DNA of 64,000 nucleotides from a candidate division WWE3 bacterium RIFCSPHIGHO2_01_FULL_40_23 (GTDB lineage Bacteria > Patescibacteriota > WWE3 > UBA101185 > 2-01-FULL-41-18): the NCBI GenBank assembly GCA_001772615.1, contig MEUZ01000003.1, positions 109,698 through 173,697 of the forward strand, written 5' to 3'. Shown one piece after another: positions 1 to 64,000 of this stretch. The translations under genes and the position numbers were made by a program. Each line of letters opens with the position of its first letter. Position 1 is the stretch's first letter. The notes below the pieces were generated by a model. The model saw only the letters and a list, made by a program, of their open reading frames with translations, did no database searches and was not told where the DNA came from.

Positions 1-655
1 GCGTTTTATCGGAGAGGTATCCCCTCGCTTTACCAGCTTTAACAACCTTCGGGATAATATCAGCCTCAAGTGAGAATGGCGCTCTTTTGCCTTTAAGAAA
101 CTCAAATATACCTTTATTTATTAAGTACACACCCCCACTTACAAGTCCGGCCACCGGATCTTCTCTATCCCCATAAAGTTTTTCAGCATAAGACTTAATT
201 TTAAAATTCTTGTCTATCTCAATACAGCTGTATCTTCTGACATCTAAAACATTACTTAAAGCTATTGAAAGAATCGGTTTTCTCGCTTTATGAAAAAGAT
301 AAAAAGCATTTAAGTTGATATTAAAAAAAGTATCCCCGTTAACAAGTAAAAAATCCTCGTCATGCGCTATGAATTCCCTCGCCTTAAGGAGTGCTCCTCC
401 TGTACCCATAGGTTTATCTTCTACTACAAACCTGTAAGTGACATCTGCTCTCTTATCTTTTCCAAGATGGGATTTAATCTGATCGGCTTTATGATACATT
501 GACAAAATAATGTCTTTGTGACCGGAAGATACAAGCCAATCAATTACATAATCAAGAAAGCTTTTTCCGGCTATAGGGGCAAGCGGTTTTGGTTTATCGG
601 AAATGACGGAAGACAACCTAGTCCCAAGTCCGCCACACAAAACCACTACCTTCAT
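1..655 (-). CDS. Sugar-phosphate nucleotidyltransferase, HddC-like (heptose-1-P guanylyltransferase); 3' end runs off the window
   Basis: Manual translation from ATG 655: MKVVVLCGGLGTRLSSVISDKPKPLAPIAGK...GTGGAL...LVNGDT; NTP_transferase motifs; gmhA nearby. Confidence 0.8.
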   Translation of the reverse strand, partial: MKVVVLCGGLGTRLSSVISDKPKPLAPIAGKSFLDYVIDWLVSSGHKDIILSMYHKADQIKSHLGKDKRADVTYRFVVEDKPMGTGGALLKAREFIAHDEDFLLVNGDTFFNINLNAFYLFHKARKPILSIALSNVLDVRRYSCIEIDKNFKIKSYAEKLYGDREDPVAGLVSGGVYLINKGIFEFLKGKRAPFSLEADIIPKVVKAGKARGYLSDKT

Positions 656-1524
656 TCCTCTTTAATTCCCCCCTTCTCAAGTTCTGAACTCCTCTCGTCT
701 TTTCCTCCTCTTAAAATGTAAGCTAAACCCCCTAAACTTGCTGAAGCACCTTTAATTACATAAAGCAATATTAGTCCTAACCATAAATCAGGCTTTGACA
801 AGGCTTTTCTCGTAAAATAAGACCTTCTTGGAAGACTATGCATTGCGACATCCTTAGGATAATACTTTAAGCAAATAAAGTAGGACTGGCCATAGTGAAA
901 AAACCTTTTAATGTACTTTACCCACGTATTTTGTTCGTAATGATAAATGCTAAGATCAGCCCTGAACTTAACTTTTGGCTTAAATTTTAAGGTCTCTATA
1001 TATATAGCATTGTGCTCAAACATAAAGAGCTTCACCGGCCAGTCTATTTTTGAAAGTATCTTTTTTCTAAAAAATCTTGGGATAGCAGAGCCCATAAGAG
1101 GGTCATCATCTTCCAGGGAGTGAAAGATCCATTTATCATACTCAATAATCTTTTCAAGATAAGTGTTATTTAAAACTATGGACCTTTCAAAAAGGGTAAC
1201 CTCATCATACCCTCCGGTTTCGCATTCCTTTACACACTCGCTTATTGTATCTTTATCAATTGTCTGATCAGAATCAATAAAAAAAATATATACTCCTCTG
1301 CTCATATCAAAGCCAAGTTTTCTTGCTTTACCTACTGCTAATGCGTAACCGACTTTACAACCATATCTTTTAGCTATTTTTACGGTTTTATCTTTGCTAA
1401 AGCCATCTATAAGGATAATTTCCATGTTTTTATAAGACTGGCTTTTAATTGATTTCAGAGTTTTTTCCAGAGTGGCTTCGGAGTTAAAGGTGGGTATATT
1501 AACAGAAACTAGAGGTTCTTTCAT
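652..1524 (-). CDS. Glycosyltransferase family 2
   Basis: VSVNIPTFN, IDGFSKD, FIDSD (DxD) motifs. Confidence 0.9.
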   Translation of the reverse strand: MKEPLVSVNIPTFNSEATLEKTLKSIKSQSYKNMEIILIDGFSKDKTVKIAKRYGCKVGYALAVGKARKLGFDMSRGVYIFFIDSDQTIDKDTISECVKECETGGYDEVTLFERSIVLNNTYLEKIIEYDKWIFHSLEDDDPLMGSAIPRFFRKKILSKIDWPVKLFMFEHNAIYIETLKFKPKVKFRADLSIYHYEQNTWVKYIKRFFHYGQSYFICLKYYPKDVAMHSLPRRSYFTRKALSKPDLWLGLILLYVIKGASASLGGLAYILRGGKDERSSELEKGGIKEE

Positions 1525-1640
1525 TTTTTAGCTCCTAAGTATTAATACATTCGGGTCGATTCCTACAAAGCTATCACTTTATGCTCCAGCTAAACTTATA
1601 TATAAAAACTCATAAGAAATCAAACCTCCAATCTTAAAGC

Positions 1641-2357
1641 TTATTTTTCGTTTTTTGCCAAGAAAGCAATATATACCGAATGGGAAGGGTCTAACTCTGC
1701 GAACTGATTTCCTATCACATTGGGGAAAGGATAATAACCTGAAACAACAGGTTTAAGATCCTTAAAACCATAAAGTAGAAGAAATTCCTTTAAAGCTCTG
1801 GAAGTAAAAACGCTTCGATGAAGCCAGAATGCATCCTTTTCTTCTCCGGAAACACTACTAAAGGGATTTCCTATACTGTGTTTCTTGATACATATATTCG
1901 TTGTACTAAAAGGTTGAAATCCAAGGAACAAAGAAGCTGTGTTATGCCATGCGGAGAGATTCTCCGTTGAAAGCAGTAGTGTTCCACCTTTCTTTAAAAC
2001 CCTTTTTATATTTATAAGAAAATTATCAACCGAAAAGAGATGCTCTATCACATTGTTACTGAAAACGAAATCAAATGTGTCATCTTTTACTCTCCAAACT
2101 TCCTTACTTACATCTTCCTTAACTATCTTTATTTTCCTCTTCCTTGCGTCTTTAATACCCGCCTCATCAATCTCCATCCCATAAACTTCTTTTGCATTAC
2201 AAGCCTTTGCGATCAAAAGCGTCTTTTCTCCTCCCCCGCATCCAACATCCAGAAACTTATGCACTTTTAATCCCAAGTTTCCAACAAATTTTTCAAGCCT
2301 TCTTACATAATTTCCCTCTGCGCTCTTAACCAGATGATTAATATAGGCGGATACCAT
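1641..2357 (-). CDS. Class I SAM-dependent methyltransferase
   Basis: LDVGCGGG motif I, FDFVFSNNVIEH, LKKGG. Confidence 0.9.
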   Translation of the reverse strand: MVSAYINHLVKSAEGNYVRRLEKFVGNLGLKVHKFLDVGCGGGEKTLLIAKACNAKEVYGMEIDEAGIKDARKRKIKIVKEDVSKEVWRVKDDTFDFVFSNNVIEHLFSVDNFLINIKRVLKKGGTLLLSTENLSAWHNTASLFLGFQPFSTTNICIKKHSIGNPFSSVSGEEKDAFWLHRSVFTSRALKEFLLLYGFKDLKPVVSGYYPFPNVIGNQFAELDPSHSVYIAFLAKNEK

Positions 2358-2389
2358 AATACTTAATACCTCCTAATGTTAAATAGCAT

Positions 2390-2962
2390 CTAAAAACCGG
2401 CCTCAATAATATCACAAAGAGTATGGATAATAAGGATGTGCATTTCCTGAATTCTTGCAGTATCCGAAGAAGGAACAATTAAACTAAGATCGCAAAATCC
2501 TTTAATCTTACCTCCTTTATTTCCGGTAAAAGATATTGTTTTAAGACCCAAGGAAGTTGCTTTCCTTGCCGCTTCTATAACGTTTTTAGAATTTCCACTG
2601 GTTGTAATTCCTATAAAAACATCGCCCTTCTTGCCAAAAGCCTCAACCTGTCTTGAAAATACTCTCTCAAAATCATAGTCATTTGGTATCGCAGTCATGG
2701 TAGAAGGATTTGCGGTTAAAGAAATTGCCGGCAGCGCACGCCTTTCCTTCCTGAACTTGCAAACAAGCTCCGCCGCGAAATGATTTGCATCCGAGGCACT
2801 GCCTCCGTTACCGCATATCAAAACCTTTCTACCATTCCTTAAAGCACTAACAAGAGTTCTAGATACTGCCTTAACATCAGCCGACAGCTTGACATAAGTC
2901 AACTCGTTAAGCTCCCTGGACTTGGAAAAACTGTCATCAATAAAATTTGAAACGTTACCCAT
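2390..2962 (-). CDS. gmhA: Phosphoheptose isomerase (SIS domain)
   Basis: CGNGGSASDANHFAAEL, NDYDF, TTSGNS, TARIQEMH. Confidence 0.95.
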   Translation of the reverse strand: MGNVSNFIDDSFSKSRELNELTYVKLSADVKAVSRTLVSALRNGRKVLICGNGGSASDANHFAAELVCKFRKERRALPAISLTANPSTMTAIPNDYDFERVFSRQVEAFGKKGDVFIGITTSGNSKNVIEAARKATSLGLKTISFTGNKGGKIKGFCDLSLIVPSSDTARIQEMHILIIHTLCDIIEAGF

Positions 2963-3123
2963 TGAAGTATTTTAAAACATATTTTTACGTGTCAGTCCAA
3001 TCGCAGGGCTAAAAGAAAGTTTTTGACAGTTCCTTAGCAAGCTTAATTCCATAGTTTGTATTTCTATAATCTTAATCCTAAATTTTATTTTTCTTGAAAC
3101 AAGAAAATTTAAATAAAAGGCTC

Positions 3124-4806
3124 TTAATTAATGGATTTAAGGGGTGCTTCAATAGATTCTTTTTCTTTAGCTTCGGCTTCGGCACTTTCTTTAATTGACT
3201 TTTCAACAGTCTTGTCCGCCTTGCTTGGGAAGAGAGTTTTAGCAAGGGATTTAAATGCGTTAACCCAGAACTTAGGGGAGAGCACATTTACTTTTGTTTG
3301 GTTAGGATCAAAATCAAGAAGATGCCCTACAAGCTTCCAAGCGGAGTAATAAAGATACTTGATATCATCTAAAGTCCTTATTTCCAAAGCTCTTCTTAAC
3401 ATATACCTTGGGGTAAAAAATGAAGAGTACAGCTCTTGGGTCAGCTCCAGAATTTGCTCATTCGTCAAGGGGCTTTTCATAACGGCTTTTCTCATGTCAT
3501 ATTCTTCATAATCCTCCGTTAGAAGCCACCCCTTCTCCCCGCATTCTTTCCAAAGCGGAGTTCCAGGATAAGGTATAACAATTGTAGCCTGCATGGTATC
3601 AACGTAACCTTTATCAAAGCACCTCTTGGCAAGCGCAATTGTGTTTTTGGCCATTTCATATGTTTCCCATGGGTACCCAAGCATTATGGTTAAGTGGGGA
3701 TCCAGGCCTGCCTTCTTTGCCATCCTAACACCCTCCTCAATCTGATGGACTTTAACACCTTTATCAAGCTTATCTAATGTGTATTGATTTCCTGATTCCA
3801 TCCCATAAAGAATAAACCTGAAGTTTGCCTTCCCCATAAGATCATAATATTCCTGGGTAAGAGCGTTAAGCCTCATATTACAGCCGTACACCACTTTTTT
3901 GCTGTATCCGCTATCTATTAAGAGATTACAGAAAGTTTTAAGCCACGGGCCAACGGCAAGCGTACCGGCGTCATCAAAAATTTCTTTAACTCCATAATTA
4001 TCTACAACATGCTTGACTTCGGCAAAAAGCCTTTCGGGCGTAAACCTTCTGTAAGAGCCGATTTCATTAATAGTATGATCCCAAACACAAAAGGTGCACC
4101 TATTCCACCAGCAGTCTCTTCCGGAATACATATATGTTGCAGGTGTAAATCTATAATTTCCGTTAGCATAAGCGTAATACTCCCAATGAGTTAGGTCGCG
4201 ATCCACAAATGGAAGCTCATCAAGAACATGCTTTAAAACCTGCCTTCCGCTGCATGCTAAATCCAATCCATTATCCGATTTCTCAATCTTGGCCGGTTCC
4301 TGTTTTACTCTTTTATCCCCCGCTCTATACCAAAACCCACCTTCCAGTTTTTCGCCACTCGTTAGGTGGTTGAGAAGATTAACGATAAGAAAATCATAAT
4401 CTCCGCCTGCAATAATGAAATCCACCGGAGAATGGTCAAAGGATTCCTTTGGAAGGAAAGTTACATGATCACCGCACCAGACTAAAATCATTTCGGGAAA
4501 TCTCTCTTTAAGATCCTTCATAACCTTCCAATGCTGTTTTATAACAGGAGCTTTTGTCTCAACAAGAAGAAGGTCGGGTTTTTCATTTGACAGCTCATCC
4601 AACCACTCGTTATACATTTGCTTAGCCGCTATCCCATCCATCCACACAACATCGTAACCGTGCTTCTTCAAGTTAGAGGCTGCGTAAGCCGGTACCATAG
4701 GATAGATATAAGTTTCAGCGTTAAAATATTGAAATTGTCTATTTTGTGATAGAAGAGGAACTCCTTTATCCGTTTCAATAGGCGGGTATCCAACGGCTAT
4801 TTTCAT
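3124..4806 (-). CDS. B12-binding-domain radical SAM protein
   Basis: N-terminal cobalamin-binding-like domain, RDCWWNRCTFC iron-sulfur motif, GMESGNQ, PYPGT. Confidence 0.88.
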   Translation of the reverse strand: MKIAVGYPPIETDKGVPLLSQNRQFQYFNAETYIYPMVPAYAASNLKKHGYDVVWMDGIAAKQMYNEWLDELSNEKPDLLLVETKAPVIKQHWKVMKDLKERFPEMILVWCGDHVTFLPKESFDHSPVDFIIAGGDYDFLIVNLLNHLTSGEKLEGGFWYRAGDKRVKQEPAKIEKSDNGLDLACSGRQVLKHVLDELPFVDRDLTHWEYYAYANGNYRFTPATYMYSGRDCWWNRCTFCVWDHTINEIGSYRRFTPERLFAEVKHVVDNYGVKEIFDDAGTLAVGPWLKTFCNLLIDSGYSKKVVYGCNMRLNALTQEYYDLMGKANFRFILYGMESGNQYTLDKLDKGVKVHQIEEGVRMAKKAGLDPHLTIMLGYPWETYEMAKNTIALAKRCFDKGYVDTMQATIVIPYPGTPLWKECGEKGWLLTEDYEEYDMRKAVMKSPLTNEQILELTQELYSSFFTPRYMLRRALEIRTLDDIKYLYYSAWKLVGHLLDFDPNQTKVNVLSPKFWVNAFKSLAKTLFPSKADKTVEKSIKESAEAEAKEKESIEAPLKSIN

Positions 4807-4815
4807 TATTACAGC

Positions 4816-4844
4816 ATGGTACTATAGATACCTATCTATGTCAA
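4816..4844 (-). promoter_or_regulatory. Sigma70 promoter of the radical SAM gene, with a palindrome in the spacer
   Basis: TTGACA-17 nt-TACCAT, 9 nt before ATG; ATAGATA-CC-TATCTAT inverted repeat at 4824-4839. Confidence 0.65.
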
Positions 4845-4881
4845 AAAAAGTTGTTATACCGGGTCTTACTAATAGTATCTT

Positions 4882-5850
4882 TTAGAGTATCTCACAGAAG
4901 GCCTCTTTTAAAACCTTAAGTTTCTCCTCGTTATTAAAAACTTGGGAAGAGTCCGCTATACTTAACCCCATCAGGTCTTTTTTAGAAAGCAAGGAAAGCA
5001 GACTCTGAAGCTCAAGGATGCCCATACTATCCAATTCTTTTGAGGTTAATATTGAAGGGTAAAGTACACAAGAACTATAGTATTCAAGCATTTCATCCAC
5101 AAAGGAAAGATCTTTCTCATTAAGTTTGAAATAAAGCATCGGACAGATAAAATCAAGCTTAGAAGATAGCTCAAAAGCATTCTGACCAAGAATTCTTGTT
5201 ATTGCGCTCCCGTACTCTTTATCAGTCCAGGGAATTATAAAAGCGCCAAGTTTCACAGAAGATATCCCGGAAATCACTTCACTTGCGCTTTCTACAAAAG
5301 AGGTTATGGTCTTAGTTTTAAACTCAAGCCATTCAAGATAAAATTGACCATCAATGGCTTCTACAAGCTCCTTTCTACTTTCAGGAAGCTTTTCATTATT
5401 AAGGTAACCTTCCCTAAACTTATTAATACAGACCTCACAGTAACATGTATCAAAAATGATAGGTTCAGAAGGGATCCAGTATGTTGGGTAGTGAAGTGAG
5501 GAAAGAATTATTGATCTGATATTCTTATTTAAAGAAAGTTCCTTAATTCTCTCAAGCTTTGATCTTCTTACATCCTCATTATTAGGGCATACTCCATAAT
5601 ACCAGTCTTTACTGCAGTCTCTTCCTTCGGCTTCTAAAGGAGCCGCCGAAGGAAATTCGGATAAAAGCTCACCCCCTGAAAAGACTTCCACTGAAACATC
5701 TATATTAAGTCCATCGTTCACTCTCAAAACAGATGAGATAAAAGTTTCATCAAGATTTTTCTCATCCACAATTACCGAAGATAAACAAAGCTCATCCAAA
5801 AGCCTCAAAAAAGCGGGATCTGAATTTAAAATCTGGGACGATTTTTCCAT
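4882..5850 (-). CDS. Hypothetical protein, divergent glycoside hydrolase-like TIM barrel
   Basis: VCPNN, CYCEVC..KF, WLEFK, GQN, DFICPMLY resemble GHL10/DUF4015-type proteins. Confidence 0.5.
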   Translation of the reverse strand: MEKSSQILNSDPAFLRLLDELCLSSVIVDEKNLDETFISSVLRVNDGLNIDVSVEVFSGGELLSEFPSAAPLEAEGRDCSKDWYYGVCPNNEDVRRSKLERIKELSLNKNIRSIILSSLHYPTYWIPSEPIIFDTCYCEVCINKFREGYLNNEKLPESRKELVEAIDGQFYLEWLEFKTKTITSFVESASEVISGISSVKLGAFIIPWTDKEYGSAITRILGQNAFELSSKLDFICPMLYFKLNEKDLSFVDEMLEYYSSCVLYPSILTSKELDSMGILELQSLLSLLSKKDLMGLSIADSSQVFNNEEKLKVLKEAFCEIL

Positions 5851-6083
5851 TAGCCTTCTTTCTCCTCCGGCCAGATCCTCTTTCCAGTTTCCTCATCATC
5901 AAGAATAATAGCAAGAGTCGGACATGACTTTGCCGCCGCAATGATGGCCTGCACGCTGTCACCAGGAATATCTTTTACGATGGCTATATTCTCATTATCC
6001 AGCTCAAAGGTGTTCGGAGCTTGTACCACACATGTACCTGCTCCTATGCATAAATCTCTAATTACAGTTATTTTAACCTTCAT
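5850..6083 (-). CDS. Ferredoxin (3Fe-4S/4Fe-4S single cluster)
   Basis: CIGAGTC...CPTLAI. Confidence 0.9.
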   Translation of the reverse strand: MKVKITVIRDLCIGAGTCVVQAPNTFELDNENIAIVKDIPGDSVQAIIAAAKSCPTLAIILDDEETGKRIWPEEKEG

Positions 6084-6084
6084 T

Positions 6085-7101
6085 TTACCCCTCTATATAT
6101 TTGCCTTCTTTTTTACTCACAGCTTTTAAGTTTAGCTTTGGTTTTTTAAAAAGTCCATACAAAAAATAGAAGCCATAAACCAGATGAGTCAGAAAAACAC
6201 CCATTATAAAATAAAATGTAAGTAAAATGTTCTTTTCTTTACTAAAAACTTTTACTGCCTCATTTAAGAGAAGGATTACATACAAACCGACCACGGAAAA
6301 GTAAAAATAAAAAAAGAACCTGCTAAAGAAAAAAGTTAATGGTCCAAAAAATAAGCCTAAGATAAAAAGCGAGGGCACAAAATACTGAAGTTTTCTTGAA
6401 TTTTTAGGAAATATTTTGGCAAATTGCCCTCTGTGCATACCATATCTTGAAACCTGCTTTAAATGAGGCAAAAAAACAGTCCTTCTATGATGAAAAACAA
6501 CAACTAACGGGTCATATAAAATCTTCTTTCCAGTCTCTTCCAATAAATCAAGGCAAAGTTTAGTATCCTCTCCAGGCCAAAATTCACTTTTAAAACCACC
6601 CACCTTCTTAAAATCCGAAAAAAGAACAAAAAGATTTACCGAAGGGTAATCATCAACATACATCCTTTTACCCACCACATGTCTATGGTAGGTCCCTCCT
6701 CCTGCAAGAGCTGAAGACAAAATTTCACCTGAAACTTTTTCCAAAAAACCTTCATTCGGAGGAGTAATTGATGGCCCACCCACTCCACATAAATTTTTAT
6801 CCGAAAAGTCGGAAGTTGCCTTCTCAAGCCAATCGCTTCTGGGATATGCATCATCGTCAAGAAAAGCAAGAATTTTACCCGAAGCGTACCTTAACGCGAG
6901 GTTTCTTTTATCTGAAGGCCCGACTTTTCCAGAAGGGATCATTTTAAAGTTTTTTGGTAAACCTCTAAAAATCTCTTCTTCATCAGTTATTATAAGAACT
7001 TCATAATTACTATATTTAAGCTTTTTAAGATGAGGAATAGCGTCCCTAAGATAGTTGGTAATTGTTCTTACCGGTATGATAATTGATACCTTTGGCTTCA
7101 T
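6085..7101 (-). CDS. Glycosyltransferase family 2 with C-terminal TM helices
   Basis: VSIIIP, FLDDD, GED motifs. Confidence 0.9.
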   Translation of the reverse strand: MKPKVSIIIPVRTITNYLRDAIPHLKKLKYSNYEVLIITDEEEIFRGLPKNFKMIPSGKVGPSDKRNLALRYASGKILAFLDDDAYPRSDWLEKATSDFSDKNLCGVGGPSITPPNEGFLEKVSGEILSSALAGGGTYHRHVVGKRMYVDDYPSVNLFVLFSDFKKVGGFKSEFWPGEDTKLCLDLLEETGKKILYDPLVVVFHHRRTVFLPHLKQVSRYGMHRGQFAKIFPKNSRKLQYFVPSLFILGLFFGPLTFFFSRFFFYFYFSVVGLYVILLLNEAVKVFSKEKNILLTFYFIMGVFLTHLVYGFYFLYGLFKKPKLNLKAVSKKEGKYIEG

Positions 7102-7904
7102 TTTCTCATCCCGCTTTTAACCCCACTTAACTTATGTACTTTCATCCAGTTTCTCTTATTTGAATCCTCATAATACTTAAGAAAGTGGAGCCTATAGAAT
7201 ATGGCTAGGGTATCAATAAAAACACCTCTTATATCAGGGTTTAAAAAAAGAAACGCGCTTTTTTTAAAGGAAGTATTCTCAAAATCCCAGTTAATTTCAA
7301 CAGGCGCTTCAAAAATTCTTCTAAACCCCAGATGATTAGCAACAGCGAGAGATTCTATATCAAACGCAAATCGTTTAACTACAAGTCTTGGAAAAACACG
7401 GTCAACAACTTCTCTTCTGTAAACTTTAAGTCCGGTTTGAGTGTCCCCTACTCGCACCCCAAAAAGGGCCTTAACAATTAAATGGTAACCAAAACTGTAA
7501 ATCCTTCTAAAAAGCGGATATTCGTGGATTTTGGAAACAGGGTGCCTTTTGCTTCCGACAATAATATCCGCCCGGTACCACTCCATATGTTCAAGAACCA
7601 TTGAAATCCCATTGGCATTTATGTCCATCCCCGCATCAATAAAAATTACTATATCACCGGAACATAAACTTGCCCCATACCTTATAGCATAACCCTTCCC
7701 TTTATTTATCCTGTAACCTATAACCCTAATATTTCTTTTCTCAACTCTCTTTGCTTCATCAAAAGTTTTGTCTGCAAAGCCGTCAACAACAACAATAATC
7801 TCAAATCTGTACCTTGTCTGGGACATAACTTTATGAATATTTTGTATGTCCTTCTTAATTGTCTTCTCCTGCTTGTAAGACGGAACGATTACCGATACCA
7901 ACAT
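7098..7904 (-). CDS. Glycosyltransferase family 2 (polyprenol-P glycosyltransferase-like)
   Basis: VSVIVPSY, NKGKGYA, DTQTGLK, FAFDIE; likely start is ATG 7904. Confidence 0.88.
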   Translation of the reverse strand: MLVSVIVPSYKQEKTIKKDIQNIHKVMSQTRYRFEIIVVVDGFADKTFDEAKRVEKRNIRVIGYRINKGKGYAIRYGASLCSGDIVIFIDAGMDINANGISMVLEHMEWYRADIIVGSKRHPVSKIHEYPLFRRIYSFGYHLIVKALFGVRVGDTQTGLKVYRREVVDRVFPRLVVKRFAFDIESLAVANHLGFRRIFEAPVEINWDFENTSFKKSAFLFLNPDIRGVFIDTLAIFYRLHFLKYYEDSNKRNWMKVHKLSGVKSGMRK

Positions 7905-9147
7905 ATCCCATATAGTACAACACAATCGCAAGAAGCAGTAAAAGGGAGATAGAGATATTTATGATCACAACTTCAAGCAGTGATTCGTGGTAAAGGCTTA
8001 TTAACACAAACTGCAGAAAAACAGCAGGGAATTGAAATAAAAAGACTTTGCCTTTATTTATGGCGAGAAAAAACATAACCATAAAATTTATCATTACGTA
8101 AAGGCCCATAAATACTGAAAAGGCGGGTATTAGAAATGAAGCCTTAAGAAATCTCTCTCCAAAAAGAAGGCCGACAAAAAAATCAGGAAAGGTAAAAAAC
8201 ATCAATACGGAAACTAAGGCAAGCGTGAGCTGGATTATAAAAAAGGGCTTTAAGCGCTTTGAAACATCTCCACCCTTGGCATATGCTTCCGAAACCTGCG
8301 GAAACATGACAACCGAAACCGAACCTGCACCAAAAAGGATCACCTTCCCAACAGTAACGGAAACCAAGTAAAGCCCCGCCGATACACCATCAAAAAAATG
8401 CTTCACGAGAATTACATCTACATTATTTAAAAGAACCATTCCTATATTAATCAAAAACGACGCAACGCCAAACTGAAGAAGTTTTCCGTATTCACCGTTC
8501 ATACCATTTCTCCACCCCCCAAAAAGACTCTCCCGCAAAAATAAAAGCCCCAAAAGAAATGAAAGTATCGTTGAAAAGCTCATCCCAAGGTACACACCTG
8601 AAACCCCTAACCCCAAAAACGCGAAGAAGGAAGGGATCGCAAATCTTAAAACAGATGCCGCTACCGAAAGAAAAGAAAAAGCTTTAAACCGTGAAAGACC
8701 CTGAAGATAAGAAAACGGTGGAATAATTAGAAAGGACACACCAAGGTAAATGGAAAAAAACAAAACCATATCGGATTTCTCAAGGTTTAAGTAAGATAAA
8801 ACAAAACTTTGTGAAAATACTACAAGAAGTGAGACAAGAATACCTATAGTGGATACAATTCCTATAAGTCTTGGGAGAAGACTTTTTATAGCCTCATACT
8901 CCCCTTTTGCTTTAAGGTCCGAAACCATTTTAATAACGGAAGTAATAAAAGCATTTATAGGAATGGAAAAAACGATTGATAAAGACAACAGGACACCAAA
9001 TTCTCCATATTCACTTATTGTTAAAAACCTTCCTAAAGAAAGCTGGAGCAAATAACTGAAAATACTGGATACAAATAGACTTGCAGTGACAATAAAACTT
9101 TTATAAACATCATCGTTTTTTAGAAGTAACCGCACCCTTTCAATCAT
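7855..9147 (-). CDS. Oligosaccharide flippase (Wzx/MOP family)
   Basis: About 12 TM segments, RFLTISEYGEF, DVILVKHF..AGLY. Confidence 0.85.
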   Translation of the reverse strand: MIERVRLLLKNDDVYKSFIVTASLFVSSIFSYLLQLSLGRFLTISEYGEFGVLLSLSIVFSIPINAFITSVIKMVSDLKAKGEYEAIKSLLPRLIGIVSTIGILVSLLVVFSQSFVLSYLNLEKSDMVLFFSIYLGVSFLIIPPFSYLQGLSRFKAFSFLSVAASVLRFAIPSFFAFLGLGVSGVYLGMSFSTILSFLLGLLFLRESLFGGWRNGMNGEYGKLLQFGVASFLINIGMVLLNNVDVILVKHFFDGVSAGLYLVSVTVGKVILFGAGSVSVVMFPQVSEAYAKGGDVSKRLKPFFIIQLTLALVSVLMFFTFPDFFVGLLFGERFLKASFLIPAFSVFMGLYVMINFMVMFFLAINKGKVFLFQFPAVFLQFVLISLYHESLLEVVIINISISLLLLLAIVLYYMGYVGIGNRSVLQAGEDN

Positions 9148-10769
9148 CTTTCCTTCTTATAAACGTTATAAACTGGGACCGAATCTATATTTATAGTTCC
9201 CTCAAACTTTAAGTTATATTTCATCTTAGTGGAAGATGTATCCTCCCAAACTGGATAAACAAAAAAGTTAGCCCTCTCTGCTTCCGGTCCGAGAGACTCA
9301 AGAACAGCCCATCCTTTTATTTCCCTTATAAAAGGCCAAATTTGAGTATAGTATTTTTCTGGAAATGCGACAGTCAGCTTATCATCAATTCTTCTAGAGT
9401 AAAGAAGCTTACTAAGAGTCTCATTATTCTCAAAAGTCTTATATTCTCCTTGTTCCCTAATGTTATTAAAATATGAGATTATTTCGGGCACGCCAATCAT
9501 CCATTTAGGTTCAAGAACAAAAATACCTCTTTTTAACCCCCCGCCCAGAACACTATAGTAAGAGAAATAATCGGGATGGATTTTCAGATATAAAATGAAC
9601 TGTGGAATAAAAATTAAAAAAAAGATGAGATAAGCTAATTTTTTAAACTTCTCATGAAGATAAGTTAAAAGATAATCATAAAAAAATGAGGAAGCTAAGG
9701 ATAAACCCATAATGGAGGGAAGAATATATCTATCCAGTTTTTTTGAAGGAATGGAGATTTCAATGAAATAAAGAAAAGAAAAGAACAGGCTATAAAGTGC
9801 AAACTTCTTTTTATCCTCGCTTATATTAGCTTTAACAAAAAGCCACCCGATAAAGCCTAGAATTAAATATAAAGAAGTTTTGTACATCAGTACAACGGGA
9901 TAAAACGTAAAGCCGGGATCTGACGTAAGAGAACCAAAATAAATCTGATCATGCCCCCCTTCAACTCCTACGGTAAAGATGCCTGTAAAATAAGTGCTAA
10001 GTGCTTCCCAAGGTTTCACCCACATCCCCGGCCATAACAACACAAACCAAAGCAAAACAATTAAAAACCACCTAAAATAAGAACTCACCATAGATTTAAA
10101 AGTTGTTTTTTTAAAAATAACCTCTACAAAGAGCATAAAAAGAACAAACGGAAGAATCATAAGAGAAGAACTCTTCGTTAAAACGGCGAGCGAGGCAAAA
10201 AAACCTGAAACAAAAAGACTCTTAAAGCCTTTTTGAAAGTTCACGTAATAGTAGAACCAGACAAAAGAAACAACCATAAATGTTGTCATTAAACCTTCAA
10301 GATGCAAAACTTTGGTTAAAGCTATATAAAAAGGCTCTAAAGAAAAAACAGATATTAAAATAAAAGTGGTTTTTACTCCAAACATTTTCCTTAGAGCATA
10401 AAAAAGAAAGGAGATTGAAACTCCCGTAGCAAAGACAACAAAGAATTTTTGAACAAGATCAAGCTCAAAAATAGTTCTTAGTTCATTATTTGGAGGATTG
10501 CTTCCTGTAAAAACCCTGTAGTAAAGGTTATAAACTTTGATGGAAGCGCTTCCAATTATCATTAAGCTAACGCCTGGATGGTATGTTTGAATCGTTTTTT
10601 CAAACTGACCTCCAAATAAACCCCCGCCAAAATCATATATTCTTGCCTTCCATCTCCAAACATCCGTATTAAAATTATCATGGCCTAAGGAGGGAGCCCG
10701 CGACAATATAAATAAAAGGGCAACAAGTATTTCAAATTTTATTTTTCTTATTTTATCCAAAGTTTTCAT
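9144..10769 (-). CDS. GT-C fold membrane glycosyltransferase (ArnT/PMT-like)
   Basis: Polytopic; HPGV, LEPF, LTK, KKLDRYILP. Confidence 0.8.
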   Translation of the reverse strand: MKTLDKIRKIKFEILVALLFILSRAPSLGHDNFNTDVWRWKARIYDFGGGLFGGQFEKTIQTYHPGVSLMIIGSASIKVYNLYYRVFTGSNPPNNELRTIFELDLVQKFFVVFATGVSISFLFYALRKMFGVKTTFILISVFSLEPFYIALTKVLHLEGLMTTFMVVSFVWFYYYVNFQKGFKSLFVSGFFASLAVLTKSSSLMILPFVLFMLFVEVIFKKTTFKSMVSSYFRWFLIVLLWFVLLWPGMWVKPWEALSTYFTGIFTVGVEGGHDQIYFGSLTSDPGFTFYPVVLMYKTSLYLILGFIGWLFVKANISEDKKKFALYSLFFSFLYFIEISIPSKKLDRYILPSIMGLSLASSFFYDYLLTYLHEKFKKLAYLIFFLIFIPQFILYLKIHPDYFSYYSVLGGGLKRGIFVLEPKWMIGVPEIISYFNNIREQGEYKTFENNETLSKLLYSRRIDDKLTVAFPEKYYTQIWPFIREIKGWAVLESLGPEAERANFFVYPVWEDTSSTKMKYNLKFEGTINIDSVPVYNVYKKER

Positions 10770-12304
10770 TTCGCGTTAACATCAAGAGAAAAAACATACA
10801 CATTAGGACCAAACCTCTGCTCGCTTCTCTCAAAAGACTTTATCAAAGTTAAAAACTTTTTCACATTTTTATATTCCTCTGTATCAGAAAGCCTATCATT
10901 AGTGGCTATCGTTAAGTACGTCGCAGTTTCATTAACACTTATGTAAGAAAGGGACTTTATTCTCCTGTTCTTGTTGTCTATTTTTTCCATAACAGGGTCA
11001 AGATCCCTTCCGGAGTATATAACTTCCTTATCCAAGGGAATGTTTTCACCCGCCCATTCATAAAAAAGATTTCTGGTATCTTTTTCGGATAGCTTCACTG
11101 CATACTTAATTGAGTAAACAAAGGGTGGGAGAAAGACCACCGAAAACAAAATTAAAGAGAGAAGTTTATGTGAAATAAACATCTTCTTTGAAAGAACAAG
11201 ATTGTAGAATAAATTTGCCAAATAACCCACCACTAAGCTCACAAATGGGAAAACAAGCATATAATAATGTATCCTATTTTTTGAAAAACCTGTGATATAA
11301 AGGAAATAAAATAAGCCAGGAAGATAAATAAAAATCTTATCACTAGTCCGTTTAGTAAAAATGAAATAAATAAAGAAAAGTTCAAAAAGGAGAAGGAAAG
11401 AATACCCAAAATCTGAAATAATTTTTGTTGTTAGAACCTTCGATAGCTGAACGAAATACTGATCGGTACTCACCTTTCCCACATTCTCAAACTGCCAGAA
11501 AGCCCCTTTAGGTCCGTCATCCCTGGTGAAAGTATCAAAGTCAAAAAGAGCATATGGGGTACCTACAAAAAAAGAAGTCAAAGAGACAAAAGCGGCAAGC
11601 AGAAGGTTGGCTGACGCCTTTTTAAAACCGTCACCTAGCCTTAAGAGTTCATGGGTTTTCAAATATAAAATATAAGCTAAGAAAATAACAAATACCGAAA
11701 ATCCTCCGTTATATTTAGTTGAAGCAGAAAGACCTGCAAATAAAGCGGCTAAAACATACCATTTCCTTTTCCCTTCTAGCATTATTAATGAAGAAAAATA
11801 AACGGAAAGACTAAACCAGAAGGTCATGGGAACATCAATGAGTGCAAAATGCGAGTTATATGCATGATATGGAAACAAGGTTATGGCAAGAGCTGATAAA
11901 AGCCCAACCCTCTCATTAAAAAGCTTTTTACCTGTGAGAAAAACAGGAATTGCAGTAAAAGCCCCCAGGGCTGCATTAAATATCCTTGAAGCAAGATAAA
12001 AAACAAGCGGGTCTCTCCATAAAATAGGCATCAAATTTGAAATAAAGGGTTTTAAACCAAGAACCTGAAAGGCACCTCTAACAACATATATAAGCATATA
12101 AAGAAAAAAGTTTAGGTAAAAATGAAGGTGCGGCCAATCAAAATGCTTGGGATTTGATTCAAACCTTATACCCGTCGCGGTTCTCACAAGCGCGGGCTCA
12201 TCTACACTATAAATAAAAGGAAAACCATAACTTATTCCATATAATCTTAAGAAAAGCCCTAATAATAATATCAATAAAAGAGGTTTACTCACCTTTTTTA
12301 ACAT
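10766..12304 (-). CDS. GT-C fold glycosyltransferase (GT39/PMT_2-like)
   Basis: LRL...VDE loop, ASTKY, polytopic. Confidence 0.85.
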   Translation of the reverse strand: MLKKVSKPLLLILLLGLFLRLYGISYGFPFIYSVDEPALVRTATGIRFESNPKHFDWPHLHFYLNFFLYMLIYVVRGAFQVLGLKPFISNLMPILWRDPLVFYLASRIFNAALGAFTAIPVFLTGKKLFNERVGLLSALAITLFPYHAYNSHFALIDVPMTFWFSLSVYFSSLIMLEGKRKWYVLAALFAGLSASTKYNGGFSVFVIFLAYILYLKTHELLRLGDGFKKASANLLLAAFVSLTSFFVGTPYALFDFDTFTRDDGPKGAFWQFENVGKVSTDQYFVQLSKVLTTKIISDFGYSFLLLFELFFIYFIFTKRTSDKIFIYLPGLFYFLYITGFSKNRIHYYMLVFPFVSLVVGYLANLFYNLVLSKKMFISHKLLSLILFSVVFLPPFVYSIKYAVKLSEKDTRNLFYEWAGENIPLDKEVIYSGRDLDPVMEKIDNKNRRIKSLSYISVNETATYLTIATNDRLSDTEEYKNVKKFLTLIKSFERSEQRFGPNVYVFSLDVNAK

Positions 12305-13829
12305 AAAAATTCCAGAAATTAATCCCCGCTATTTTAATCGTTTTGTCATACACGAATTTTCCTTTAGTTTTATCGGGGGCTATCTCATCACTATCCAAAA
12401 CCAAAATATCATAATTATGAGCACCGTATACCCTAGCATCAAAGACCATTGAGTTAGGATAAATTGTAGACATGGCCTTTCTGTCAACAAACCCCACCCT
12501 TACAAATCCATAGTTTTTTCTTATAAAATCCCTCACCTCAAAAATACCTATACCGAATGACTTTTGACCTATTACCCGATCGGCTACCCTTGGCCCTCCA
12601 AAAAGAGGACTATTATAAACAAAATAATAAGGAAAATACTGAACTAAAGGAATAATATTTATAACGACCAGCAAAAGCGTCAAGGCTGTTTTCACTGGTT
12701 TTCTTTTCACGTTTGAAAAAAAGCTTATTAGAAAATATGAAACCGAAATTATAATAATCGGATATAGCGGCAAAAGATATCTGTCTATTTTTTTATCAGC
12801 TATCTCAACTGCTAAAAAATAAAATAGAAAAAACAAGGAAAGAAAATATAAAATCCCCGGAGCTAGTAAAAGTGGAGGCTTCTTCTTTAAAATAACAGCT
12901 CTAAAAAGATAAACAAGAATTCCTAATGAAGAAAGTAATAATAAAGGAGAAAGCTTATATAAAAAAACAATTGGGTAATAAAAAGGTCCTGGGTTTTCCG
13001 TAACAACTCCGAAAAATTTCTCCTCATGCCCTTTTTCAACAACAAGCTTGCTTCCGGAGTAAATCTTTTTAAAAACCCTTACCGGATCATCCCATAAGGC
13101 TGGGAGTATCAAATATCCTGAAAAAAAGAAGAAAAATACATAAGAAAACAAAACAATTAAAAACTTTTTGAGCGTTATCTTTTTAAAGATATAAAGAAGA
13201 AAGGAAAAGGAAGTAAGAAAAAAGATCGCCAGTATAGAAATATTTTTTGTCCAAAATGAAAAGCCTATAAATAAAGAGGATAATATAAGCCATCCATAAG
13301 AATTTTTTTTGTACCACAAATAATAAGAAACCAAGCCGTTTATAAGAAGCAATGACAAAAGTGCATCCATGTGCAAGAGCCTTGCGTTCCCAAGAAAAAA
13401 AGGCTCAACTGTAAGGAAAAACCCCGCAAGAAAAGAAGTTTCTAGGGTAAAAATCTTGCTAAGGAGAAAAACTAAAATTAAAGTTAAGATAAGTAGGGAA
13501 ACATTAAGAGTGTACTTTGCAACGAAATGAAAGGCCTCATAGGAGAATCTGTCATACCCCACTCTTGGATTGGATAAACGCTTAAGAATTTCAACGGGAG
13601 CACCTGTGATAAGCATTAGAGTAACCCCTGGATGATAGTGTTGGTATGTTCTTCTGAAATCCCTGCTTTTAATCGCGTCTATATACTGCTCTGATCTAAA
13701 ATGCCAATTAAGGGCGTCAGGGTTCATTTCATCATTACCAAGCCTTGGTACATGGGTAATAAAATAAACAAAAGCAAAAACAATGGAATAGATAAAAACT
13801 TTATTTTTCAATAGCATAAAAAACCCCAC
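12285..13829 (-). CDS. GT-C fold membrane glycosyltransferase, paralog of 9144-10769
   Basis: HPGVTLM, VEPFF, WTK, KKIDRYLLP. Confidence 0.8.
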   Translation of the reverse strand: MGFFMLLKNKVFIYSIVFAFVYFITHVPRLGNDEMNPDALNWHFRSEQYIDAIKSRDFRRTYQHYHPGVTLMLITGAPVEILKRLSNPRVGYDRFSYEAFHFVAKYTLNVSLLILTLILVFLLSKIFTLETSFLAGFFLTVEPFFLGNARLLHMDALLSLLLINGLVSYYLWYKKNSYGWLILSSLFIGFSFWTKNISILAIFFLTSFSFLLYIFKKITLKKFLIVLFSYVFFFFFSGYLILPALWDDPVRVFKKIYSGSKLVVEKGHEEKFFGVVTENPGPFYYPIVFLYKLSPLLLLSSLGILVYLFRAVILKKKPPLLLAPGILYFLSLFFLFYFLAVEIADKKIDRYLLPLYPIIIISVSYFLISFFSNVKRKPVKTALTLLLVVINIIPLVQYFPYYFVYNSPLFGGPRVADRVIGQKSFGIGIFEVRDFIRKNYGFVRVGFVDRKAMSTIYPNSMVFDARVYGAHNYDILVLDSDEIAPDKTKGKFVYDKTIKIAGINFWNFYVKKGE

Positions 13830-14691
13830 CCAGAAGACTTACTAAAAGCCTTATAAGATGATAAACGATAGATGCCGAAATGGCTCCTTCAAGCGAAACT
13901 CCCACCTGCAAGAAAAGAAGCCCGTAGAGAGCATCCTGAACCCCAAAAGAATTCTGGGAGGGTATGAAAAAACTCGCGAGTATTATCACTGGGAAGGCAA
14001 AAAAGGAAAACCCTAAAGGAATAGGAAATCCTAGTGAAACAAAAATAAAATGCTGCGTAAGGATTGAAAATACCTGAACAAAAATAGAAGTTATAAAGGC
14101 GTAAATTAAAACTCCCTTCTGCCCTTTATATACTTTTAACGCGTCTGAAAACTCTTTTAACTTTCTAATCTTCAAAGAAAGCTTATCAATAACCTTAAAG
14201 AATACAAAAATTGCAACCCAAAACCCGAAAAACATCAAAAAGCCATAGATTTTAAAAACCCCAATCAAACCATAAGTAGCAAATAAACTTAAAATTACAA
14301 CACCGCTGAATCTTTCCATAAACGTTGCGGCAAAGGCTTTAGAATGATCTTTTATATATCGTCCAAGCCTAAAAGCCTTATAAACATCTCCCCCAATACT
14401 AGTTGGTAGAAAATTATTAAAAAATGCTCCTATAAAATAAAGTTTAACCAAAGTAAAAAGTTTAACATGCTCTGTTCCATCAAAAATACTTAACAGCTTT
14501 CTCCACCTTAAAGAAGAAACCACATAATTTAAAATGATAAAGGAAAGAATTATAGGTAAATAAAAAAAGTCAATCCCTTTAATGCTTTCTATAAACAATC
14601 TTTTATCAATCTTATAAAAGATTAAAGCTAACAAAAAGATACTGACAAAAACTTTTATCAACGTTTTTTTAAAATTTTCGGTTTCCTTCAT
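13801..14691 (-). CDS. Flippase-like LPG_synthase_TM (UPF0104/AglD2-like) protein
   Basis: LRWRKLL, FFNNFLPTSIGGD, ER motif. Confidence 0.88.
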   Translation of the reverse strand: MKETENFKKTLIKVFVSIFLLALIFYKIDKRLFIESIKGIDFFYLPIILSFIILNYVVSSLRWRKLLSIFDGTEHVKLFTLVKLYFIGAFFNNFLPTSIGGDVYKAFRLGRYIKDHSKAFAATFMERFSGVVILSLFATYGLIGVFKIYGFLMFFGFWVAIFVFFKVIDKLSLKIRKLKEFSDALKVYKGQKGVLIYAFITSIFVQVFSILTQHFIFVSLGFPIPLGFSFFAFPVIILASFFIPSQNSFGVQDALYGLLFLQVGVSLEGAISASIVYHLIRLLVSLLGGVFYAIEK

Positions 14692-16133
14692 CTTTTTAAA
14701 TTTAATATCAACCGTTTAATACTAATAACCTTCAACTTATCTACAACGTATAAACAAATTAGAGAGTACACTAAGTAAAACAAAAATCTAAGTAGGAAAC
14801 CAGACACAAAAAAGTGTGGGAAGGTTATAAGCGTTAAGCAAATTGTCAGAACCAAAAACTTTTGATCAAGAATATTAAATTTAAGACCCCTCTTAATCAT
14901 AAAATATAAACTAATAAATGAAAGCGCAGAGCCCAAAAATAAAGCGAGAGACATTGAATTTATACTACTAAACTTAAGAACAGATAACATAAAAAATGAT
15001 GCAACCGAAGTAAAAAGAAGAATAAAATATGAAACGGACATCTCAACAATCATTTTAGAGGGTATGAGGATACTTGATTTAATAATGTTAACATAGGAGT
15101 AAAATGTGAAGGCAAGAACAAGAGGTACTATTATCGGAAAAACGGACGAGTATTTTGATCCCACAGCAAATAAAATTATCTCCTTTGAAAAGTATATTTG
15201 AGAAAGAGCCGCAAACAATATCAAGACATAAAGCTTGTCAAAATTTTCGTGGAAAAGTTTCTTAAAACCTTCAAGGTTTTGGGTAAATTCTTTTGAAAAT
15301 ACAGGAAGGTTTACATCAGTTAGGGCATCAGAAATCGCCATAAGCTTGGATGAATAAAGAACCGCAAAACTGAAAATCCCAACGACCTCTAGAGACTCAA
15401 AATACCCTAAAGTGATTTGGCCAAACTTATACCATAACGTATATAAAACTTTAACAAAGTATATTCCAAGACTTAATATAAGCACATTTCTAAAAATCAG
15501 TTTAAACTCCCCTCCCGATGGAAGCTTTAAATGAGATCTTATAGGCCATAAAGCAAGAAAAGCCAAACTAAAAGATGACACAACATTAAACAAAGTCAAA
15601 GCAATAAAATAACCGTTCACACGATAATAAAAAACCAATGGTGCATAAAGAACAAGACTGACGAGCGATATACAAGCCTGATATAAAAAAAGCCTCTTAA
15701 ATCTTTGAAGACCTGCAATAACTGAATTAAATATGCTTTGAACTCCCTGTATAACCAAAACAAGAGAGTAAAGCCTCAACGGAAAAATTATTTCACTATG
15801 TTTATAAACATGCTCCGAAAGATAAGGAGCTAAAATAAAAAGACCAAGAGCAATAGGCAGTGTAATTATATATTTAATGGCTACGGAAGAAACAAAAATC
15901 TTAAATACGTCTTCTTCCCCTTTAGATGCGGAGATTTCCCTTGTTGTTCCCGATGCAAGGCCCAAATGTTGTGCGATACCAAAAAGGGCTCCGACGGCAC
16001 CCACAATCCCCACCAAACCAAACTCCGAAACCGTCAGAATCCTTGTAATAATTACACTCTGAAGAAGACCGACAACAAGGGCTGAAAACCTTGAGATTAT
16101 GCTAAATATCTGCCATTTACCAAGGCTACTCAC
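14688..16133 (-). CDS. Oligosaccharide flippase (Wzx family)
   Basis: TRILTVSEFG, VGIFS, about 14 TM. Confidence 0.82.
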   Translation of the reverse strand: MSSLGKWQIFSIISRFSALVVGLLQSVIITRILTVSEFGLVGIVGAVGALFGIAQHLGLASGTTREISASKGEEDVFKIFVSSVAIKYIITLPIALGLFILAPYLSEHVYKHSEIIFPLRLYSLVLVIQGVQSIFNSVIAGLQRFKRLFLYQACISLVSLVLYAPLVFYYRVNGYFIALTLFNVVSSFSLAFLALWPIRSHLKLPSGGEFKLIFRNVLILSLGIYFVKVLYTLWYKFGQITLGYFESLEVVGIFSFAVLYSSKLMAISDALTDVNLPVFSKEFTQNLEGFKKLFHENFDKLYVLILFAALSQIYFSKEIILFAVGSKYSSVFPIIVPLVLAFTFYSYVNIIKSSILIPSKMIVEMSVSYFILLFTSVASFFMLSVLKFSSINSMSLALFLGSALSFISLYFMIKRGLKFNILDQKFLVLTICLTLITFPHFFVSGFLLRFLFYLVYSLICLYVVDKLKVISIKRLILNLKR

Positions 16134-17563
16134 AACTTTCTCCTAACTAAATAAACTTCCGTAAGCAAATTGCCGTTATCGTCATAAAATGACTCAATCG
16201 GTGCTTGATTTTTTACTCTACCGCTTTTCTTCCTAAGAAGACTCTGCGAATTATAAACATAAATGTATAAATCATACTTAGACATGGGATCCTTTAAAGG
16301 TTTTATATAATATTTTATAAGTTTATCTCCCTCATTTGATAACACGGATGCAACACTTTCATTCGTACGGATGAACTCATTAGCTTCTTTAAGCCTCCTG
16401 TTATAAGGAAAACCAAAAATACTTAAATGGTAATAATCTGATGGCATGGAAACTTTCCAAAAAAGAATCTTTTTCTCTGCCCATGGATACTCAACCTCAT
16501 GGTCAACAAAAATTAAATAGCTTTGGTACAAAAAGAAAAGGAAAGCAAGAGAAACACCTAAACCATATGTAATCTTAATAACTTGATTCTCAAGCAACTT
16601 GTATACAGCTACAATTCCATAGGAAGCTATAACAATAGTAGGAGGAAGATAATTATATATATGAGTCCCGGGAACTGAAGCAATAAAATTAAGGGTAATA
16701 AAAGAAGGCAAAAGCCATAAAAACATCGGCAAAAGCTTCCTATTTCCAAAAATTACACCTGCGACAAAAAACAAAATCAAAAAGTAATATGTAAAAAGGG
16801 GGTTATAAAGTTTGAAAGTAACAGAAGTGTCGGAAACTTTGTCAACCCCTCCTTCAAGTCTCTCAAAAAGATAGCTTTTTGTATTGGAAAAAGAAGAGCT
16901 TGTTAAAAAAGGAACATAAAACAATGAAACCAAAATAGTGAAAATTAAAAATCCAAAAAACAAAAAATATAACTTCTTTGACAAAAATCCTCCTTTAAGC
17001 CACTGATAAAGAAAATAAGCAACTATCAATAAAACAAACGCACCATCGTAATGAGCTAGAAGACCCAAACCAAGAAAGATAAAAGACAAAATTAGGTGGA
17101 GCAGTTTTTTGCTTCGTCTTAACTTCTCAAAGAAAAAAAGTGATAATAAATAAAATAAGAACGTAAAAGACTGATATTGAACTATTCTTGAAAAAGCAAC
17201 AAAAAAACCATTGACAGATAAAAACAGAGAAGAAAGTAGAGCTACCTTCTTTCCATACATCTGTCTTATGAAAAAATAAAAAATAAAAACCGAAAGAACT
17301 CCCGCTAAGAAAAAGGGGGACCTTGTGATAAATTCATCATAACGCTCGGAAAATAAGCTAACAGCAAAAGTGACAAGAAACTGGATCGGCCCCTTCTTTT
17401 GGGAAAGCAAGAATTCAGTTAAGGGCGCACCTTTAACATATAAAGCTCTGATCTCATCTCCCTGAAACTCCGAATAAGACAGGTTTGAGAGCCTCAAAAA
17501 GACGCTAACCGCAAGCAAAAAGATAAGACCTATTATTTCTTTCCTTCTTAACAAATACCTCAT
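16130..17563 (-). CDS. GT-C fold glycosyltransferase (ArnT/GT39-like)
   Basis: LRL...GDE, SRIVQY, AHY; polytopic. Confidence 0.8.
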   Translation of the reverse strand: MRYLLRRKEIIGLIFLLAVSVFLRLSNLSYSEFQGDEIRALYVKGAPLTEFLLSQKKGPIQFLVTFAVSLFSERYDEFITRSPFFLAGVLSVFIFYFFIRQMYGKKVALLSSLFLSVNGFFVAFSRIVQYQSFTFLFYLLSLFFFEKLRRSKKLLHLILSFIFLGLGLLAHYDGAFVLLIVAYFLYQWLKGGFLSKKLYFLFFGFLIFTILVSLFYVPFLTSSSFSNTKSYLFERLEGGVDKVSDTSVTFKLYNPLFTYYFLILFFVAGVIFGNRKLLPMFLWLLPSFITLNFIASVPGTHIYNYLPPTIVIASYGIVAVYKLLENQVIKITYGLGVSLAFLFFLYQSYLIFVDHEVEYPWAEKKILFWKVSMPSDYYHLSIFGFPYNRRLKEANEFIRTNESVASVLSNEGDKLIKYYIKPLKDPMSKYDLYIYVYNSQSLLRKKSGRVKNQAPIESFYDDNGNLLTEVYLVRRKL

Positions 17564-19602
17564 CTAACAAAAACCTTCCCAAGGAATATATTGTAAGTTT
17601 TTATGTTGTTCGTCATTCCAACAAATACATTATAATTTCCGCTTGGAGAGGAATCAGGAAGTACAAATTTATTATCTTCAAGATAATAAACCCCCTCTTC
17701 CCAGTTTAAGGGAGGGTTCACACCAAAAGAAGGCAGGTTAGCTATCTGATGAATATACTTTCCATCTTCACTCTTAAAAGAAGTATAAATCACGTATGCG
17801 TTCAAGCTCGCGTCCCCTTCCTTCTTATACACAAAATTAACCTCAAACTCCTTTCCCTTTTCAATAATTTGCGGAAGGTTAAAATCGGATAGGTAAAGAC
17901 TCTGCCCTATTGAATAATTAACCTTTTCAACGTAGTCAAAATCCTCCTGCAGAGGAAGGATCCTTTCACCCGGGCCGGAAGTCTCCTTTTTAAAAACAAA
18001 AATATTGGAGCATGAGTAGATAAGTTTATAATCGGGATTTCTCAAAATATGTCCCACAACTTTATTTATTAAATCAAGATTAACTCCAAGTATAGATAAA
18101 ACTTTTTTGGAATTAACATCAACGACAACATAGTCGGAAGTATCAAAGTTTGCGGGAAATAAAGCATTTACCCTTCTTGTTGAAAAATGGGCACCTAAAT
18201 AATCCGGTGCCGTTACTGTAGCACTCGATGGAACAAGGCTAACAACCCCATCAAAACAGTTCCAGTCTTTGGTTTCAAGCCTGTTTACTTTAACCCTTTC
18301 ACCTTCTTTATAGTTCTTAATCTCATCTACCTCACCTGACGCAAAAGCAAATCTTCTACCTAATGACTGTGTGAACCATAGCAGAATAGGGTTTTGATAA
18401 AGGTTTGACGTATAGATATTAGTAGCAAGCAATAAAATTGAAATAAAGAGTGAAAGTTTTTTAGGCTCTTTTCTTAAAAATACCCTATAAGCATCTTCAA
18501 ATAATTTGATGGAAAATAAAACAGAGATAAATAAAATTGGGATGATCATACTTATACGGTGGTTATAAATTTCGGCTGTCCCAACACCTGACTGCGTTGT
18601 TAGATAATTGATTAAAAATTCTGGGGAAGATATTAGAAGGATTGGAAGATAGAAAACGGGAAGATATAAAAGAGGCATAAAAGTCATATTAAAGTTTTCT
18701 TTTCTATCCCCAGAGAAAAAAATTTTAATTACCTTTCCTGGGTCAAGCGCCATATTCTTTAAAATCTCAAGATAAGACTCCCCAAACTCCTCATACCTGC
18801 TTAGGAAGTAGTTAGGTTTAAGGACATCCTTTTTAGCGTCTATATCAACTCCGATACTTTGAACAAACCTCTGATAACCCTCTATCCTGTAGTGTGAAGC
18901 GTTTGGTATCAAAACAAAAAAAGTTATAAAAAACCACAAGAGGGAGATGGTCCCCATTAATAAAGCGATCTTTCTTTGCCCTCTAAAAAAGAAAATGAAC
19001 CCAGCGTATGCAAGAATTATAAGAGAAATTTCCTCCTTTCCTGCCATCGTTAAAAGAATTAGAAAAAAGAACAATAAAACTTTATTTCGGGTAAATAATC
19101 TCTTTATATACATGTCCTCAAGCAAAAGAAATGCACCTAAGAAGAAAGGAACCACTGACGTGACACCGTGAAAACCCGTCCAAGCGAGAAGATATCCTAC
19201 GGCAGGATAAAAAAGAAAGGACAAAGCCACGAACATAGATGCAAACTTTGAGTTTAAAATCCTTGTCCCGATTAGATAAAGAAGAAATGATGAAGAAATA
19301 AGCAGAAAAAGTTGAGCAACAACAAGAATCCTTGCATCCGGAAATACTGCATAAAATGGAACAAAGACGAGAAGGAATGGATCAACGTGGCTCATCCCCC
19401 ACCTTGGCATATTTGCGCCGAAATAATCGGTCACCTCCATAAACCTTCCATTAAGAGTGTTGTAAACCATTTGGCTCATGTTTCCAAGGTCAAATTTACC
19501 GTATTCATAATTGCGATACCTGAACATCGTAACTCTCACCGATGTTATAAATACAATCGCCGCCATTCCTACTACTATAAATAAGGGGAGGCTTCTTTTC
19601 AT
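17560..19602 (-). CDS. DUF2079-family membrane protein (putative GT-C)
   Basis: FDLGNMSQ, H.DP, FH, KEE motifs; likely start is ATG 19602. Confidence 0.75.
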   Translation of the reverse strand: MKRSLPLFIVVGMAAIVFITSVRVTMFRYRNYEYGKFDLGNMSQMVYNTLNGRFMEVTDYFGANMPRWGMSHVDPFLLVFVPFYAVFPDARILVVAQLFLLISSSFLLYLIGTRILNSKFASMFVALSFLFYPAVGYLLAWTGFHGVTSVVPFFLGAFLLLEDMYIKRLFTRNKVLLFFFLILLTMAGKEEISLIILAYAGFIFFFRGQRKIALLMGTISLLWFFITFFVLIPNASHYRIEGYQRFVQSIGVDIDAKKDVLKPNYFLSRYEEFGESYLEILKNMALDPGKVIKIFFSGDRKENFNMTFMPLLYLPVFYLPILLISSPEFLINYLTTQSGVGTAEIYNHRISMIIPILFISVLFSIKLFEDAYRVFLRKEPKKLSLFISILLLATNIYTSNLYQNPILLWFTQSLGRRFAFASGEVDEIKNYKEGERVKVNRLETKDWNCFDGVVSLVPSSATVTAPDYLGAHFSTRRVNALFPANFDTSDYVVVDVNSKKVLSILGVNLDLINKVVGHILRNPDYKLIYSCSNIFVFKKETSGPGERILPLQEDFDYVEKVNYSIGQSLYLSDFNLPQIIEKGKEFEVNFVYKKEGDASLNAYVIYTSFKSEDGKYIHQIANLPSFGVNPPLNWEEGVYYLEDNKFVLPDSSPSGNYNVFVGMTNNIKTYNIFLGKVFVR

Positions 19603-19615
19603 ATTTTTAATCGTT

Positions 19616-20782
19616 TTAGACTCGTAATTTATCATATACAAAGTCTACCTTTCTCGCTTGTGCATCCCATGAGAAACGGCTTCTGATAAGATTTATGTCA
19701 ATCTTAACACTCTCCTCCGTTATTTTTGTAATAAGCTCTGCTAGACTATCCGCACTATGAACCTTAACTTCATACAAACCTTTAATATCTAGAGGAAGTT
19801 TAAACCCCGATGCCGCCACAGAAATACCGCATGATAATGCTTCCAATACCACTTTCGGAAACCCTTCATAAACAGATGGGAGAACAAAAACATCTGACAA
19901 CTGATAATAAATCGGCAGTTCTGGATTAGACTTTTCACCTACAAATTTAACTCTTAATCCCAAACCTTCACTTGCAACTATCTCTTTAAGTTTATCCACA
20001 TATGCTTTCTCTCCCTTGCCAACAAGCATTACTACAAAGTTAGAGGGTAAAAACTTTAGAGACTCAACAATAAGGTGTATGTTTTTTCTGTCTACAAAGG
20101 CGCCGATATTAGATACTACAACTGCATCTTCTTTGATTCCTACTCGCCTTCTTAAATCCAATTTTTCGTAAGGGTTGCAGGGTTTAAAGATATCGGTATC
20201 AACTCCTGATTCTATAACTATTAACTTTTTTTCATCGGCTGAATACTCCTTAATAAAATCATTCTTAACCGATTCACTGACGCAGATACAGTAACTCGCT
20301 AACTTCAGCGCTAATACTTCTGACAATTTGTGCAGGGGCCATTCAATGAACTTACTAAGAACATAGATCCTCTTGCCCGAATGCAGGATTTCGTTTTCCC
20401 TAGCCTTAGAGCAAATGTGAAAGTGAGCAACTATTGGAGTTTTATCAATAAATCCAAAAAGAAATTTATAGATATAAATATAGAGTCCAAAGTGTCCATG
20501 TAAATGAAGAACGTCCACTTTATGGAAAAGTCTCCAAAATACAAAGTAAATAGCCATCAATGGTGCCGTCGTTACAAGGGCTGTCCCCTTTATTGGGGCT
20601 CTTAGAAAAGCCTTAATATCAACATTACTAAGTAATTCTAAAGCACCAGCCTTTGGCCATCTTGCACAAAAAACAGTTATGTGGTGGCCAAGCTTTGTCT
20701 GTGCTTTCGTCATACCATAAAGAGCAGGAGCAAGTCCTGTCCACGGTGGCGGCCATTCATAAACGACTCTTAATATCTTCAC
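19616..20782 (-). CDS. Glycosyltransferase family 4
   Basis: GVDTDIF, KN, EGFPKVVLEA. Confidence 0.9.
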   Translation of the reverse strand: MKILRVVYEWPPPWTGLAPALYGMTKAQTKLGHHITVFCARWPKAGALELLSNVDIKAFLRAPIKGTALVTTAPLMAIYFVFWRLFHKVDVLHLHGHFGLYIYIYKFLFGFIDKTPIVAHFHICSKARENEILHSGKRIYVLSKFIEWPLHKLSEVLALKLASYCICVSESVKNDFIKEYSADEKKLIVIESGVDTDIFKPCNPYEKLDLRRRVGIKEDAVVVSNIGAFVDRKNIHLIVESLKFLPSNFVVMLVGKGEKAYVDKLKEIVASEGLGLRVKFVGEKSNPELPIYYQLSDVFVLPSVYEGFPKVVLEALSCGISVAASGFKLPLDIKGLYEVKVHSADSLAELITKITEESVKIDINLIRSRFSWDAQARKVDFVYDKLRV

Positions 20783-20831
20783 ACGTGGATTATATCAACT
20801 AAAACCCTTACCCAAAAAGGTCTTTTATATC

Positions 20832-22040
20832 TTATTCGGAGTTTAATACCTCCGATATTACCTCTAAATACTGATTGGCCATTTTTTCCACAGAGAAAAG
20901 TTCCTTGGCTTTTTTTAGAGCACCCTCTCCCATCCTAACTCTTAATTTTGGATCGTTAAGTAAAAGCTTAATTTTCTGTGTGAAATCCCTCCAATTTCCG
21001 GCTTTAATTAAAAATCCCGTCTCATTATCAAAAACGCCCTCGTTTACCCCTCCAAGATCCATGGCCACAATAGGAAGCGAGGCCATCATTGCTTCAGGGA
21101 TCGTCACTGGAAAGCCTTCTCTTCTTTTTGTAGGAAGAATAAAAATGTGGGAACTTTCATAGAACTCCTTTAATTCCTCTCTTTTTACAAAGCCAAAAAA
21201 GTGTATCCTATCGGAAACACCCTTTGACTGGGCATATTCTTTCAAAGCTTTTTCATCACTCCCTCTTCCCACAATGTTAAGTCTTAAATCCCCTAACACC
21301 TCCGATAAAAAACTTACACAGTCAACAAGTTCAAATAGCCCTTTATCTTTCTCAACCCTTCCAACATAAATCAAAGAAGGTTTGGAAGTTTCTCTTATTT
21401 TAGGATCCACACCCATATCCTCCACTCCGTTATAAATAACCTTGACCATTTCTCTACTTATACCTGTTTCAAAGATAATGTTGTCTTTTACGAAGAGAGA
21501 AACGGCAACCACCAAATCGCTCCCATGAATAAATTCTTTCTGTCTTGTAAGAAGGGTTTTTAGCACGTATACAAAATCCTTAAGCATCCCCGGCAGGCTT
21601 AATAGTCTTTTAGGCCTCGATAATACTGTTTTAAGCTCCCCTAATATTGTGCCGTGTGCGATAGAAATAACAGGAATGCCTACCTCATTTTTGTGTCTGA
21701 TAATACCCAAACCTGCCGAGCTTTGACTTAAAGCTATATCATACGGGAAGTTTTTATGGTCTTCTAAAAACATCTCAAAGCTTTCCTTATACCATTCATC
21801 CCTTACGTTACTTCCTAAAATATGGTCAGTAAAAATTTTATTTTTGGGCTTTACGTTAACAAACTTATAAAGAACCCCGTTAACGGTTTCCTCAATGCCA
21901 TTAAGCTCACCAGCAGGTGAGTAAACTGTAACTGCGTGCCCCCTTTGGGTAAAGGCCTCGCAAAGAATCTTGTTTTGAACCTCAAGTCCTCCATGATTTG
22001 GGTGAAAAGTTGTTGATTTAATAAATACAGCTATATTCAT
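20832..22040 (-). CDS. Glycosyltransferase family 4
   Basis: GGLE, VGRVEKDKG, EGFPVTIPEAM. Confidence 0.92.
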   Translation of the reverse strand: MNIAVFIKSTTFHPNHGGLEVQNKILCEAFTQRGHAVTVYSPAGELNGIEETVNGVLYKFVNVKPKNKIFTDHILGSNVRDEWYKESFEMFLEDHKNFPYDIALSQSSAGLGIIRHKNEVGIPVISIAHGTILGELKTVLSRPKRLLSLPGMLKDFVYVLKTLLTRQKEFIHGSDLVVAVSLFVKDNIIFETGISREMVKVIYNGVEDMGVDPKIRETSKPSLIYVGRVEKDKGLFELVDCVSFLSEVLGDLRLNIVGRGSDEKALKEYAQSKGVSDRIHFFGFVKREELKEFYESSHIFILPTKRREGFPVTIPEAMMASLPIVAMDLGGVNEGVFDNETGFLIKAGNWRDFTQKIKLLLNDPKLRVRMGEGALKKAKELFSVEKMANQYLEVISEVLNSE

Positions 22041-22041
22041 T

Positions 22042-23223
22042 TCAACTATTAAAAAGGTTCTCCAGCTTCATTATAGTATTCTCAAATCCAAACATACTGA
22101 TAACTTTACTCCTTGCAGATAAACCAAATCCTTTTCTTTTTTCTGGGTCCTTTAAAAGAATCTCCACTCTGTCAGCAAGCATCCTCTCATCTTTCTCATC
22201 AACAAGAAACCCATTAACATTATCCTCTACAAGTTCAGGAATAGCGGATATTTTAGTAGCCACAACAGGTAGGCCGCAAAGCATAGCCTCTATAATTACG
22301 TTAGGTAGACCATCCAGATCCCCGCTTTCAGCCTTAATACTCGGAGCTACAAAAATGTCGGCCTCAAAAAAATTGTGCTTATGTTCCTCAAAAGAAACCT
22401 CCGATGGAAATTTCACTCTATCCATAAGTGACATATCCGAAACCATCTTTAAAAGTCTCTCCTTTTCAGTACCTGGATCCCCTGCGATTCTAAGCTCGAA
22501 ATTAAGACCCTTCAGTTTTAAGATCCTTGCTGCAAGCACCATGTAAGAAAACCCTTTCTTTTCAACCATCCTGCCTACCATATAAATCACGGGAGCTTTA
22601 TTATTCACTTCCGACATCTTTCCCTCAAATAAATCAAAATTAATAAAATGGTAGATAGTGATAAGCTTACTTAAATACCGCTCGGGAATAAACTTTTTAA
22701 GATATAATACGTTGTTTTTAGTGCAAGTAACAACAAATTTGGAATCCTTGATTCTCTCTGTTATGCTTCTAGGATTAGAAAGCCATATATCCTCTGCATG
22801 GCACTCAATGCTAAAAGGAATTTTAGAAAGATCAGACAACATATTAGCAATCAAAGCGCCTTCCGTTATCCAGTTGGCATGTATCAGTGAAGGTTTAACT
22901 TTTCTTACAAACGAAAGCATGGAGATCGCGGTCCCAAGAGACAAAAGCCTTTTTCCATATTTAAAACAAACAAAAATAAATCTGAAAGGGTGAAAAAGCG
23001 CATATAAAAGCACACTTATAACTCTTTGGAATTTAGACTTATGGAAATATAAAATTTTCCCGTTTAAAACGTCTGGAACCCTGCCTTTTTCCCCTTTTTC
23101 TAGTGAAAGGATTGAAATATCAACCTTACCGCTTTTAATAAGTGCCTCCACTTCGCGTGTTATAAAGTTCTGACTAAAAGTTGGAAATGTAGGTATGTAA
23201 TACAAAATTTTTCTCATCTTCAC
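22042..23223 (-). CDS. Glycosyltransferase family 4 (WcaL-like)
   Basis: VGRMVEKKG, GDLDGLPNVIIEAM. Confidence 0.9.
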   Translation of the reverse strand: MKMRKILYYIPTFPTFSQNFITREVEALIKSGKVDISILSLEKGEKGRVPDVLNGKILYFHKSKFQRVISVLLYALFHPFRFIFVCFKYGKRLLSLGTAISMLSFVRKVKPSLIHANWITEGALIANMLSDLSKIPFSIECHAEDIWLSNPRSITERIKDSKFVVTCTKNNVLYLKKFIPERYLSKLITIYHFINFDLFEGKMSEVNNKAPVIYMVGRMVEKKGFSYMVLAARILKLKGLNFELRIAGDPGTEKERLLKMVSDMSLMDRVKFPSEVSFEEHKHNFFEADIFVAPSIKAESGDLDGLPNVIIEAMLCGLPVVATKISAIPELVEDNVNGFLVDEKDERMLADRVEILLKDPEKRKGFGLSARSKVISMFGFENTIMKLENLFNS

Positions 23224-23242
23224 AGCATAAAATAACTTGTAG

Positions 23243-23734
23243 TTAAAAGGTTTCTAACTCTCTGTACCAGTCCGGCATCTTCATAAACACTTCAACCTGC
23301 TTTTTTATTCCAGCTTTAATTTTAGTCTTTGGGTTAAAACCAAAAAAAGTTTTGGCTTTAGTAAGAGAAAGTGGCACACCAGCCATAGCGGCAAGGTGAA
23401 TAACAACTTCAAACTGGTGCTTTTTAAAAAGTGATTTCAGAAAGTCATAATCAACTATATCCCCTTGTGTAAATAAGAAGCTACCTCTCACTCCCGTTTC
23501 AAGTTTTGAAAGACTCCCAAACTCATCAAGAACTTCTTTAACACCGGCTTCAGGAAAGGTAACGGGTTTATTGCCGCTTGAAAGAAAAGTTAAATCAAGG
23601 TTAAACTCTTTGCATTTTCTTGGATAGTAAGGATGGAAATTATCAATTCCTAAAACGTCATCCCCCCTTTGAATGAGCTTGCGGCATAAAAAACTCCCGA
23701 TAAAACCAGCAACTCCAGTCACTAAAACCTTCAT
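23243..23734 (-). pseudogene. NAD-dependent epimerase with a large in-frame internal deletion
   Basis: TGVAGFIG and HLAAMAGV are followed directly by the C-terminal KAKTFFGFNPKT..GI motif; no YxxxK; only 163 aa. Confidence 0.7.
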
Positions 23735-23749
23735 ACGAAGATTATAGCA

Positions 23750-24751
23750 TCAGTCAACATTGATTTCTCTTCTTATCGTATAAGGCTTTCTATCGGTTGC
23801 TTCAAAAAAGATCCTAACAAGAAGCTCGCCTAAAAGACCTGTCATTATAAATTGACCTCCAAGCACTATAAACATAACGGAAAAAATGAGTAACGGCCTT
23901 GAACCTATATCATGCCCATATAAAAATTTGTCCACCGCAAGATATAAACTCATTGCACAGCCCGCCAAAAAAAGAACTGATCCGGTAAGTCCAAATAGTC
24001 TTCCCGGCATCATTGTAAAAGGCTTAGTAGAGAAAGACTTAAAAAATGCCAGAGGAAAAAGATCCAAAAACACCGAGAAGGTTCTCGTTAAAGAACCGTA
24101 AGCGGTACTTCCATATACTCTTGGCTTATACTCCACATCAAATTCGGTAATCTTATTGGTATAAACAGTTCCATAAGCAAGCATAAACCTATGCATTTCC
24201 CCATAAAACTTAAGGTTATTAAGAACAAACCTCCTAAAACCTTTAAGCCCCGAACCTTGATCTTTAATTTTTATTCCCGATATAAAACCTATGAGCTCGT
24301 TAGCAATCGAGGAAGGGATGGACCTTAAAAAAGCGGTGGCTCTTCTTTCTTTAAATCTGCCTACTCTATTCGTGTTTACTATGTCAAAACCCTCATCAAG
24401 CTTTTTAATAACATTTAAAATCTCATTCGTATTAACCTCAAGATCGCTTGCTATAATAATTACATAATCTCCCTTGCTATGATCAAACCCATTCTGATAG
24501 GCTGCGGTTAAACCGTAATTTCTTGAATGCTGGATCACCTTCAGACTTTTATCATTTTGAGCAAGTTCGGAAAGCACATCCCAGGTTCTATCTTTAAAAC
24601 TTCCATCGTCAACCATTATAATTTCGTAACTTCTACCACTTTCCTTCAAAACTTCTTTAAGTTCTTTGTACAAAACGATTATATTTTTTTCCTCATTATA
24701 AATAGGAACAATTATGGAAAGATTTACATTTTTAGTTGAATCAAAAAGCAT
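23750..24751 (-). CDS. GT2 polyprenol-phosphate glycosyltransferase (ArnC/GtrB-like)
   Basis: VPIYNEE, VDDGS, YGEMHRF, two C-terminal TMs, GLLGELL. Confidence 0.88.
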   Translation of the reverse strand: MLFDSTKNVNLSIIVPIYNEEKNIIVLYKELKEVLKESGRSYEIIMVDDGSFKDRTWDVLSELAQNDKSLKVIQHSRNYGLTAAYQNGFDHSKGDYVIIIASDLEVNTNEILNVIKKLDEGFDIVNTNRVGRFKERRATAFLRSIPSSIANELIGFISGIKIKDQGSGLKGFRRFVLNNLKFYGEMHRFMLAYGTVYTNKITEFDVEYKPRVYGSTAYGSLTRTFSVFLDLFPLAFFKSFSTKPFTMMPGRLFGLTGSVLFLAGCAMSLYLAVDKFLYGHDIGSRPLLIFSVMFIVLGGQFIMTGLLGELLVRIFFEATDRKPYTIRREINVD

Positions 24752-24786
24752 AGCAAGTAAGATTTTCCCACATCAAAATTGCGTGG

Positions 24787-25773
24787 TCAAACCCTAAGGT
24801 CAAACCCTCCCGGGCGTTTAGCATGCCAGTAAAGGGATGACCTGACAATATCAGCAAGTGAGTTTTTTGGTTCCCAGGAAAGCTCTGTTTTGGCTTTTTT
24901 ATTATCAGCCCATAAGGAATCTACATCACCCTTTCGTCTGGGAGATGTTACAGTATTGATCTTCCTTCCCGTTTGCAGCTCAACTTCCGTTATTACATCC
25001 TTTACTGAAAAACCATGGGAAGAGCAGACATTAAATATTTCGCTTTTAGGCTTTTTTGATAAGTGCTCTGCCGACTTAATAAAAGCCTCGGCAACATCCT
25101 CCACATGAACGTAATCCTTAATATAGGTTCCGTCATAAGTCTCAAAGTCAGATCCATGCATCCTAAATACCCCATCTGATAAAGCGGCTTTTGAGAGCAC
25201 TGATACATCCGAGCTTAAGGCCCCCTTATCCTCACCGATACTCCCATCCGCCATGGCTCCGGCAACTTCAAAAAGCCTTAAAGAAATTGTTTTAATCCCA
25301 AACAAAAGATCATACCACCCAAAAATTCTCTCTATAAAAACTAGCGTTTCAGAAAACACAGTTTCCGTACCAAAGTCACTATCTTCATTAACCGGAAGAA
25401 AGTCAGCCTTACCATAAATCTCTGAAGATGAAGCAAAGATTAGCCTTTTTACTGAATTCTGCTTCATGGCCTCAACAAGGTTAAGGCTCGCGGTAATGTT
25501 ACTCTTCAAGCAAAGGTAAGGCTCCTCAAAAGAGTTTTTGGAAGCAGTGTTTCCGGATAAATTAATTACTAAATTAAAGGCGGACGTCTTTAAAGCTCCG
25601 TCAATACTGTTAAAATTAAGAAGGTCTCCTTCTATAACTTTACAGATCTTTACTGCTTCTTTATGGCCGGTTGAGAAATTATCAAAGACGGTAACTTCAT
25701 TATTTGCTTCAAGAAGTTTTCTTACAAGTACAGAACCAATAAAACCCGCACCACCGCATAAAAGAACTCTCAT
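24787..25773 (-). CDS. UDP-glucose 4-epimerase GalE-like protein with degenerate active site
   Basis: GGAGFIG, DGTYIKDYVHVED, RRKGD; YxxxK position reads FSETL. Confidence 0.75.
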   Translation of the reverse strand: MRVLLCGGAGFIGSVLVRKLLEANNEVTVFDNFSTGHKEAVKICKVIEGDLLNFNSIDGALKTSAFNLVINLSGNTASKNSFEEPYLCLKSNITASLNLVEAMKQNSVKRLIFASSSEIYGKADFLPVNEDSDFGTETVFSETLVFIERIFGWYDLLFGIKTISLRLFEVAGAMADGSIGEDKGALSSDVSVLSKAALSDGVFRMHGSDFETYDGTYIKDYVHVEDVAEAFIKSAEHLSKKPKSEIFNVCSSHGFSVKDVITEVELQTGRKINTVTSPRRKGDVDSLWADNKKAKTELSWEPKNSLADIVRSSLYWHAKRPGGFDLRV

Positions 25774-25788
25774 GTTCCTTGTCTTAGA

Positions 25789-26535
25789 CTAATATTTACC
25801 CAGAAGGTCATTAAATCTTACCTTTAATACATCTAAAAAATTATAAAAAGAATCTCTTATATTATTAACTCTTGTATTTCGGTATTCCCACACAATGGGC
25901 ACCTCTTTAATCTTTTTACCCATCTTTTTTGCAATAAAAAGAATTTCCACATCAAAAGCCGTAACTTTGGGAACTTTAAGTTCTTTTGACGAATCCCCAT
26001 ACAATAAACTCTTTTTAAATATCTCTCTGGCAAGATCTCCCCTGAAAAGTTTAAAACCGCATTGAGTATCATTAATTCCTGAAAGAACCAGAAGCCTTAC
26101 AAGAAGGTTAAAAGTCCTTCCCATTATATGTCTTATCAGCGGTTCATTTTTTCTGACAGCGCCTATGCCTTCTCTTGATCCAATCCCAATATCAAAATCA
26201 TTGTCTTTTACCCACACAAGAAGTCTTTTAAGCTCTTCTATGGGTACGGCCAGATCTCCATCACACAAAAGAACAAAGTTGCCTGTAGAATTTAATACAC
26301 CTGTCCTGACTGCAAAACCTTTCCCTTTATGTGCATTCTTTATCAAAATAACCTTTTCGTTTGTACTCCTAAAGGTATCAACAGTTTCTGACGTAGCGTC
26401 CGTGCTTCCATCATCAACCACAATAATTTCATAATTAGGTTCAAAGTCATTAAGAAAGGTTGTAATTTTCGTTAAGGTTATTCCTATATTAGGTTTTTCA
26501 TTATACGCGGGTATTACAACGGAAATTTCAGTCAT
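25789..26535 (-). CDS. Dolichyl-phosphate beta-glucosyltransferase-like GT2
   Basis: VIPAYNE, GKGFAV, DTQCGFKLF, FDVE. Confidence 0.9.
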   Translation of the reverse strand: MTEISVVIPAYNEKPNIGITLTKITTFLNDFEPNYEIIVVDDGSTDATSETVDTFRSTNEKVILIKNAHKGKGFAVRTGVLNSTGNFVLLCDGDLAVPIEELKRLLVWVKDNDFDIGIGSREGIGAVRKNEPLIRHIMGRTFNLLVRLLVLSGINDTQCGFKLFRGDLAREIFKKSLLYGDSSKELKVPKVTAFDVEILFIAKKMGKKIKEVPIVWEYRNTRVNNIRDSFYNFLDVLKVRFNDLLGKY

Positions 26536-26536
26536 A

Positions 26537-27673
26537 TCAAACTTTAATAACGGTGGCAGTTTTTTCCCAAACAATTTTACTATATAAGAGATAGTTCCAT
26601 ATGAGCCCGATTAAAATTCCAAGAGGATAGCCTACCAAAAGCACAAAAATAACTTTCCCAAAAACCGATTGCGATAAAACAATGAAGCCTTTTTGAATAA
26701 AGTATGTGCCTATATTTATAAGACAAAAGATAATAAACTTTTTCATCTTCTCATCCACTCTTACGATTTTTCTCTCCTTAAACGACCAGAGATTGTTAAA
26801 AGTGAAAGTTGTAACTACTGCGGCAAGAAAAGCTGGTAGTAAAGAGACAGAAGGATTAATCTTGTAAAAAAGAACTAAAAAATAAAAAATGGAAGTCTGC
26901 ACAAAAAGACCCGCACTCCCTACTATCAGAAACTTAAAAAAAGAAGCATTCTTTTTAATCCTTAACTTAAAAATAAGTTTGAGAGATTCAATAATATTCT
27001 CCTTTTCCATTTTTGAGTCCCCTCTGTCTCTCAAACCAAAAGCTATAGGGATTTCACCAATTTTTCCACCCTTCATTTTCATCTCATATAAAAGCTGAAT
27101 TTTGTATGTGTATGCCTTTCTATCTAAATCCTCAAGGTTTACTTTAGAAAGGGTTGAAACTCTTGATATCCTATAACCGGAGGTAACATCATGAATTTCA
27201 AAAAGGCCCAGTACAATTCGCGAGAGAAGATTCCCAAAAAAACTTAAGAGCTTCCTGTAAAGTGCCCATGAGTCAGGAATAGAACCTCCTTTGATATACC
27301 TTGAACCAAGCACATAGTCATATCCTTCATTTAATTTTGCCACGAATCGCTTAACATCCTTCGGATCGTGCTGAAAGTCAGCGTCCATTTCAACAATCCC
27401 ATCCGCTTTAAGCTCACTAATTGCATATTTCATTCCCAAAATATAGGCGCTTCCAAGTCCTGTTTTTTTCTCTTCCACCAAAAGATGTATGTTGGGATTT
27501 TCCTTCACCTTTTTCCTTACAGCCTCCGTTGTGCCGTCAGTTGAATTCCCATCAACAATCACGCTATGCATTTCACACGAGGGAACACCTTTAAACTGCG
27601 CCTTCAGCGCATCAAGAAACTTGTCAATATTTTCAATTTCGTTATAAGTTGGCGTTACAACTACTATCCTCAT
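26537..27673 (-). CDS. Polyprenol-P-mannose synthase (DPM1-like GT2) fused to a GtrA flippase domain
   Basis: PTYNE, GLGSAY, MDADFQH, DVTSGYR; C-terminal KFLIVG...NNLWSF...WNY. Confidence 0.88.
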   Translation of the reverse strand: MRIVVVTPTYNEIENIDKFLDALKAQFKGVPSCEMHSVIVDGNSTDGTTEAVRKKVKENPNIHLLVEEKKTGLGSAYILGMKYAISELKADGIVEMDADFQHDPKDVKRFVAKLNEGYDYVLGSRYIKGGSIPDSWALYRKLLSFFGNLLSRIVLGLFEIHDVTSGYRISRVSTLSKVNLEDLDRKAYTYKIQLLYEMKMKGGKIGEIPIAFGLRDRGDSKMEKENIIESLKLIFKLRIKKNASFFKFLIVGSAGLFVQTSIFYFLVLFYKINPSVSLLPAFLAAVVTTFTFNNLWSFKERKIVRVDEKMKKFIIFCLINIGTYFIQKGFIVLSQSVFGKVIFVLLVGYPLGILIGLIWNYLLYSKIVWEKTATVIKV

Positions 27674-27735
27674 CTCATAGACCCTTAAACTAACCCTAAC
27701 AACTCAAAGTTTACAATAAAGATTAAGGGAATGCT

Positions 27736-27990
27736 CTAAATACCAAGAACCATGGCAAAAAGCAGTGTTACGATACCGCCTATTAAAACATATTCCAGTA
27801 TAATCTGAAAAGTGAGCCGATCCTCCAAATAATGATGGACAAACGCCCACAAAACATAGTAAGAAACCCCCGCCAGGACAGAGAAGAACTGATATCTTAA
27901 ATTAAATCTGAAAAGAAAGAAAAAAAGGAAGCTTACGGATAGCCCCACAAAAAGAAAAATTAAATGTGAGATGTGCTTTTTTTCTTCCAT
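27736..27990 (-). CDS. Small membrane protein
   Basis: 3 TM segments, YVLWAFVHH..ILEY. Confidence 0.7.
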   Translation of the reverse strand: MEEKKHISHLIFLFVGLSVSFLFFFLFRFNLRYQFFSVLAGVSYYVLWAFVHHYLEDRLTFQIILEYVLIGGIVTLLFAMVLGI

Positions 27991-27991
27991 A

Positions 27992-28882
27992 CTATAAAAC
28001 CCTGCCTGGAACTATAACAAACCCTATACTCACTATTGCAAGCATCAAAAGGAAAATATGAGCTAAAGTGTGCCCGTTAAGTTTAACAATACCTTTTCTT
28101 GATGAATACCAAAAGTCAATCATAAACAAGGCAAAAACAAAACCGGCAAGAATAAGCGAAATGGTCTTCGTGAAGAAATAGATGTCAATAAGCGGAAACT
28201 CTTCTTTCTTTGAAGTATCAACCGCACTTAATTTTTCACCGATTTGGCTCTCTAGAAGAGAAGAATCACTTCTTTGGACTTTTAATCCCCCTATCTCCAC
28301 TTTCTCAACGGGAACCGGCGTTCTTCTCTTACCGAAAAATTGAACAACAAGTGTAGTCTGGTAACCGTCCAAAGTCCCGTTTACAACAGCAAACCCTATA
28401 TCATTGTAATTTGGATTTAAAAGGTTGTCCCTATGTGTAGGAGAGTCCATCCAGGCCTTAACAACACTTTTAGATTCATTAAAGTTTTTTGCTAGGTTCT
28501 CCCCTGCTGTTGAGTAGTCATAATTAACCTCCGAAAAGAAATACCAAGGCTCAATCCCAGAAGGTGATACATGCGCCCAATAGTTATTTTTAAACATATC
28601 CTCGGCTTTAGCACTTGCCGCCTTGGTTAAGTCCGGATCAAGATTAAGTTCCGAAAGTCCTTTAAGCTTTCTTTGTTCATTTGTGTATTTATAAAGATCT
28701 GAAGCGTTGATATTGGAGGCATAACCTAAGACTCCGGGCATTCTTACTGCCGTAACTCTAATAGACGCCATTAAAAACAGAAGGAGGAAAGAATAATAAC
28801 TTAAAGCCTTATGGCTTAGTAAATGTGACCTCCTCTTACCATTCACATCAGGAAGAAAGTGGGCAAATGTGACAAGCTTCAT
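27992..28882 (-). CDS. CAP (SCP) domain membrane protein
   Basis: TNEQR, YWAH, AGENLA, WMDSPTHRDNLL. Confidence 0.92.
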   Translation of the reverse strand: MKLVTFAHFLPDVNGKRRSHLLSHKALSYYSFLLLFLMASIRVTAVRMPGVLGYASNINASDLYKYTNEQRKLKGLSELNLDPDLTKAASAKAEDMFKNNYWAHVSPSGIEPWYFFSEVNYDYSTAGENLAKNFNESKSVVKAWMDSPTHRDNLLNPNYNDIGFAVVNGTLDGYQTTLVVQFFGKRRTPVPVEKVEIGGLKVQRSDSSLLESQIGEKLSAVDTSKKEEFPLIDIYFFTKTISLILAGFVFALFMIDFWYSSRKGIVKLNGHTLAHIFLLMLAIVSIGFVIVPGRVL

Positions 28883-28909
28883 ATCACTAAAATAATAACA
28901 TATAAACTC

Positions 28910-28938
28910 TTGACATTAGGAAATAGGGCACCTAGTAT
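28910..28938 (+). promoter_or_regulatory. Sigma70 promoter, leaderless
   Basis: TTGACA-17 nt-TAGTAT, 7 nt before ATG 28946. Confidence 0.7.
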
Positions 28939-28945
28939 ATACTTA

Positions 28946-29155
28946 ATGCCAAAGCTTAAAAGAAAGAACAAGTCTTCCTCAACCAGAAGCTCTGCCATAT
29001 ATGACAGGGAGTTTCATTTCCTCACCGATAACAAGCGCACACTTCAGTTAATTATAACTGCCTTCCTTGCTCTCTCCGCTCTTCTTGTCGCCCACATAGT
29101 AAATCAGCAGGAAGAGCTTGACCTATACAAAGAAGCAAGGGCGGTCACAAGATAA
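28946..29155 (+). CDS. Small single-TM hypothetical protein
   Basis: ATG 28946 follows the promoter; one TM segment. Confidence 0.6.
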   Translation: MPKLKRKNKSSSTRSSAIYDREFHFLTDNKRTLQLIITAFLALSALLVAHIVNQQEELDLYKEARAVTR

Positions 29156-29158
29156 TCC

Positions 29159-29971
29159 ATGCCACCCAAGACTCTTATTGTTCTCCTTATTGGAATTTTA
29201 TTTATAAGCCTTTTCTATTATTATTCAAAACTTAATTCCGGCAATCCTTTCACGGAAGACGCCCCCAAAGACAACTCTTTGGAGAGAGTTCTCTCCTCAA
29301 AGGAACTAAGAGTAGGATCAGCCCTTGAGGAGCTTCCCTGGGGGAAAGTTGATCCTAAAACGGGAAAAGAAATAGGAGCAGAGGTTGAAATTGCAAAACT
29401 CGTTGCCGATAAGCTTTCGGTCAAACTCGTACTTGTAAATAAAGGTTTTGACTACCTTTTACCTGACCTTCTTAACAAGCAATATGATGTTGTAATAGCC
29501 GGGATGAGTATAACCAATGAAAGGAAAAAGCTTGTTAACTTTACCGGTCCTTACCTTACTACAGGCCTTTCCATAATTGTGAGAAAGGACAATCAAAGCA
29601 TTAAGTCGGTTTCTGATCTTGAAGGGAAAAAGGTAGGCACACTTTCAGGAACCACTTCACATGAGTTCCTTCAAACTTTAAAAAATGTTGACGTTAGAGC
29701 CTATGATGATCCTGGAAAGTACATAACTGAAACAATTAACGGAAACATTGACGCTACCGTTTATGATGCAACCGCAGCAAATAACTACTTAAAAGAAAAT
29801 CCTTCCCTTAAAGTCACAGGGGACCTTCTTAAAAAAGAGCAATACGGCATGGCCGTTAGAAAAGGGGATGTTATGCTTCTAAATGAATTAAACCTTATCA
29901 TATCGGAAATTAAGGATAGTGACGAATTTAAAAAGATTATACAAGAATGGTATGGCCCTTCTGTTGAATAA
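29159..29971 (+). CDS. Polar amino acid substrate-binding protein (SBP_bac_3)
   Basis: AGMSITNERKK.VNFT.PY, DLEGKKVG, YGMAVRKGD. Confidence 0.93.
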   Translation: MPPKTLIVLLIGILFISLFYYYSKLNSGNPFTEDAPKDNSLERVLSSKELRVGSALEELPWGKVDPKTGKEIGAEVEIAKLVADKLSVKLVLVNKGFDYLLPDLLNKQYDVVIAGMSITNERKKLVNFTGPYLTTGLSIIVRKDNQSIKSVSDLEGKKVGTLSGTTSHEFLQTLKNVDVRAYDDPGKYITETINGNIDATVYDATAANNYLKENPSLKVTGDLLKKEQYGMAVRKGDVMLLNELNLIISEIKDSDEFKKIIQEWYGPSVE

Positions 29972-30053
29972 AAATTTAAAAAACATCAACCAACTATAAC
30001 AAACGATAAAGAAATCTTAGCTTAAAAAGATCACGGGTAGTATTATTGAGTCA

Positions 30054-32258
30054 ATGGCCCAGAAAAAAGTACTTCTAAAAGAACGCTTAATACTTTCCTA
30101 CATTTCAGTAGTTTTCATTTCACTTTTTATTTCCATACTCTTTTCTTACACTCTTTTTATCCTTACCGTTAACAAAAGGCTTGATCCTGAAATTACAGGT
30201 GCCAAAGAGACAATGGAGGGGAGAATTTCCGAACTTATGGAAAAATCATTGATCTTCACGGATATTATCTCGCGCGAAAAAGAAGCTCTTTCATTCCTAA
30301 AAAATGAACTTTCAAGAGATGGGACTATTGAAGACTTAAGAAGATTTAACAGCAAAGCAGGTCTTGACATCCTTCAGATCCTTGATCAAAACGGGAAAGT
30401 TCTGCTAAGCCTTGAAAATCCTTCTGTTGAACCCTACAGCAAAATTAATGATAATCTAGTTCAGAAAGGTCTTAGAGGCTACAAAAACAGCTCCTTTCAG
30501 ATAGAAGACGGAAAGCCTTCAATTGTTTCCATCGTTCCCATTCAGGAAAACGGGAAAACATATGGTGCTCTCCTCGGCGGCTTCACCGTCACAAACCAAC
30601 TTCTTAATAAAATAGAAGGATCCCTTCATAAAAAGATTTCCGTTTTTGATCTCAACGGCTACCTATTCGCCACAACAATAGAAGATAAAAACGGAGTTAG
30701 AGTAAGTGATCAAAGAATAGACCAAAACACACTGATTAAACTTAAAGAAGGTCAAAAATTCGTTAGGGCAAGAGTAAATATAGAAGACATAAGATATAGG
30801 GTTCTTTATTCAATGATCGGGAACTTTGAAGGCAAGGACTCCTTCATAATTATGATTGCCCTTCCTCTTGAAACAATAATTGCGGATAATAACAGAACCA
30901 TCGGTATTCTCGTGTTTGCCAACCTTATAACTGTGGTAATCGCACTTTCATTTGCCATGAAAAACTCCAAAGACCTCATAGATCCCATTTACACCATAAA
31001 AAAGGGTACGGAAATTGTTGGATCTGGTAACCTTGACTACAAAATCAATGTCAGCACTGATGATGAAATAACAGATCTTGCTAACTCATTTAACGACATG
31101 ACTAAACGTATAAAAACTCTGCTGGATGAAGTTTCTGATGAAAAAAACATTGCTAGTACGGAAAGAAATAAATTCTTCACTGTTTTTGAGGGGGTTCTTG
31201 ATGGCATACTTACACTTGACTACGACAGAAGGATAACTCTTTTTAACAAGGCCGCAGAGGAAATAACCGGCCTTTCGTCAAAGGATGTTTTAGGAAAAAA
31301 GTGCGATGAAGTTCTTCTTTTCTTTAAAAACAAAGTAAGGCTTCCCTCATCGGAATTTTGCACCTTAAAAGAGGCGGACAAAGACCAGACAATCTTCTCC
31401 GACAATAACTTAAAACTTGTCACATCAAAGAAAGATCTTTTTGTTTCCCTGACAAGCTCGGTAATAAAAGAAGGGAAGCTTGCAAACCTGGGATGTATAC
31501 TTACTTTTCAAGACACAACCAGGGAAAGAGAGCTTGAAGAAATGAAGCTTGATTTTGTTTCTATGGCAGCGCATGAACTAAGAACACCTCTTACTTCAAT
31601 CAGGGGATACATTTCACTTCTGGAACCTAAAATTAAAGGAATAATAAATGAAAATGACATGAAATTTCTTGAAAGGATTGACATTTCGGCCTCTCAACTT
31701 TCAACACTTATAGAAAACCTTCTTGACGTTTCAAAAATAGAACATGACTCGCTGGAAATAGAAGTCAAGAAAGAGGAGTGGGTTGAAATAGTAGAGGCTT
31801 CCGTTGAAGGTTTTAAGGATCTTGCTAAAGAAAAAGAGATTAAACTTTCTTTCAAGGAACCAAAGTCAACTATTCCTCCCGTAGCCATAGATAAGTTTAG
31901 AATTTCGGAAGTCCTTTCAAATCTCCTTGCCAACGCGTTAAACTTCACGAACGAGGGCGGGGAAGTAACTGTTACTATAGGAATTGATAATGGCTTTATA
32001 AAAACAATAATAAAAGATACGGGATGTGGAATACCAGAAAGGGCCATCCCCCATCTCTTTACAAAGTTTTACAGAGTAACGGGGATTTTAGAAAAAGGCT
32101 CAAAAGGAACAGGACTTGGACTTTATATCAGTAAGTCCATTGTAAGCATGCATGGGGGTAAAATCTGGGTTGAGAGTAAACTGGGCGTTGGAAGTTCATT
32201 TTCATTTACTGTTCCGATTTTTAGTATGGCTGAAGCAACTAAAAGTTCTAGCTTATAG
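30054..32258 (+). CDS. Sensor histidine kinase (Cache-HAMP-PAS-HisKA-HATPase)
   Basis: DEITDLANSFNDM, AHELRTPL, NLLANA, DTGCGI, GTGLGL. Confidence 0.95.
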   Translation: MAQKKVLLKERLILSYISVVFISLFISILFSYTLFILTVNKRLDPEITGAKETMEGRISELMEKSLIFTDIISREKEALSFLKNELSRDGTIEDLRRFNSKAGLDILQILDQNGKVLLSLENPSVEPYSKINDNLVQKGLRGYKNSSFQIEDGKPSIVSIVPIQENGKTYGALLGGFTVTNQLLNKIEGSLHKKISVFDLNGYLFATTIEDKNGVRVSDQRIDQNTLIKLKEGQKFVRARVNIEDIRYRVLYSMIGNFEGKDSFIIMIALPLETIIADNNRTIGILVFANLITVVIALSFAMKNSKDLIDPIYTIKKGTEIVGSGNLDYKINVSTDDEITDLANSFNDMTKRIKTLLDEVSDEKNIASTERNKFFTVFEGVLDGILTLDYDRRITLFNKAAEEITGLSSKDVLGKKCDEVLLFFKNKVRLPSSEFCTLKEADKDQTIFSDNNLKLVTSKKDLFVSLTSSVIKEGKLANLGCILTFQDTTRERELEEMKLDFVSMAAHELRTPLTSIRGYISLLEPKIKGIINENDMKFLERIDISASQLSTLIENLLDVSKIEHDSLEIEVKKEEWVEIVEASVEGFKDLAKEKEIKLSFKEPKSTIPPVAIDKFRISEVLSNLLANALNFTNEGGEVTVTIGIDNGFIKTIIKDTGCGIPERAIPHLFTKFYRVTGILEKGSKGTGLGLYISKSIVSMHGGKIWVESKLGVGSSFSFTVPIFSMAEATKSSSL

Positions 32259-32787
32259 GACCTATTTTTGTGGGAGGCCAAAATCTTAAAAATACCTTGC
32301 CGTCAATCCTTCCTTCGGACAAAGGCCCAAAAACCCTTGAATCGGCCGAGTGCAATCTGTTGTCTCCCAAAACGAAATAATATTTATCCGGCACATCAGC
32401 AACAAGACTTTGCACATCCTTAGTACAAACAGAAGGAGGAAGGTACTTCTCCTCAAGCTGCACTTTTTCACCAGTTTTTAAAATTACCCTTACAAAACAG
32501 TCTTTAATTTCAACTTTTTCTCCCGGGAGGCCTATAATTCTTTTTACGTAGTCTATATTATTGTTTCCAGGCGGATTAAAAATAATTATGTCACCTCTTT
32601 TTAGCCTGTGAAATTTCGGCGACAACCTCTCAACAAGAAGTCTTTCACCCGTATAAAGAGTAGGCTCCATAGAAGCCCCAACAACAACCTCGGGAAAAGC
32701 CAAAAAAGCATATACGGCTAAAAATATAGCGAGAGAAATAGCAAAAGTTTCAATCATCTCGGAGAAAAGATTTAAGAATGACTTCAT
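32248..32787 (-). CDS. lepB: Signal peptidase I
   Basis: GASMEPT, YVKRIIGLPG, GDNR..SADSR. Confidence 0.95.
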   Translation of the reverse strand: MKSFLNLFSEMIETFAISLAIFLAVYAFLAFPEVVVGASMEPTLYTGERLLVERLSPKFHRLKRGDIIIFNPPGNNNIDYVKRIIGLPGEKVEIKDCFVRVILKTGEKVQLEEKYLPPSVCTKDVQSLVADVPDKYYFVLGDNRLHSADSRVFGPLSEGRIDGKVFLRFWPPTKIGPIS

Positions 32788-32821
32788 AGGTGACAATTAT
32801 AACAGGAGTTATAATGGATTT

Positions 32822-33565
32822 GTGAAACTTTTAAAAAGGCCAAAGGAATCACTAATCCTGCTTCTGACATTGATTTTACTTGTCTCCATGACATCTTTTT
32901 CAATTGTTCAAGTAATAACAAATCTTTTGGCGGGTGTTATCTCCTGCCTTCTCTTTGACGCTTTTTTTCTAAAACTAAGAAAGATTAAACTCTTTAAACT
33001 CTCCGCCGCATTTGCAACAGGTCTTATACTTGCCATTCTCATCTCACCAAGCGCGCCTTTGTATGTGTTTGTTACTGCTTCACTAGCTGCCATGTTTTCT
33101 AAAAATTTTATAAGGCTTAAAAACTTCCATGTTTTTAATCCCGCGGCATTCGGGGCTTTCACGAGCCTCATCATCTTTAATATCCCTATCTCATGGTGGG
33201 CAGTATCCTACTCTTTAACCCCTGCACTGATCACAATTATCGGTGTTGGGTACATTACAATAATAAAGTTAAAAAAACTTCCTGTTCTGGTATCCTTTTA
33301 CACTGCCTTGATAATTACGTTCCTTCTTTTAAATGTTCCTCTACAAGCTATTTTTGATTACACAGCAATCTTTTTTGTCTTCGTTATGCTATGCGAACCA
33401 ATGACAAGTCCTAATAAAAAGACCCTTCAACTTGCTTATGGAGGTTTGGCGGCTCTTCTTTCCTTTACCCTTCCAGCTGAACTTGTAAAAGACCCTGTGA
33501 TCTTTTCGCTTCTACTCGTAAATGGGATGGGATTTTACTTTGAAAGAGTAACTCAAAAGATTTAA
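32822..33565 (+). CDS. RnfD/NqrB-like membrane protein
   Basis: HVFNPAAFG, FVMLCEPMTSP. Confidence 0.75.
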   Translation: MKLLKRPKESLILLLTLILLVSMTSFSIVQVITNLLAGVISCLLFDAFFLKLRKIKLFKLSAAFATGLILAILISPSAPLYVFVTASLAAMFSKNFIRLKNFHVFNPAAFGAFTSLIIFNIPISWWAVSYSLTPALITIIGVGYITIIKLKKLPVLVSFYTALIITFLLLNVPLQAIFDYTAIFFVFVMLCEPMTSPNKKTLQLAYGGLAALLSFTLPAELVKDPVIFSLLLVNGMGFYFERVTQKI

Positions 33566-33575
33566 ACTTCAACTT

Positions 33576-36134
33576 TTATAAGCCTCTTCCATGGCAATTT
33601 TTGTATTTTACGGGAGTACCGTCCGGCTTCTTCCTGCCGCAGGGACAGGGATCATTCCTTCCAACCTTCATTATTCCTGATTTTACAGGCTCAACTTTAA
33701 ATCTACGATGCTCTGCCTCTTCCTCCAAAACTCCCGTCTCAAGCTCCCCATGCTTGAATTCAACACCTCTTTCAGGCACTCTTCTTGCTACCCCGGCACC
33801 TTTTATTTCTTCCGCTTCAACTTTAGCAAGCTGAACAAAACGGGTGGCTACAGAGGAGTATATTCTTTCAACTAGAGCTCCAAATCTTAAATGCCCCTCC
33901 TTTCTGTATTCCACAAGCGGATCTCTTTGAGCGTAACCTCTTAAATTAATCCCTTCCATTACATCATCCATATCATCAAGATGCTCTATCCAAAGCGTGT
34001 CTATAACCTCAAGAGACACCATAGTAATAACCCGTCTTACCAGATCCTTTGAAGTTTCCCTCTCTTTCTCATCAATAAGAGAAGTTAAATCTTCATCGGT
34101 AAACGGTTGAATCTTTGGAATTAACCACTCTTTAGTCCACGGTTCTTCCGAAATACCAAGAAACTTTCGCCTTAACTTATAAATCACAACCCTTTGCTGA
34201 TTCATCACGTCATCAAACTCCACAACTCTTTTTCTTATGTCAAAGTTATGACCCTCAACTCTCTTTTGGGCATTTTCTATGGCCGAGGAAACAATACCTG
34301 CCTCAAGAGGAGTACTTTCATCAAGGCCAAATCTATCCATAAGCTTTTCTACCGTTGCACCTCCGAAAATTCTCATTAAGTCATCCTGTAAAGAAACAAA
34401 AAACCTTGACGACCCGAGATCACCCTGCCTTCCTGACCTTCCCCTTAGCTGATTGTCAATCCTTCTTGACTCATGCCTTTCAGTCCCAATTACATGAAGG
34501 CCCCCAAGTTCCCTTACCCCATCTTGTTCTAAAGGCTTAGCATTTTCACCTCCAAGAATAATGTCAACACCTCTTCCTGCCATATTCGTAGAAACGGTTA
34601 CTGCACCTTTTTTCCCGGCTTGCGCAATAATTAAGGCCTCCCTTTCATGGTTTTTCGCGTTTAATATCTCATGTGGAACCTTTTTTCTTTTTAGAAACTC
34701 GTGAAGAATCTCGCTTTTTTCAACAGAGGTGGTTCCCACAAGCACAGGCTGACCTTTCTGGTATTTCTCTTCTATTTCATTTGCCACTGCTCTAAACTTG
34801 GAGGCCTCCGTTTTGTAAACAACATCCGTATGGTCAATTCTCCTTGCCGGCATGTGCGTAGGTATCACAACAACCTCAAGTTTATATATCTTATGAAGCT
34901 CTTCAGCTTCCGTTTCCGCAGTCCCTGTCATTCCCGAGAGTTTTTTATACATTCTGAAGTAGTTCTGGTAAGAAATTTCGGCTAAAGTTCTGGATTCCCT
35001 TTGTATTTCAACCCCTTCTTTGGCTTCTATTGCCTGATGCAAGCCTTCGGAATATCGGTTGCTTGGGAGAAGCCTCCCTGTAAACTGATCAACAATCACA
35101 ACTTTGTCCTCTTTAAGTACATAATCTTTATCTCTTTGAAACAGGGCTTTTGCCTTAAGAGCCTGCTCAACATGGTGCACTGTCTCAAAATCTTTCTCAT
35201 AAAGGTTATCCACGTTAAGAAGCCTCTCCACCCTTCTTATACCAAGGTCAGTAAGAACAACACTGTTTCTCTTTTCGTCAACTTCATAATCGGTTCCTCT
35301 GGCAAGATTATTCACAAGATTTGCTATCTCATAGTATTTCTGCGTTGATTCTTCTGCGGGAGCGGAGATAATTAGGGGCGTTCTTGCCACATCAATAAGA
35401 ATTGAATCGGCCTCATCAACAATGGCATAGTTGTGAACACCAAGGTCGCCATTTCGGTTTACTTGAACGAGTTCGCTACCATCTAACGCTCTATTATCTC
35501 TTAAATAATCAAACCCGAATTCATGATTTGTTCCGTATGTAACATCGCATTTATACGCCTCCGCTCTTAATACCGGTCTTAATTTTTTAGAGAGTGGATC
35601 CAGAAATTCTGGATTATCAAAAGAGGGGTCAAAGACGTACGCTTTTTCGGAAACTATAGCTCCAACGGTCAATCCAAGATAACTATAAATTGGCCCCATC
35701 CATCCTGCATGATGGGCTGAAAGATAATCATTAGGAGTAACCAGATGGGCTCCATCCCCCGTTAAGGCATTAAGATATAAGGGGGCAGTTGCGGTTAAGG
35801 TCTTTCCTTCCCCCGTTTTTTGCTCCGCGACTTTTCCTTGTGAAAGCGCAATTCCCGCAAGAAGCTGGACGTCAAAATGCCTTTTATTTATAGTTCTTTT
35901 CCCCGCCTCCCTTACTAAGGCAAAGGCCATGGGGAGAATTTTATCAAGGTATGCGTTTTTTTCTTCAAAACTTTTTCCTTTTAACTCTTCTTGCCACCTA
36001 GTTGTTTTTTCTTTTATCTCATTTTCACTTAAAGCGGAAACCTCCGCCTCTAAAGCGTTAATTTTTAAAACAAGCGGTTTTAATTTTGAAAGCTCTTTTT
36101 CATTTGAATCAAAGAGTTTACCCAGTAGTGTCAT
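33576..36134 (-). CDS. secA: Preprotein translocase SecA
   Basis: KTGEGKT, VDEADS, NMAGRG, QLRGRSGRQGD, SEC-C motif GRNDPCPCG. Confidence 0.98.
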   Translation of the reverse strand: MTLLGKLFDSNEKELSKLKPLVLKINALEAEVSALSENEIKEKTTRWQEELKGKSFEEKNAYLDKILPMAFALVREAGKRTINKRHFDVQLLAGIALSQGKVAEQKTGEGKTLTATAPLYLNALTGDGAHLVTPNDYLSAHHAGWMGPIYSYLGLTVGAIVSEKAYVFDPSFDNPEFLDPLSKKLRPVLRAEAYKCDVTYGTNHEFGFDYLRDNRALDGSELVQVNRNGDLGVHNYAIVDEADSILIDVARTPLIISAPAEESTQKYYEIANLVNNLARGTDYEVDEKRNSVVLTDLGIRRVERLLNVDNLYEKDFETVHHVEQALKAKALFQRDKDYVLKEDKVVIVDQFTGRLLPSNRYSEGLHQAIEAKEGVEIQRESRTLAEISYQNYFRMYKKLSGMTGTAETEAEELHKIYKLEVVVIPTHMPARRIDHTDVVYKTEASKFRAVANEIEEKYQKGQPVLVGTTSVEKSEILHEFLKRKKVPHEILNAKNHEREALIIAQAGKKGAVTVSTNMAGRGVDIILGGENAKPLEQDGVRELGGLHVIGTERHESRRIDNQLRGRSGRQGDLGSSRFFVSLQDDLMRIFGGATVEKLMDRFGLDESTPLEAGIVSSAIENAQKRVEGHNFDIRKRVVEFDDVMNQQRVVIYKLRRKFLGISEEPWTKEWLIPKIQPFTDEDLTSLIDEKERETSKDLVRRVITMVSLEVIDTLWIEHLDDMDDVMEGINLRGYAQRDPLVEYRKEGHLRFGALVERIYSSVATRFVQLAKVEAEEIKGAGVARRVPERGVEFKHGELETGVLEEEAEHRRFKVEPVKSGIMKVGRNDPCPCGRKKPDGTPVKYKNCHGRGL

Positions 36135-36177
36135 AACTTTCGTATTCTACAACTCAAACGCCTTTATTTAAACTAAT

Positions 36178-36930
36178 CTAGTACAAAAAATAGAGGACTA
36201 CAAAAGCAAGGATAACTCTATATATAATAAAAACTGATAAGGACTTCGCTTTCAGAAAGTTTATCAGGAATTTAATAGCAAGAAGTCCTGAAACAAACGA
36301 GGCCAAAATACCAGCAAAGTAAGGCGCATAACCTATAGAAGCTATAAAAGATGATGTCGTAAAAAGCTTAAAAAATGCAGCAGCTAAAACTGCAGGTGTT
36401 GACAAGAAAAATGAAAACTTTGCTGCGTCCTCCCTCTTAAGTCCACCTAAAAGTCCCCCTGAAATAGTAACACCTGACCTTGAAATTCCAGGAAGCAACG
36501 CCAACGGCTGAACAAATCCCATTATTAACGCGGTTTTTAAATTAAGCTTCGTTCCTTTTTCCAGTTTTCCCGCCGCATATTCAGCTAAAACCATTATTAA
36601 AGAACCAATAAGCAGAAACACAACTACCCAAAAAGCCTCCCTGAAAAAATTCTCCACCGGCCCATCAAGAAAAAAACCAACAATCATAACAGGAAGAGAA
36701 CCGGCTGTAAGATAAAGAGCCATCTTTCTATCCATTTTCAGAAAATCTCTGGCAAAATAAACAAAGACGGCTGCAGCTGTACCTAAATGCAGGGATGTGT
36801 CAAAAACCAAAGGAGATTTCCCCCAGTCAAAAAACCAAGGGATAAGCAAAAGGTGGGCTGTTGAGGATATAGGTAAAAACTCCGTGACACCCTGAACTAA
36901 ACCTAAAATGACCGCCTGGAAAATGCTCAT
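36178..36930 (-). CDS. uppP: Undecaprenyl-diphosphate phosphatase
   Basis: QGVTEFLPISSTAH, PGISRSG. Confidence 0.96.
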   Translation of the reverse strand: MSIFQAVILGLVQGVTEFLPISSTAHLLLIPWFFDWGKSPLVFDTSLHLGTAAAVFVYFARDFLKMDRKMALYLTAGSLPVMIVGFFLDGPVENFFREAFWVVVFLLIGSLIMVLAEYAAGKLEKGTKLNLKTALIMGFVQPLALLPGISRSGVTISGGLLGGLKREDAAKFSFFLSTPAVLAAAFFKLFTTSSFIASIGYAPYFAGILASFVSGLLAIKFLINFLKAKSLSVFIIYRVILAFVVLYFLY

Positions 36931-37616
36931 GAGTAGCCATAAATTATAACATTATCCGAATTAGTTTTTCCCGCGACAATAAGAGATCTCACTTCCGAAA
37001 AATATTCCGAGACATTTTCAATGAAGTTATTTACATCATCCTGATGGTGCTTTAAATAAATCCTATTAAACACAGCTAAGCCGTTTGGGATAAGAAGCCT
37101 TTTAATTCCTGAAAAAAAACTTCCCGAATTTCCAAGTTCAGGATAAACTTCTCCAACAAAAATATTTGTGATAACGCAGTCAAATTCGTTCGGGGAAAGA
37201 CCAAACTCCTCTGGGCTTGTAACAACTCTTAAGGCATCATCAGTGATAATTCTATGGTTTGGTATAGAACCTACGTCAAAATACTTTCTGGCTATTTCAA
37301 CCATAACCGAATCAAACTCAACGCTGACAATGGAAACACCTTTGTGTCTTTCGGACAGAATCCAAGGTATAGCGCCTCCCCCAAGCCCAAGAAGTAAAAC
37401 ATGACTCGGTTCTCCTAAAGACTCGGTTATTACATCAACAATCCTTCCCCAATACATTCTCCCAGCAAGGGGAGAGCCGCGGTTAACCGATTGTGTAACT
37501 CCGTCAGCAATAAGCCTCCTTGTCTTGCCCTTTTCCAAAACCTTGATTTTACCGTTTAAAGGAGATGTAGTCTCAAAAACCACCTTGGGAGGAGTAACAT
37601 CGGAAAAGACAGTCAT
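36927..37616 (-). CDS. Spermidine synthase-like SAM-binding protein
   Basis: DGVTQS, LLGLGGG, VEFD, DDA. Confidence 0.75.
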   Translation of the reverse strand: MTVFSDVTPPKVVFETTSPLNGKIKVLEKGKTRRLIADGVTQSVNRGSPLAGRMYWGRIVDVITESLGEPSHVLLLGLGGGAIPWILSERHKGVSIVSVEFDSVMVEIARKYFDVGSIPNHRIITDDALRVVTSPEEFGLSPNEFDCVITNIFVGEVYPELGNSGSFFSGIKRLLIPNGLAVFNRIYLKHHQDDVNNFIENVSEYFSEVRSLIVAGKTNSDNVIIYGYS

Positions 37617-38950
37617 CAGGATATTTCTTTCTTACCCATCAGTTTTTGCAACGCTTCAGGCACTTTTATAGTACCATCCTCTTTCTGGTAATTGTCAAGG
37701 ATAGAAATAATCATTCTACCCATAGCGCAACCCGTGTCGTTTACAGTATGGGCGTATCGGGTACTTCCTCCATCCTTAAATCTAATGTTTAATCTTCTTG
37801 CCTGAAAATCGGTGGCATTTGTATCAGTCATTACTTCCATAAACTCCCTTTGGGAAGGAAGCCAAACCTCAGCATCATATTGCTTATGAGAAGCAAGGTA
37901 GCCCGCATCGGCACTGCATTTATTTAAAACTCTGTATGGAAGCTGTAACTGCTGCAAAAACCACTCATTTATTTCCCTCAAGTATTCCATAGTTTCATCA
38001 GAGGTTTCAGGAATAGTCACAACATCCATCTCAAGCTTATCAAACTGATGAACTCTTTTTATTCCGTAAACATCCTTCCCCCACGACCCTACTTCACTTC
38101 TAAAACATGATGTTAAAGCAAACATTTTATATGGAAGCTCCATCTTTGAAACTGTTCTATCCATAAAATAGGCAAAGAGAGGGGGCTCGGACGATCCTAC
38201 AAGATAAAGATTTTCTCTATTTTCAACATTGTCGCTTTCAATTTTATATACCTGGTCCCTTCCTTCAGGAAAATGACTGGTGCCGACTAAAACCCTATCC
38301 TTCACAAGAAGGGGTACCATCATTGGAACAAAACCTTCGGAAACTAACTTTTTCTTAAGAAGTGAGGCCAAAGCATCCTGCAGCAAAACCGCGTCATTTT
38401 TCAGATAGCAAAACCTGCTTCCCGACGTGATGGCACTTTGCTCAACATCTATCATGTCATGCATCTTTCCAAGCTCAATGTGATCCTTCATCTTAAAATT
38501 TGCTTCAGGCATGTATTTAGCTGCGCTATTTCCTTTTCCAAGTTTTTTCTTTGGAAGATATCCATCTAAGGGCGTCCACACAGCTAATTCCACATTATCG
38601 TCAGGACCGTCGCCTATTGGCATATTGGAACAGGGAATATTGGGAAGATATAAAAGCTTCTCATTTAATTTCCCTTCAAGAATTTTCAGATCATTTTCAA
38701 ATTTCTTTAATTCTATCTTCAACCTCAAAGCTTCCTTAATTAATTCCGCCCTCTCTTTAGCAACCTTTGTTTTTGAAACCTGTTCAGAGAGGCTGTTTCT
38801 TAAAGCTCTATGAGACTCAACGTGCGAAAGCATCTCAAGTCTTTGGTCATCAAGCTTTAAAATCTCATCCACATCCGTCTTTGCCTTCCTTACCCTAACT
38901 GCATATTTTACCTTGTCGGGAAAAGCTCTGATAAATTTAATATCAAGCAT
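37616..38950 (-). CDS. serS: Serine--tRNA ligase
   Basis: MLDIKFIR, CFRSEVGS, RVHQFDKLE, TDFQARRL. Confidence 0.97.
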   Translation of the reverse strand: MLDIKFIRAFPDKVKYAVRVRKAKTDVDEILKLDDQRLEMLSHVESHRALRNSLSEQVSKTKVAKERAELIKEALRLKIELKKFENDLKILEGKLNEKLLYLPNIPCSNMPIGDGPDDNVELAVWTPLDGYLPKKKLGKGNSAAKYMPEANFKMKDHIELGKMHDMIDVEQSAITSGSRFCYLKNDAVLLQDALASLLKKKLVSEGFVPMMVPLLVKDRVLVGTSHFPEGRDQVYKIESDNVENRENLYLVGSSEPPLFAYFMDRTVSKMELPYKMFALTSCFRSEVGSWGKDVYGIKRVHQFDKLEMDVVTIPETSDETMEYLREINEWFLQQLQLPYRVLNKCSADAGYLASHKQYDAEVWLPSQREFMEVMTDTNATDFQARRLNIRFKDGGSTRYAHTVNDTGCAMGRMIISILDNYQKEDGTIKVPEALQKLMGKKEIS

Positions 38951-38955
38951 ATAGC

Positions 38956-39627
38956 TTACCTTTCAGCGTTAACATATATATTACAAAAGTATTCAAGGAG
39001 TCCTAAAAGATTGATGGATTTATAATAATACCTGCACGTCTTTCTAACAACTTCCCTCTCTTTAACACCCCCAAAGCCTATAAACATATCACATACCTGT
39101 CCGGCTCTAACGTCAGTCATCCCATCTCCAACAAAAACGGTCGGGCCGCTCACCGAAATTTCTTTCAACACTAACTCCTTGCCAAAATCCTCCGCTAAAA
39201 TAGACCCTTTGGCAATTCTCTTAAAGCTACCGCTTTTATCAAACTCAAGATCCACCCCATAAACATTTTCTCTTTTAACACCCGCGTAATCCGCAAAAAT
39301 ATCAATAGCCTCCTTTAAACCTCCGCTTGCTATGTAAACCTCTCCTCCAAGACTTCCAATTATTCCAAAAAGAGTTTTTACGCCAGGAAGTTTTGACTCA
39401 ATATATTTTTCCCCAAGAAGCTCCAAATCTTCTTTCTTAGGCTTAATCAGTGAAAGCCTTTCTTGCAGAGAATCCTTAAAGGGGGTCTCGCCTGTCATTC
39501 CCGATTCCGTGATCTTTCTTATCTTCATACTTATTTCCTCACTACAGGATAAACTGTCCAACCCCTCTATTGAGACAAGAGTGCTGTCGCAATCAAAAAC
39601 GAAATTTTTAAAGCTTAAGGTAGTCAT
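38956..39627 (-). CDS. serB: Phosphoserine phosphatase (HAD-IB)
   Basis: FDCDSTL, SGG, K, VGDGMTD, FIGFGG. Confidence 0.85.
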   Translation of the reverse strand: MTTLSFKNFVFDCDSTLVSIEGLDSLSCSEEISMKIRKITESGMTGETPFKDSLQERLSLIKPKKEDLELLGEKYIESKLPGVKTLFGIIGSLGGEVYIASGGLKEAIDIFADYAGVKRENVYGVDLEFDKSGSFKRIAKGSILAEDFGKELVLKEISVSGPTVFVGDGMTDVRAGQVCDMFIGFGGVKEREVVRKTCRYYYKSINLLGLLEYFCNIYVNAER

Positions 39628-39637
39628 ATTTCCCCAT

Positions 39638-39806
39638 AAAAAAACCCTCCTGTATCGGAGGGGTCAAATGACGGTACCACCCTTTGTTTAACTTTATTCA
39701 CAGCTGTAACGGGCATCCCCGGAATCAGTTAGCTATCCAAAACTTTCTGGTTTTGGATGGGATCTGATCAGCTAAAGCAGTGGAAAACCTGCTCTTAACG
39801 CTTTTA
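39638..39806 (-). promoter_or_regulatory. T-box riboswitch (Ser, UCC specifier) with transcriptional terminator
   Basis: Antiterminator AGGG-TGGTACC-GTC-attt-GAC-CCCT; terminator CCCTCC-gataca-GGAGGG-T7; CCGTTA F-box; stem II ATCCAAAAC/GTTTTGGAT; short stem I GCAG-GTTTTCCA-CTGC; upstream of serB-serS. Confidence 0.9.
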
Positions 39807-39849
39807 TATGTTCCAATCTTTATACATGAAAAACCTAAAATCTGTCAAG

Positions 39850-39878
39850 TTGATGCATAACAAGTAAAGGGATAAAAT
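39850..39878 (+). promoter_or_regulatory. Sigma70 promoter for 39925..40200
   Basis: TTGATG-17 nt-TAAAAT; AAGGAG SD before the ATG. Confidence 0.55.
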
Positions 39879-39924
39879 ACCTCCATCAAAATCACGGCCT
39901 AATGGCCAAAAAAAGGAGACAGAT

Positions 39925-40200
39925 ATGAGTCAGGAAATCGTGTTTGTTGACGTAGTCAGGCTGGAGGGCCACAGAACACCGGTTGCGGTACTCTCCAAAG
40001 TTGGTGCGAGTGGGGTACAACTCTACCTTAAAAATGGCTCAACATTCGGTCTTACTCTCACACCAAACATCAATGAAGCCCTTCCTATGGACGTGAGTCC
40101 TCGATCGCGTGATGTGATCACTACTCTGGCCAGGGAACGTTTCGGTGTAGAGGAAGATATGGTCAGATTCAACAATTGGCCTGAATTCCCCGCCGATTAA
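39925..40200 (+). CDS. Hypothetical protein
   Basis: 91 aa ORF with SD, promoter and terminator. Confidence 0.65.
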   Translation: MSQEIVFVDVVRLEGHRTPVAVLSKVGASGVQLYLKNGSTFGLTLTPNINEALPMDVSPRSRDVITTLARERFGVEEDMVRFNNWPEFPAD

Positions 40201-40218
40201 CAAAAAGCGTCTCTCAAA

Positions 40219-40250
40219 CAGCCTGTTACCCAAAGTGACAGGCTGATTTT
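40219..40250 (+). terminator. Intrinsic terminator between convergent genes
   Basis: CAGCCTGTTAC-ccaaa-GTGACAGGCTG followed by ATTTT. Confidence 0.7.
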
Positions 40251-40275
40251 CTTCTCGCCTAGAAACAGTGGATCG

Positions 40276-40878
40276 TTAGAGCCCAAGCTTCACGGCATCT
40301 TCCTGCATTGCCGAAAGCGTAACCTCCATAAACTTATCCAAAGAAATTCCAAGCTTCTCGCTGCACTGCTCTATCTGCTCCCTTGAAACGGTTCTTGCAA
40401 ACTCCTTTTGCTTCCATTTCTTCTTAACGGAATCCACATCAACCGAAACAAGTTTCTTATCCGGCTTGACCAATGCACACGCGACAATGAACCCCGTTAG
40501 CTCATCAACACATTCCAAAGACCACTCAAGAAGGGTTTCGGGCTCTCTTAAATGAGTCACTTTAGTATTATGGGATTTAAAAGCTTCTACAATATGGGAA
40601 TGGACATCATAAACTTTAAGCCAGTCAAGAAGCATGATCGTATGCTTTTCCCAGTTATCCTTAGTTATTTCATAATCCGCATCATGCAAAAGTCCCACAA
40701 CTCCCCAGTCCTCCTCCGACAGATTATTAACGGAGCTTTCATTTCTTCCCTCTTTTTTAAAATATCTATACAATGCCCTCATTGCCACCGAAACTGCATA
40801 GCAATGCCTTCTTAAATTTACATTAAGCATATTTTTGTGAAGAATTTCCGTGGCAATATTATGAGTCAGCTTTTCCAT
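40276..40878 (-). CDS. HD-domain phosphohydrolase
   Basis: LRRHC, GLLHDADYE, DELTGFIVACALVKP. Confidence 0.9.
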   Translation of the reverse strand: MEKLTHNIATEILHKNMLNVNLRRHCYAVSVAMRALYRYFKKEGRNESSVNNLSEEDWGVVGLLHDADYEITKDNWEKHTIMLLDWLKVYDVHSHIVEAFKSHNTKVTHLREPETLLEWSLECVDELTGFIVACALVKPDKKLVSVDVDSVKKKWKQKEFARTVSREQIEQCSEKLGISLDKFMEVTLSAMQEDAVKLGL

Positions 40879-40881
40879 AGC

Positions 40882-42348
40882 TTAATCAAGAGGACCTACA
40901 ATCTCAATGTTTTCTTCAGGTTTAAGAAGCGGAAACATAACGCATTCTCTTATAGACTTCCCGGCAAGGAACGAAAAAAGCCTTTCGGAAACGCCAAACC
41001 CCGTAACGGGAGGCATCCCATATTCAAGAGACCTTACAAAATCATAATCAAACATCTGGGCCTCCGTATCGCCTTTTTCTCTCATTTCCTGCTGGTCTTT
41101 AAATCTTTCCGCCTGATCAATTGGATTATTAAGCTCCGAATACCCATTCCCAACTTCTGATCCACCGATAATAACCTGATACCTCTCAACAAAGTCAGGA
41201 TCATCTGCTTTTCTTTTGGCAAGAGGCGAAACTTCCACAGGATGATCAGTAAGAAAGAGCGGACCTGAAATATTTTTCCTGACCGCCTTCCAAAGATGGT
41301 CTAAAAGCCTACCTTTGGTATCAGATTCCATAAATCTGATCTTCATTTTCTTAAGCTTTTCTTTTAGGTCCTCCGAGGAAGCTTTTTTAATATCAATCCC
41401 CAGCTCCTTTTTCAAAGCATCAGTAAAAGTTAACCTACCCCACTTTTGATTCAAATTTATCTTCTTCCCAAATATTTCAAATTCATAAGTTCCAAAAGTT
41501 TCAAAAGCAACTTTTTTGTACATCTCCTCAACAAGCTTCATGGAATCCTCATAATTTGCAAAAGCCCAGTAAAATTCCACCTGCGTGTAATCCTGGAGGT
41601 GCTCTTTACTAATTCCTTCGTTTCTAAACTGCCTTCCAATCTCAAATGTTTTTTCAAAACCTCCCGTCATTAACCTTTTCTGCCACAACTCTCCCATTGA
41701 AATTCTTAAATACACATCAATATCCAAAGCATTATGATGGGTAACAAAGGGATTAGCGTCGGCTCCTCCCGCGGTATTTTCTAAAACGGGCGTTTCAACC
41801 TCCAAAAAACCTTTAGAGAGTAGGAAACTTCTGATGGAATTCCAAAACTTTGATTTTTGTCTGAAAAGATCTCTTAACTTAGTATTTAAATTAAAATCAA
41901 CATATCTTTGTCTGTATCTTTCCTCAACATCTTTAAGCCCAAACCATTCGGAAGGCATAGGCCTAAAAGACTTGGACAACAGCTTATAATCCCCAACCTC
42001 AACCGTGATTTCTCCAGCTTTAGTAGTAAAGAGCTTGCCTTTGGCAAACAAAAAATCCCCTGCGTCTAAAAGATCAAGAAACTCATAGCTTTTACCACCT
42101 AATGCATCCTCCTTAAAAAGAAGCTGTATTTTGGAGGATTCATCATAAACATCCGAAAAAGTGATCTTTCCATGCTTTCTGAAACCGTGGAGCCTTCCGC
42201 ATACTTCAACTATCTCCCCCATCGGCTTTAAAAGAATTTCGGCAATAAAAGTCTTATCAATGGAAAATGAAAGATATGGATTAACCCCAAGTTCCAGTAT
42301 CTTTTTGAATTTTTCAATACGAGTGGAAATAATGTCCCTAGAACTCAT
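40882..42348 (-). CDS. lysS: Lysine--tRNA ligase (class II)
   Basis: RYRQRY, EVETP, FRNEG, YSELN.P, YGMPP. Confidence 0.97.
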   Translation of the reverse strand: MSSRDIISTRIEKFKKILELGVNPYLSFSIDKTFIAEILLKPMGEIVEVCGRLHGFRKHGKITFSDVYDESSKIQLLFKEDALGGKSYEFLDLLDAGDFLFAKGKLFTTKAGEITVEVGDYKLLSKSFRPMPSEWFGLKDVEERYRQRYVDFNLNTKLRDLFRQKSKFWNSIRSFLLSKGFLEVETPVLENTAGGADANPFVTHHNALDIDVYLRISMGELWQKRLMTGGFEKTFEIGRQFRNEGISKEHLQDYTQVEFYWAFANYEDSMKLVEEMYKKVAFETFGTYEFEIFGKKINLNQKWGRLTFTDALKKELGIDIKKASSEDLKEKLKKMKIRFMESDTKGRLLDHLWKAVRKNISGPLFLTDHPVEVSPLAKRKADDPDFVERYQVIIGGSEVGNGYSELNNPIDQAERFKDQQEMREKGDTEAQMFDYDFVRSLEYGMPPVTGFGVSERLFSFLAGKSIRECVMFPLLKPEENIEIVGPLD

Positions 42349-43702
42349 ACTTTAAGAGTTTATCAGAAAAGTAGCCGTACATATATTCGGATGAGTATTT
42401 GTCAAAAAAACTTTGGACTTCCGCTTCCGATGCCTCGGCATAAAAATGCATGACAACATTTGCAAGCTGATCAGCGCATGAGTACATCTTGCTCGCATTT
42501 GGAAGGATTCTATCCCCATCAAGCTTAATTGCTCCGTTTTCAAGGCAGTAGTTATAAAAAACGCGGTAGCCCACAAGATAATTCTCTACCTGCGGCGCGG
42601 TTTTACGTATGAAGTAATCCGAAAAAGTTCTCATCAACATCACATATAAAATAGCCTCAAGATCTTTCTGGGACAAAACGCCTTTTATTACCTGAAATCC
42701 GCAGGCTTTAATGCCAACAATGGACGAATGAAGCTCCATAACAGGGTTAGACATACTCTTTAAGCGCTTCCAAGCTCCTTCATACTGAAAAATCGCTTCC
42801 GTAATCTCATGAGCAAGAACGAGTCTTACAGCGTTAGCCATTATAAAATCGTCACTGAAACTTTTCTGAACACCTAATTCAATAAAGTCCCTGAATAGCG
42901 GAAGGAGCATTTGACCGTCTCTTCTTTCAATGTTATTTGTGTAAACGACAATTTTAATACCACACTTTTTAATCGTATTAATATCTTCGGGATAATTTAC
43001 GGCTCTTGCGGGAAGTGAAGCATTCCTTCCCCCAATACAAATAACATTATCAACTCGTACCTTTATCATATCCGCTGAAACATTCTGCCTTGCCTTTGAT
43101 CCAAAAGGAGGAAGCATGTTTCTTATTACATCCACATAATTTAAAGGATTATATGAACCGTTCGTGCCCGTATATGTAAAATTAAAATTATAAGCTTTCT
43201 TTAAACTAAAAAGTCTGTCCGCATATGACCCAAGAGGCCCTGCCATAAGATGTAAAAAGCTTTTATTATCAACTGCTATCCATGCTTTTTCAAGAGTTGA
43301 GTAATCCCCATGACAAAACTCTTTAGAAGCTATTTCTAGATATTTTTTGAAACTTTTTTCAGAGGCAAGTTTTGAAGCCTTTAAAAATAGATCAGATATT
43401 TCTTTTAGAACATCTCTATATTCCTCATGATAATAAACAGCACAAAGCTTCCCACTTGAGTCTCTTTTAACAACCGTGTAAGGGTCTAAAATCTTAGGTT
43501 CTTTTTTAGATGCTTCTTCAATTTCTTTACGCGTTGCATCTGTAGGATAAAAACCCCCACCCTTAAAATCCCCATCCGCCTGCTTTGCAAATATTTCACC
43601 AACTTTTTTTCCAGCTTCTTTTAATATTTCTACAATTTTTAAATCTGTCTTTGAAAATCTCTTTTTCTCAATAGGATATTCAAGGTAATACTTCTCATTC
43701 AT
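42338..43702 (-). CDS. Peptidase M49 (DPP III)-like protein with degenerate metal motif
   Basis: FYP.D, DPYTVV, GP..SY.D.LF..K.A, N.P.D, LAHEITEA. Confidence 0.65.
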   Translation of the reverse strand: MNEKYYLEYPIEKKRFSKTDLKIVEILKEAGKKVGEIFAKQADGDFKGGGFYPTDATRKEIEEASKKEPKILDPYTVVKRDSSGKLCAVYYHEEYRDVLKEISDLFLKASKLASEKSFKKYLEIASKEFCHGDYSTLEKAWIAVDNKSFLHLMAGPLGSYADRLFSLKKAYNFNFTYTGTNGSYNPLNYVDVIRNMLPPFGSKARQNVSADMIKVRVDNVICIGGRNASLPARAVNYPEDINTIKKCGIKIVVYTNNIERRDGQMLLPLFRDFIELGVQKSFSDDFIMANAVRLVLAHEITEAIFQYEGAWKRLKSMSNPVMELHSSIVGIKACGFQVIKGVLSQKDLEAILYVMLMRTFSDYFIRKTAPQVENYLVGYRVFYNYCLENGAIKLDGDRILPNASKMYSCADQLANVVMHFYAEASEAEVQSFFDKYSSEYMYGYFSDKLLKYEF

Positions 43703-44168
43703 AAAACACTTCCAAAATCTTATATTTAAGTTTAACTACTGGAGTTGTGACTTCTATGACGTCTCCAACTTTTGACCCCAAAAGAGCCTGTCCGACTGGA
43801 GACTCGTTGGAAATTAAATTTTTTATAGGATTTGCCTCTACACTTCCGACAATTTTAAACTTGTCAACCTCTCCGTCACATTCAACTTTAACCATTGCCC
43901 CGATAGAAATAAAGTCAGCGGCTATCTTTGCTTTTTTCTCATCTATTATCTTGTAATCTGAAAGTATACTTTCAAGCTCCGAAATCCTTCTTTCAAGAAG
44001 GGTTTGCTTTTCAAGCTCTAGATCATATTGAATATTATCTTCATAACCGCCAGATTCAATGGCGGCTTTAATTCTTTCGGCGGCTTTTTGCCTTCCGTTT
44101 GCTATGAGGTCGCTATATTCCTCCTGTAATTTGCTTAATCCCTGCTTTGTAAGATATGTGTTTCCCAT
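43695..44168 (-). CDS. GreA/GreB-family paralog with divergent acidic tip
   Basis: YLTKQGL, RRISELE, ISNESPVGQALLG; tip GGYEDNIQY. Confidence 0.85.
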   Translation of the reverse strand: MGNTYLTKQGLSKLQEEYSDLIANGRQKAAERIKAAIESGGYEDNIQYDLELEKQTLLERRISELESILSDYKIIDEKKAKIAADFISIGAMVKVECDGEVDKFKIVGSVEANPIKNLISNESPVGQALLGSKVGDVIEVTTPVVKLKYKILEVFYE

Positions 44169-44211
44169 AACACCCTTCTTCGGGCACTTAATTTAAGTCA
44201 ATCTGGCAGGT

Positions 44212-44676
44212 TTACTTGATGCTAAGGATTGTATACGTAAGCTTTCCAACGGGAGCTTCCACTTCAACTTTATCTCCAATTCTTTTTCCCATTAAAGCTA
44301 GTCCAAGGGGAGACTCATGTGAAATTTTCCTCTCCATTGGGTTTGCCTCAACTGCCCCGACTATATAAAACTCTTCTTCCCCGCCTTCTACATGAACTTT
44401 AACAACACACCCGACATCCACAACATCACTGTTTTTATTTTCTTTTATGGTTTCAACGTTTTTTAATATCTCCTCAAGCTCTGTAATTCTACCTTCAATA
44501 AACGCTTGTCTTTCACGCGCGGATTCATACTCGGCATTTTCGGAAATATCGCCCATTTCTCTTGCGGACTTTATTCTTTCCGCGATCTTTGAGCGCTCTA
44601 CATCCACCAGATTCTTATATTCTTTTTTAATTTCTTCAAAACCTTCTTTTGTAAGGTATACTTTACTCTTTTTCAT
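44212..44676 (-). CDS. greA: Transcription elongation factor GreA
   Basis: GDISENAEY, ISHESPLGLAL. Confidence 0.96.
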   Translation of the reverse strand: MKKSKVYLTKEGFEEIKKEYKNLVDVERSKIAERIKSAREMGDISENAEYESARERQAFIEGRITELEEILKNVETIKENKNSDVVDVGCVVKVHVEGGEEEFYIVGAVEANPMERKISHESPLGLALMGKRIGDKVEVEAPVGKLTYTILSIK

Positions 44677-44762
44677 AAAAATAAAAAAATCCCCTCAAAC
44701 AAACCGAAGCTTAAAGATTAAGAGGGGGAACTTTTTTTCTTAAATCCTTTGTAACGTGAATG

Positions 44763-44791
44763 ATCGTATCACGCAAAAACCTTAATGTCAA
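44763..44791 (-). promoter_or_regulatory. Sigma70 promoter of the greA operon
   Basis: TTGACA-17 nt-TACGAT with extended TG. Confidence 0.75.
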
Positions 44792-44863
44792 GCTAAGGAA
44801 ACGTTGATTTGACAACAAAAATGGCTCTTTCAATCAATAGTGTGTGTCTGATAAAATTAAAGA

Positions 44864-46051
44864 GTGAAAAGACTGCTCATTCCACTTCTTCTCCTTTTAA
44901 CCTTTCTATTATTAGGATACATTTTAGTCAGATCAAAGAACCAAAAAATCTTAACGTTAACCAAAAACTTCAAGGAATCCGAAAAAACGGTTGCCTTACT
45001 TAAGGATGATATTAAAGTAAAAGAAGCTACAATCTCTTCCCTTAGCAAAGAACTTGAAGGAATTAGAGGTACAGTTATTTATAAAGAGTTAAAGCTCATA
45101 AAAGATACCCTTATAAACTTTAAAAAGCTTAAGGACAAAGTAAATTCTTATCAAAAACTGGGTGTGAAAACGGAAAGCGTGGCGGACAAGTTTCCTATTC
45201 TGACGGATTTGCTTTTAGAATTAAAGTTTGAGGAGGCAAGTAGTTCCATTAAAGCCTATGACGATAACCTTGAAAAACTGTATGAACAAAAAAAGGAAGA
45301 AGAAAGAAAGGCTTTAGAAGAACTTCAGAGAAGGTACACTCAAGTTTTGGATCAGGGCGGCTACATTAGATACAGTGTTAGAACAGACGTCGGGGTCTTT
45401 CTAGCAGACATCCTTGTTGCTGACCTTAACAAAGTAAGGGTCATAACCGATACTGCAAACGATTCGGATTGCAAAAGAGACTGCGCGTTATTAACACTTG
45501 CTTCCTTTGTTTCAAGAAACGGTGGTTTTGCAGGTATTAACGGATCCTACTACTGCCCTCCTGAATACCCTCAATGCAGTGATAAAAAAAACTCCTTTGA
45601 TTTTCCCGTGTATAACTCAAGACTTGGCAAATGGATTAATAAAAAGAACCTATTTTGGGACAACAGAGCATTAATAACATTTAGGGGAAATAGCGGAAGT
45701 TTTTACAAATTTGAAAAAAGCTACAGCACTGGTACATCCGTTGATGCCGGTTTAGCGATGGTCCCCGGCCTTCTTCAAAATGGAAGTGTAATAGTTGGCT
45801 CATATAAACTTGAGGCAAAAGAACAGATAAGGTCAACCCGAAGCTCAATAGGGTTTAGCGGTTCAAAAGTGTATGCAATAACGGCAAGAGGCGTGAACAC
45901 CTACGAGCTTGCTTATGTACAAAAGGCTGTGGGCGCCAAGAATGCTCTCGCTCTTGACGGAGGCGGCTCCATTAATTTTTATTATAACGGGGTATATTAC
46001 GCAGGACCCGGAAGAGCCCAAGCCAATTCAATAATTTTTAAATATAGGTAA
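44864..46051 (+). CDS. Membrane-anchored coiled-coil protein with phosphodiester glycosidase (NAGPA-like) domain
   Basis: N-terminal TM, coiled coil, GINGSY, RSSIG, ALALDGGGS. Confidence 0.8.
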   Translation: MKRLLIPLLLLLTFLLLGYILVRSKNQKILTLTKNFKESEKTVALLKDDIKVKEATISSLSKELEGIRGTVIYKELKLIKDTLINFKKLKDKVNSYQKLGVKTESVADKFPILTDLLLELKFEEASSSIKAYDDNLEKLYEQKKEEERKALEELQRRYTQVLDQGGYIRYSVRTDVGVFLADILVADLNKVRVITDTANDSDCKRDCALLTLASFVSRNGGFAGINGSYYCPPEYPQCSDKKNSFDFPVYNSRLGKWINKKNLFWDNRALITFRGNSGSFYKFEKSYSTGTSVDAGLAMVPGLLQNGSVIVGSYKLEAKEQIRSTRSSIGFSGSKVYAITARGVNTYELAYVQKAVGAKNALALDGGGSINFYYNGVYYAGPGRAQANSIIFKYR

Positions 46052-46052
46052 A

Positions 46053-46859
46053 TTAACTTTTCTTTCTTGCCATACCTACTATGTGTGCTTTTATAAATTC
46101 GGGCTTTAACCCGTTTAAAAGCCTATCAAAAAAGTTTGAAAGGAAAAAAGAAGGTTTATTGAAAGAGGTATAGCCCGGATCATAGTTTAATTTTAATTCA
46201 ATATCTGAAAATGAAGTTTTGTATAAAAGCTCTTTTAAAACTTTGATCTCATTAGCTTTATAAAAAGTTGTGAAAACATCACTTTCGCCTCTGTCATAAA
46301 GGAATTTATTTACAAAAAAGTTTAGTTTTTGGTTTTTTAAAACTTCTTTAAGCCTCAACAAAAAGTAATCCTTATTGGGAGTAGCCAGAATTAAATACCC
46401 TCCTTTTTTAAGCACCCTTGAAACCTCCAAAAAAACCTTTTCCGGTCTTTCTAAATGCTCTATCACCCACATAGATATAACGACGTCAAAAATCCCGTTT
46501 TCATATGGAATTTTTTCAAGATTTCCATACTTTATCTCATCAAGACATATATTCTTACCTGTAAATTCAGGGTTTATATCAACACCAAAAGCGCGGGAAA
46601 TTTTATCTCTGTACTCATCTATTACGTAATTCCCGTTTCCGCATCCTGCATCCAAAACCTTAAGAGGGTGGGATAAATCAGAGACTGCCCTATCAAAAAG
46701 ACTGCATAAAACAATATGTGTATTATCCCAAGAAGGATTTAACTTTTTATATTCTCTATTAAAAAATATCTGTCTTTTTTCTTTCGGAGAGAGAACCGAA
46801 TAAATCTTAATATACCCCTCCTCAAGGACTTTTGATTTAGCCGTCTTTACTTTTCGCAC
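46053..46859 (-). CDS. Class I SAM-dependent methyltransferase
   Basis: VLDAGCGNG, FDVVIS.WVIEH, LKKGG. Confidence 0.9.
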   Translation of the reverse strand: MRKVKTAKSKVLEEGYIKIYSVLSPKEKRQIFFNREYKKLNPSWDNTHIVLCSLFDRAVSDLSHPLKVLDAGCGNGNYVIDEYRDKISRAFGVDINPEFTGKNICLDEIKYGNLEKIPYENGIFDVVISMWVIEHLERPEKVFLEVSRVLKKGGYLILATPNKDYFLLRLKEVLKNQKLNFFVNKFLYDRGESDVFTTFYKANEIKVLKELLYKTSFSDIELKLNYDPGYTSFNKPSFFLSNFFDRLLNGLKPEFIKAHIVGMARKKS

Positions 46860-46888
46860 GAGAGAAGTATATCAGTTAGAATCAATAT

Positions 46889-47740
46889 ATGGACCTTTCT
46901 TTAAATATAACCGGGGGATTCCCCGATTACTCCCTTATTGATAGCGGCGGGGGCTACAGGCTTGAGAGATTTAAGGATATTGTGGTAGCTAAACCTGACC
47001 CTCAAGCCATTTGGAAAAGAAGAACTAAACTCTGGGATAAAGCAGATCTAATATTTAACAAAGAAACAAATGCTTGGGAAAAAAGATCCGAAGTTCCAGA
47101 CTCTTGGAATTTAAAATGGGGAAATTTAAAATTTAAAGTCAAACCCACTCCTTTTAAGCACCTGGGTATTTTTCCCGAACAAAGCGATCACTGGGACTTT
47201 ATTAAAAGAAAAATAGAACATGAAGAAAGAGAAATAAAGGTGCTGAATCTATTCGGGTACACCGGAGCCGCAAGCGTTGTGTCGGAGGCATTCGGGGGCT
47301 TAGTAACTCACGTGGACGCTTCAAAACCTGCGCTAATATGGGTTAAGGAAAACGAGAAACTAAATAATCTTTCAGGAGAAATAAGAGTAATAAATGATGA
47401 CTGCCTTAAATTTACTGGGAGAGAGATAAAAAGAGGAGCAAAATATGACCTGATACTTGCAGACCCGCCCGCATTTGGACATGGAGCCCAAAATGAAACT
47501 TGGAAATTTAACGAGGGTTTCCCAAAGCTCTTAGCAAATGTCATTAATTTGCTATCAGACGAGCCGATTGGGATCCTAATTAACGCTTATGCTATCTCCT
47601 CCCCGTCAACTATGCTCTTAAATACTTTAAGAGATTATCTTTCGGGTGGAAAAGTAACATATGGAGAGCTTTTGCTCTCCGAAGAGACGGGAAGAAACTT
47701 CTCAACGGGGATTTATGCCCGCTGGGAGCCTAATACCTAA
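46889..47740 (+). CDS. SAM-dependent methyltransferase (RlmI/YwbD-like)
   Basis: [34 protein letters not shown]. Confidence 0.88.
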
Positions 47741-49964
47741 ACTTTACCCTTTTTAAAAGAAGCGAATTGGAGACAACCGATACCGAAGATAAAGCCATAG
47801 CCATTGAAGCAAATATCGGATTTAAAAGAAGGCCGAAAAACGGGTACAAAACACCGGCCGCAACCGGTATTAAAGCAACATTATAAAAGAAAGCCCAGAA
47901 AAGATTCATTTTTATCGTTCTCATAGTTTTTCTTGAAAGTTCAATTGCAAGGGCGACAGAAGCCAAATCCTTATTTATTAATGTTATACCCGCAGATTCC
48001 ATGGCAACATCTGTTCCACTGCTCATAGCTATCCCCACATCAGAAGAAGCAAGGGCAGGAGCGTCGTTAATCCCATCCCCTACCATAGCTACGGTTAAGC
48101 CCCCAGACTGGATTTTTTTAATTTCGGCCTCTTTCTGATCAGGAAGAACTTCCGAAAGTACATTTTCTATTCCAAGACTTCTGCCTATGGCCAAAGCCGC
48201 CCTTTGATTATCCCCCGTTATCATATAAATCTTAATCCCAAGCTTTTTAAGTTTTTGGATAGCACCAGAGGCACTTTCTTTAACCCTATCCGAAATAGCA
48301 ACAATCCCGTATAAAGCTTCATCAACCGCTAAAAATACAACAGTTTTCCCTTCATTTTCCAGTTTTTGCACTTTCTCCTCGTACTCTTTAGCATTTATCC
48401 CAAAGTTAGTCATTAGCCTTCTATTTCCAAGAAGAACCTTTTGACCCAAAATCTCGCCTTCAACTCCAAACCCTGATGTCACCTTGAATTTTTCAATCTT
48501 TTGAAAAGCTACATTCTTCTTTTCACCTTCATTAACAATAGCTTCCGCAAGTGAATGCTCCGATCCCTTCTCCAAAGAAGAGGCAAGTGTAAGAACTTTA
48601 TCCTCTGAAATCCCATTTAGACCTATGACATCTGTTACCTCGGGCTTGCCTTTGGTCAAGGTTCCCGTCTTATCAAATACTACTACCCTAATCTTATGAG
48701 CAATTTCAAGGCTTCTGGCATCCTTTATTAAAATCCCGTTTTCGGCTCCCTTAGCAGTTCCAACCATAACGGCCGTTGGTGTAGCAAGCCCCATAGCGCA
48801 GGGGCAGGCAATTATAAGGACGGCAACCGTGTTTAAAAGTGCAAAAATGAAAGAAGGAGCAGGGCCAAAGTCATACCAGATTACAAAGGTTAAAACGGCA
48901 ATAATCATTACAACAGGTACAAAATAAGATGAAACAAGATCCGCAAACCTTTGAATCGGTGCCTTGCTCCCCTGTGCCTCTTCAACCATCTTTATTATCT
49001 GGGATAAAAGTGTGTCCTTTCCTACCCTTGATGCCTTAAACAAGAAGGTTCCGCTCTTATTTAACGTGGCCCCTATAACCGTATGCCCAGCTTTTTTATC
49101 AATAGGAATACTCTCCCCCGTCACCATTGACTCATCAATTGACGATTCACCTTCCAGTAATACCCCATCAACGGGAATTTTCTCGCCCGGCCTAACCCGA
49201 ACAATATCACCTATTAAAACCTCCGATATGGGAACATCAACCTCCCTCCCATCCTTTACAATTCTAGCCGTTTTTGCCTGGAGCCCGATCAACTTCTTAA
49301 TAGCTTCGGACGTCCTTAATTTTGCCTTCGCTTCAAGATACCTTCCTAAAAGAATCAATGCAATAATAATTGTAGAAACATCAAAATAAGGTTCGGGTTT
49401 GATACCAATCCCCTCCACCACTTGAGGAAAAACCGTTACAAAAGCCGAGTAAAAAAAAGCAACCGAGGTTCCAAGAGCTACAAGAGTGTCCATATTAGCT
49501 GTTCTGTGCTTTAATGCGGGGATTGTTGCCAGGTAAAAATCATACCCCACAAAAAACTGAACGATAAACGCAAGAACAAGCTGAATATAAAAATTTCTTA
49601 ATATCAACGGAGATGTCTCAATAAAACCAGGAAAACTCCCCCAAAATATAAGGAGGCCAAGTGATAAACCTACAAAAACTTTATATTTCAGTACTTTTAA
49701 CTCTCTTTCCTTCTCTTTCTTTTGCAGATCTTCTTCCGTAAGCTCCTCTTCAACCATTGCCTTATATCCTACATTTGAAACAACACTGCAAAGCTTTTCA
49801 TAAGAGACTTTATCTGGATCAAACGTCACACTTGCCTTTTCGGTTGTTAAATTAACATTTGCCTCTGACACACCCTCTGTTTCCTTTAGGGACTGCTCAA
49901 TGGTCCTTACACAGGAAGCGCAGTGCATTCCTTTAATTAATAAAGTTTTCTTTATATTTCCCAT
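47730..49964 (-). CDS. copA: Copper-translocating P1B-type ATPase
   Basis: [34 protein letters not shown]. Confidence 0.95.
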
Positions 49965-50000
49965 AACTGCCCCCGATTACTATTTAGACGATTTTGGGAT

Positions 50001-50360
50001 TTAGCTTGCAACCACTTTTCCATGAAACATATTCATTCCACAGGAAAAAGGGTACTCCCCCGCTTTTTGAGGATTAACCTTAATCTCAACTTTTTTGTCT
50101 AAAGGAAGAAATTTCCTTATCCCAAAATCCGAAAGAACCACCTCCTCAAGACAGGAGTTTGAATCCTTTCTTATAAAGTTTAGTGTTGTTTCTTTTCCGA
50201 CTGGAACTTGAATTATTTCAGGGTTATACCCACCTTCAACCGTTATATCAATACTTGACACCGCCTTAACCTCCTTTCCCTTTCTCATCAGGAAAAAATA
50301 ATAAATAAATATTGAAAGCCCAAGCCCTGAAATAGTAACTAAAATTTTGTCTATAGACAT
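50001..50360 (-). CDS. Membrane-anchored cupredoxin (CupA-like)
   Basis: GGYNP, SCLEEV, FSCGMNMFHG. Confidence 0.9.
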   Translation of the reverse strand: MSIDKILVTISGLGLSIFIYYFFLMRKGKEVKAVSSIDITVEGGYNPEIIQVPVGKETTLNFIRKDSNSCLEEVVLSDFGIRKFLPLDKKVEIKVNPQKAGEYPFSCGMNMFHGKVVAS

Positions 50361-50366
50361 AAAAGC

Positions 50367-51881
50367 TTATGTAACTTTAATCTCTTTCATAGAAATTTTT
50401 GGCACGGGAAGGCAATCCGCCAGCTGCGGGTTGCATTGATTTTCAGGATCCTCCTTCTTCCCTCCTGTTTCCAACTTCAGAGAATCAGGCTTTTTAATAA
50501 CTGTGAACTGTGACCCTCTAGTTGTCATTCCCATTGAACAGCTAAATGCGAGAGAGCCTTCTCCATTAGGAGTAAACTTTATTGATTCGGTCTTATCGGG
50601 AGGAAGGTATTTTGTGATACCAAGCTTTGGAACCGTTATTACTTTCGCGCACCCCGACGCTTTTGAGGAATCTATCCACCATTCCACAGGAACACCCTCA
50701 TAAATAGTGAACTTTGAAGGGTAATACTCAAGACCCTCTATCCTCATCTTAATCACCTGAACACCGTTTATAATTTCACCGGTTATTTCCGAGCCAAGAA
50801 CCTCCTCACTCCCATGGTTAACATCAAAAGTTACTCTGGGGAGATTCAGACTCACACCCGATAAAACCATCCCGTTATTAAAGTTAAAAAGGCCAAGTAG
50901 CACTACAACCGCGCCGGAAAACTTAAGGAAATACCCATGAACCCTCCCCTTAACAAAACTTGAAATAACACCAAGCGACATTAGGGCAGGCAGGGTGCCA
51001 AGCGAAAACATAAACATCGTGATCGCGCCAACCGCAAAACTCCCTCTCGTAAGTACATACAATTGGAGTGCCTGCGTAAAACCACACGGAAGAAAAAAGG
51101 TCAAAGCCCCGAGGACAAAGGGAGCTTGAAGCCTTCCGTTCTCATTTAAGGCTTCTATTTTATGCCCGATAAACTTAGGAATTTTAGGTTGAAGTTTCGA
51201 AACCAACGGGAAAATTCCCAAAATCTGAAGGCCCAGAATAAGCATCACAACACTAACAACCATCGTCACAAAACCTGTAAAACTAGGCGAGTAGGAAAAA
51301 AAGGAACCGAAACTTCCAAGAAGGCCTCCCAGAAGAGTGTAAGAAGCAATTCTACCTACGTTAAAAAGAGCAAAGGGCTTAAACTTTTCAACGCCGCTTA
51401 AATTTGGATTTTGTTTGCTGTATCTTGCCGCACAGGCAAGAAGAAGACCTCCCGTTACTGCAATGCATGTTGAGACTGCAGCCGTTAAGCCAAGAAGAAA
51501 CACAAAACCATAACTCATGGTATCGGAAATGGCAATTTCAGGAGCCAGCTTTAATCCTCTTAAGATAAAATACCCCGCTACAACGATAAGAAAAATTGCG
51601 CCGGTTTCAAGGTGCTCCTTCTTGTCATCACTCGCAGGAGGAATATTTCCTAAAGATGGATCAAAAACCGTGTAGCCGTATTTATTAACCGCTTGGTTTA
51701 GCTCTGAAAGCGAAGGCCTTTTAGCGCATCTTAACTGGGCTGTTCCCATTGCCTGATCGGCTTTAACCTCTCTTACACCGTTAATCTTAGAGAGCTCTCT
51801 TTCTATCAACAGTTCACAGCTAGCACAGTGCATACCTTTTATTTTAAGCTTCACTTTTTTTATCTTATTCTCATTTTCCAT
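50367..51881 (-). CDS. HMA + DsbD_2/TauE-like + cupredoxin fusion protein
   Basis: GMHCASC, STCIAVTGG, FNVGRIASY, FLPCGFTQ, FSCSMGM. Confidence 0.88.
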   Translation of the reverse strand: MENENKIKKVKLKIKGMHCASCELLIERELSKINGVREVKADQAMGTAQLRCAKRPSLSELNQAVNKYGYTVFDPSLGNIPPASDDKKEHLETGAIFLIVVAGYFILRGLKLAPEIAISDTMSYGFVFLLGLTAAVSTCIAVTGGLLLACAARYSKQNPNLSGVEKFKPFALFNVGRIASYTLLGGLLGSFGSFFSYSPSFTGFVTMVVSVVMLILGLQILGIFPLVSKLQPKIPKFIGHKIEALNENGRLQAPFVLGALTFFLPCGFTQALQLYVLTRGSFAVGAITMFMFSLGTLPALMSLGVISSFVKGRVHGYFLKFSGAVVVLLGLFNFNNGMVLSGVSLNLPRVTFDVNHGSEEVLGSEITGEIINGVQVIKMRIEGLEYYPSKFTIYEGVPVEWWIDSSKASGCAKVITVPKLGITKYLPPDKTESIKFTPNGEGSLAFSCSMGMTTRGSQFTVIKKPDSLKLETGGKKEDPENQCNPQLADCLPVPKISMKEIKVT

Positions 51882-51892
51882 ATACTTAGTAT

Positions 51893-51929
51893 AACCTAAT
51901 TATAGACTAGGTTTGATAAATGATTGCAA
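51893..51929 (-). promoter_or_regulatory. Copper operon promoter/operator candidate
   Basis: TTGCAA-19 nt-TATAAT; AACCTA-N9-TAGGTT inverted repeat overlapping the -10. Confidence 0.5.
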
Positions 51930-51941
51930 GGTCATCAAATT

Positions 51942-52325
51942 TTATTTCAGGTTTTGCCAAAGGCCAATCACATTGCCTTCAGTATCGGTAACTCTTGCAT
52001 AAAGTCCCATATCCCCTACTTTCATTTCTGGTGTAACAACCTTTCCCCCGGCTTCCTCAACTTTATCTAAAGATCTTTGAAGCGACGCAACAGATAGAAC
52101 TATCACAACCGATTCAGATGGTGACTGCCTTTTCATCATTCCGCCGTTAATTGCACCCGACTCCTTGGGCATTCCCTTGTCATCAGTCTCAACAGTGTGA
52201 ACAAAATAATAATCCGATGTATCAAGAGGCGCTTTATGTATCTCCCACCCGAAAACATCACCGTAAAACTTTTGGGCTCTTTCTACATTGTCCGCGGGAA
52301 CTTCAAAATGAACTACTTTATCCAT
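51942..52325 (-). CDS. VOC/glyoxalase family protein
   Basis: VVHFEVPAD, FYGDVFGW, INGG, DTEGNVIGLWQ. Confidence 0.93.
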   Translation of the reverse strand: MDKVVHFEVPADNVERAQKFYGDVFGWEIHKAPLDTSDYYFVHTVETDDKGMPKESGAINGGMMKRQSPSESVVIVLSVASLQRSLDKVEEAGGKVVTPEMKVGDMGLYARVTDTEGNVIGLWQNLK

Positions 52326-52410
52326 ATTTCCTCCTAAAATTTTTTACTTGAATTTATATTCTAGACCTTGAATAGATATATATCAATATATGTGCCATTC
52401 CTGCAAGTTT

Positions 52411-52455
52411 GTCATTCCCGCGCTTGCCCGCCCTCTTGGCGGGAAAGCGGGAATC
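52411..52455. repeat. REP-like palindrome with a nested 21-nt palindrome
   Basis: GTCATTCCCGCG[cttgCCCGCCctcttGGCGGG]AAAGCGGGAATC. Confidence 0.7.
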
Positions 52456-52456
52456 T

Positions 52457-52493
52457 AAAAAATGGGGCAGTGCCTGATTTACAAACACTGCCC
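52457..52493 (-). terminator. Intrinsic terminator
   Basis: GGGCAGTG...CACTGCCC stem followed by a T run on the minus strand, downstream of 52510..52728. Confidence 0.6.
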
Positions 52494-52509
52494 AAAAAAG
52501 CGCTATTTG

Positions 52510-52728
52510 TCAGCGTACAGAAACTATCCAGGCCTGTCGCTGAATTGCCTCATACACCCTCTTTGGATATGGAGGAAGAAAAGCTGGGGCAACGTTATCC
52601 ACCCCATTGTGCGCGGCAAGCGCCATAATGACGCCACTCGGGTTTTCCCCCTCCCCTCTCACTGCTTCAGCCTTTAAGTCTTCAAGCGAAACCGGAATCC
52701 CTTCAAGAAGCTGGTCAACCACAGTCAT
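52510..52728 (-). CDS. Hypothetical protein
   Basis: ORF with AAGGAG SD upstream and a terminator downstream. Confidence 0.5.
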   Translation of the reverse strand: MTVVDQLLEGIPVSLEDLKAEAVRGEGENPSGVIMALAAHNGVDNVAPAFLPPYPKRVYEAIQRQAWIVSVR

Positions 52729-52881
52729 TTTCGTCTTCTCCTTTGTGAAGTTTAGTAAATACTATCAAAAAGCGAGAAGCGGTGTCATCTCGTTTAATTT
52801 AATGGCACCCTCCTAAACCTCAAATCCAGCGGTAAGAAACAAGAAAAACTCCCCATTTACTTTGGTATTATAATTTCCACT

Positions 52882-53616
52882 ATGCTGACCAAAGCACAAC
52901 TTCAAAGCAACTTAAATAAAAATCCAATGGTCCTTAGACGACTAAGAACCTTAAAACTGGCGGAAGGGATCAATCCTAAATTCCGCACTCCCCATATTGT
53001 AGGTGGTTACCTTAGGAATATATTGCTAGGACATGAGCCAAAAGACTGTGATGTTGTATTTCAGGGCTATCAGCTAAACCAACCGGGTATTTTAGAAGCG
53101 GTAAGAGAGGCTGAAAGAAGACTAAAAATTGACTCCTACCCAAATTGGGACTTTGAAAATGTTCTGGCAACAGGTGTTACAAATGATTTTTATGAAAATA
53201 CTATTGGAAGATACTCACACCACACTGACTACTTGACACTTTTACTTATAGACACAAGCGGTACGTTATACCTGGGGGATAATAAAACACTTTCGGGTCT
53301 TGAAGGGAGAACTTTTGATTTGCGTTTTCCCGGAGTAGAAATTTGGGTAAACCACCGCGCAAAAGGAAAAAGCTATGTTTACTGCCTAATAGGAGATTTA
53401 ATAAGAGGATTGTATCTTGGGCAGCTTCTTAACCTTAAATACTCACTAATAGCGGAATTCTTATTGAGTTATTTTGACGTTTTCTTTAAAAGTTTAAGCC
53501 CGGAAGATCAACAGACAAGACAAGCCTTTTGGATGAAAAAGACGGGATGTGACCCTAAGTATCAACATATCCTTGACCGCTTCGGAGTGAAATCTTTGAA
53601 AGCAACCGCTTCATAA
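52882..53616 (+). CDS. Divergent, short class II nucleotidyltransferase (PolyA_pol/CCA head-like)
   Basis: IVGGYLRNILLGHEPKDCDVV; TATAAT 7 nt upstream. Confidence 0.65.
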   Translation: MLTKAQLQSNLNKNPMVLRRLRTLKLAEGINPKFRTPHIVGGYLRNILLGHEPKDCDVVFQGYQLNQPGILEAVREAERRLKIDSYPNWDFENVLATGVTNDFYENTIGRYSHHTDYLTLLLIDTSGTLYLGDNKTLSGLEGRTFDLRFPGVEIWVNHRAKGKSYVYCLIGDLIRGLYLGQLLNLKYSLIAEFLLSYFDVFFKSLSPEDQQTRQAFWMKKTGCDPKYQHILDRFGVKSLKATAS

Positions 53617-53843
53617 GCTGTGATTAGAAACTACTTGACCTCTGAGCCAAATAATCACTCTTTTGTATATAGTTTCAGTTTTAGGGAATTCAAATTATAA
53701 TAAATACCATAAATAAACAAATTATAGGCATAAATCTAGAAGAAGGACTAATTAAGAAAAAGGGAAGTTTTAAATATGGCCTAGCGTTCATATTTTCAAC
53801 CTTCATATGGACCTATTTTTTTATTAATACATTCATCCTAAAT

Positions 53844-54995
53844 TTGGATTATTTCCTTTTAAATAGGGTCGATCCTGATTTGATCACGTTGCTAAACTAC
53901 AAATTTATCCTGACACTTTTACTATTCTCCATATTTCTGTTGCTTATCAATACAAGTATTTTTCCTTACATGTTGCACATCTTGATTTTCTCATTAATAC
54001 TACCCATTTACATTATTCTTATGTTTTGGAAATCGAAAAACTGGCTACTAACTTTTTCAATTGTTGATAATTTAATTGAGGGTTTAACACACTTTAAAAG
54101 AAAATTTATATTAGTAACCTTGTTGATTATGTCAACGGTAGTAATATTTAACTTCGAAAGTGCGGTATTACTATACGCTACCAGTTTATTCTTATTAATC
54201 TATTTACTAATAACATACTTCATTGCTTTTACTAAACCTTTTAAAAAATCAATATTATTTGAATCATTTTCTAACTTATCCATTAAACTTACCAAATCAT
54301 CCTTCACTAAGAGACTTATAGAAATTAATGAAGAATTAAGAGGCAAAGAACTTAACACATTCAACCAAACCCAAGAAATACTATATGCAAACAACCTCCA
54401 ATTAGCTGTGATCGCTCATAGAGGTATGTATTTTATAGCAAACAAATTATCAATGTATAAAAAGAGTAGAATTTACCTTTACCATATTTCAATAAATATT
54501 ATATTTCTCTTTTTATTTTCTGCTTTTATTTTTAGCCTTATAAATTTTGCGTTATATAAGATTAGCTCTAGCAATTTCGCCTACTCTGGTACTTTTGGTT
54601 GGTTTGACTTTTTATACTACAGCTCTTTTGCAATGTTTTCAGGTGGTTCTGAAAATCTTTCTCCAGTATCCATCTTATCCAAAGTAATAAAAATGATAAT
54701 GTTAGTATCTGCAGGTATTATCATTTTAACTATAATTCTTAATGTTTCCTTCCTAGTAAAAGGTGAGAAGTATAAAGAAGATATTGACGAATTAGCTGAA
54801 ACTTTAAAGAAAAACAGTGAATATTTTCAAAATTTTATATCTGAAGAATATAACTTATCAATTTTTCAGGCAATAGAAATACTGCATAAGCTGAAATCCG
54901 GTTTTATTACCCTTATATTCATGCTTTCTCAGGACATACCAGGAATAGAAAATTTAAGGTCAGAAGATGAATCAAAGAAAGACAACAATAAGTAA
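53844..54995 (+). CDS. Polytopic membrane protein with Ion_trans_2-like pore segment
   Basis: WFDFLYYSSFAMFSGGSENLSPVS..SK; low GC; reading frame is open further upstream to about 53685. Confidence 0.6.
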   Translation: MDYFLLNRVDPDLITLLNYKFILTLLLFSIFLLLINTSIFPYMLHILIFSLILPIYIILMFWKSKNWLLTFSIVDNLIEGLTHFKRKFILVTLLIMSTVVIFNFESAVLLYATSLFLLIYLLITYFIAFTKPFKKSILFESFSNLSIKLTKSSFTKRLIEINEELRGKELNTFNQTQEILYANNLQLAVIAHRGMYFIANKLSMYKKSRIYLYHISINIIFLFLFSAFIFSLINFALYKISSSNFAYSGTFGWFDFLYYSSFAMFSGGSENLSPVSILSKVIKMIMLVSAGIIILTIILNVSFLVKGEKYKEDIDELAETLKKNSEYFQNFISEEYNLSIFQAIEILHKLKSGFITLIFMLSQDIPGIENLRSEDESKKDNNK

Positions 54996-55079
54996 TATTA
55001 ACATGTCAAATTAAAAATTTCTCTTCTGCTCTTGTATTTTCTTAGTTGAGCCTTCTCTCAGAAACCCGCGAGAATAAGT

Positions 55080-55115
55080 TGGTGACCCCCCTCAGAGACG
55101 TATTTCGAACACCTT
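55080..55115. repeat. att-like core, copy A (tRNA-Glu 3'-like TGGTGAC...TTCGAA)
   Basis: TGGTGAC plus GACGTATTTCGAACACCTT, which is identical to 56145-56163. Confidence 0.75.
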
Positions 55116-55193
55116 TGCAAGAACCTAGTTCACACATACGAATGTTTAAAAGAGGCATACTTTACGAATTATTACAAAAAAAGTGAGTGAAAA

Positions 55194-55409
55194 CTATTCT
55201 ATATCAAACATATAAGAACATATCAACCTCGCGCTAACGCCAGAGGGAAGATTTACACTTGATCCGCCACACTTGTTAAAATTCCCACCTCTTACAAAAC
55301 AATCTAATTTATATAGAGTGGTTTTTGTCAGACCACCACTAGTACCATAATATACATTTCCCAGAGAATATAGCCATACCCTTAATCCAATCAAAAACAA
55401 AACGACCAA
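55194..55409 (-). CDS. Small membrane/secreted Cys-containing protein (start uncertain)
   Basis: N-terminal TM, three Cys; frame open from 55448. Confidence 0.45.
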   Translation of the reverse strand: MVVLFLIGLRVWLYSLGNVYYGTSGGLTKTTLYKLDCFVRGGNFNKCGGSSVNLPSGVSARLICSYMFDIE

Positions 55410-55448
55410 AGATATCCAGATTAATGGTTTTTTAGCATATTTTATTTT

Positions 55449-55628
55449 CTAGAAATATATGGACTGCTCCTTTAATTCAGAATCCCAGAACCATTTACAG
55501 ACGTCATAATTGCCTGTCCGCTCATTAAATCTGCATCTTCTTAGAAGTGAATTGTTATTTCCAAATATAGGAACTAAACTCAAAAGCAGTAAGATGACAA
55601 GAATCAACAATATAACTAAATACTTCAT
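55449..55628 (-). CDS. Small secreted protein (59 aa, absent from ORF track)
   Basis: MKYLVILLILVILLLLSLVPIFG...CRF...CKW; ATGA overlap with the upstream gene. Confidence 0.6.
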   Translation of the reverse strand: MKYLVILLILVILLLLSLVPIFGNNNSLLRRCRFNERTGNYDVCKWFWDSELKEQSIYF

Positions 55629-55936
55629 AATTTAATCTTTTTATTCCTTAAAACAATACTAACATTAACTAGTACTAAAGAGATTACAAACCAGAATACT
55701 AGATCAATGATCAGATTTTTTCGATCGATGGCTGTACCTCCAGGAGTTAAAATCCTTCCTTCGGAATCATGCATTAATACACCGCCCCCTCGGACAATAT
55801 AGTAGGTGAGAGGAAGCCCTTTTTTACCTGTGCATCCTGCCAAGCAGTCAATCGGGGGTTGAGTGTAAAATGATGGATAAACAAAAATTAACGAAAGAAT
55901 AATAAATAGAGATATTGAGATAAGTATCTTCTTCAC
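55625..55936 (-). CDS. Small 2-TM membrane protein
   Basis: TM-CxxGC-GLP-TM(NLIIDLVFWF); TAGAAT 7 nt before GTG. Confidence 0.7.
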   Translation of the reverse strand: MKKILISISLFIILSLIFVYPSFYTQPPIDCLAGCTGKKGLPLTYYIVRGGGVLMHDSEGRILTPGGTAIDRKNLIIDLVFWFVISLVLVNVSIVLRNKKIKL

Positions 55937-55992
55937 TAATTACATTCTAACACTCGGCTATTAACTAATAAATTACATTTCACAATAGGTAG

Positions 55993-56130
55993 TGGTAACC
56001 CAGAGGGAATTCGGTCACAACTCTCGCTTCGCTCGGTCGCGACCCCGCCTCCTTCGCTGACGCTCAGCCCGGCATTCGAACCCCTGCATGCTGATCTTAA
56101 AGTTTTTCCCTCTGCCAATGGACTACTTGC
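55993..56130 (-). pseudogene. Decayed tRNA copy (Glu-like 3' half) with a 65-nt insertion in the T-loop
   Basis: TGGTAACCCAGAGGGAATTCG[insert]AACCCCTG aligns with the tRNA-Glu 3' end; ATTCG directly repeated around the insert. Confidence 0.6.
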
Positions 56131-56163
56131 TGGTGACTCACAGTGACGTATTTCGAACACCTT
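56131..56163. repeat. att-like core, copy B
   Basis: TGGTGAC plus GACGTATTTCGAACACCTT. Confidence 0.75.
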
Positions 56164-56385
56164 ACCGGCAGCCTAATTCATACCTACGTAAAACTCCAGG
56201 AGCTCGGTTTTACCTACCATAATGTCAATATAGCCGTAATTGAAGACTATGGACAGGAGAATCCCCATGTTTAAGTCCTCTTTGTACGACGAGCTATAGT
56301 CTCTCAAAATATAATATCCACGGCCTCCCGAAAAGGTATATTCAAAACATATTTCTTTACGAGCAAGAAAAATTTTACCAAACCG

Positions 56386-57510
56386 TCAGTTTAAGTCGCC
56401 GCACCAGGCGAGAAATAGTGAATCTGATAAAGGTAAATGACGGATACCGATAGCAAGAGGACGGCCTAAACGTAGATTTTGGAGAGAAATATTCAGAATT
56501 GTTTCTGATTTTCCAGGGGCAGAATTGGTTTTAAGTCCGTTAATCACTTCTGTTAAGGGATACGCTACCAATCCAATGGCAAGGCAAGACCCCTTATAAA
56601 TATTTGCGGGTGGTTTTCCAGCCATAAAGTCTAATTGAATCACAATTTTTGTTTTTTCATTGCCTAGATCAGTAAGTGTCGCAATACTCACACCATTTCC
56701 TTCTCCGCTGTTTTGAGGGGTTAAGGGTATATAATATGTATCGTTTGTAAAAGTTTTCAAATTTTCAGCAACATATGGTGTTTGGGATATGTCAGGCGTT
56801 TCAGTTGAAGTAGTTGAAGTATTTGATCTCCACTGAAAAGTTCTCAATATTGTATCTGTTTCTTTAAAGAAATCAGCATAAAGACTGACGGGTGTCCAGC
56901 CCTCAACCTCTGCTTTTATTTGGTGTAAATAATTTATACAAATCTGTTTTTTGGTAATGTCAAGCAAGTCGCATCTGATCCTTTCGACGACAGGCTTGGA
57001 GAGTACAAAAGTGAGATCCTTATTTTTATCGGTAATAAGATCTATTGACGTGACTCTTTGACTTCCCACCACACTTGTGCGGCTTATTACATTGTTGTCC
57101 ATGTTGATCACCAACATGTCTTTTGATACTGGACCTTGATCCATGGAGGTTTCATCCACCCACGTGTCAGTTTTTGTATTATAGATTGATCGGGAAAGTT
57201 GACCAGAAAATTGTATATCTTCGATACCTTTAACGAGGGTAATTGTTGCAACGCTCAAATATTTTATGTCTGCCTCAGTAAATAATTTAGGGGTTATGAG
57301 AAATTTTTCTAGACATACTCCGTTAAATTTGTTATCGCAATCAGTTTTCGTAATAGAGAAACTGTTTGGCACCTGAAAAGAATAACCGTACGTATCGCTT
57401 CTATAAGTGTCGACAATTTGATTTTTACCCTGATTCAGTCCGGTCAAATAAATAATTCTAGCTATACATAACAATGCAAAAGCGCTGATAATTAAAATTA
57501 CTTTTTTCAT
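56386..57510 (-). CDS. Secreted/membrane-anchored protein: PsbP-like N-terminal region and CHRD/Cu-Zn-SOD-like C-terminal domain
   Basis: Likely start MKKVILII at 57510; YGYSFQVP; PANIYKGSC...YPLT...SET...CGDL. Confidence 0.6.
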   Translation of the reverse strand: MKKVILIISAFALLCIARIIYLTGLNQGKNQIVDTYRSDTYGYSFQVPNSFSITKTDCDNKFNGVCLEKFLITPKLFTEADIKYLSVATITLVKGIEDIQFSGQLSRSIYNTKTDTWVDETSMDQGPVSKDMLVINMDNNVISRTSVVGSQRVTSIDLITDKNKDLTFVLSKPVVERIRCDLLDITKKQICINYLHQIKAEVEGWTPVSLYADFFKETDTILRTFQWRSNTSTTSTETPDISQTPYVAENLKTFTNDTYYIPLTPQNSGEGNGVSIATLTDLGNEKTKIVIQLDFMAGKPPANIYKGSCLAIGLVAYPLTEVINGLKTNSAPGKSETILNISLQNLRLGRPLAIGIRHLPLSDSLFLAWCGDLN

Positions 57511-57596
57511 ATTTCTAAGTTCGCTTATTAGCGGTTTGCTTCTTTGGTGCACTGGTGGGGGGAACAGCAACCCTACCTCTTTTGTGATTTCCAAAA

Positions 57597-57673
57597 TGGT
57601 GACCCTGGGGGGATTCGAACCCCCGGTCTTCGCCCTGAGAAGGCGACGTCCTAAACCGCTAGACGACAGGGCC
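57597..57673 (-). tRNA. tRNA-Glu (CTC)
   Basis: GGCCCTG/CAGGGTC acceptor stem, TCGCC-TTCTCAG-GGCGA anticodon arm, GGTTCGAATCC, encoded CCA. Confidence 0.97.
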
Positions 57674-57696
57674 ACAAAACCCACTTCTGCTTCATG

Positions 57697-57735
57697 GGAT
57701 CCCCACTTTCGTGGGGATGACGGTGCGACCGTCAT
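57697..57735. repeat. REP-like palindrome and hairpin in the tRNA-Glu leader
   Basis: GGATCCCCAC-TTTC-GTGGGGATGAC, overlapping ATGACGGT-gcg-ACCGTCAT. Confidence 0.65.
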
Positions 57736-57773
57736 TTTTGCATTATACCATCAGGAATAATATACTTTAGAAA

Positions 57774-58211
57774 ATGGGAAATCTTACACCTGCCAAAATT
57801 AAACTATCCGCGGTACTACTCGTAGTAGCCGTTGTTTCCATTTTATCTGTTTACAACTTTCAAAAATTTAAACCAAACGTCTCAAGCGCACGAAGAGCCA
57901 AGGAAGGGGAACAAGCAGGTATCCACCTTCCTTCGGACCTTCCAATACCTTTGAATTCCAAAGAATTAAGCACTGTCCAAAGTACTGACAATATCCAGAT
58001 GAATCTTGAATCAGAAGAAAAATCCGAAAGCATTTACAACTTTTACAAAAACATCCTTCTTGATAAAGGCTGGAGTATAAAAAGCAATGCCGTTACGGAA
58101 AACGGATATGTCACAAACTATCAGAAAGACGAAAACGAACTGATAATTTCAATAACACGGGACAATTCAATTAATAAAAGCATAGTGGGGATTGAATTCT
58201 CCAAGGACTAA
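57774..58211 (+). CDS. Membrane-anchored hypothetical protein
   Basis: N-terminal TM, LPSDLP, IYNFYK..L.DKGW. Confidence 0.75.
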   Translation: MGNLTPAKIKLSAVLLVVAVVSILSVYNFQKFKPNVSSARRAKEGEQAGIHLPSDLPIPLNSKELSTVQSTDNIQMNLESEEKSESIYNFYKNILLDKGWSIKSNAVTENGYVTNYQKDENELIISITRDNSINKSIVGIEFSKD

Positions 58212-59969
58212 TTACTCTTTAGTTCCCTTCTTATATACTGCCCTCCACGGCTGGTACCTGCTCACAAAAGTATCTTTATATAAAACCTCCTCGCCTTTTT
58301 TAACAGTCCTTTCAAAGGAAACATTAGCTCCCCAGGCCGCCCAATCAACCTGGACCACCTTTCCCTTTTGAAGCGTTGGATCATCCTCATAAACCGCTTC
58401 CGGAGGCGCAACAACATTGGTTACAACAGGTTTGGTTAACTCAACAGTTCTCCCATCAGGAGTCCCATAAATCTTAAACCTTAACATAACCTTATCAAGA
58501 TCCCAATCAGCCTGAACAAGAAGGTATCCCGGAGTATCATTTCTAAACTGAAAATCTACCGAAGGTGAAAAAACCGTAGCATCAAGACCTACATCCGAAT
58601 TCTCCTCATAATAATGCACTCTGTAAGCGTGAGCAGTTCTTTTAACAATCGGAAGCCCGGCGTTTAGCACGGCCCTAAAAAGTGTGGTTGAAACCTGGCA
58701 GACACCCCCGCCCTCGCCAAGAACCGTCCTTCCGTTTTCTATAATATAGGCCTGATCATACCCTGTTTTATAACTTATCTCCCCAACGGACTTGTTAAAA
58801 GAATACGTATCTCCAGGAGCAACAAGAACACCACTTGACCTCCCCGCAGCAAGGGTTAAATTCTTAATCCTTCCGGGAATTGAGCCACTAAAGTAAGAAA
58901 CACCCTCACCTAATAAAGCGTAAATGCCATATTTATTCGTATCTGAAGGTGCTTTACTTGGATTAACCAAAAGAACCACTTCCTTGACATCCGATTTCAA
59001 AGCTTTAGAAAAATCTTTCTTAAACTGCTCCTTATCCATGGATCTGCCATCGCTTTTTGGCCTGAATTCAACCACCCTTTCGCCATCGGTTCTAAACACC
59101 TCACCCCTTGGTTCAACGTCAACTTCCTCTGAAAGATCACCGGAAAGCTTGTTTAATGCGGTTTTATCGGTTCCCACAACCACCTTTCCGTCTTCTTTTT
59201 TATATGAAAGCATGCTTAAAATATCCTGTTTGGAAAATGTCCAAACTTTATCTTCAAACTTAACCCGCGGAGAACTGCCTATGATCCTTTCAACTTCGCT
59301 CTTCACCAAAAGGAGATCCGCCTCCCCATTTTTTGGAACGACTCTTTTAACTGGTAGCTTATAACTTTGGGATGAAAAATTATCAATAGAATTAAGAATC
59401 TTAGAATTTAAAACTTCTTTTTCAAGTTTTTTTCCCTCGGATGCTTTGGTGATAATAAGCTCCCCATTATTTGCGAGCACAAAGGTAGGCTCTTCAGACT
59501 GAATATTTACCGTCCCCTCTATTGAAGAAATAAACTGACCCAGCTTATTGTCATTGTAATAATAAATCGGCGGAAGCCTAATGCCTTTAACAAAAGCCGC
59601 CAGCTTGTCTTTTGAATCCACAATAAAACTTCCTGTTCTTCCAAGATTAAAAAGCTTTTCAACCGTTTCTTTCACTTCGTAATTTAAATCTATGTCTGAA
59701 GAAGTTAGATCAAACTCTTTTCCTTCATATGTAAAATTCAAGAGGAGATCTTTCTCGGAAAGTTCTTTTCTTAAAGCTTCATAAGCTTGCGAGGAAGTTT
59801 TGCCCCCCATCTTTAAATTTCCTATTTTAACACCGGGAATTATTCTTTGAGCATAAAAAAAATGATAAAGGATGAAGAAAAAAGTAACAGTAAAAAAAAC
59901 AACCGCAAACGGTTTAGCTAGTTTTTTTCTGAAAAAATTATGAGTTTGATGCCAAAGTCTTTTCATCAC
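58212..59969 (-). CDS. VanW family protein with PG_binding_4 repeats
   Basis: R..NL, PGDTYSFN, GGGVCQVSTT, GLDATV, DFQFRNDT. Confidence 0.93.
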   Translation of the reverse strand: MMKRLWHQTHNFFRKKLAKPFAVVFFTVTFFFILYHFFYAQRIIPGVKIGNLKMGGKTSSQAYEALRKELSEKDLLLNFTYEGKEFDLTSSDIDLNYEVKETVEKLFNLGRTGSFIVDSKDKLAAFVKGIRLPPIYYYNDNKLGQFISSIEGTVNIQSEEPTFVLANNGELIITKASEGKKLEKEVLNSKILNSIDNFSSQSYKLPVKRVVPKNGEADLLLVKSEVERIIGSSPRVKFEDKVWTFSKQDILSMLSYKKEDGKVVVGTDKTALNKLSGDLSEEVDVEPRGEVFRTDGERVVEFRPKSDGRSMDKEQFKKDFSKALKSDVKEVVLLVNPSKAPSDTNKYGIYALLGEGVSYFSGSIPGRIKNLTLAAGRSSGVLVAPGDTYSFNKSVGEISYKTGYDQAYIIENGRTVLGEGGGVCQVSTTLFRAVLNAGLPIVKRTAHAYRVHYYEENSDVGLDATVFSPSVDFQFRNDTPGYLLVQADWDLDKVMLRFKIYGTPDGRTVELTKPVVTNVVAPPEAVYEDDPTLQKGKVVQVDWAAWGANVSFERTVKKGEEVLYKDTFVSRYQPWRAVYKKGTKE

Positions 59970-60475
59970 TGGTTTTTAATCAAAAAAGATGATGCCGCTT
60001 TATCCATATCCAAAAAATCATCGGCTTGCTCCACTAATTTTCCTGATGTGTTCCTTCCAAACCCGATAACTTCAGTCCTTACTCCCCTGCTTTTTGCATA
60101 GTCCAAAAGGTCGGCATAATCACCGTCTCCAGAGACTAAAACCATAACATCAACTTTATCCATAAGCCTTATTGCATCCATACAAAGCCCCACGTCCCAG
60201 TCTCCCTTTTTAGCCCCACCGTAAAAAACCTGAAGCTCCTTAGCCCTGACCTCAAAACCCTGTAAAGACAATGCTTCAAAGAAATCTTTTTCAGCTCCAA
60301 CATCCGCCTTTATTACATAAGCAAATGCCCTTATTAACATTCTTCTTGAAACCGCTGTCTTTAATACACGGCTGAAATCAACCTTGGATTGATGCAAATT
60401 TTTGGCGCTGTAGTACATGTTTGAGACGTCCACAAAAACGCCAACCCTTTGCTCTTTATGTCTATGAGATTGCAT
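59966..60475 (-). CDS. NYN domain protein (LabA/DUF88 PIN-like nuclease)
   Basis: VFVDVSN, KGDWDV, LVSGDGDY, ADDF. Confidence 0.92.
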   Translation of the reverse strand: MQSHRHKEQRVGVFVDVSNMYYSAKNLHQSKVDFSRVLKTAVSRRMLIRAFAYVIKADVGAEKDFFEALSLQGFEVRAKELQVFYGGAKKGDWDVGLCMDAIRLMDKVDVMVLVSGDGDYADLLDYAKSRGVRTEVIGFGRNTSGKLVEQADDFLDMDKAASSFLIKNQ

Positions 60476-60479
60476 AAAG

Positions 60480-62369
60480 TTATAGTAACACAGAAATTAA
60501 GGCTGTAAAAAGCGGCACATGGTAAAATGACAACCAAAGCATTGTTGTCATCCCGGATCTCAAACATTGGGGGGTCGTATAACGGTAGTACAGCGCCCTC
60601 TGGAGGCGTTTATCGGGGTTCGAATCCCTGCCCCCCAGCCATGAAAAACTGGCAGCTTGTAGGACATTGGTATTTGTTACAGCATCAATACTTTTTTCAG
60701 GTTCGAACTTTGTAACGACATTTTGAATTGTATCCTTTCCCTTCTCTATCAAATACCATGCTTTTTCCCCGTCAATATGTAATTTTCTGTCCTTAATAAA
60801 TAGGTTCGAACCAAGTGCGTTTAGTATTGCAACTTTAGTTTTCGCATCTCCATTAGCAAACCAGTAACGGGCATAACATGCGAAATCAAATGCACGAGTT
60901 GACGTTTCCAACCAAGTATTTTGTCGTGTGCTTAGCTTTTGTTTTTCCACCAAAAGCGCTTCCTTTTCGCTCAATAACGATACTTTTTGTTTGTTCAATT
61001 CGTCTGGCGTTAATAATACGTGTGTAGTATTTTGAGGTGAAATATACAGTTTTGTAAGGTTATCAATCCTGCTTTCCACATCCTTAAGTGCAGAATTGAT
61101 ATTACTGCTTATTATCAGTCTATCGGTAAATTCAACATCTGTTAATTCGTTTAGGTATTTTATTGCCCAATCACGCAAGCGGGTAGATATTTCTATTTTC
61201 TTTAGTGCAAAATCTACAGTATTTTCCAGCTCCTTCAACGTTAAACTACCCTCGGTGCAGGAAGGAGTGGTTTTACCAGCACAGACGTAGTAAATATAAT
61301 GCAATATCTTCTTATGTTTCATATTTTCGATTAAAGTGCCGCAAGCAGAGCAGGCTTTCCTGGTTTTAGTTAATGCGAATTTATTCTTACAATCGCATAT
61401 AATTTGCAATTTTTCCTCAAATGTAATGCTGCCTCCGCAACCACCGCATCTTAATGCCTTTTTGAAAATACCCTCTTTTTTAGACGTAGGCGATTTTACA
61501 GTCTTACCTAGAATAATTTGTATTTTTTCAAATTCTTCTTTGCTAATCATTTTTTTATGATTACCCCAACCTTCAACTAATTTTCCGTCTACGACACGTA
61601 CCATCCAACCATAATAAAACGGGTCTGATACTATGCGATAGAAAGAACTTTTAGATAGAGGTCTGCCGCCTTGTCTTGCTGTTCTTCTCGTACGATAGCC
61701 CCATACATTATTTAGAAGCTCCAAAACCTCCATCCTGGTATAGTTTCCAGTTAAAAGTAGTTGTAACGCCTTGCTTAATAATCCCCATTGTTTTTCATCA
61801 ATATCGATGTACTTTTCTTTTGTGATCGGATTTTCCTTGTTTATGTATCCTGGCTTGGCGAATCCTGCCCATTCCTTTTGCTCGAAAAACTTTTCTTTAT
61901 TACCTCGCCGTACAGCATCCGATTTATCATCCGAGTCCCGAGTTGCACGTGTAAACTCCTGCATCAGGTATTCTTTATCTCTGCCTGTGTTTTCATAAAT
62001 TGCATGAGGTGTTATTACATAGCTTAGAAGCCCATCAGACATAAGTTGAACAAATTCGCCGCCTTCTTTATAATTCCTGTTGAGCCGATTAGCATGCCAA
62101 CATAAAACAACTTGGACTTTACCCGTTTTGATTTCTTCGATCAATTTTCTGTAGTCTTTTCTTCCCGTTTCAAATGCCGAGGCTTTTTCTTCATAATCGG
62201 ATGTAATCTTAAGATCATATCTATCTATAATTTGCTCGTGAATGTCTGCATTTTGCCCAGGTAATGATCTTATTTGCTTGTCTTCCGCATCCTTTGTGGA
62301 TTTACGTTTATAACAGCTTATGCCTAAGGTTTTTATTTCTTCAATTAGTTCAGGGCTAAAATAAGCCAT
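60480..62369 (-). CDS. Large serine recombinase (resolvase-recombinase-zinc ribbon-coiled coil); C-terminus encoded antisense to tRNA-Gln
   Basis: YKRKST catalytic Ser, NRLNRN, PFYYG, CGGCG/YYVC, WLGGRDSNP. Confidence 0.93.
   Translation of the reverse strand: MAYFSPELIEEIKTLGISCYKRKSTKDAEDKQIRSLPGQNADIHEQIIDRYDLKITSDYEEKASAFETGRKDYRKLIEEIKTGKVQVVLCWHANRLNRNYKEGGEFVQLMSDGLLSYVITPHAIYENTGRDKEYLMQEFTRATRDSDDKSDAVRRGNKEKFFEQKEWAGFAKPGYINKENPITKEKYIDIDEKQWGLLSKALQLLLTGNYTRMEVLELLNNVWGYRTRRTARQGGRPLSKSSFYRIVSDPFYYGWMVRVVDGKLVEGWGNHKKMISKEEFEKIQIILGKTVKSPTSKKEGIFKKALRCGGCGGSITFEEKLQIICDCKNKFALTKTRKACSACGTLIENMKHKKILHYIYYVCAGKTTPSCTEGSLTLKELENTVDFALKKIEISTRLRDWAIKYLNELTDVEFTDRLIISSNINSALKDVESRIDNLTKLYISPQNTTHVLLTPDELNKQKVSLLSEKEALLVEKQKLSTRQNTWLETSTRAFDFACYARYWFANGDAKTKVAILNALGSNLFIKDRKLHIDGEKAWYLIEKGKDTIQNVVTKFEPEKSIDAVTNTNVLQAASFSWLGGRDSNPDKRLQRALYYRYTTPQCLRSGMTTMLWLSFYHVPLFTALISVLL
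60568..60641 (+). tRNA. tRNA-Gln (CTG)
   Basis: TGGGGGG/CCCCCCA acceptor stem, GCGCC-CTCTGGA-GGCGT anticodon arm, GGTTCGAATCC, CCA. Confidence 0.97.
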
Positions 62370-62413
62370 AATTCCTTATATAAAAACGTATGGGCAGTTG
62401 AAATAAATATGTA

Positions 62414-62632
62414 TTAAACGTTACTTACATTATTATCGCAGAATTTGCCTTTTATGTTCAAATTTTCTGTTGCAATCGGTTTATAAATCAGGCTGAACAG
62501 TTGTAAAAATTCCATAGCCTTTTTTTCCACATCGGAATCGTCAAAATTTATACCGTAATCTTGTTTACATATTTCCTTAAATGCACTTAAAGCCTCGGGA
62601 CTTAATGATCTTCTTAAAGACTCTTTTTTCAT
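62414..62632 (-). CDS. Small helical protein directly upstream of the LSR (possible directionality/accessory factor)
   Basis: LSPEALSAFKEICKQDYGI...A.EFLQLF.LIYKPI. Confidence 0.7.
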   Translation of the reverse strand: MKKESLRRSLSPEALSAFKEICKQDYGINFDDSDVEKKAMEFLQLFSLIYKPIATENLNIKGKFCDNNVSNV

Positions 62633-62787
62633 CAGTCCACCCCAACATCTGGTAGGAATTCTTTAATTGCATATTCAACAAGTTCCTTGATTGACTTTTC
62701 TTCTGCTGCGGCAAGTCTCTTTAAGTCTTTATGCAGTTTAGAATCAATTCTTATTAACTTGGTATCCTTTTTTAACTTATTACGCAT
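62632..62787 (-). CDS. Ribbon-helix-helix DNA-binding protein (51 aa, absent from ORF track)
   Basis: MRNKLKKDTKLIRIDSKLHKDLKRLAAAEEKSIKELVEYAIKEFL; TGA overlaps the next ATG. Confidence 0.8.
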   Translation of the reverse strand: MRNKLKKDTKLIRIDSKLHKDLKRLAAAEEKSIKELVEYAIKEFLPDVGVD

Positions 62788-62811
62788 AGTAAACTTATTT
62801 ACCTTAAAAAA

Positions 62812-62977
62812 CCTCCAACCCCCTCTAGTTACCTGGTCTATCCTCTATGAACAGAGCTACCCCCTCCTGGAATGCTGTCCAGGTCATCAGGTTAATTCAT
62901 GTCGGATGAGCCAGCTACGATTAAGAGTCCTCTTAGTGGCACACATTGGTGGGACTAGGTATCGTAGAACCTCTACG
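62812..62977. ncRNA. Candidate structured non-coding element
   Basis: GC-enriched intergenic segment with several nested hairpins. Confidence 0.35.
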
Positions 62978-63046
62978 TTTTTAGATTAGATTTATTTTTG
63001 ACGGGATACTATGGTAATAATTATCTTAAATTTATCCTCAATTATT

Positions 63047-63691
63047 CTATGAGGTTATAGGTAGCGGGTTAAATTTGTAGCCTCTGCCTCGTACGTTAAT
63101 AAACATCTCGGTTAGCATTTCTTTGGGTACACCCACCCCCTGTAGAATTTTTAACATCCTTAATTTGATTTTATGAATTACCAGGGTCTTGTCCGTATCT
63201 GTATAAGCATTAAGGTCAAGAAGTCTATCAATCTCCTCAAAAGTTAATAATTCCCCAGGTTTACTAAAATGATGGATGAGAAGTCTGTCGGGATTATTAT
63301 TTATACTTAAATCTGCCCATTTATTTTTATAACTAATTTTGGCGTTAAAGGCATCTAAAACTAAAGCCCCGTACTTATATAAGCCTTCGGATTCGTGGTT
63401 GACAACACAAGCCTTAAGTTTAGCTAAGTTTATATTTTTAACCCAAATATGCTCCGTACCTAACTGTACGAACGTAAAACAAGTATCGTTATTTGCCGCA
63501 CTCGTACAAATATCATCAACGACAGCTTTAGTTGCACCTGTTTTTTTGTTAAGGAATCTTTTATAAGGAATTTTTAGTGAGTCTACCTTTTTTAATGCGG
63601 TGGCTTGCTCAAAAACAGAAAACAAAATTTCTTTTCTAAGCTCTAAAAGATCTGCCTTATTATAAACAAAATTGCCCGTATTTTCTTCCAT
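63047..63691 (-). CDS. Protein with C-terminal OmpR/PhoB-type winged helix
   Basis: PGELLTFEEI...VIHKIK...INVRGRGYKF; likely start is ATG 63691. Confidence 0.6.
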   Translation of the reverse strand: MEENTGNFVYNKADLLELRKEILFSVFEQATALKKVDSLKIPYKRFLNKKTGATKAVVDDICTSAANNDTCFTFVQLGTEHIWVKNINLAKLKACVVNHESEGLYKYGALVLDAFNAKISYKNKWADLSINNNPDRLLIHHFSKPGELLTFEEIDRLLDLNAYTDTDKTLVIHKIKLRMLKILQGVGVPKEMLTEMFINVRGRGYKFNPLPITS

Positions 63692-63723
63692 AAAATTGCG
63701 GGCAGTAAATAAGTTACTTTTTC

Positions 63724-64000
63724 TTAAATTTTTTTGTACAAGAGAGGTAATCCGTTGTGGGTGTCTGGGACTCCCGACACCCAACTCTCTACCGCTATTT
63801 TACTCTTTTTACGATTAAACTTAACATACACTTTTGAATTACGGGTGTTGTTATTAAGTCTATCCTTGTCAAAGTAACCTTTCAGGGTAAATATGAGCTG
63901 TAACGCACGAAGACGTACAGACCAATCGGCTTCTGTTTTACCTGCCCCCCTAACAGTTCTGGTCGCCTCCAAGGCGTTTTTTAGCATTGTTACGAGTTCC
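63724..64000 (-). CDS. C-terminal part of a protein resembling phage terminase small subunit-like proteins
   Basis: ALEAT...ADWSVRLRALQLIFTLKG; 5' end outside the window. Confidence 0.4.
   Translation of the reverse strand, partial: ELVTMLKNALEATRTVRGAGKTEADWSVRLRALQLIFTLKGYFDKDRLNNNTRNSKVYVKFNRKKSKIAVESWVSGVPDTHNGLPLLYKKI

Follow-up and report, generated by a model that had tools for sequence, protein, structure and literature searches.

The two integrase-free units that lie in tandem at the 3' end of a tRNA-Glu(CTC) gene, in the 64,000-nucleotide stretch of a candidate division WWE3 genome analysed here (the window), are best read, with a probability of about three in four, as immobile remnants of two successive ICE/IME-family integrations. 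The array is a decayed integration hotspot of a known kind, and the large serine recombinase (LSR) family of its parent elements is undescribed in the literature found.

The genome comprises 1.01 Mb in 8 contigs, is 99% complete with genetic code 11, and belongs to an ultra-small bacterium; it was compared with 134 genomes of its class, among which the same genus is not represented. On the 5' side of tRNA-Glu(CTC), a 145-aa gene and the VanW-like and NYN genes are syntenic in three relatives (G001, G002 and G028), while downstream of the tRNA the genes of these relatives are unrelated, differ in each and are free of repeats, and are uninformative on the gain or loss of units. The features under discussion are the following.

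55080 to 55190, plus strand: att stub 1 (far end), with the TGGTGA core, TTCGAAC at 55104 (position 25) and 34 tail codons, truncated
55194 to 55409, minus strand: cargo ORF of 71 aa from TTG, with a hydrophobic N-terminus
55449 to 55628, minus strand: cargo ORF of 59 aa, with an N-terminal hydrophobic helix
55625 to 55936, minus strand: cargo ORF of 103 aa, with two hydrophobic stretches, finding only its own cluster in the search
55993 to 56130, minus strand: hairpin repeat duplicating the tRNA 3' end, made of a decayed copy of the last 20 nt of tRNA-Glu (16/20), a GC-rich T-loop insertion and a spacer
56131 to 56274, plus strand: att stub 2 (far end), with the TGGTGA core, TTCGAAC at 56152 (position 22) and the full 45-codon tail
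56267 to 56299, plus strand: start of a PLD-like gene, ten codons (MFKSSLYDEL) and then a stop, matched to G052 by tblastx and blastn
56386 to 57510, minus strand: cargo gene of 374 aa, with an N-terminal hydrophobic anchor
57597 to 57673, minus strand: tRNA-Glu(CTC), called by ARAGORN (as was tRNA-Gln(CTG) at 60568-60641, plus strand), the integration target, with no LSR-derived arm detected beside it
60480 to 62369, minus strand: LSR of the tRNA-Gln(CTG) island, with Pfam Resolvase and Recombinase

The four co-oriented core sites described in the earlier note are present, with TGGTGAC at 55080, 56131 and 57597 and TGGTAAC at 55993. The units, put there at about 0.9 and 1.5 kb, measure 913 and 1466 bp, neither contains a recombinase, and the four cargo ORFs all lie on the minus strand with a hydrophobic start, in agreement with the small secreted or membrane proteins proposed; LSR or transfer genes were absent from both units by the ORF lists, Pfam and comparison with the relatives. 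The four cores fall into three classes, namely the tRNA itself, a pair of LSR att stubs and a single hairpin repeat. The sequence held in common with the tRNA spans only 6-9 nt, and the two peptide-bearing cores (55080 and 56131) match each other over 48 nt with 79% identity (E 8e-4 within the genome).

The conserved peptide frame behind these two cores, formerly taken for an orphan, is real in that homologues were found, but its identity is another: judged by those homologues, it is the C-terminus of an LSR gene split by integration, a cut-off tail. A profile built from the two sequences retrieved homologues in other genomes and 29 proteins among 1.84 billion (26 of the 29 being short proteins that bear the motif), and an improved tail profile was positive in 8 of the 134 class genomes, the present one included, with E-values in the window of 1e-21 at 56131 and 5.5e-16 at 55080. 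The LSR family is also present in six of the seven other tail-bearing genomes, and a phylum sample of 400 genomes added two weak tail matches, G341 and contig C22 of G490. Two database proteins, P0011 (partial) and P0114 (584 aa), have the tail in a single frame with the LSR end, the latter being the one protein with the tail attached among the best 120 LSR matches, and in the elements of G006, G012 and G490 the reading frame in which the LSR meets the tRNA is that of the tail at the far end, which argues that the peptide is the LSR C-terminus. The coding origin of the peptide is shown by such homologues; the two-copy test of protein-level conservation (P 0.07 for identities, P 0.42 for synonymous changes) is not significant and would be insufficient alone.

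The exact 19-mer named in the earlier note had two matches in a genome contig collection, both on Bacteroidota-labelled contigs. The degenerate core-plus-tail pattern gave three matches in viral sequences, all within one unrelated phage gene, and 21 in metagenomes, of which one is identical to the window and 20 are seemingly unrelated on inspection; the core-plus-motif pattern gave three further matches and no tails in the 134 class genomes, and neither a word-based protein search using the tail nor its alignment to viral contigs returned a match. Read-through of the TGA stop in the core was considered and dropped: long ORFs terminate in TGA 111 times, and the intact ends read another frame. 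Promoter-like sites numbered 11, with 8.1 +/- 3.2 expected.

The full-size relatives of the stubs are, by their sequences, ICE/IME-type elements of Patescibacteria in which the LSR gene spans the att site. Seven ends studied in detail (G006, G011, G012, G052, G056, G094, G490) show one order of parts, namely a TGG core, a T-loop-like motif, the tail and a PLD-like gene that overlaps it; the motif stands at position 23 in 7/7 ends preceding the PLD-like gene, against 18 in the tRNA, and the intact PLD-like gene carries Pfam PLDc_2 in G006, G012 and G056 (three of the seven ends were run on Pfam). The LSR and the tail are found on one contig, 22-32 kb apart, in G006, G012, G094 and G490, where the elements are 27,854, 32,373, 21,945 and 22,721 bp long, respectively; in these four the LSR gene is oriented antisense to a tRNA (tRNA-Glu, -Gln or -Ser), whose 3' end it reads into, and each element encodes a Replic_Relax protein and a coupling protein. 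A VirB4-like ATPase lies near the tail in G006, G011 and G052, accompanied by PrgI and pilins in G006. The G006 element occupies the syntenic tRNA-Glu(CTC) locus with the same end as the window stubs, and G052 has an LSR (71% identical) at tRNA-Glu(CTC). The targets observed for the parent family are tRNA-Glu, -Gln, -Ser and -Arg; its LSR occurs in 12 of the 134 class genomes (E<=1e-40), and, of 7075 candidate proteins, 1692 fall in the LSR family at E<=1e-50.

Compared with such ends, the stubs are truncated at different points. The homology of stub 1 to the intact ends stops after 92-110 nt, inside the tail, by DNA alignment, and in stub 2 a 124-nt alignment with the end of the G052 element, at 75% identity, covers the entire tail and runs on into the PLD-like gene, the homology of the 56131 side to the parent ceasing near 56293-56304 by local alignment. 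A third stub, of about 33 nt with a changed core, lies behind tRNA-Glu(TTC) of the present genome (C3:2114), and G100 has at tRNA-Glu(CTC) a 1224-bp integrase-free unit with an 84-nt stub that contains stops and a changed motif. Stub lengths of about 33, 84, 92-110 and 162-174 bp give four distinct end points over a five-fold range, which contradict the conserved breakpoints of a fixed minimal cassette layout; eroded full-size islands with variable deletion ends, the alternative that the earlier note had named against itself, are what the data contain. All four integrase-free stubs are damaged, by motif spacing in the window (25 and 22), by a motif change and stops in G100 and by an altered core at C3:2114, and both window tails are still stop-free. 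The compact layout of tRNA, sense-strand cargo and stub recurs in G100 and at the other tRNA-Glu of the present genome.

The site at 55993, regarded earlier as a cassette boundary with an att core, turned out to be no LSR att stub; it is a member of a separate hairpin repeat family. Repeats of this family, 125-192 bp long, lie directly behind seven other tRNAs of the genome, each carrying a GC-rich insert in the T-loop and matching the 3' end of its tRNA at 20/20 positions, and the 55993 repeat is 93% identical to the tRNA-Arg copy over 54 nt. No Rfam match was obtained for 55993-56130, and its fold z was -0.68. An earlier interpretation of the segment as a tRNA-Leu/Glu chimera was dropped on alignment with the repeat family, Rfam and folding being likewise unsupportive, and an eighth candidate repeat, at tRNA-Gly, was discarded as the neighbouring tRNA-Thr. 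After the 55993 repeat comes the 56131 core in place of a tRNA; because this core abuts the repeat instead of the tRNA, element 2 would have inserted between the two, and we infer that unit 2 is younger than the repeat and that 56131 is a true junction.

On the tRNA side, a profile of 11 LSR C-termini found none beside the window tRNA-Glu, the same profile detecting the short end in G100 at E 0.003. The 45 nt beside the tRNA compared with six intact arms no better than shuffles did (p 0.71 and 0.30), in a test by which five of the six intact arms recognise one another at p<0.002 and a real arm (G011 C2) scored p 0.03 and 0.23; a short binding motif could escape it. The proposal that both att arms are kept is unsupported by these two tests, of which the DNA comparison has limited power: the far-end arm is present but mis-spaced and the tRNA-side arm is undetected. 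At E<=1e-40 the present genome, 99% complete, contains no match to the parent-family LSR, and the LSRs that it does have, three in number and located at tRNA-Gln, tRNA-Val and tRNA-Asn, are about 22-25% alike to the parent LSR over partial lengths, so the suggested mobilisation in trans by a neighbouring LSR is unsupported, the cognate enzyme not having been found in the genome. The tRNA-targeting LSR that was noted 3 kb away does exist and its split-gene geometry is alike, but it belongs to a distant family and is not the cognate enzyme: its island at tRNA-Gln is 8261 bp long with its own split tail and the far end at C3:178599, the LSR is 25% identical to that of G006 over 149 aa, and the tail is different. 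The same 5-bp motif shift as at the intact ends (23 against 18) is found in this island.

None of the four cargo ORFs matched a Pfam or NCBIfam family. The ORF at 55194..55409 is possibly a damaged gene because the nearest upstream ATG is out of frame. The 374-aa gene has a full-length homologue in the present genome only and a broken paralogue, 72% identical in nucleotides, downstream of the other tRNA-Glu (C3:5824-6926); its best Atlas score, 0.81, is a lead only. No cargo genes were found inside the intact elements.

From these data a history of serial integration may be proposed, and the accretion at a tRNA put forward in the earlier note is borne out, with 55080 and 56131 as serial integration junctions of tRNA-targeting serine-recombinase elements. 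The LSR would recombine at a core of about 6 nt, presumably TGGTGA, probably reading the tRNA T-loop TTCGAAC as the attB zinc-ribbon motif, with the putative attP motif 5 bp further out. Element 1 would have integrated and decayed; the hairpin repeat would then have been positioned directly behind the tRNA, and element 2 would have integrated between repeat and tRNA and decayed in turn. The LSR, the tRNA-side arm and the transfer genes would have been lost by deletions, and the membrane-protein genes may be surviving cargo or later arrivals at the hotspot. Lacking one arm and retaining the other at the wrong spacing, the units are predicted to be unable to excise. Some observations sit less easily with decay: the retention of cargo with loss of both flanks needs two deletions per unit, the layout is neat and recurring, the window tails are without stops, and the cargo is unseen in intact elements.

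Contigs of 8 of 19 read runs were examined, a level at which rare circles or forms are dropped. A separate metagenome contig is 100% identical across 55572-56698, and in three runs the array is spanned by overlapping contigs that show no differences from it; both may come from the source samples. No core-to-core excision joint occurs in the contigs of the 8 runs, data from which rare circles could escape. Runs with about half of the window's words reflect low coverage and not variants without a unit. Two candidate joints were set aside: one from 56085 to 57597 in two runs, with sides of 27-29 nt, unknown filler and cores not joined, probably from other organisms, and one starting at 55154, with one side of 21 nt, probably from another organism. 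The tRNA-Gln island is uncovered in three runs, which carries no evidential weight.

That the likeness of the stubs to a tRNA-targeting element end is due to chance, or the array to misassembly, is barely conceivable. The loose core-plus-motif pattern, with three observations genome-wide against 0.9 expected per shuffle, is not clearly above chance, and the two-copy codon test is not significant; against these stand the profile E-values of the tails and the start of the PLD-like gene following in its place, and the identity of a separate contig and the three covering runs, which may share the source samples, speak against misassembly. A serine-recombinase analogue of an integron, in which LSRs acting in trans would move minimal non-autonomous cassettes one at a time, each with both of its att arms retained, is very unlikely. 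The compact layout found thrice in the present genome and once in G100, the 374-aa cargo family behind both tRNA-Glu genes and the split-gene LSR island 3 kb away are in its favour, but it is opposed by the variable ends, with one stub ending inside an element gene and 4/4 damaged, by a cognate LSR not found in the genome, by the undetected tRNA-side arm and by the different repeat at the 55993 boundary, and it stands unsupported.

It is also unlikely that the units qualify as CIMEs proper, where an incoming ICE of the same family excises via the old stub and takes the cargo along by cis-mobilisation, as a form of gene capture. Such cis-mobilisation is established for streptococcal ICEs in the available text of PMC5704250 and proposed for Dehalococcoides ssrA islands in that of PMC3146451; the far-end arm, which is the one kept, would suffice, tRNA-Glu(CTC) is a target of the LSR family in G006 and G052, and stub 2 has both the motif and an open tail. 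Against this, the motif spacing deviates by +2 and -1 from 7/7 intact ends, the cargo genes occur in no intact element, and such a joint is absent from the contigs of the 8 runs. That the stubs are working pick-up sites, to which later visitors excise so that surface genes are traded in an integron-like relay without a resident integrase, is rather improbable; if it were true, a widespread family of conjugative elements with split serine integrases would use tRNA 3' ends as loading docks in Patescibacteria, any visit being able to deposit surface-protein genes behind a stub for a later element to remove. The reading as immobile remnants of two successive integrations is preferred here.

The mostly open-access, main-text literature searched yielded no account of the hairpin repeat or, for Patescibacteria, of tRNA-targeting elements with a split LSR gene. 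The available text of Islander (2014; PMC4383910) states that serine integrases with tRNA genes as targets were not known, the main text of Durrant et al. (PMC10083194), supplements aside, is without any occurrence of 'tRNA', and the 2025 survey of Patescibacteria (PMC12102498) reports few relaxases near virB4, integrases and tRNAs being unmentioned in its available text. The main value of the array is that it leads to a large LSR family integrating at tRNA 3' ends and to bounded ICE/IME-type elements in Patescibacteria. The tail of 45 codons can serve in practice to mark those island ends whose tRNA repeat is shorter than standard finders can handle, and tRNA-targeting serine integrases could also be of use as insertion tools.

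Integrons possess the tyrosine recombinase IntI and attI beside the array, their attC sites fold as bottom-strand hairpins, and the cassettes share a promoter. The array in the window resembles them in its small integrase-free units, which share one orientation and have borders like recombination sites; these borders, unlike those of integrons, are fragments of a lost LSR gene, cassette traffic is not in evidence, and no IntI-type Pfam match occurred among 13 flanking and internal proteins. The tycheposons of Prochlorococcus (bioRxiv 10.1101/2020.12.28.424599, available text) share the serial tRNA integration, the partial tRNA copies between elements and the degenerated remnants among island genes, but 910 of 937 of those elements use tyrosine recombinases, and no split integrase is noted in that text. 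For LI/A118-model large serine integrases, the available part of PMC3783163 places the zinc-ribbon-domain motif 5 bp further from the crossover in attP than in attB, and the element arm here has the same 5-bp outward shift of a putative binding motif; unlike in LI/A118, the T-loop of the tRNA supplies this motif, and the integrase gene contains the att site.

Tyrosine integrases act in the founding streptococcal cases of CIMEs. In CIME/ICE/IME accretion, as described in the available text of PMC5704250, which cites Pavlovic 2004 and Bellanger 2011 on CIMEs and accretion, integration and decay to an integrase-free unit are followed by renewed integration at the same target, giving a tandem array. 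The window units share with these the tandem position at the target 3' end, the loss of integration and transfer genes and a same-site ICE/IME ancestor; however, CIMEs as defined there keep attL and attR, the window units have a damaged far-end arm alone, and they are not classed as CIMEs because both att sites are not demonstrated. A close parallel in layout is offered by the Dehalococcoides ssrA islands and their serine recombinase DsiB (McMurdie et al. 2011, PMC3146451), for which the available text describes a dsiB gene overlapping the att site, with a variable C-terminus suggested to be whole only in the circular form or behind an adjacent island, and tandem islands of which 15 lack an integration module and are read as cis-mobilisable or fixed. 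Those islands target tmRNA with a 20-bp repeat, whereas in the window the target is tRNA-Glu and the core about 6 nt long, and the parent elements here carry a relaxase, a coupling protein and sometimes VirB4, with integration module genes that differ from DsiA/DsiB. Common to both are the LSR gene over the att site at a tRNA-like 3' end, the tandem array and the integrase-free members, and the parent family has the split-gene feature of the DsiB type, an LSR that spans att with its far-end tail in frame when joined.

Cut-down far ends of lost large serine recombinase (LSR) elements, each consisting of a core and a piece of the detached C-terminal tail of the recombinase, are found beyond the two stubs of the window, and a third stub of the same family, of about 33 bp, lies in the same genome (G000) at contig C3:2082-2114 behind tRNA-Glu(TTC), from which it is separated by 310 bp containing a 61-aa ORF. 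The related genome G100 contains at C52:257-4000 (locus L117) two full copies of tRNA-Glu(CTC) at a distance of 3.7 kb from each other. The distal copy is preceded by a short LSR end, and the locus also holds a tail stub, which is damaged, and cargo on the minus strand; it is an independent parallel of the window array. At the far end of the intact element in the related genome G006 (C14:187500-188600, L088), and at similar ends, the stop of the tail overlaps the start of a PLD-like gene, and therefore the PLD-like gene and the small gene following it would, as judged from this arrangement, become part of one operon with the LSR only after excision, on the circular form.

A paralogous cargo locus is present in G000 at C3:5626-6987, where two tRNA-like sequences, one of them ending in a tRNA-Glu 3' end, are followed by a disrupted paralogue of the gene for the 374-aa cargo protein and then by a weak att-like site, which could be a chance resemblance. 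Neither tRNA-like sequence was called as a tRNA by ARAGORN in G000. In the window itself, the segment 52882-54995 beyond stub 1 (55080) carries an ORF with a weak, below cut-off match to a nucleotidyltransferase head and a membrane protein gene of 28% GC, and probably represents foreign DNA that entered this hotspot earlier. The tRNA-Gln island of 8261 bp, extending from window 60480-64000 onward to C3:178599, contains one methylase-like and one restriction-like ORF (judged by eye), and its far end holds the in-frame tail of its own LSR. Further repeats in the window and two more LSRs of G000 at tRNA genes are as follows:

Window 52408-52459 and 57694-57722: copies of a short, palindromic, GC-rich repeat that occurs many times in the genome
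C3:32613-34127: LSR reading into the tRNA-Val 3' end
C1:145016-146533: LSR reading into the 3' end of a partial tRNA-Asn copy

The hairpin repeat represented in the window at 55993..56130 (minus strand) belongs to a family of 125-192 bp in G000, in which the last 20-21 nt of the adjoining tRNA are duplicated around a GC-rich T-loop insertion. Its members are distributed as follows:

tRNA-Ala(CGC), Ile(TAT), Cys, Phe, Leu(TAG), Tyr and Arg(TCG): repeat
Two tRNA-Ser: partial repeat

The Rfam search, performed with the window copy only, gave no match. Within the read sets, contigs that come from other organisms match the repeat as well. If a truly minimal non-autonomous element is sought here, this tRNA-3'-duplicating repeat is the better candidate.
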